A stretch of DNA of 20,000 nucleotides from an uncultured virus (IMG/VR IMGVR_UViG_3300017923_000003) (Duplodnaviria; Heunggongvirae; Uroviricota; Caudoviricetes), in IMG/VR virus record IMGVR_UViG_3300017923_000003, positions 57,544-77,543 of that record; one strand, 5' to 3'. How positions within the stretch are numbered: the first letter of the stretch is position 1; every line of letters starts with the position of its first letter. The notes beneath the pieces are model-generated. The model did not search any database. It worked only from the letters and a program-made list of their open reading frames with translations, and was not told the origin of the DNA. Positions 1 to 20,000 of this stretch are shown here, one piece after another. The position numbers and the translations under genes were made by a program.

Positions 1-1
1 A

Positions 2-3000
2 ACCCTGGTTAAATTTAATGACGAGATCCAAAAAGATTTCATAGATAAGACAACCAAATTCTATCAAGACCATATGAGTTTAATGACCGAGATAAGATCC
101 ATATTAGAAGAGAATGTTGTTATAGAAGAAAACCCAATGGGTCAAATGATGGGTGGTCAAAATAAAAACCGTGGAATGATGGACTTCATAAGAGAAGGAA
201 ACTATAAAGGTGCAGCTCAAGATGCTGGTTATAAATTATTAAATGCAATGGACCCAACAGGTTCTTTTGCTATGATGGCATCTATGGCTCCCACTTTCAT
301 GCAAGAATATATGTCAAACCCATCTATGATTTTAAAGGATGTTACTGAAGCAGGATTGAATCGTTTCTTAGGATTTGATGTTGTAGAGAAATTAGATGGG
401 CTTTTTGATCAAGCAAAAGCTGGTAAGAACTCTTTATTCAATAAGATGTCCTTATCCGATAATAAACTTGTCAAGATGTTGGGTGATACCTTAAGAGATA
501 AAGGTGATATAAACAGGGGCATCCAAACTGGCAATTATAATAAAGGTAGAACTTTCTTCGATGGTGTAACTAAAAAAGCAATAACTGAAGTTATACCAAC
601 ATACCTAAGAAAGATACTTTCAACACTTTCTGGTAATGAAGAGATGGTATTCAATTATGATACCGGTCAATATAAAGATGTGTCTGAAGTAGCAAAAGAA
701 TTTTACGATATGCGTCCAGATTTTAAAGGACAGTATGGTAGAATAACCAGTCTAGTAGAAAGTAACCTAGATAAAGACCGTGTTGGTGAAGTGGACTCAG
801 ATGCTTTAGAAGCCACAATGACAAAAATAACTGATAATCTTTTAGACCGTTCATACACTTTAGACGATATGTCGGTTATGAAATACAATAAGTTCATAAA
901 TATGATGGGTATGTCCCCAGATGAAATATCTAAATCTGAATATCAGTTAATTAGAAATGCAATAATGAAAGCCAAATCTGGAAAAGACCAAACTTCAGCC
1001 AGTGAGTTCAGAGATATCCAAAATGCAATGGGTGACTATAATGTTCAGATGTCAGATTATTATGCTGAGCAATCCCAAAGAGCTAATATGACTGGTGTTA
1101 ACACTTTAGTCGACGGTTCATTTAGATCTCAAAGTTACGGTGTAAACGGTATGGGTTCAAATGGAGAACCTCTAGCTGAAGATGATAAAAGAAAATATAA
1201 AAGTTTAAGTCAATATGACCCAACCAGAAATAGAAAAGATTTATCTGAGATGGGTAATAATTTTGACATCAATATGACAGAGGAAGATAAAAAAGTTTTA
1301 GAAGAGTCATATGATAAATTCAATACCCTTGATTATATTAATGCTTCTATGATGGGGGTTACAAATTTACCGTTCCTAGATAAAATCGGGGTAAACGACA
1401 TTAAAGAAATAAAGGAATGGAAAGATAATAACCCATATGATTTAGATAATATTATAAAATCTGGTGGACAAAGTATAGATGATATACATTCATCCTATAT
1501 GGATAACAAATTGGGACAGATTTTAACTGGTGTTAAAGATGCAACTGATGATTTTGAATCACCCAATATCAATATAGAAGATGAAAAAGATATAGAAGAT
1601 GAGGTCACAAAACAACTATCCAAAGGTGTATCCAAATTATTTTCTAAAGCAGCTGGTTCTCCCAGTTCAAATCCAGCTGTTGAAGCTCTTAAATCGGGTG
1701 GAGGATCCTCTGGTGATGACGGTTGGGATTTATTTAAAGATTATAACCCCAATGTAATGAAAGGGTTAGATTTTGGTGCTGGTGCTATGGGTGGTATCGG
1801 TATTGGTGCAATAGCTTCTACCGTTTTAACCGGTTCTCCTTTTATGGGTACTATGTTGACTTCCCTAATAGGTATTGGTTCAGGTATGATGGCAAACAAC
1901 TCTAAATTAAAAGAGAGATTATTTGGTGCCAAAAATAAAGATAAATCAATGATAACCAATATATCTGAGAAGTTTTTTGGGAAAGAGAGAACAGATAAAA
2001 TCCATAAATCAATTATGGATGCATATAAAGGTTTTAAAGACACTTTCCTAACACCAATTGGGGAGTGGCTTAAAAAACCAATAAATTGGGTTAAGGGTAA
2101 ACTCGGTATCGGGGATGATATGACAGAACCTAAAAGTGAAAATATCTCCCAAACCGACAGTGTAAATTTAGATGAAATAGATAACGAAGTAAAAAGAGAT
2201 GATGAAGGTGAAGAATACGGAGAAGGGGTAAATAGAGTTAAGGGTTTATATAGTGGTAAATCCAATAGAGCTTTATTTGGAAAAGGTATTCATTTCTTCT
2301 CACAAAAGGACGGCGATTATTCTTCTATTCCTTTAAGTGGTGGTTCAACAGTTGGTGAATCTGGTTGTGGTTTATTGACAGCTGCAATGGCTGTATCAAA
2401 TATACTTGATGTTGAAATAAAACCAGATGAACTAACAAATATAGCTAAAAAATATAAAGTCAAAAATGACGGTATATCTTTTGGTTTCTTCAGAGATGTT
2501 GGATACAGATTCGATATCTCAACTAACATATTCTCAAGAGAAGAGGTATCCCTTAAAGCATTAGATAATACCATATCAAGTGGTGCAATGGTTATCTCTT
2601 TATATGAAGATAAGTCGGGTTCCCTACATTATATATTAGTAAGAAACGGTAAGCAAAAACATTTTGCTGTAGATGATCCGATGAGAGGCAAAGGAATCGA
2701 TATACCAAAAAATCTAATATATGCTAAATCTAGAAACTTCATTGTATTCTATCCAGATACAGCATCTGAATCTAAAGAAAGAGATAATGAATTAAAAAAT
2801 TCAAAATCTATAAAGGAATTTTTCGGTGGTATGTTTAAAAAAAGTGGACTATCTAAAAAGATTTCTGATTTAGATGTCATGGGTAGTTTAAATAAATTAT
2901 CCAGTAAAGTATCAAACACCACAATGGAAAGTGTATTAAGTGATATCCAAAAGTCAGATACAGTTGTGGATATGAACGAATACAAAAAAGCTGCCGGTGG

Positions 3001-6000
3001 TGGTTCTGTACAAAAAAGAAATGAAGAGATATCAGAATCACCTATCAAAAAGTTCTCAAATAAAATAATGAGAAAACAAGAAGAACTTTTAAATGGTGTT
3101 GCATACAATATAGAATACATTAAAAGATTACTGGTTGGTCAATTTGGTGATTTGGATCCTTCACTAAGACCAGATAAAGAAGGTGTGTTCGGTGGTGTAT
3201 TCAAAAAAAGAAATGCCTTAATGTTAAAATTTAAAAATATGATGGGTAATTTCAAAGACCAATATATATCACCCATAACTGATTACTTGGGTAAGATAAA
3301 AGAGAATATAACCAAACCATTTACATTTTTAAAGAACCTACCATCAACTATCAAGGACAAAATAGATGGTCTGTTACCCTCCAAAGAGGATATCAAAAAC
3401 AAATGGAACGAATACACTGATAAATTAAAAGACTTAAGTGAAACGGTTTATCTATATGGTTTAGAATTCAAAGATAAGTTATCTGATGCAGCTAAATCTA
3501 TGAAAGAATCCGCTATAGAATTCATGAAAGATATGAAAAAGAGATCTGCCTCGGCTTGGGAAAGATGGAAAGAAGACATCTACCCATCAATTAAAGAGTC
3601 AATGGGTGAGTTTAAAGAAAGAGGAAAAGAATTCTTCACATCAGCTAAGGAACATTTAGCAAGTGGTATCTCTAAATTGTGGGGTGGAATAAAATCTGCT
3701 GGTAAGTGGGGTTTGGATAAAGCACTATCTGTTGGTAGTTTATTTTCTGATAAAGCTGGAAAGATAAAAGATAAGTTATTTTCCAAAAGGGTTCAGAAAG
3801 TATATGTTGATGGTGGTCATCTAGATGCTATTGGTGCTGTGGGTGCTATCGATGCTGATGCTTACAATGCAGCCAAAGATGATTTAGATAAAACTGAGAA
3901 TGCACAAAACCACGAAGGTAGAGATATTGATTTTGATTCTTCTACGGCTTTAACGGTTGCCGATAGACAACAGGAAATGGACATTTCAAATGAATCCAAA
4001 AGAACATCTTTACTTGGAAAAATAAAAGATAAACTCGGAAGTAAAAAAGGAAGTAAAGATGAAGGTGGGTTAATAGATGGTGTTTTACAAGAATCCATAG
4101 CTGAATTATTAGGTGGAACTGTCGGTGGTACTGTTGCCGGTGTCGCCACCAATGCTGTTGCAACTCACGGTGCTGGAGGAATATTGGCTGGTGCAGGTAT
4201 GGCAGCTTCTGGTGCGGCTGGTGCTGGTATGAGTGTCTGGGATGCCATTAAAGGTTTTATTCATGCAAGCGATATGCTTGATAAAGATGTTGATGAAACC
4301 ACATTTATAGATAAGGTGCTAACTGGTATGTCATCTGTTCTAGGTGGTACAGGTGATGGTGTATCAAATATTGTTTGGAATGCAGTTAAGTGGGGATTAA
4401 TAGGTACAGCTATAGGACCAGGGGTCGGTACAATAGCTGGTGCAGTATTGGGTGCTGGTATGGGTGCCGTAAATGGTTCAAGGATAGCTAAATTCCAAAC
4501 CGGAGTAAAAGATGCTATTTTTGGGTTTGGTAGTAAAATAACAACAAGTGTCAAAGAATTCTTTGTCGGTAATGATGGAGAAGGCGAAGATGCTAAAAAA
4601 GGTATCTTTGAGAAAATGGGTGAAAATGACGGGATAGTTGGTGCAATAAAAGGTGGTGCAGCTGGTGGTGCAATGGGTGGTCCATTGGGATTACTTATTG
4701 GTGCTGGTGTTGGTGCTTATGGTCCAGGTAAATTCTTAAAGAAAATTGCCAACCCAATTGAAACAATCGGTGATGTTGGTGGATGGATCGGTGATAAACT
4801 AATAGGTATCAAAGATGCAATCTGGGATTCTAAATTTGGCTCTTTCCTAGAAGCTGCTGGAAAAACTGCCGGTGATGTTGTAGACCAATTCATTAATGTT
4901 GACGAGATAGTCCAGGGTGTTAAAGAGAATGTGGAAGAAGCTAAATTAAAGATATCCGATACAGCTCAATCCATAAAAGATGGTTTACATGAAAAGATAG
5001 TCAAACCACTAGATGATAATATAGTAAGTCCTGTTCAAGAATCATTTACTGAATTCAAAAACAAAATAGTCGGTATAGGTGATAATGTAAAATCAAAGGT
5101 TGAAACAGCCTATGATGAATTTACCAAAAAAGTCACTGACTTGGGTGATGCCATATATGATAACACAATAGGTAAGGTTAAAGAATCATTTGAAACCATT
5201 GCTGAAAAGTTGGGCGAATTTAAAGATACAATTGTAGAGATTGTAACAAACCCTGGTGACTTTATTAAAAAGACTGCAGGTGGTTTTATAAATAGATATA
5301 CACCTAACTGGATGCAAAGTGCATACCAAAACACAACCGGGTTCTTTGGTAATATTGGAAATACATTCTCCAATGTATGGGGTGCTTTAGGAAACTTTGG
5401 TAGTTATTATGATCAAGCCGAAGCTAAAAGAGGAAGGGGTCAAACCCAACCTATTATGGGTCCAAGTGGTTACCCTGCAGCACATGGTGATGGTAGAGAT
5501 AATTTTGTTAACCAAAAATCCAATAAGTTTAAAAACTTAATGATCGGTTCTAAGAAATTCTCTAATAGTGGTTGTGCACCATCTGTATTATCAATGCTCC
5601 TTTCTAATTATGGTAAAAAGGTTCCAGTTGAAGTCCTAGCTAAAGATGCTGCACCTTACACAAGTAACGGCGGTGTTGTTATAGATTACTTTAAACACCA
5701 ATTCGAAAAACATAATTTAGAAGGAGATATGTATACTGAAAATATACCTGATCTAATGAATAATATGGCAGAAGGATCACAATCCGTGTTATTAACCAAA
5801 GCACAAAACGGAAATGACCATTATGTTCTGGTTAAAAAATCTGGTGGAAAATTGATGTTATTTGATCCACTTAAAAACAACACCAAAATGATTTCAGTAA
5901 ACGACAAAATAATAAGAGATGCTTCATTAGCTTATATGTCTCAACCTAAAATGGACCCCGAGAAGATGTTTAGTTTAAGTGATTTTAAAACCAGAGTTGG

Positions 6001-6448
6001 GGCAGGATTAGGTGCAGGTGTTGATTTATTAACTGGACAAAAAAGAGATAAGATAAAATCCATGGTCAACACACAAAGAGCAGATCAACTAAATAAGATA
6101 AGAAGTCTAAAAGACAGGGTATCTTATGGTAGGGATATCGAAAGAGAAATAAATAATACCACTTATAATAATTCCTCTAATTCTGAAACTATAAAAGACT
6201 TATCAGTTGATAATTCTAAAGTTGAAGAGAAATTAGATACTCTAATAGATGAGATTAAAAAATTGGCCGGAGTGTTCTCAACAGTAGGTAAAGAGATAGT
6301 TCAAAACTCCAACACCAATAATATAACCAGCAACAATAACACAAATAATGTTAATGCTGGTGGTAAAGATGAACAGAATTTAGACAAAAATAAAAGAGAT
6401 TCATTTATGGAAACAATCAACAAAATATCATCAGGGGTCTTAACTTAA
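2..6448 (+). CDS. Tape-measure-like giant tail protein (phiKZ gp181/AR9-type) with two C39-like peptidase domains; 5'-truncated by the window
   Basis: Frame is open from nt 2 (TLVKFNDEIQKDF...) through the 2124-aa ORF, so the start lies upstream. The motif FDGVTKKAITEVIPTYLRKIL resembles jumbo-phage tape-measure proteins. Long amphipathic helical tracts, Gly/Ala-rich hydrophobic segments and two Q..GC..H..DP modules are present. Confidence 0.8.
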   Translation, partial: TLVKFNDEIQKDFIDKTTKFYQDHMSLMTEIRSILEENVVIEENPMGQMMGGQNKNRGMMDFIREGNYKGAAQDAGYKLLNAMDPTGSFAMMASMAPTFMQEYMSNPSMILKDVTEAGLNRFLGFDVVEKLDGLFDQAKAGKNSLFNKMSLSDNKLVKMLGDTLRDKGDINRGIQTGNYNKGRTFFDGVTKKAITEVIPTYLRKILSTLSGNEEMVFNYDTGQYKDVSEVAKEFYDMRPDFKGQYGRITSLVESNLDKDRVGEVDSDALEATMTKITDNLLDRSYTLDDMSVMKYNKFINMMGMSPDEISKSEYQLIRNAIMKAKSGKDQTSASEFRDIQNAMGDYNVQMSDYYAEQSQRANMTGVNTLVDGSFRSQSYGVNGMGSNGEPLAEDDKRKYKSLSQYDPTRNRKDLSEMGNNFDINMTEEDKKVLEESYDKFNTLDYINASMMGVTNLPFLDKIGVNDIKEIKEWKDNNPYDLDNIIKSGGQSIDDIHSSYMDNKLGQILTGVKDATDDFESPNINIEDEKDIEDEVTKQLSKGVSKLFSKAAGSPSSNPAVEALKSGGGSSGDDGWDLFKDYNPNVMKGLDFGAGAMGGIGIGAIASTVLTGSPFMGTMLTSLIGIGSGMMANNSKLKERLFGAKNKDKSMITNISEKFFGKERTDKIHKSIMDAYKGFKDTFLTPIGEWLKKPINWVKGKLGIGDDMTEPKSENISQTDSVNLDEIDNEVKRDDEGEEYGEGVNRVKGLYSGKSNRALFGKGIHFFSQKDGDYSSIPLSGGSTVGESGCGLLTAAMAVSNILDVEIKPDELTNIAKKYKVKNDGISFGFFRDVGYRFDISTNIFSREEVSLKALDNTISSGAMVISLYEDKSGSLHYILVRNGKQKHFAVDDPMRGKGIDIPKNLIYAKSRNFIVFYPDTASESKERDNELKNSKSIKEFFGGMFKKSGLSKKISDLDVMGSLNKLSSKVSNTTMESVLSDIQKSDTVVDMNEYKKAAGGGSVQKRNEEISESPIKKFSNKIMRKQEELLNGVAYNIEYIKRLLVGQFGDLDPSLRPDKEGVFGGVFKKRNALMLKFKNMMGNFKDQYISPITDYLGKIKENITKPFTFLKNLPSTIKDKIDGLLPSKEDIKNKWNEYTDKLKDLSETVYLYGLEFKDKLSDAAKSMKESAIEFMKDMKKRSASAWERWKEDIYPSIKESMGEFKERGKEFFTSAKEHLASGISKLWGGIKSAGKWGLDKALSVGSLFSDKAGKIKDKLFSKRVQKVYVDGGHLDAIGAVGAIDADAYNAAKDDLDKTENAQNHEGRDIDFDSSTALTVADRQQEMDISNESKRTSLLGKIKDKLGSKKGSKDEGGLIDGVLQESIAELLGGTVGGTVAGVATNAVATHGAGGILAGAGMAASGAAGAGMSVWDAIKGFIHASDMLDKDVDETTFIDKVLTGMSSVLGGTGDGVSNIVWNAVKWGLIGTAIGPGVGTIAGAVLGAGMGAVNGSRIAKFQTGVKDAIFGFGSKITTSVKEFFVGNDGEGEDAKKGIFEKMGENDGIVGAIKGGAAGGAMGGPLGLLIGAGVGAYGPGKFLKKIANPIETIGDVGGWIGDKLIGIKDAIWDSKFGSFLEAAGKTAGDVVDQFINVDEIVQGVKENVEEAKLKISDTAQSIKDGLHEKIVKPLDDNIVSPVQESFTEFKNKIVGIGDNVKSKVETAYDEFTKKVTDLGDAIYDNTIGKVKESFETIAEKLGEFKDTIVEIVTNPGDFIKKTAGGFINRYTPNWMQSAYQNTTGFFGNIGNTFSNVWGALGNFGSYYDQAEAKRGRGQTQPIMGPSGYPAAHGDGRDNFVNQKSNKFKNLMIGSKKFSNSGCAPSVLSMLLSNYGKKVPVEVLAKDAAPYTSNGGVVIDYFKHQFEKHNLEGDMYTENIPDLMNNMAEGSQSVLLTKAQNGNDHYVLVKKSGGKLMLFDPLKNNTKMISVNDKIIRDASLAYMSQPKMDPEKMFSLSDFKTRVGAGLGAGVDLLTGQKRDKIKSMVNTQRADQLNKIRSLKDRVSYGRDIEREINNTTYNNSSNSETIKDLSVDNSKVEEKLDTLIDEIKKLAGVFSTVGKEIVQNSNTNNITSNNNTNNVNAGGKDEQNLDKNKRDSFMETINKISSGVLT
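2291..2754 (+). other. C39-like (papain-fold) cysteine peptidase domain 1 within the tape-measure protein
   Basis: FFSQKD...ESGCGLLTAAMAVS (Cys codon 2366)...LHYILV (His codon 2627)...VDDP (Asp codon 2675). Confidence 0.8.
5501..5940 (+). other. C39-like cysteine peptidase domain 2 within the tape-measure protein
   Basis: FVNQKS...NSGCAPSVLSMLLS (Cys codon 5573)...DHYVLV...LFDP. Confidence 0.8.
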
Positions 6449-6468
6449 AGCCCCTGTTTTTCTTTTTT
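6432..6468 (+). terminator. Intrinsic terminator-like hairpin overlapping the tape-measure stop codon
   Basis: CAGGGG(6432-6437)...CCCCTG(6451-6456) followed by TTTTTCTTTTTT. Confidence 0.6.
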
Positions 6469-6484
6469 GAGAGGGGGAAAAATT

Positions 6485-7879
6485 ATGTCAAAGACAGGTG
6501 AAACAGAAAGACTTTTAGGTTCTATGGCAAACCAATCTTCTAATTACAGTACCATTGATTTGCAAGGTCTTATAGGTGCACCTCCAATTTTCTCAACTTT
6601 AGCCGACACCAAAACAACGAATAACCCCTACGGTGGAGAATACGTTGAAAGATTTATTACTGAAGGGAATTTTGTTGCCTTTACTTGTGGTAAGGCTAAA
6701 CTTTTACCTGGTGAAGGAACAGGACAGGTATCTACTTTTATTAAAAGCTTAACATCAGATGGTGGAGAAGAAAATATTAATAAGATACTTAAGGACTATA
6801 AAAATGATAAGTTATTTGGTTTTAAAAATACCATGGCAGAATACTGGAGATACGTTGATATTTTAGCTGGTATATCTGCCAAAATGATGGGTGTTGATAC
6901 AATGGCCAGAGATGTTTTTGATGGTGTGTCCCATTTCAGCGAAATGCATTGGGGTGAATTTAAATCAAAATTTATAAATTATTCTATGTCACAGAAGGCA
7001 TCGGGTGAAGGGGACACAACTAAGTTCTGGCAATATGTTCCTTTCTATAATGACGGTATAGTTGAATCCAGTGAAATAATTGGGAACATGGTTGGACAAT
7101 CGTCTATAGAGGGTATGGTTAACAATTTCCAAGGAAAACAAAAGTTATCTGAAGTTTCCTTTCTAGCTGGTGCTGATGTTGCCAGGGATATAGAAAAAAT
7201 GAATACTGGTGCCACAAATGAGAGTATGGATACAGGCACGATGAATGCTTTGAGTGGTATGTTAGGCGGGGGTGTTTCTTCACTGGCTGTAAATGTTGCA
7301 CTACCCGATGTATGGAAGGATAGTTCTTATGATAAAATATATAATGTTAAATTTAAATTCTCAACACCACATGGTGATCCATTGAGTGTTTATATGAACA
7401 TAGTCGTTCCAATCTGTCATCTATTACCATTGGTTTCATCCAGAAGAATAAACATGTCAAACACTTACACATCACCATTTGTCTTAAGAGTTTTTTCAAA
7501 GGGTATGATGAATTGTGATATGGGAATGGCAACAGCAATAAACATTAACCGTCATCCAGAAAAGGTATCTATTGATGGTTTACCAACAGAAATTGATGTG
7601 ACAATGACAGTTAAAGATTTATATGCTTTAATGAACATGCCAGAAAAACCAAGTATATCGGGGATAATTAAAACCACAGGTTTAATGGGTTATCTTGGCA
7701 CCCTTTGTGGGTATAATATGAATAAGCCAGATCCAGAATTGATGGCTGAAATAAAACTATTATATGAAGTTAAAAAGAGGTTGTCTCCCGGCGAACTATA
7801 TCATTCTGCAAAAAGAAATGTTTCTGATATTGGTGTAAACACAGTAAATAGTCTTTTGGATACTTTCGGATTAAGATAA
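6485..7879 (+). CDS. Probable virion baseplate / tail-tube-initiator-like structural protein
   Basis: ATG 6485 follows a GAGAGGGGG RBS. Adjacent to the tape-measure gene. The C-terminal half (LPDVWKDSSY..Y.VKFKFSTPHGDP..YTSPFVLRV..G..NCDMG..I.I.R..DGLPTEIDVTMTVKDL) resembles tube-fold baseplate proteins of jumbo myophages. Confidence 0.5.
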   Translation: MSKTGETERLLGSMANQSSNYSTIDLQGLIGAPPIFSTLADTKTTNNPYGGEYVERFITEGNFVAFTCGKAKLLPGEGTGQVSTFIKSLTSDGGEENINKILKDYKNDKLFGFKNTMAEYWRYVDILAGISAKMMGVDTMARDVFDGVSHFSEMHWGEFKSKFINYSMSQKASGEGDTTKFWQYVPFYNDGIVESSEIIGNMVGQSSIEGMVNNFQGKQKLSEVSFLAGADVARDIEKMNTGATNESMDTGTMNALSGMLGGGVSSLAVNVALPDVWKDSSYDKIYNVKFKFSTPHGDPLSVYMNIVVPICHLLPLVSSRRINMSNTYTSPFVLRVFSKGMMNCDMGMATAININRHPEKVSIDGLPTEIDVTMTVKDLYALMNMPEKPSISGIIKTTGLMGYLGTLCGYNMNKPDPELMAEIKLLYEVKKRLSPGELYHSAKRNVSDIGVNTVNSLLDTFGLR

Positions 7880-7901
7880 AACTAACTATAAGCTCACCCA
7901 C

Positions 7902-7913
7902 AACAATTTTTTA
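7902..7913 (+). promoter_or_regulatory. AACA-N6-TA putative phage-RNAP (AR9 late-type) promoter
   Basis: AACA ATTTTT TA upstream of the RusA-like gene; the 15-mer AACAATTTTTTAGAA is identical to 10604-10618. Confidence 0.7.
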
Positions 7914-7962
7914 GAAAATAAGTAATTAATCGTTCATACAATGTAGGAGGTGTTTTTTTAGT

Positions 7963-8841
7963 TTGGTAGTTAAAATAGATGTAGATAGAATAAGATATTC
8001 AATAGATAATTATGTGCCAGCTAAAATTTCTAAAAACGATTTAATGCATGAAGATCTTTTTGATAAAAAATTATCCTTAGTTATCCCGGGTACACCTGTA
8101 AGTGATTCAAGACCTAGGGGTACTAAATCTGGACATTTCTATAACCCAAATAAAAATGCTTTAAAGAAGTTATTTAAAAAACTATATGAGGAAGATGAAC
8201 TATTATTAAACACATGTGTAACATACCCTCATATGTTGGTTTTAAGGATATATGTAGAACCAAAAAAAGCATTCGATGCAGCATTGCCTGATGAGATTTT
8301 AGAAAAAGAAAATGCTCCTGCTTTGGGTTCAAAGGATAATGATAATATAGAAAAGGTACATTGGGATATATTACAAGATGACGCTTTTAAAATAATATTA
8401 AATGACAGTTCAATAATTAAAAATTATACAGAAAAATATTATTCCAATAATCCCAGAGTAGAAATAGATGTGTTATACTCAGAAGATTATCTTTATGACT
8501 GTTATGAAAAATCAATAAAGAAATCTATGGTGTATAATAAATTTAAACTTTCTAGAAAATATATAGAAATGAAAGGTTTAGAGGGTAAGGAACTGTTTGA
8601 GCATTTTAAAAAATTCATAAAGAAACTAAAGTTCCACACATCGTATTCACATATAAAAGATAAAGCTAAAAGAAAAAATAAATGTATCGATAAAGCTGCT
8701 AAATATATCAACAGTGTTTTCTATGCAGATGAAGTCATAACCATTTTAGAAAATATAAACCCTAAACTATTGGGTGGAAAAAAATCTAAAAATGTGAATG
8801 CTCTTTCAACTTATGTTGTGGAGTCTAAAGGTAAACTATAA
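7963..8841 (+). CDS. rusA: RusA-like Holliday junction resolvase with basic C-terminal extension
   Basis: TTG start after GGAGGTG. Contains IPGTPVSDSRPR, KDNDNIEKVHWDIL (DxDNxxK...D), ILNDSSI and EKYYSNNPRVEIDV, matching RusA motifs. Confidence 0.75.
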   Translation: MVVKIDVDRIRYSIDNYVPAKISKNDLMHEDLFDKKLSLVIPGTPVSDSRPRGTKSGHFYNPNKNALKKLFKKLYEEDELLLNTCVTYPHMLVLRIYVEPKKAFDAALPDEILEKENAPALGSKDNDNIEKVHWDILQDDAFKIILNDSSIIKNYTEKYYSNNPRVEIDVLYSEDYLYDCYEKSIKKSMVYNKFKLSRKYIEMKGLEGKELFEHFKKFIKKLKFHTSYSHIKDKAKRKNKCIDKAAKYINSVFYADEVITILENINPKLLGGKKSKNVNALSTYVVESKGKL

Positions 8842-8857
8842 AAAAAGGGTGAGCTTA

Positions 8858-9139
8858 ATGATTGCGACAGTAGAAGAAAAAGACAAACTGCTTTTAATGA
8901 ATATAGCAAATGAGATAATAAAAAAAACTGATATAGAAGTTTCTGCTAAAGATATAAATCGTTTATTTGGTGAGTTTGTGAATAGGGAAAGAACACTTTC
9001 AACACTTCTTTCCTTGTCCAATAATTTCTATCATAAAAAGGATATTAAAGAAGTTTTAGAAAAAGAAAATTCTAAAGAATTTGTATCCTATCATGTTAAT
9101 AACTATAATAAAAAAAGAGGTGTAGATAATGTACTTTAA
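8858..9139 (+). CDS. Hypothetical protein (93 aa)
   Basis: ATG 8858 after AGGGTGA RBS; its end overlaps the next gene's start. Confidence 0.65.
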   Translation: MIATVEEKDKLLLMNIANEIIKKTDIEVSAKDINRLFGEFVNRERTLSTLLSLSNNFYHKKDIKEVLEKENSKEFVSYHVNNYNKKRGVDNVL

Positions 9140-10544
9140 TAGTTTTGAAGATCAAATTTTATTAAATAAAAAAGGAAAAATGTTAGATGAATCTTATGAT
9201 AAGATTTATCAGTCAGTTATGGGTGAGGTTATCTTTAACTCGATTCCAGATCAACAAAAAGAACAGTTATCAGATATCCCTGCTAGAGATGTCAAATACC
9301 ATATAGGTGAGGTTGTTGATGAAATACTTCCCTTTGAAGAATTCGATGAAAGAGTAAAACAGACAAACGAATTCAATACAATCTATATTCGTGGTATCAT
9401 TGAGGGTTTAACAGATCATTATTCTAAATTAATTGGTGAGGCTAAAGATGAAGAAGAAACCAAAGAGGCACCAAAAGAAGTAGAAGATGTATTAGGTGAA
9501 ATGGAGAATACAGACATAGAAGAAGAGATTTCCCAAACAATTAAAAAAGAAATGAAAGAAGATGCAGAAAAAGTCAAAAAGGATAAAGAAGAAGCAGAAG
9601 AACTAGAAGAAGAATTAGATGTAGAAGATGAAGAGGGAATGGGTTTCGAAGATGAAGTAGACGAATCAGAAACAATTGGTGAATCAACTTTCGATGCAAT
9701 CCAATCTTTAGATCCCTTCAATAATAAAGTAACCCCTGATAAGGATTACATTTCCATTATAAAAGAAAGAGTGATTGATACATATTCAAATATTGATGCT
9801 GGTGAAGATGTGATCATGCAGTCAGCTAAGTTAGATACTATAGTCTATGTCGCTATTGCTGTGGCTTTTGATAGATTAAGATTAATGAAGAAAAAAGAGT
9901 TCTTAGAAAGAATGGATGATATGGAAGAAACACCACCAGAAGAATTAGAAGATAGCTTTAATGAACTGTATGGTGATGACGAAGAAGGAGAAGAACCAGC
10001 AGCAGAAGATTACGAAGCAGAAATGGACGAAGAAATGATTAGGGAGTCTTTTGATTTGCTTGGTGAAGAGACAGCCAGAGCATTCAAAGCCCACGAGGTA
10101 TTGATTGCTGAAAGCAATATCATCAATGATTTAAGAACAACCATGATTAAAGAAAACAACATGTCAAGACTTCTTAGAATGATTAAAGCTAAAGAAGCTA
10201 GAAACGGTTTTGCTATTGGTAAGAATTCAGGTAAGAGATATAAATTAAAAGATGCTGATTTAATGAATGGTAAAGTAACAGAACCTTTAATTGTTATTTT
10301 AGATAAAAAAGATTTCGCCATCATTAAACCAATCATTCAAGAAGTGGTTGGTGTTGCATTAAAGAATGGTTATGACCCTGTGCAATCTATTAGTGTTGCT
10401 TTATCAGGTTTTGCAAGAACCATTTCAAGAGAACTACCTAAGGGACAGAAATTTATTCTCAAAACTAACATGCAACCCAAGGCAGTTCTTAATATGTGTG
10501 TACAAGATCCAGCATTAAAACAAGAACTAAAAAAAGCAATGTAA
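9129..10544 (+). CDS. Acidic probable virion head/core protein
   Basis: 471-aa ORF with AGAGGTG RBS, Glu/Asp-rich low-complexity tracts and repeated (I/L/V)xE(S/A) motifs. Confidence 0.55.
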   Translation: MYFNSFEDQILLNKKGKMLDESYDKIYQSVMGEVIFNSIPDQQKEQLSDIPARDVKYHIGEVVDEILPFEEFDERVKQTNEFNTIYIRGIIEGLTDHYSKLIGEAKDEEETKEAPKEVEDVLGEMENTDIEEEISQTIKKEMKEDAEKVKKDKEEAEELEEELDVEDEEGMGFEDEVDESETIGESTFDAIQSLDPFNNKVTPDKDYISIIKERVIDTYSNIDAGEDVIMQSAKLDTIVYVAIAVAFDRLRLMKKKEFLERMDDMEETPPEELEDSFNELYGDDEEGEEPAAEDYEAEMDEEMIRESFDLLGEETARAFKAHEVLIAESNIINDLRTTMIKENNMSRLLRMIKAKEARNGFAIGKNSGKRYKLKDADLMNGKVTEPLIVILDKKDFAIIKPIIQEVVGVALKNGYDPVQSISVALSGFARTISRELPKGQKFILKTNMQPKAVLNMCVQDPALKQELKKAM

Positions 10545-10553
10545 ATAATTTAT

Positions 10554-10578
10554 GCGAGGGTTAAAATCCCTCGCTTTT
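10554..10578 (+). terminator. Intrinsic terminator
   Basis: GCGAGGG-TTAAAAT-CCCTCGC followed by TTTT, just after stop 10544. Confidence 0.8.
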
Positions 10579-10603
10579 AATTTACCATTTGAAACACCAT
10601 TTA

Positions 10604-10615
10604 AACAATTTTTTA
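10604..10615 (+). promoter_or_regulatory. AACA-N6-TA putative late-type promoter of the amylase gene
   Basis: AACA ATTTTT TA lying between the terminator and ATG 10662. Confidence 0.7.
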
Positions 10616-10661
10616 GAACTTAATGAAAGGAAATATATAGATAAAGGTTGTGTTTTATTAA

Positions 10662-11768
10662 ATGGTTATTCTACAAGGGTTTTATTGGGATTGTCATAAA
10701 GACTGGTATAAAGAATTAGATGCCTTAGTTGACGCCTTATCAAAAAAAGGTTTTAAAAAAATATGGTTGCCACCACCGTCAAGAGGAATGAATGGTGATG
10801 ATTCTATGGGGTATGATATTAAAGAACACTACAACTTAAACTCCAGATTTGGCACAAAAAAAGACTTAAAAAATTTAATAAAAAATTTACAATCAAAGGG
10901 TATAGAAGTTTTAGCTGATGTGGTTATGGGACATATGGTTGGTGGAGATAGAGAACCCAATCCATCTTTATCAGATGAAAGAGTACAGGTAGAAACTTGG
11001 ACGAGATTCACCGAAAAGAGGTTTCCAAAAAACCACAAGCATTTTTGTCACAATTGTGGGAACTGTGAATCAAATAATGAATTTGGTGAGACCATTTGTT
11101 ATTATTCTGATAATGAATATATGAAAAATGGATTGATAAAATGGTGTGAATGGTTAAAAAACAATATAGGGTACGATGGTTTTAGAATAGACAATTGCAA
11201 AGATATACGTTGGGACTTCCTTAAGGAATGGAAAGAAAATTTTAATTGTTTCACCATGGGTGAGTTATGGGATGGTGACATATCCTACATAGATGATTTT
11301 AGAAACCAAACTAAAATAGACACTTTAAATTTCCCTATGTTCTATAAATTAAAAGAAATGTGTATGAACCCAGAATTTGACATGAGAAAAATATATGGTA
11401 TGAGTTATCCGGGTATGGTGAACTTTGTTTCTAATCACGACATAGGTAGAACTGAAAATGGGTACACAAAGGATATAGTCGAGAATAAAGAATTAGCCTA
11501 TGCATACATACTCTTTCAAAATGAACCAGCAGTTATTTTTTGGAAAGATTACTTCGATTATGATCTCAAAAAAAAGATCGATCCTTTAATAAAAATCAAC
11601 AATAATAGAAAAGAAAATGAATTAAATTATTTGGATTCTGATCTCTATGTTGTTACTAAAGGTGATAAAACTTTACTATTAAACAATGGTAAATCAAAAA
11701 GAGAATATGCTGGATTTGAAATAAAACCAAGATCTTACAAAATTGTAAACAAATGTGAAATACAATAA
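10662..11768 (+). CDS. Alpha-amylase, glycoside hydrolase family 13 (resembles Thermococcales-type GH13_7)
   Basis: VILQGFYWD, IWLPPPSRGM..SMGYD, SRFGT, ADVVMGH, GGDREPNP..TWTRF, GYDGFRID (D177), MGELWD (E201), FVSNHD (D260), LAYAYIL; no signal peptide. Confidence 0.9.
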   Translation: MVILQGFYWDCHKDWYKELDALVDALSKKGFKKIWLPPPSRGMNGDDSMGYDIKEHYNLNSRFGTKKDLKNLIKNLQSKGIEVLADVVMGHMVGGDREPNPSLSDERVQVETWTRFTEKRFPKNHKHFCHNCGNCESNNEFGETICYYSDNEYMKNGLIKWCEWLKNNIGYDGFRIDNCKDIRWDFLKEWKENFNCFTMGELWDGDISYIDDFRNQTKIDTLNFPMFYKLKEMCMNPEFDMRKIYGMSYPGMVNFVSNHDIGRTENGYTKDIVENKELAYAYILFQNEPAVIFWKDYFDYDLKKKIDPLIKINNNRKENELNYLDSDLYVVTKGDKTLLLNNGKSKREYAGFEIKPRSYKIVNKCEIQ

Positions 11769-11775
11769 TTGACAC

Positions 11776-11787
11776 AACAAATATTTA
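11776..11787 (+). promoter_or_regulatory. AACA-N6-TA putative late-type promoter
   Basis: AACA AATATT TA in the intergenic region before ATG 11837. Confidence 0.65.
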
Positions 11788-11836
11788 GTACACTAAAGTG
11801 TATATAAAAATAATAGGAATAAGAAGGGTGGAGACA

Positions 11837-12106
11837 ATGGTTATAGTTAAATTGGGGCAAGAAAAACTACTACTATGTCATGGTGTTGAAGAACTAAAAG
11901 AAAAATTAGGGGAACCTGAAAGAGTTTTCGGTACAAGAACTTGTATAGGTAAATTCTGTAATGTCGATAGAATAGGTCCTGTCTATTTTTATGGTAAACA
12001 AAATGGGGAATCTTTGATGTGGATTAAAAACGGAAATATTGAAGCATCAAGAAAAATATCTCTTGAGGAATTAATTGAAAAATTAACCAAAAAAGGTTTT
12101 ATATAA
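11837..12106 (+). CDS. Small Cys-containing hypothetical protein (possibly thioredoxin-like Fe-S/DUF1450-like fold)
   Basis: ATG 11837 after AGGGTGGAG RBS; 89 aa; LLLCHG...CIGKFC...GP...SLEELIEKL. Confidence 0.55.
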   Translation: MVIVKLGQEKLLLCHGVEELKEKLGEPERVFGTRTCIGKFCNVDRIGPVYFYGKQNGESLMWIKNGNIEASRKISLEELIEKLTKKGFI

Positions 12107-12148
12107 AAAATAACCCAGGGTTAACCCTGGGTTTTATTTATTATTTAT
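12106..12148. terminator. Bidirectional intrinsic terminator between convergent genes
   Basis: Perfect 22-bp palindrome AACCCAGGGTTAACCCTGGGTT (12112-12133), flanked by an A-run and a T-rich run. Confidence 0.85.
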
Positions 12149-12497
12149 TAGTGAAAAATTCACTAGGTAAATTAACATAAGGGAAAGTATATCTATATCT
12201 ATCACCATAAATTAAAGGTGCAATAACCTCCCTTAAATTGCCGGTATTAGGTAACCCACCACCATTATCACCAGTAGAATCTTCTGGATCAATAACTGGA
12301 GAGGAGCCATCAAAAACTCTAAGAAAAGGATACCCATTATTTATACCTTGATATTTTTTATAAAACTTATACTGTTGCATCTGTACTGTTGTGGGGTCAG
12401 TTGCTTGAGTTATATCTCCAAAATTCACTTCAGTTTCACTTGACGATATAAAATTAGATATTTCTTCTAACATAGAAATAATCATCTCTAAATCCAT
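12141..12497 (-). CDS. Third fragment of a split GLUG-type beta-helix protein (INNGYPFL cap motif, LPNTG)
   Basis: ATG 12497 after AGAGGTG RBS; GINNGYPFLR is the motif that normally closes GLUG-type beta-helix domains. Confidence 0.6.
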   Translation of the reverse strand: MDLEMIISMLEEISNFISSSETEVNFGDITQATDPTTVQMQQYKFYKKYQGINNGYPFLRVFDGSSPVIDPEDSTGDNGGGLPNTGNLREVIAPLIYGDRYRYTFPYVNLPSEFFTNK

Positions 12498-12531
12498 TTT
12501 TATCACCTCTTATATTATCTGATTTTATATT

Positions 12532-12562
12532 AAAAACCAAAACCACTTATCTACCAAGTGGT
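12532..12562 (-). terminator. Hairpin (weak terminator or attenuator) between fragments 2 and 3
   Basis: Minus strand reads ACCACTT-GGTAGAT-AAGTGGT followed by TTTGGTTTTT. Confidence 0.45.
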
Positions 12563-12573
12563 GGGTCTGTTGG

Positions 12574-13305
12574 TCAAATCATATCTGGTATATTTTTAAA
12601 ATTTTGCAGAAGTTTCGAATAATCGTTAACTGCAATTGTTACGTTTTTTGTTGGATCAATGTTCATAAACTCTTCTTCTGTAAGATTTTCTAAATCCATT
12701 GGTTGTCCATCCAATTTAAAACTAACAACATCACCAGATAACAAACCCGGTGGGATATCACCTGGTGCATCAGGTGTATTGGGATTATTAGCCATTCCAG
12801 CCATAAAAAGCATCATCATCAAAGATCCAATGGACATTTCCATCATATCTTTTATTTCCTGCTCGTCTCCAGGTGGAAGCATACCTGTTTCAGAAAAACT
12901 ACCCATCAAAAGATCGTAGAAACCATCAAAATTCAATTCTTCAGGAGTATACCCTTCAGGTTCACCATCATCCATACCCCATGTGTTTTCAAAATCCCAT
13001 TCAACATAATTTAACATGTCCTTCATTCTCTCGTTAGTTAAAGGTGTAGCTTGTGTATCCACAAGACCAAATAAATCAGAATTGTAATAACACCTATGGG
13101 TCAATGGTCCTCCTATTGCTAAACTGGATCTAATGAGTCCTCTCATTTCATAGTATTCATCTCCAGCCAAATCGGGTTTAATTAGCCTAACAGAAACATA
13201 CGAGTTTCTTATTTTTGTTTGTGGTCCAGCAATTGTCATTCCAGCCACAAAATCATTTAATCCAGTATCTATAGCAAATGTATCTATTGGGAAATCAATT
13301 ATCAT
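12574..13305 (-). CDS. Second fragment of a split GLUG-type beta-helix protein
   Basis: GAGAGGTGA RBS; IRNSYV, RCYYNSD, LTNERMKD..NY.EWDFENTWGM match the C-terminal coils of GLUG-type domains, followed by a Met/acid-rich insertion. Confidence 0.65.
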   Translation of the reverse strand: MIIDFPIDTFAIDTGLNDFVAGMTIAGPQTKIRNSYVSVRLIKPDLAGDEYYEMRGLIRSSLAIGGPLTHRCYYNSDLFGLVDTQATPLTNERMKDMLNYVEWDFENTWGMDDGEPEGYTPEELNFDGFYDLLMGSFSETGMLPPGDEQEIKDMMEMSIGSLMMMLFMAGMANNPNTPDAPGDIPPGLLSGDVVSFKLDGQPMDLENLTEEEFMNIDPTKNVTIAVNDYSKLLQNFKNIPDMI

Positions 13306-13331
13306 TTTTATTCACCTCTCAGTTATTAAAA

Positions 13332-14486
13332 TTATACTGCTGCTGGCTGTTCTAAAATAGTAAACCTACCCTGCACATAGCTTTCATTTATTTCGATATC
13401 ATCAACATCAAGAGTTACATTTTGATCAACTGGTATAACATTTGTGATTAAACCAGCAAAATTACTCATAGAAAATATATCGCCATCGAAAACAACATTG
13501 TCTATCAATATCTTATCGTCTTGATTTTTCTTATATACGATGCTTGATAGGGGGGCAATATAGTTCCTTCCAGCAACTCTACCGGTTATTTTGATATTTT
13601 TAAAAGTGCTATTACATGACATATGTGATAACACACTAACAAAATCAACCTCTGGATGTCCTAACATACCAGGTCCAGATGAATCTAAACCAGCAATATC
13701 TACATTCTCTAAAATTAAATTTTTAATTTCAGCATTTAATAAACCCATAAATAAACTTCTCGGTGGCACTATACTATCAGTGCCATTCGGTGCAAAGTTA
13801 CCAGAAAAATTGGTTATCTGTGGGTCCTCTGCTGGATCATCTGGCAAGGTATAAATAATCTCACATCTTGAATAATTGTGTTCAAAATAAGTAAGAATAG
13901 CATCTGTTTCCAATGTGATACCACTATCACCATAAGCATCAAACTGACCAAAATAACCCTCCATCTCATCTTGCAGAGGCCAACTGTTAAATATAATTTT
14001 TGCTTCAGTTGGTCTTTCACCTATAGTATCGTCTAAAAAATAATCATTATTATTATTGTCTGTTATAAGTGTCACCGTATCTGGTGATAAAAAAGGAGAG
14101 ACTGTATCATTATCACCTAAGATACCCATGACCACCATATCAAAAAACATTTCTAAAGATATAGATAAATGCTCATCATCAGCAAATTCTCCAGTTTTAA
14201 GATCGTTTTTAACTTTCTCAAAATCCTCTAAATTATTTTTTTCAAAATAAGCACGCCACATGTCCTCTTCATAAATATATTGCCCGGACAAATTCATTAT
14301 TTTGTGACCCTGTCCATCAAGTGTTCCTTTAAAAAACCCATCTTCAGCTGTTGCTGCTTTATGATTAAAAATAGGTTCCCAATTACTTAAACCACTTAAA
14401 TCTATATCGTCGGTTAAAACGTAATCGGCTGACAAATCGTTTTTAATATCTAATAAACCTTGAACTGTATTTATTTCTATCGCCAT
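13332..14486 (-). CDS. First fragment of a GLUG-type beta-helix (surface-protein/adhesin-like) protein
   Basis: GAGAGGTGA RBS; IEINTVQGLLDIKNDLSADYVLTDDIDLS..NWEPI..FKGTLDGQGHKIMNL...SLF..AEIKNLILENVDIAG...TGRVAGRNYIAPL. Confidence 0.75.
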   Translation of the reverse strand: MAIEINTVQGLLDIKNDLSADYVLTDDIDLSGLSNWEPIFNHKAATAEDGFFKGTLDGQGHKIMNLSGQYIYEEDMWRAYFEKNNLEDFEKVKNDLKTGEFADDEHLSISLEMFFDMVVMGILGDNDTVSPFLSPDTVTLITDNNNNDYFLDDTIGERPTEAKIIFNSWPLQDEMEGYFGQFDAYGDSGITLETDAILTYFEHNYSRCEIIYTLPDDPAEDPQITNFSGNFAPNGTDSIVPPRSLFMGLLNAEIKNLILENVDIAGLDSSGPGMLGHPEVDFVSVLSHMSCNSTFKNIKITGRVAGRNYIAPLSSIVYKKNQDDKILIDNVVFDGDIFSMSNFAGLITNVIPVDQNVTLDVDDIEINESYVQGRFTILEQPAAV

Positions 14487-14510
14487 TGGTTTTCACCTCT
14501 CATTTTGTAT

Positions 14511-14522
14511 TATATTTTTGTT
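14511..14522 (-). promoter_or_regulatory. AACA-N6-TA putative late-type promoter of the beta-helix cluster
   Basis: Minus strand AACA AAAATA TA, 25 nt upstream of ATG 14486 and downstream of a terminator. Confidence 0.65.
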
Positions 14523-14554
14523 AAAATTAAATACTGTTTTTGGAATATAATAAC

Positions 14555-14585
14555 AAAAAAAAATACCCGGCTATTAACCGGGTAT
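14555..14585 (-). terminator. Intrinsic terminator (minus strand)
   Basis: ATACCCGG(14563-14570)...CCGGGTAT(14578-14585), with an A-run on + that gives a U-tail on -. Confidence 0.8.
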
Positions 14586-14590
14586 AAATA

Positions 14591-14983
14591 TTATTTTAAA
14601 GCATATTCTAAATTCTCTTCTGGTACCAAACTCCGATCAAAAACATGATACTTTGTATTATCCATTTCCAACACAACTGTATATGATTTATTATGTTCCA
14701 TAGATGATACTCTACCAGCCACTATAGAATCCGAGGCTGTTTTATTTTTTATGATACCATCTATTAATAAACCAACCTGTTTTTTTGTCAGACCTATCAT
14801 TTTAACAGGTACTTTGTAAATACAACTAAAAAGAGTGACATGTGATCTAATCAATTCATCGTGGACTACATCATTCTTTTTCAAGATGTTTAGTATCTTA
14901 TTAGACACCTCAACGATATCTTCTTTTTTAAAGTCCTCCCTTTTGTATAAATCCAAATCAAATTCAATATCCACAATTTCCAT
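14591..14983 (-). CDS. Hypothetical protein (130 aa), probable early gene
   Basis: ATG with AAGGAGAG RBS; TATATTAT-containing motif upstream. Confidence 0.7.
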   Translation of the reverse strand: MEIVDIEFDLDLYKREDFKKEDIVEVSNKILNILKKNDVVHDELIRSHVTLFSCIYKVPVKMIGLTKKQVGLLIDGIIKNKTASDSIVAGRVSSMEHNKSYTVVLEMDNTKYHVFDRSLVPEENLEYALK

Positions 14984-15029
14984 TTGAATCTCTCCTTATT
15001 TAAAATATTTTTTAATCTCTTTCAAATAA

Positions 15030-15046
15030 ATAATATATAATTATAT
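15030..15046 (-). promoter_or_regulatory. Putative early-type promoter (ATATAATTATATATTAT)
   Basis: 16/17 identical to 18372-18388; both lie upstream of small minus-strand genes; core TATATTAT resembles the phiKZ early consensus TATATTAC. Confidence 0.55.
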
Positions 15047-15234
15047 TAAGAATAGTATCTTGTCGTTTCTCTTATTTTGTTTATCGCTTTATAATACCCC
15101 AGTTGGCATAATTGCTCCTCCATTAAAGAGTCTAATCTCTCATGCATATCTTCAGGGTCATTCTTACATTCCTTTATTATGTGATCTACCTGAACTTCAA
15201 ATGACTGTGGATCTTTAATACTTGTAAAACCCAT
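15046..15234 (-). CDS. Small conserved-looking phage hypothetical protein (62 aa)
   Basis: AAGGAGAG RBS overlapping the polymerase stop; DPEDMHERLDSLM...LGY...RYYS resembles a pattern common in small phage proteins. Confidence 0.7.
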   Translation of the reverse strand: MGFTSIKDPQSFEVQVDHIIKECKNDPEDMHERLDSLMEEQLCQLGYYKAINKIRETTRYYS

Positions 15235-15246
15235 TTATATCTCTCC

Positions 15247-18060
15247 TTAGTAATTTAGTATTTTCATATATTGGTTATATACAAATTTATCTTCGTGTGG
15301 TTTCTCTATAGGTATTTCAGATCTTAATATAACATCATAAATACCATCATGTTCTGTTTCACATATCTTAACATGTAATGATTCTATTTCTCTGATACAT
15401 GGTACCATTCTTGGGTTTAGGTTGATAGTTATAATCTCACCTTTTTTATTTTTAAAATCCAACCTTCTAGATAACCTATCTGTTAATTTTAATTTACGAA
15501 CATTTTCTTCATCGACCTCACCACTGAAAATAACTGACCCATTAATATCTGGTATCTCTTTAACCTTTACCTGTTCTTCATATATATAGTTTGCAACGTT
15601 ACCTCTTCTATCTGTGTATATTGGTTCATCAATCTCAAAGACATCTGTAAGTTTCTTACCACTTTCAAGAAAGTATTCTATAACAGTACCAGTGTATCTA
15701 ATATAATTTCTCTTTTCATCACCAATGTAGAACATACCGTTTGTTTTATATAAACCAGTATCTAAATCTTTGTCATTCAACATAGATGAATCAAGTTGGG
15801 ATAAAATAGAAAGTAATGGTCTTAATTTGTTTTTAACTATCTTTACTTCATAGTCGTCATGCGAATCAACTAGACTAACTTCCTTTTGAGATATATTATT
15901 TAAGATAAAATCCAAATCAGTTAGATTCGGAAGATTAAAAAATATCTCTCCTATTTCTATAATGTTTCTTTGTATTAAAGAAATGATAGCCCTTTCACCT
16001 ATTTTTGATGTGATGTTTTTAATATAAATCTGGATTATTTCTATGGTGTGTTTTAAATCCTTTTTATCTTTATCTGGAAAAGCTTTTTCAAAGTCTTCTT
16101 TATCTATCATGGAACCATTAAAGTATTTAAATATCTTTCTTAAATTTGGTGTATCCTCTTTTTCTTCTTTAAAACCGTAATCTTCAAGAACACTCATAAT
16201 ATCGATATCTATAGATTTATTGGCAAGTTCTTTATAATCAAAATATTTGATAGCCCTATACATTTTAAGAAACTTATTTCTTTGGAACTTATTATTATTT
16301 GATTTAGAACGCATCTTTTTAATAGCTGCCCAATCATCCCTACTTATTATCAACCTACCATTTACTGTTTTAGTTTCTTTATAAACTAAGTCATGAAATT
16401 CATCTATCCATATTAACTTACCAACCAAAGTTGTCTTAGTTATATTGTGGGATATCAAATTATTAGGATACATAGAAGATGCATCTGCATCAATTACTGT
16501 TTCAAATACTTTCTTATTATTTAATAGTGGTAAAAGTTTTATCCCTTTTCTTGTAACTTTATTTGGGTCAGTACATAAACCACCCTGGATTCTATCACCA
16601 TTTTTAATAGACATAATAATATCATAGGTTACTCTGTCTTCTTCCTTTAGGATCTCTACCTGTTTATCGGACAACTTTAAAAGAAGTTTATTAACTTCAT
16701 TAGAGAGTATCTGACCATTTCTTTCTCCCATATGGAAAAAAGCATTCATAACTTGAGCCATAGAAGTAAAAAGCTGATCGTATTCTGTTCTTGTTGTAAA
16801 CCGTTTAGATACCATTGTCTTAGTATCTTGTGTAACATCCTCTATAAATGGCATAACCAAAACATCACGAATGTTGTATTTAGTTGTGGTATAAAAATCT
16901 CTATAAGGTAAATCACCAATGTGGTCACAGATATGAGAATAGTCTAGTTTACCAACACCAAGATTATCTTTAGCAACAGTATCTAACTTATAACTTGTAA
17001 AAGATGATGCACCCCTTATAGCATGATAGGTTATAAACATATCCATTATCTTGGTATAAGATGCACATTCATAGTTATGCTTTCTATCCTCTGGTGGGAA
17101 GGTGTTATCTCTAATTCTAAAGTCAACATAATCTCCGACATCAGGGTGGCAGAAAATGCTAGATGGTTTGATATTTAATTTATCACAACGGTTTAGAGTT
17201 TGTCCTATATCTGCACTGGTGTTATATGCATATAGAAAATCAGGCATATAGTCTCTAATTATCATTTTATAAAAATCACGAATCATTCTCTGTTCACTAC
17301 CATAGGATTTAAGTTCGTATTTAATATTATCTAATCTTTTAAATATCGTCTCTTTTACCTGCTGTTCTTCTTTGGCATTTTTTAAAGATAGTTTACTAAA
17401 ATCTTCTTTAAGTTCTTTTTTCAATTCTTTAATAAATTTCTTATGACCCTTATCTTTAAGAAGTTTATCCTGATATTTATAATTCTTATCTTCAAGATAA
17501 AATGTATGACAAACATTCTCTTTAGAATCAAAATATGTCATAAGATAAATAGGATAATCAGCTTCATCATCACTATCAACTCTGATATCCCACTCAAGGT
17601 CAAAAAAGCCTATGTGTAGATTTTTAATTGGTGGTTCATCAGGGTAAGTCATATTACCTTCTTTATCTTCTTTACCCATTGAATCAAGATAGTCCATGAT
17701 GGTTCTATCTGTCAATCTAACATCAGCTCCGAATAATCTTTTATCTAAATAAATCTGCTCTTTTTTAATATGCTTTTTTCTTACATCGTTAGTAAAGCCG
17801 TCATAACCTATTAACCTTGCAAGGTCCCATTCTCTCCATCTATATGAGACATCGTGTTTTTCAAGGTCTTCTACATCACGATACTCCATAAAATAATCTG
17901 GTACTTCAACATTATCTTTAACTTTATATATAGGTATAGTTGGATTATTTATTTTATAAACTTTCTTTTCATCAGTCTCTACATTCTTCATTAATATATG
18001 GTGTCTATTTTTATTTCTATCAAAATAGTTATTAAGCAGTAACATATTTTCATTGCTCAC
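15247..18060 (-). CDS. Family B DNA polymerase, N-terminal subunit (3'-5' exonuclease + motif A) of a split enzyme
   Basis: ExoI IGFFDLEWD, ExoII YAYNTSAD, SYKLDTVAK..LG..KLDY, ExoIII YNIRDV, IQGGLC.DP, motif A DADASSMYPN..ISHNI..TT. No KxxxNSxYG or YGDTDS. GTG 18060 is preferred as start because it is 8 nt from GGGGAG. Confidence 0.85.
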   Translation of the reverse strand: MSNENMLLLNNYFDRNKNRHHILMKNVETDEKKVYKINNPTIPIYKVKDNVEVPDYFMEYRDVEDLEKHDVSYRWREWDLARLIGYDGFTNDVRKKHIKKEQIYLDKRLFGADVRLTDRTIMDYLDSMGKEDKEGNMTYPDEPPIKNLHIGFFDLEWDIRVDSDDEADYPIYLMTYFDSKENVCHTFYLEDKNYKYQDKLLKDKGHKKFIKELKKELKEDFSKLSLKNAKEEQQVKETIFKRLDNIKYELKSYGSEQRMIRDFYKMIIRDYMPDFLYAYNTSADIGQTLNRCDKLNIKPSSIFCHPDVGDYVDFRIRDNTFPPEDRKHNYECASYTKIMDMFITYHAIRGASSFTSYKLDTVAKDNLGVGKLDYSHICDHIGDLPYRDFYTTTKYNIRDVLVMPFIEDVTQDTKTMVSKRFTTRTEYDQLFTSMAQVMNAFFHMGERNGQILSNEVNKLLLKLSDKQVEILKEEDRVTYDIIMSIKNGDRIQGGLCTDPNKVTRKGIKLLPLLNNKKVFETVIDADASSMYPNNLISHNITKTTLVGKLIWIDEFHDLVYKETKTVNGRLIISRDDWAAIKKMRSKSNNNKFQRNKFLKMYRAIKYFDYKELANKSIDIDIMSVLEDYGFKEEKEDTPNLRKIFKYFNGSMIDKEDFEKAFPDKDKKDLKHTIEIIQIYIKNITSKIGERAIISLIQRNIIEIGEIFFNLPNLTDLDFILNNISQKEVSLVDSHDDYEVKIVKNKLRPLLSILSQLDSSMLNDKDLDTGLYKTNGMFYIGDEKRNYIRYTGTVIEYFLESGKKLTDVFEIDEPIYTDRRGNVANYIYEEQVKVKEIPDINGSVIFSGEVDEENVRKLKLTDRLSRRLDFKNKKGEIITINLNPRMVPCIREIESLHVKICETEHDGIYDVILRSEIPIEKPHEDKFVYNQYMKILNY

Positions 18061-18076
18061 TGTATTCACTCCCCTT

Positions 18077-18088
18077 CAAAAAATTGTT
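18077..18088 (-). promoter_or_regulatory. AACA-N6-TG putative late-type promoter of the DNA polymerase subunit
   Basis: Minus strand CCACAACAATTTTTTG shares the 15-mer CCACAACAATTTTTT with the 7902 site. Confidence 0.7.
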
Positions 18089-18096
18089 GTGGATAT

Positions 18097-18125
18097 AAAA
18101 AAATAAGCAGAGGATTAACTCTGCT
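18097..18125 (-). terminator. Intrinsic terminator overlapping the stop of the 68-aa gene
   Basis: AGCAGAG(18106-18112)-GATTAA-CTCTGCT(18119-18125), with an A-run at 18097-18103. Confidence 0.7.
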
Positions 18126-18321
18126 CACTGTGAACTGTTAGTCTATGGATTAACTGCCAACCGTGTAATAATATGTAGACAATTATTCCAACCTTAACAT
18201 CAACTGGGTCATCATCCCAACCAACCTTATCTCCTAACTTATAAATGGTTAAAGGTATTGCCATCACACCACCAATAAAATAAACTATTAAACCAACAAA
18301 TAAAACTTTAAGTATCAACAT
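18115..18321 (-). CDS. Small membrane protein (two hydrophobic segments), probable early gene
   Basis: AAGGAGA RBS; hydrophobic stretches VLFVGLIVYFIGGVMAIPL and VGIIVYILLHGW. Confidence 0.7.
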   Translation of the reverse strand: MLILKVLFVGLIVYFIGGVMAIPLTIYKLGDKVGWDDDPVDVKVGIIVYILLHGWQLIHRLTVHSEQS

Positions 18322-18371
18322 TTTTTATCATCTCCTTAGTATTTTTTTATATGTAGTTTTCTTTCACCTTT

Positions 18372-18388
18372 ATAATATATAACTATAT
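18372..18388 (-). promoter_or_regulatory. Putative early-type promoter (ATATAGTTATATATTAT)
   Basis: 16/17 identical to 15030-15046. Confidence 0.55.
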
Positions 18389-18410
18389 AAAGGATAGTTT
18401 TATTGTTATA

Positions 18411-18422
18411 AACAAATAAATA
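18411..18422 (+). promoter_or_regulatory. AACA-N6-TA putative late-type promoter
   Basis: AACA AATAAA TA, 29 nt upstream of ATG 18451. Confidence 0.65.
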
Positions 18423-18450
18423 TATGGAAAATCAAAAGGAGGAGACTTAA

Positions 18451-19425
18451 ATGATTCTTAATAAAGGTATGAGAGAACTTGGATTAAACTCCAATAAATC
18501 TATGGATGACTATATGGAGTATGTCGAAGTTCTAGAACCTAAAAAGAAAAACGAAAAATCTGATATAGAAAAAAGATTTAAAAAATCTATTAAGGATTTA
18601 AATAAAGTACAAAAACAAATAGACTCAGCAGCTAATGAAGTTAAACATAGAATACGTGAAGTAAGAAAAGAACACGGTAACCAACTGGTATATGAAAAAG
18701 ATATGTATCAGACTTTAACTTCTCTTTTAACTTCCAAGATAACTGCTATAGATAAGAAATCTTCAATCACTAAAAATATCATTGATCTTGAAATGAAAGA
18801 AAAGAAACTTAATCAAAAAGATGTTGGTGGTGTTGGTAATGACCCTCGTGATATGCGTGGCACATATGCTCAATTTTTCTCCAATGAATCAGCTGACACA
18901 CCACAGTTAAATGGTTCTTTTTTAACCAATCCTGAAAAAAATAGAAGACAAACCAAAAGAAGACCCACAAGGACTGAACCGAGAAAAAGAACTAAAGAAG
19001 ATATAACTAATACAACACAACCAAAACCAAATAAAGCTTTAGATGAAAATAAACCAAAATGTGATCCAGAAAAGGATAAGAAAAAAAGTTCCGGAAATAT
19101 AAATGCTGACCTGGAAGAGCAGTACGGAATCAATTATGGTTCATCTGCTGCTAATCTAAGATATAAAGACAAAGACTTAAAAGAAGTTATGCACCTTGAC
19201 CTAGAAGAAGAAATTTACTGGATAGAAGTGCAAGATGAAGAAGGACACACAATAAGTGATGCTAGAAAGAAAAACATAGAAACACTTGGTGACATTAATT
19301 TGAATATGGATGAAGGTGTAGTTACAGACTCATTAAATAATTCTTATGAGTTTGTAGAAGATAAAAAAGAAAATATGCCAGAACACTATAGAGAGCAATG
19401 GAGACAAAAAGGAAAAGAAGTATAA
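18451..19425 (+). CDS. Hypothetical protein: N-terminal coiled coil, basic disordered linker, acidic C-terminal domain
   Basis: 324-aa ORF with strong AAGGAGGAG RBS. Confidence 0.75.
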   Translation: MILNKGMRELGLNSNKSMDDYMEYVEVLEPKKKNEKSDIEKRFKKSIKDLNKVQKQIDSAANEVKHRIREVRKEHGNQLVYEKDMYQTLTSLLTSKITAIDKKSSITKNIIDLEMKEKKLNQKDVGGVGNDPRDMRGTYAQFFSNESADTPQLNGSFLTNPEKNRRQTKRRPTRTEPRKRTKEDITNTTQPKPNKALDENKPKCDPEKDKKKSSGNINADLEEQYGINYGSSAANLRYKDKDLKEVMHLDLEEEIYWIEVQDEEGHTISDARKKNIETLGDINLNMDEGVVTDSLNNSYEFVEDKKENMPEHYREQWRQKGKEV

Positions 19426-19466
19426 AAAAATAATCCCGAGGGTATAATCCCTCGGGGTTTATATTT
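19425..19466. terminator. Bidirectional intrinsic terminator
   Basis: CCCGAGGG(19435-19442)-TATAAT-CCCTCGGG(19449-19456) between convergent stops, with A-run and T-rich flanks. Confidence 0.85.
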
Positions 19467-19469
19467 AAT

Positions 19470-20000
19470 TTAGAAAGGATAATCATCATCACTTTCGATG
19501 TCTTCTTTACCCCCACTGCTTTTACCTTTAGATGATCCACCTGATTTAGAACCACCACTACTACCATTGATTTCCTCAAAGTATTTCTTGTAATGAGAAT
19601 CAAAGGATGTGTTTACTCTATCATAGGTATTTTTAATAGCATCTCTGAATGTTTCAAGTAAAATTAATCCTTTAGTCTGTTCATCATCTAATACTTTATT
19701 TGATGGGAATTTAATAAGTAGTGCTTTAGAATCATCCTGGTTTCCATTGCTATCTTTTGGTACCAGTTTAGCAGCAATATATAATCTGCCGTTTTTTTCT
19801 TTAGCTAGAATATAGAAGTCACTCTTAGAGCCTTTCATGTATCTTTCTCTGGAGTAGTTTCCTTCTTTGATATCTCTTATTACTAATTCGATCATCCTGG
19901 CTAGTATTGGCATATCATCCTGTCTACACCAGAAGTTACCCTTGTTATTCCAATAGGCTCCTTTACCTTGATTCTGCTCCTGAAAGAAAATTATGAACCC
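19470..20000 (-). CDS. Probable single-stranded DNA-binding protein; 5'-truncated by the window
   Basis: Frame is open to nt 20000 (GFIIFFQEQNQGKGAYWNNKGNFWCRQDD-MPIL...). Gly/Ser/Lys linker followed by the acidic tip DIESDDDYPF, like the SSB DDDIPF tail. Confidence 0.55.
   Translation of the reverse strand, partial: GFIIFFQEQNQGKGAYWNNKGNFWCRQDDMPILARMIELVIRDIKEGNYSRERYMKGSKSDFYILAKEKNGRLYIAAKLVPKDSNGNQDDSKALLIKFPSNKVLDDEQTKGLILLETFRDAIKNTYDRVNTSFDSHYKKYFEEINGSSGGSKSGGSSKGKSSGGKEDIESDDDYPF

What the first reader, a model, noticed from the sequence alone, without database searches (positions are those of the whole stretch)
12141..14486. One GLUG-type beta-helix protein split over three separately translated genes
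Seen: the ordered motifs of a single GLUG-type beta-helix are distributed colinearly. Gene 1 has the N-cap and first coils (YVLTDDIDLS, FKGTLDGQGHKIMNL, IKNLILENVDI). Gene 2 has later coils and WDFENTWGM (12976-12999). Gene 3 has INNGYPFL (12321-12344), which usually follows WDF..W within a few residues. Adjacent genes are in different frames, each has a strong AGAGGTGA RBS, and the frames of genes 2 and 3 are closed just upstream. The cluster has its own AACA promoter and flanking terminators. Inference: a maintained heterotrimeric, self-complementing beta-helix (possibly a virion adhesin or decoration) rather than a decaying pseudogene.
Basis: partly seen in the sequence, partly recalled or inferred. 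Interest (0 to 1): 0.8.

Follow-up and report, generated by a model that had tools for sequence, protein, structure and literature searches.

The report
Phage beta-helix split over two genes
In a large uncultured phage, one rod-shaped beta-helix domain that is normally made as a single protein is encoded as two neighbouring, separately translated genes that have been kept that way in a distant relative; the third small gene is probably not the missing end piece.

Summary
A profile I built from 81 single-chain modules of this family shows real colinearity. Gene 1 (384 aa) covers the N-cap and first coils, profile positions 26-184. Gene 2 (243 aa) covers the last coils and the WDF C-cap, positions 201-287.

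The split looks maintained, not decaying:
- A relative 41-51% identical ends its gene-1 homologue at the same alignment column.
- Gene 2's own tail is conserved in that relative.
- Gene 1 has dN/dS of about 0.14.
- Each gene has an AGAGGTGA site and an ATG.
- An assembly from another study carries the same three frames without indels.

The three-part reading is not supported. Gene 2 already has its own "GY(T)PEEL" at the position of the canonical GYPxL. Gene 3's 30-67 looks like a second, degenerate C-cap with the WDF hairpin deleted (hhalign 55%). Gene 3 has no detectable homologue, and a terminator-like hairpin separates it from gene 2.

No Pfam GLUG hit was obtained. Family assignment rests on profiles and on a model matching PDB 3N6Z (Z 19.1). 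Physical association is untested because co-folding was unavailable. Function, probably adhesin-like, is inferred.

The parts
13332..14486 (-). Gene 1 (384 aa): the N-terminal about two thirds of the beta-helix module
   Evidence: ORF. Own module HMM, whole protein E 6e-23. AF2 model matches PDB 3N6Z at Z 19.1, rmsd 2.1 A, 185 residues aligned. dN/dS 0.14 against L002.
14286..14480 (-). g1 residues 3-67: N-cap (helix, Y.LTDDIDLS, F.GTLDGQGHKI.NL)
   Evidence: Profile positions 26-83, E 4.4e-17. phrog_30905 E 6.9e-11. pLDDT 91-99.
13767..14285 (-). g1 residues 68-240: lineage-specific insertion of about 175 aa between the N-cap and the first coil
   Evidence: Absent from relatives P0153/P0002 and from all 53 family segments in A3. 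pLDDT mostly 30-74. No family found.
13335..13766 (-). g1 residues 241-384: beta-helix coils ending in an uncapped rung
   Evidence: Profile positions 94-184, E 9e-8. Strands with pLDDT 83-99, last 10 residues 47. The C-terminus is at the same alignment column as P0153.
13306..13331 (-). 26-nt g1-g2 spacer with AGAGGTGA (13319-13312). The TGA of that motif closes the g2 frame.
   Evidence: Sequence read. Octamer census. No difference from L002.
12943..13305 (-). g2 residues 1-121: the last coils plus a complete C-cap (TQATPLTNERMKDMLNYVEWDFENTWGMDDGEPEGYTPEEL)
   Evidence: Profile positions 201-287, E 8.4e-18. C-cap HMM E 2e-19. 179 library hits, mostly multi-module proteins; 8 of 12 scanned carry Pfam GLUG. 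'GYT-PEEL' aligns with 'GY-PyL'.
12577..12942 (-). g2 residues 122-243: private tail with two helices (the second Met-rich and hydrophobic) and a small beta domain
   Evidence: AF2 gives H126-140, H148-172 and strands at 194-226 with pLDDT about 83-86. Conserved only in P0008, which aligns to g2 71-235. KD19 maximum 1.46 at residues 154-172.
12498..12573 (-). 76-nt g2-g3 spacer: terminator-like hairpin 12562-12542 with a U-tract, then AGAGGTGA at 12510-12503
   Evidence: -13.6 kcal/mol, z -1.97..
12141..12497 (-). Gene 3 (118 aa): a real but orphan gene. Residues 30-67 resemble a second C-cap that lacks the WDFxxxW hairpin.
   Evidence: Codon-usage score is 0.30 bits per codon in frame, against -0.06 or lower in the other five frames. 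C-cap HMM 7.9 bits; 2 of 2000 shuffles reach it. hhalign probability 54.6%, E 1.2e-4. No homologues. Atlas pLDDT 0.38.
14563..14585 (-). Upstream terminator-like hairpin, ending the preceding gene's transcript
   Evidence: -14.1 kcal/mol, z -3.5.
12112..12133 (.). Bidirectional terminator-like hairpin after g3, shared with the convergent plus-strand genes
   Evidence: -16.5 kcal/mol.
14493..14514 (-). TATAAT (14514-14509) and the g1 AGAGGTGA (14500-14493). No recognisable -35 element.
   Evidence: No promoter-like site was listed here.

Best explanation
Genes 1 and 2 are the two halves of one 3N6Z-like (GLUG-family) right-handed beta-helix module. The module was divided at a coil boundary, and both halves are kept as working genes.

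Shown:
- g1 carries the N-cap, a private 175-aa insertion and the first coils, and it ends without a cap.
- g2 begins with coils, has no N-cap, and carries the complete C-cap plus a private 120-aa tail.
- The two genes lie 26 nt apart in different frames.
- Each has the same strong Shine-Dalgarno octamer and an ATG.
- The arrangement is conserved and under purifying selection.

Inferred:
- Both are translated from one transcript that starts upstream of g1.
- The open last rung of g1 stacks on the first rung of g2, so a continuous, doubly capped helix forms from two chains. This would be fold complementation, as in other naturally split phage proteins.
- The assembled rod displays the g1 insertion and the g2 tail as its working parts. 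It most likely acts as a non-enzymatic binding (adhesin-like) module, possibly on the virion.

Gene 3 is a real, co-located orphan gene. It contains a degenerate second copy of the C-cap. It is not required to complete the helix, and its role is open.
For: Colinear profile coverage by g1 (positions 26-184) and g2 (201-287) of a 304-position HMM built from 81 single-chain modules.

The same colinearity holds against an intact 360-aa paralogue in the complete relative genome: g1 aligns to paralogue 28-155 and g2 to 163-290.

The g1 model aligns to 3N6Z residues 66-268 only (Z 19.1). The A4 alignment that contains g2 gives a profile matching 3N6Z through its C-cap at 340-359.

The stop of g1 is conserved. 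P0153 and P0002 (51% identity in the alignment, 41% by BLAST) end at the same column. P0153 and the g2 homologue P0008 each sit on a single Logan contig of 19,590 nt. P0008 shares g2's private tail.

g1 shows 30 synonymous against 18 non-synonymous differences, dN/dS 0.14.

There are no indels in g1-g3 in L002/L003 or in a contig from another study (X7: 59 substitutions, with its only indel at 14555, outside the genes).

Three of the 7 AGAGGTGA octamers in 77.5 kb are these start sites.

For contrast, the two clear frameshift-type breaks among 164 C-cap modules in 144 loci (L100, L153) have overlapping frames. In the junction sequences printed, I read no ATG at the head of the downstream frame.
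Against: No physical evidence that the chains bind.

Many complete family members lack the WDF C-cap. For example, the ORFs of 400-490 aa in L010-L012 and L044-L049 have profile coverage ending near position 235. g1 could therefore be self-sufficient.

Pfam GLUG and Peptidase_M26_N do not hit g1 or g2.

g2 modelled alone gave only pLDDT 31-70 over residues 1-70 and no fold match. This is uninformative either way.

P0008 as called starts at g2 residue ~66. The relative's downstream half therefore differs by two coils or was mis-called, and adjacency of P0153 and P0008 is inferred from equal contig length only.

The purifying-selection estimate rests on a single pairwise comparison. g2 and g3 have 1 and 0 differences, so they carry no dN/dS signal.
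Confidence: 0.6

Rival explanations
1. One reading: all three proteins are parts of one helix, forming a heterotrimer. g3 supplies the terminal GYPFL strand that should follow g2's WDFxxxW.
For: g3 lies directly downstream with the same AGAGGTGA start signal. It has a canonical-looking NNGYPFLRVF. It scores second only to g2 among 530 ORF segments of the record against the C-cap HMM (E 0.095). g2 and g3 together are almost identical to the relative (1 difference in 1,165 nt) while the flanks differ by 8-9%, so they travel together.
Against: g2 already has GY(T)PEEL at the canonical offset, and P0008 has DFTPEE there. g3 aligns to profile positions that g2 already fills, including the helix (T.P.TT.QMQQ), so it is a duplicate and not a continuation. 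About 120 residues of g2 tail and 50 residues of g3 lie between the two motifs. No g3 homologue was found in either length class searched (near or longer), whereas g1 and g2 homologues were found. A terminator-like hairpin lies between g2 and g3.
Confidence: 0.15
2. Independent proteins. g1 is a self-sufficient beta-helix without a C-cap, as in many relatives. g2 is a separate protein whose short helix stub and C-cap merely form the base for its own tail domain. They share ancestry but do not assemble.
For: Complete ORFs of this family without a C-cap are common in the 65 metagenome loci. g1 folds confidently on its own in silico, with coils at pLDDT 83-99. The relative's g2 homologue as called (P0008) has almost no coils, only the last strand and the cap.
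Against: g2 starts with about two coils and has no N-cap, which would leave an exposed hydrophobic rung. In 139 of 164 C-cap modules the N-cap is in the same ORF, and most of the rest are cut by locus ends. Tight spacing, matched start signals and a conserved g1 end point all suggest co-evolution.
Confidence: 0.17
3. Decaying pseudogene or assembly artefact: a recent frameshift broke one gene and the pieces are drifting.
For: Frameshift-type breaks of such modules do occur in MAGs (L100, L153). Pfam GLUG motifs are no longer detectable in the coils.
Against: The same three frames appear in L002/L003, which are identical to each other, and in a contig from another study. g2 and g3 were seen on 8 contigs each in the protein collection. 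The stop column is conserved at 41-51% identity. dN/dS is 0.14. The spacer does not overlap either gene and holds a consensus SD and an ATG. g3's codon usage is gene-like.
Confidence: 0.05

Closest known systems
PDB 3N6Z, BACOVA_03286 'putative immunoglobulin A1 protease' of Bacteroides ovatus (single-chain beta-helix module)
   Same: Same fold and same order of parts: N-cap, coils, then a C-cap ending W...W..GYPIF. The g1 model aligns at Z 19.1, rmsd 2.1 A, 185 residues. The profile of alignment A4, which contains g2, matches it at E 4.7e-22.
   Different: 3N6Z is one polypeptide. Here residues equivalent to about 66-268 are in g1 and the rest, with the C-cap, is in g2. g1 has a 175-aa insertion and g2 a 120-aa tail that 3N6Z lacks.
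Beta-helix domain of streptococcal and Gemella IgA1 proteases (PDB 6XJA, 6XJB, 7JGJ, 7UVK, 7UVL; Pfam Peptidase_M26_N / GLUG region)
   Same: Same beta-helix architecture (Z 15.2-17.5). The A4 profile hits them at E 8e-12 to 7e-10.
   Different: Those are domains of 1,300-2,200-residue secreted metalloproteases. No protease domain is present here, and Pfam PF05342 and PF07581 do not hit g1-g3.
Intact 360-aa paralogue in the complete relative genome (L075:1465-2547, record G001)
   Same: Same phage lineage and same module. It is colinear with g1 (paralogue 28-155) and g2 (163-290).
   Different: It is a single chain and only 24-37% identical locally. It lies between a tail-sheath gene (phrog_15433, E 9e-100) and a virion structural protein. 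The split pair lies about 10 kb away, beside the DNA polymerase.
'Genes in pieces' of T4-like phages (e.g. Aeh1 nrdA split by mobE; T4 topoisomerase genes 39/60)
   Same: A phage protein encoded as separate, adjacent polypeptides that reassemble into a functional whole.
   Different: Those splits are caused by, and still contain, a homing-endonuclease gene or insertion. Here the spacers are 26 and 76 nt with no ORF. The details of these examples are recalled. Of the review PMC2988022 I saw only the search listing.
   Same: Same module family, a phage, and a split between two turns of the helix (an unchecked AI note).
   Different: Different DNA (no look-alike by sequence). That split holds a 2-kb cassette, whereas this one is a bare 26-nt spacer with a start signal.

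Membership tests
3N6Z-like beta-helix module (the module that usually carries Pfam GLUG motifs) | N-cap: helix + Y.L..DIDL + F.G.fDG.Gh.I.nL | tested here: met
   g1 3-67 matches profile 26-83 at E 4.4e-17. phrog_30905 E 6.9e-11.
3N6Z-like beta-helix module (the module that usually carries Pfam GLUG motifs) | Right-handed beta-helix coils | tested here: met
   For g1 only, and on a predicted model: coils at pLDDT 83-99, 3N6Z Z 19.1 and IgA1 proteases Z 15-17.5. The g2 coils were modelled poorly.
3N6Z-like beta-helix module (the module that usually carries Pfam GLUG motifs) | C-cap: T..eMk helix + WDFxxxW + GYPxL | tested here: met
   g2 68-119 matches the C-cap HMM at E 4.5e-19. GYT-PEEL aligns with GY-PyL.
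3N6Z-like beta-helix module (the module that usually carries Pfam GLUG motifs) | All parts in one polypeptide | tested here: not met
   The parts are divided between g1 and g2. In 139 of 164 C-cap modules in 144 loci, the N-cap is in the same ORF.
Pfam PF07581 (GLUG motif) | Hit at or above the gathering score of 20.5 bits | tested here: not met
   No GLUG hit for g1, g2 or g3 even at E up to 1. 8 of 12 g2 homologues scanned do carry it.
Pfam PF05342 (Peptidase_M26_N) / IgA1 protease | Family HMM hit and an M26 metalloprotease domain | tested here: not met
   No hit. No protease domain in any of the three proteins.
Homing-endonuclease 'genes in pieces' | Mobile endonuclease gene or cassette between the pieces | tested here: not met
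   The spacers are 26 and 76 nt and hold no ORF.
Programmed frameshift or readthrough fusion | Downstream frame open across the junction | tested here: not met
   The g2 frame is closed by TGA 13314-13312 and the g3 frame by TAA 12512-12510. Reading g2's TGA stop through adds 9 codons and then hits TAA (sequence).
Obligate two-chain (self-complementing) protein | The chains bind and fold only together | not testable with these tools

The most novel reading that the evidence does not exclude
g1 is a common 'socket': an N-capped helix with an open last rung that can be closed by either of two alternative plug proteins encoded downstream. The plugs would be g2 (coils, full C-cap and a tail domain) and g3 (N-terminal helix, minimal C-cap and a different tail). 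This would give two rods with different tips from one base. The hairpin between g2 and g3 would set their ratio. It would be a natural, exchangeable-cap beta-solenoid system.
Probability: 0.1. Interest if true: 0.75.

Novelty: new variant of a known kind. Interest (0 to 1): 0.45.

Why it matters
Beta-helices are usually treated as single cooperative folding units whose ends need caps. A natural, conserved case would be a ready-made system for studying how solenoids nucleate, elongate and are capped across chains. Here one chain brings the N-cap and the other the C-cap, with a clean 26-nt spacer and matched start signals. It could also serve as a template for split, modular display scaffolds.

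The case also warns annotators. Neither half hits Pfam GLUG, and each half alone looks like an orphan. For phage biology the stakes are modest until a function such as host binding or virion decoration is shown.

Tried and rejected
No binding test was made.
- Pfam on the three proteins gave nothing relevant.
- tblastn against 50,697 phage records gave one N-cap-only match for g1 and none for g2.
- IMG/VR scans with g1, g2 and the alignments A1 and A2 found only the two near-identical contigs.
- The metagenome scan with A1 gave 65 loci that all match only the N-cap. No P0153-like relative appeared.
- The GTDB scan with A2 gave 79 loci with generic C-caps. None covers g2's tail.
- g3 homologue searches, near and longer lengths, found nothing. 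The ESM Atlas gave no usable hit for g3 or for the g1 insertion. phmmer against PDB chains with g1, g2 and g3 singly gave only chance-level rows.
- Foldseek on the g2 model gave no match at E of 0.001 or better.
- No RNA holder was listed among the sequencing runs. In run X10 the low-depth fragments of a more diverged relative do not bridge either junction, and X9 covers only parts.
- Alternative genetic code or readthrough was rejected. The other long ORFs read well in table 11, and g2's TGA read through meets TAA after 9 codons.
- Programmed frameshift was rejected because the frames are closed.
- A sigma-70 promoter upstream of g1 was not found by the scan.
- Literature searches found no description of a split GLUG or beta-helix module in phages: 'GLUG' + 'beta-helix' + 'phage' (0 papers), 'GLUG motif' (2 papers), split-gene tail-fibre terms, 'beta-helix' + 'split into two' + 'adjacent genes' + 'phage', and 'Peptidase_M26_N' + 'phage'. 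Subscription journals are outside that library.
Full report
**Setting.** The window is the last 20 kb of a 77.5-kb IMG/VR virus record estimated 37% complete. Two contigs of 194.6 and 146 kb, identical to each other over the locus, carry the same region at about 96% nucleotide identity. The 194.6-kb record is rated 100% complete.

Neighbouring genes in the window are a DNA polymerase (phrog_3011), a RusA-like resolvase, a virion structural protein, a protein of more than 2,100 aa with tape-measure-like and Peptidase C39 regions, and a GH13 alpha-amylase-like gene. The nearest cultured relatives by polymerase are 174-180 kb Fusobacterium phages, at 37% identity over 58% of the protein. Runs that hold the stretch are labelled subsurface and shale-gas metagenomes.

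**The observation.** Three minus-strand genes are present as described:

| Gene | Coordinates | Length |
|---|---|---|
| g1 | 14486..13332 | 384 aa |
| g2 | 13305..12574 | 243 aa |
| g3 | 12497..12141 | 118 aa |

- All quoted peptide motifs are at the stated places.
- The genes are in different frames. The g2 frame is closed by a TGA three codons before its ATG, and the g3 frame by a TAA five codons before its ATG.
- Each ATG is preceded at 5-6 nt by AGAGGTGA. That octamer occurs only seven times on both strands of the 77.5-kb record. Four of the seven precede an ORF of 40 aa or more, and three of those four are g1, g2 and g3.
- Terminator-like hairpins flank the cluster, at -14.1 and -16.5 kcal/mol. 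A third one, at -13.6 kcal/mol with a U-tract, lies between g2 and g3.
- The proposed promoter is not supported by the sigma-70 scan. Only a TATAAT at 14514-14509 is there.

**Family.**
- Pfam gives no relevant hit for any of the three proteins, not even the GLUG motif at E up to 1.
- PHROGs places g1 residues 1-67 in phrog_30905, of unknown function.
- An exhaustive HMMER search with g2 returned 179 proteins at E of 0.001 or better. Nearly all are large proteins that match g2 residues ~15-120 several times each.
- Of 12 of these scanned, 8 carry Pfam GLUG.
- In the 149 listed hits, 144 contain W[DNE]FxxxW. The motif occurs 411 times.

From these proteins I cut 81 whole modules, each running from one C-cap to the next, and built a 304-position HMM. 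Against it:

| Protein segment | Profile positions | Part | E-value |
|---|---|---|---|
| g1 3-67 | 26-83 | N-cap | 4e-17 |
| g1 245-355 | 94-184 | coils | 9e-8 |
| g2 21-115 | 201-287 | last coils and C-cap | 8e-18 |

No other ORF segment of the 77.5-kb record scores. g1 and g2 together therefore make exactly one module, in order.

**Structure.**
- With a 55-row alignment, AlphaFold2 models the g1 N-cap (pLDDT 91-99) and coils 241-380 (83-99) confidently. The 175-residue insertion at 68-240 stays poorly modelled.
- VIA-align puts PDB 3N6Z first (Z 19.1, rmsd 2.1 A, 185 residues), followed by IgA1 protease beta-helix domains (Z 15.2-17.5), well above pectate lyases and tailspikes (about 8-10).
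- The g1 model aligns to residues 66-268 of 3N6Z only. The rest of that chain, including its C-cap, is matched by the profile of alignment A4, which contains g2 (E 4.7e-22).
- g2 modelled alone is weak over its first 70 residues (pLDDT 31-70) and finds no fold match. This does not decide anything.
- The g2 tail is modelled as two helices and a small beta domain.

**Is the split maintained?** Several independent lines say yes.

1. The only specific relatives of g1 are P0002 and P0153 (217 and 233 aa; 41% identity by BLAST, 51% in the alignment). They lack the insertion and end at the same alignment column as g1.
2. The only specific relative of g2 is P0008 (187 aa). It shares g2's C-cap variant (WDFENIW...DFTPEE) and its private tail at 36-38% identity. 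P0153 and P0008 each occur on one Logan contig of 19,590 nt, most likely the same contig. As called, P0008 starts at g2 residue ~66. Either the relative's helix is two coils shorter or the start was mis-called. I could not read that DNA.
3. Between the window and L002, g1 has 30 synonymous and 18 non-synonymous differences (dN 0.020, dS 0.142, ratio 0.14) and no indel.
4. A 6,333-nt contig from a different study spans the whole locus with 59 substitutions. Its single indel is at 14555, upstream of g1.
5. Real frameshift breaks look different. Among 164 C-cap modules in 144 loci, 139 have their N-cap in the same ORF, 18 are cut by locus ends and 7 are internal. The two clear breaks (L100, L153) have overlapping frames, and in their printed junction sequences I read no ATG at the head of the downstream frame.

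**Gene 3.**
- It is a real gene by codon usage: 0.30 bits per codon in frame against -0.06 or lower elsewhere, like its neighbours.
- It is not the missing end of g2's cap. In the 29-row alignment, g2's EGYT-PEEL lines up with the canonical nGY-PyL, and its P121 falls in a column conserved in at least 90% of rows.
- g3 residues 30-67 align to the helix and the GYPxL of the cap, with the nine WDFxxxW-hairpin positions deleted. The support is modest: C-cap HMM 7.9 bits with 2 of 2000 shuffles reaching it, and hhalign probability 54.6%, E 1.2e-4. g3 therefore overlaps what g2 already has.
- g3 has no homologue at near or longer lengths, and its Atlas model has pLDDT 0.38.
- g2 and g3 together differ from the relative at 1 of 1,165 positions. 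g1 differs at 4.2% and the flanks at 8-9%. g2 and g3 thus travel as a block, but this is no evidence of binding.

**An intact comparator.** The complete relative genome carries, about 10 kb away, a 360-aa single-chain module with N-cap, coils and C-cap. It lies between a tail-sheath gene (E 9e-100) and a virion structural protein. It is colinear with g1 and then g2 but only distantly similar. This is the only hint that such modules are virion-associated in this lineage.

**Mechanism and odds.** I consider it about 90% likely that g1 and g2 descend from one module. I put about 75% on the split being maintained by selection, and about 60% on the two chains forming one continuous helix by rung stacking. 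g3 as a third subunit gets about 15%. Adhesin-like function follows from the family's known members. The J Bacteriol 2022 adhesin survey, PMC9210967, of which I read two passages, describes such models as resembling carbohydrate-binding pectate-lyase-like adhesive domains. This function is untested here.

**Novelty.** My searches found no paper describing a split module of this family. The phenomenon may therefore recur in a different form. I rate this a new variant of a known kind, of moderate interest.

Noticed in passing
window 74-6448 (+), open at the 5' end from base 2: A protein of at least 2,124 aa combines a tape-measure-like region (phrog_167, E 7e-6) with a Peptidase C39 domain at residues 1830-1939 (PF03412, E 1.5e-12).
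   Followed up: no
window 10662-11768 (+): A phage-encoded GH13 alpha-amylase catalytic domain (PF00128, E 9e-19) with no PHROG match. It is convergent with the split cluster.
   Followed up: no
window 15247-18069 (-): The 940-aa DNA polymerase matches Fusobacterium phage JD-Fnp polymerases only over residues 10-552 (37% identity). The C-terminal ~390 aa have no match in the phage collection.
   Followed up: no
window 11800-15100 versus L002: Mosaic divergence. g2, the spacer and g3 together show 1 difference in 1,165 nt. g1 shows 48 in 1,155, clustered in codons 273-346. The flanks differ by 8-9%. This suggests a recent recombination tract covering g2-g3.
   Followed up: partly
window 13767-14285 (g1 residues 68-240): An insertion of about 175 aa between the N-cap and the first coil. 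It is absent from the 41-51% identical relative and from all 53 family segments aligned. It is poorly modelled and has no family.
   Followed up: partly
window 12790-12846 (g2 residues 154-172): A Met-rich hydrophobic helix (MMEMSIGSLMMMLFMAGMA, KD19 1.46). The matching stretch of P0008 is also hydrophobic (1.34). It is below the usual transmembrane threshold, so it could be a membrane-interacting or oligomerising helix.
   Followed up: partly
L075:1465-2547 (record G001, outside the window's record): An intact single-chain 360-aa module of the same family, lying between a tail-sheath gene and a virion structural protein in the complete relative genome.
   Followed up: partly
L100:1119-2745 and L153:789-2112: Two MAG loci where a module is broken by a simple frameshift. 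The frames overlap and no ATG is seen at the head of the downstream frame in the printed junctions. They are useful as a picture of what decay or assembly error looks like.
   Followed up: partly
window 7963-8841 (+): The RusA domain (PF05866, residues 42-170) sits in a 292-aa protein, leaving about 120 C-terminal residues without any family hit.
   Followed up: no
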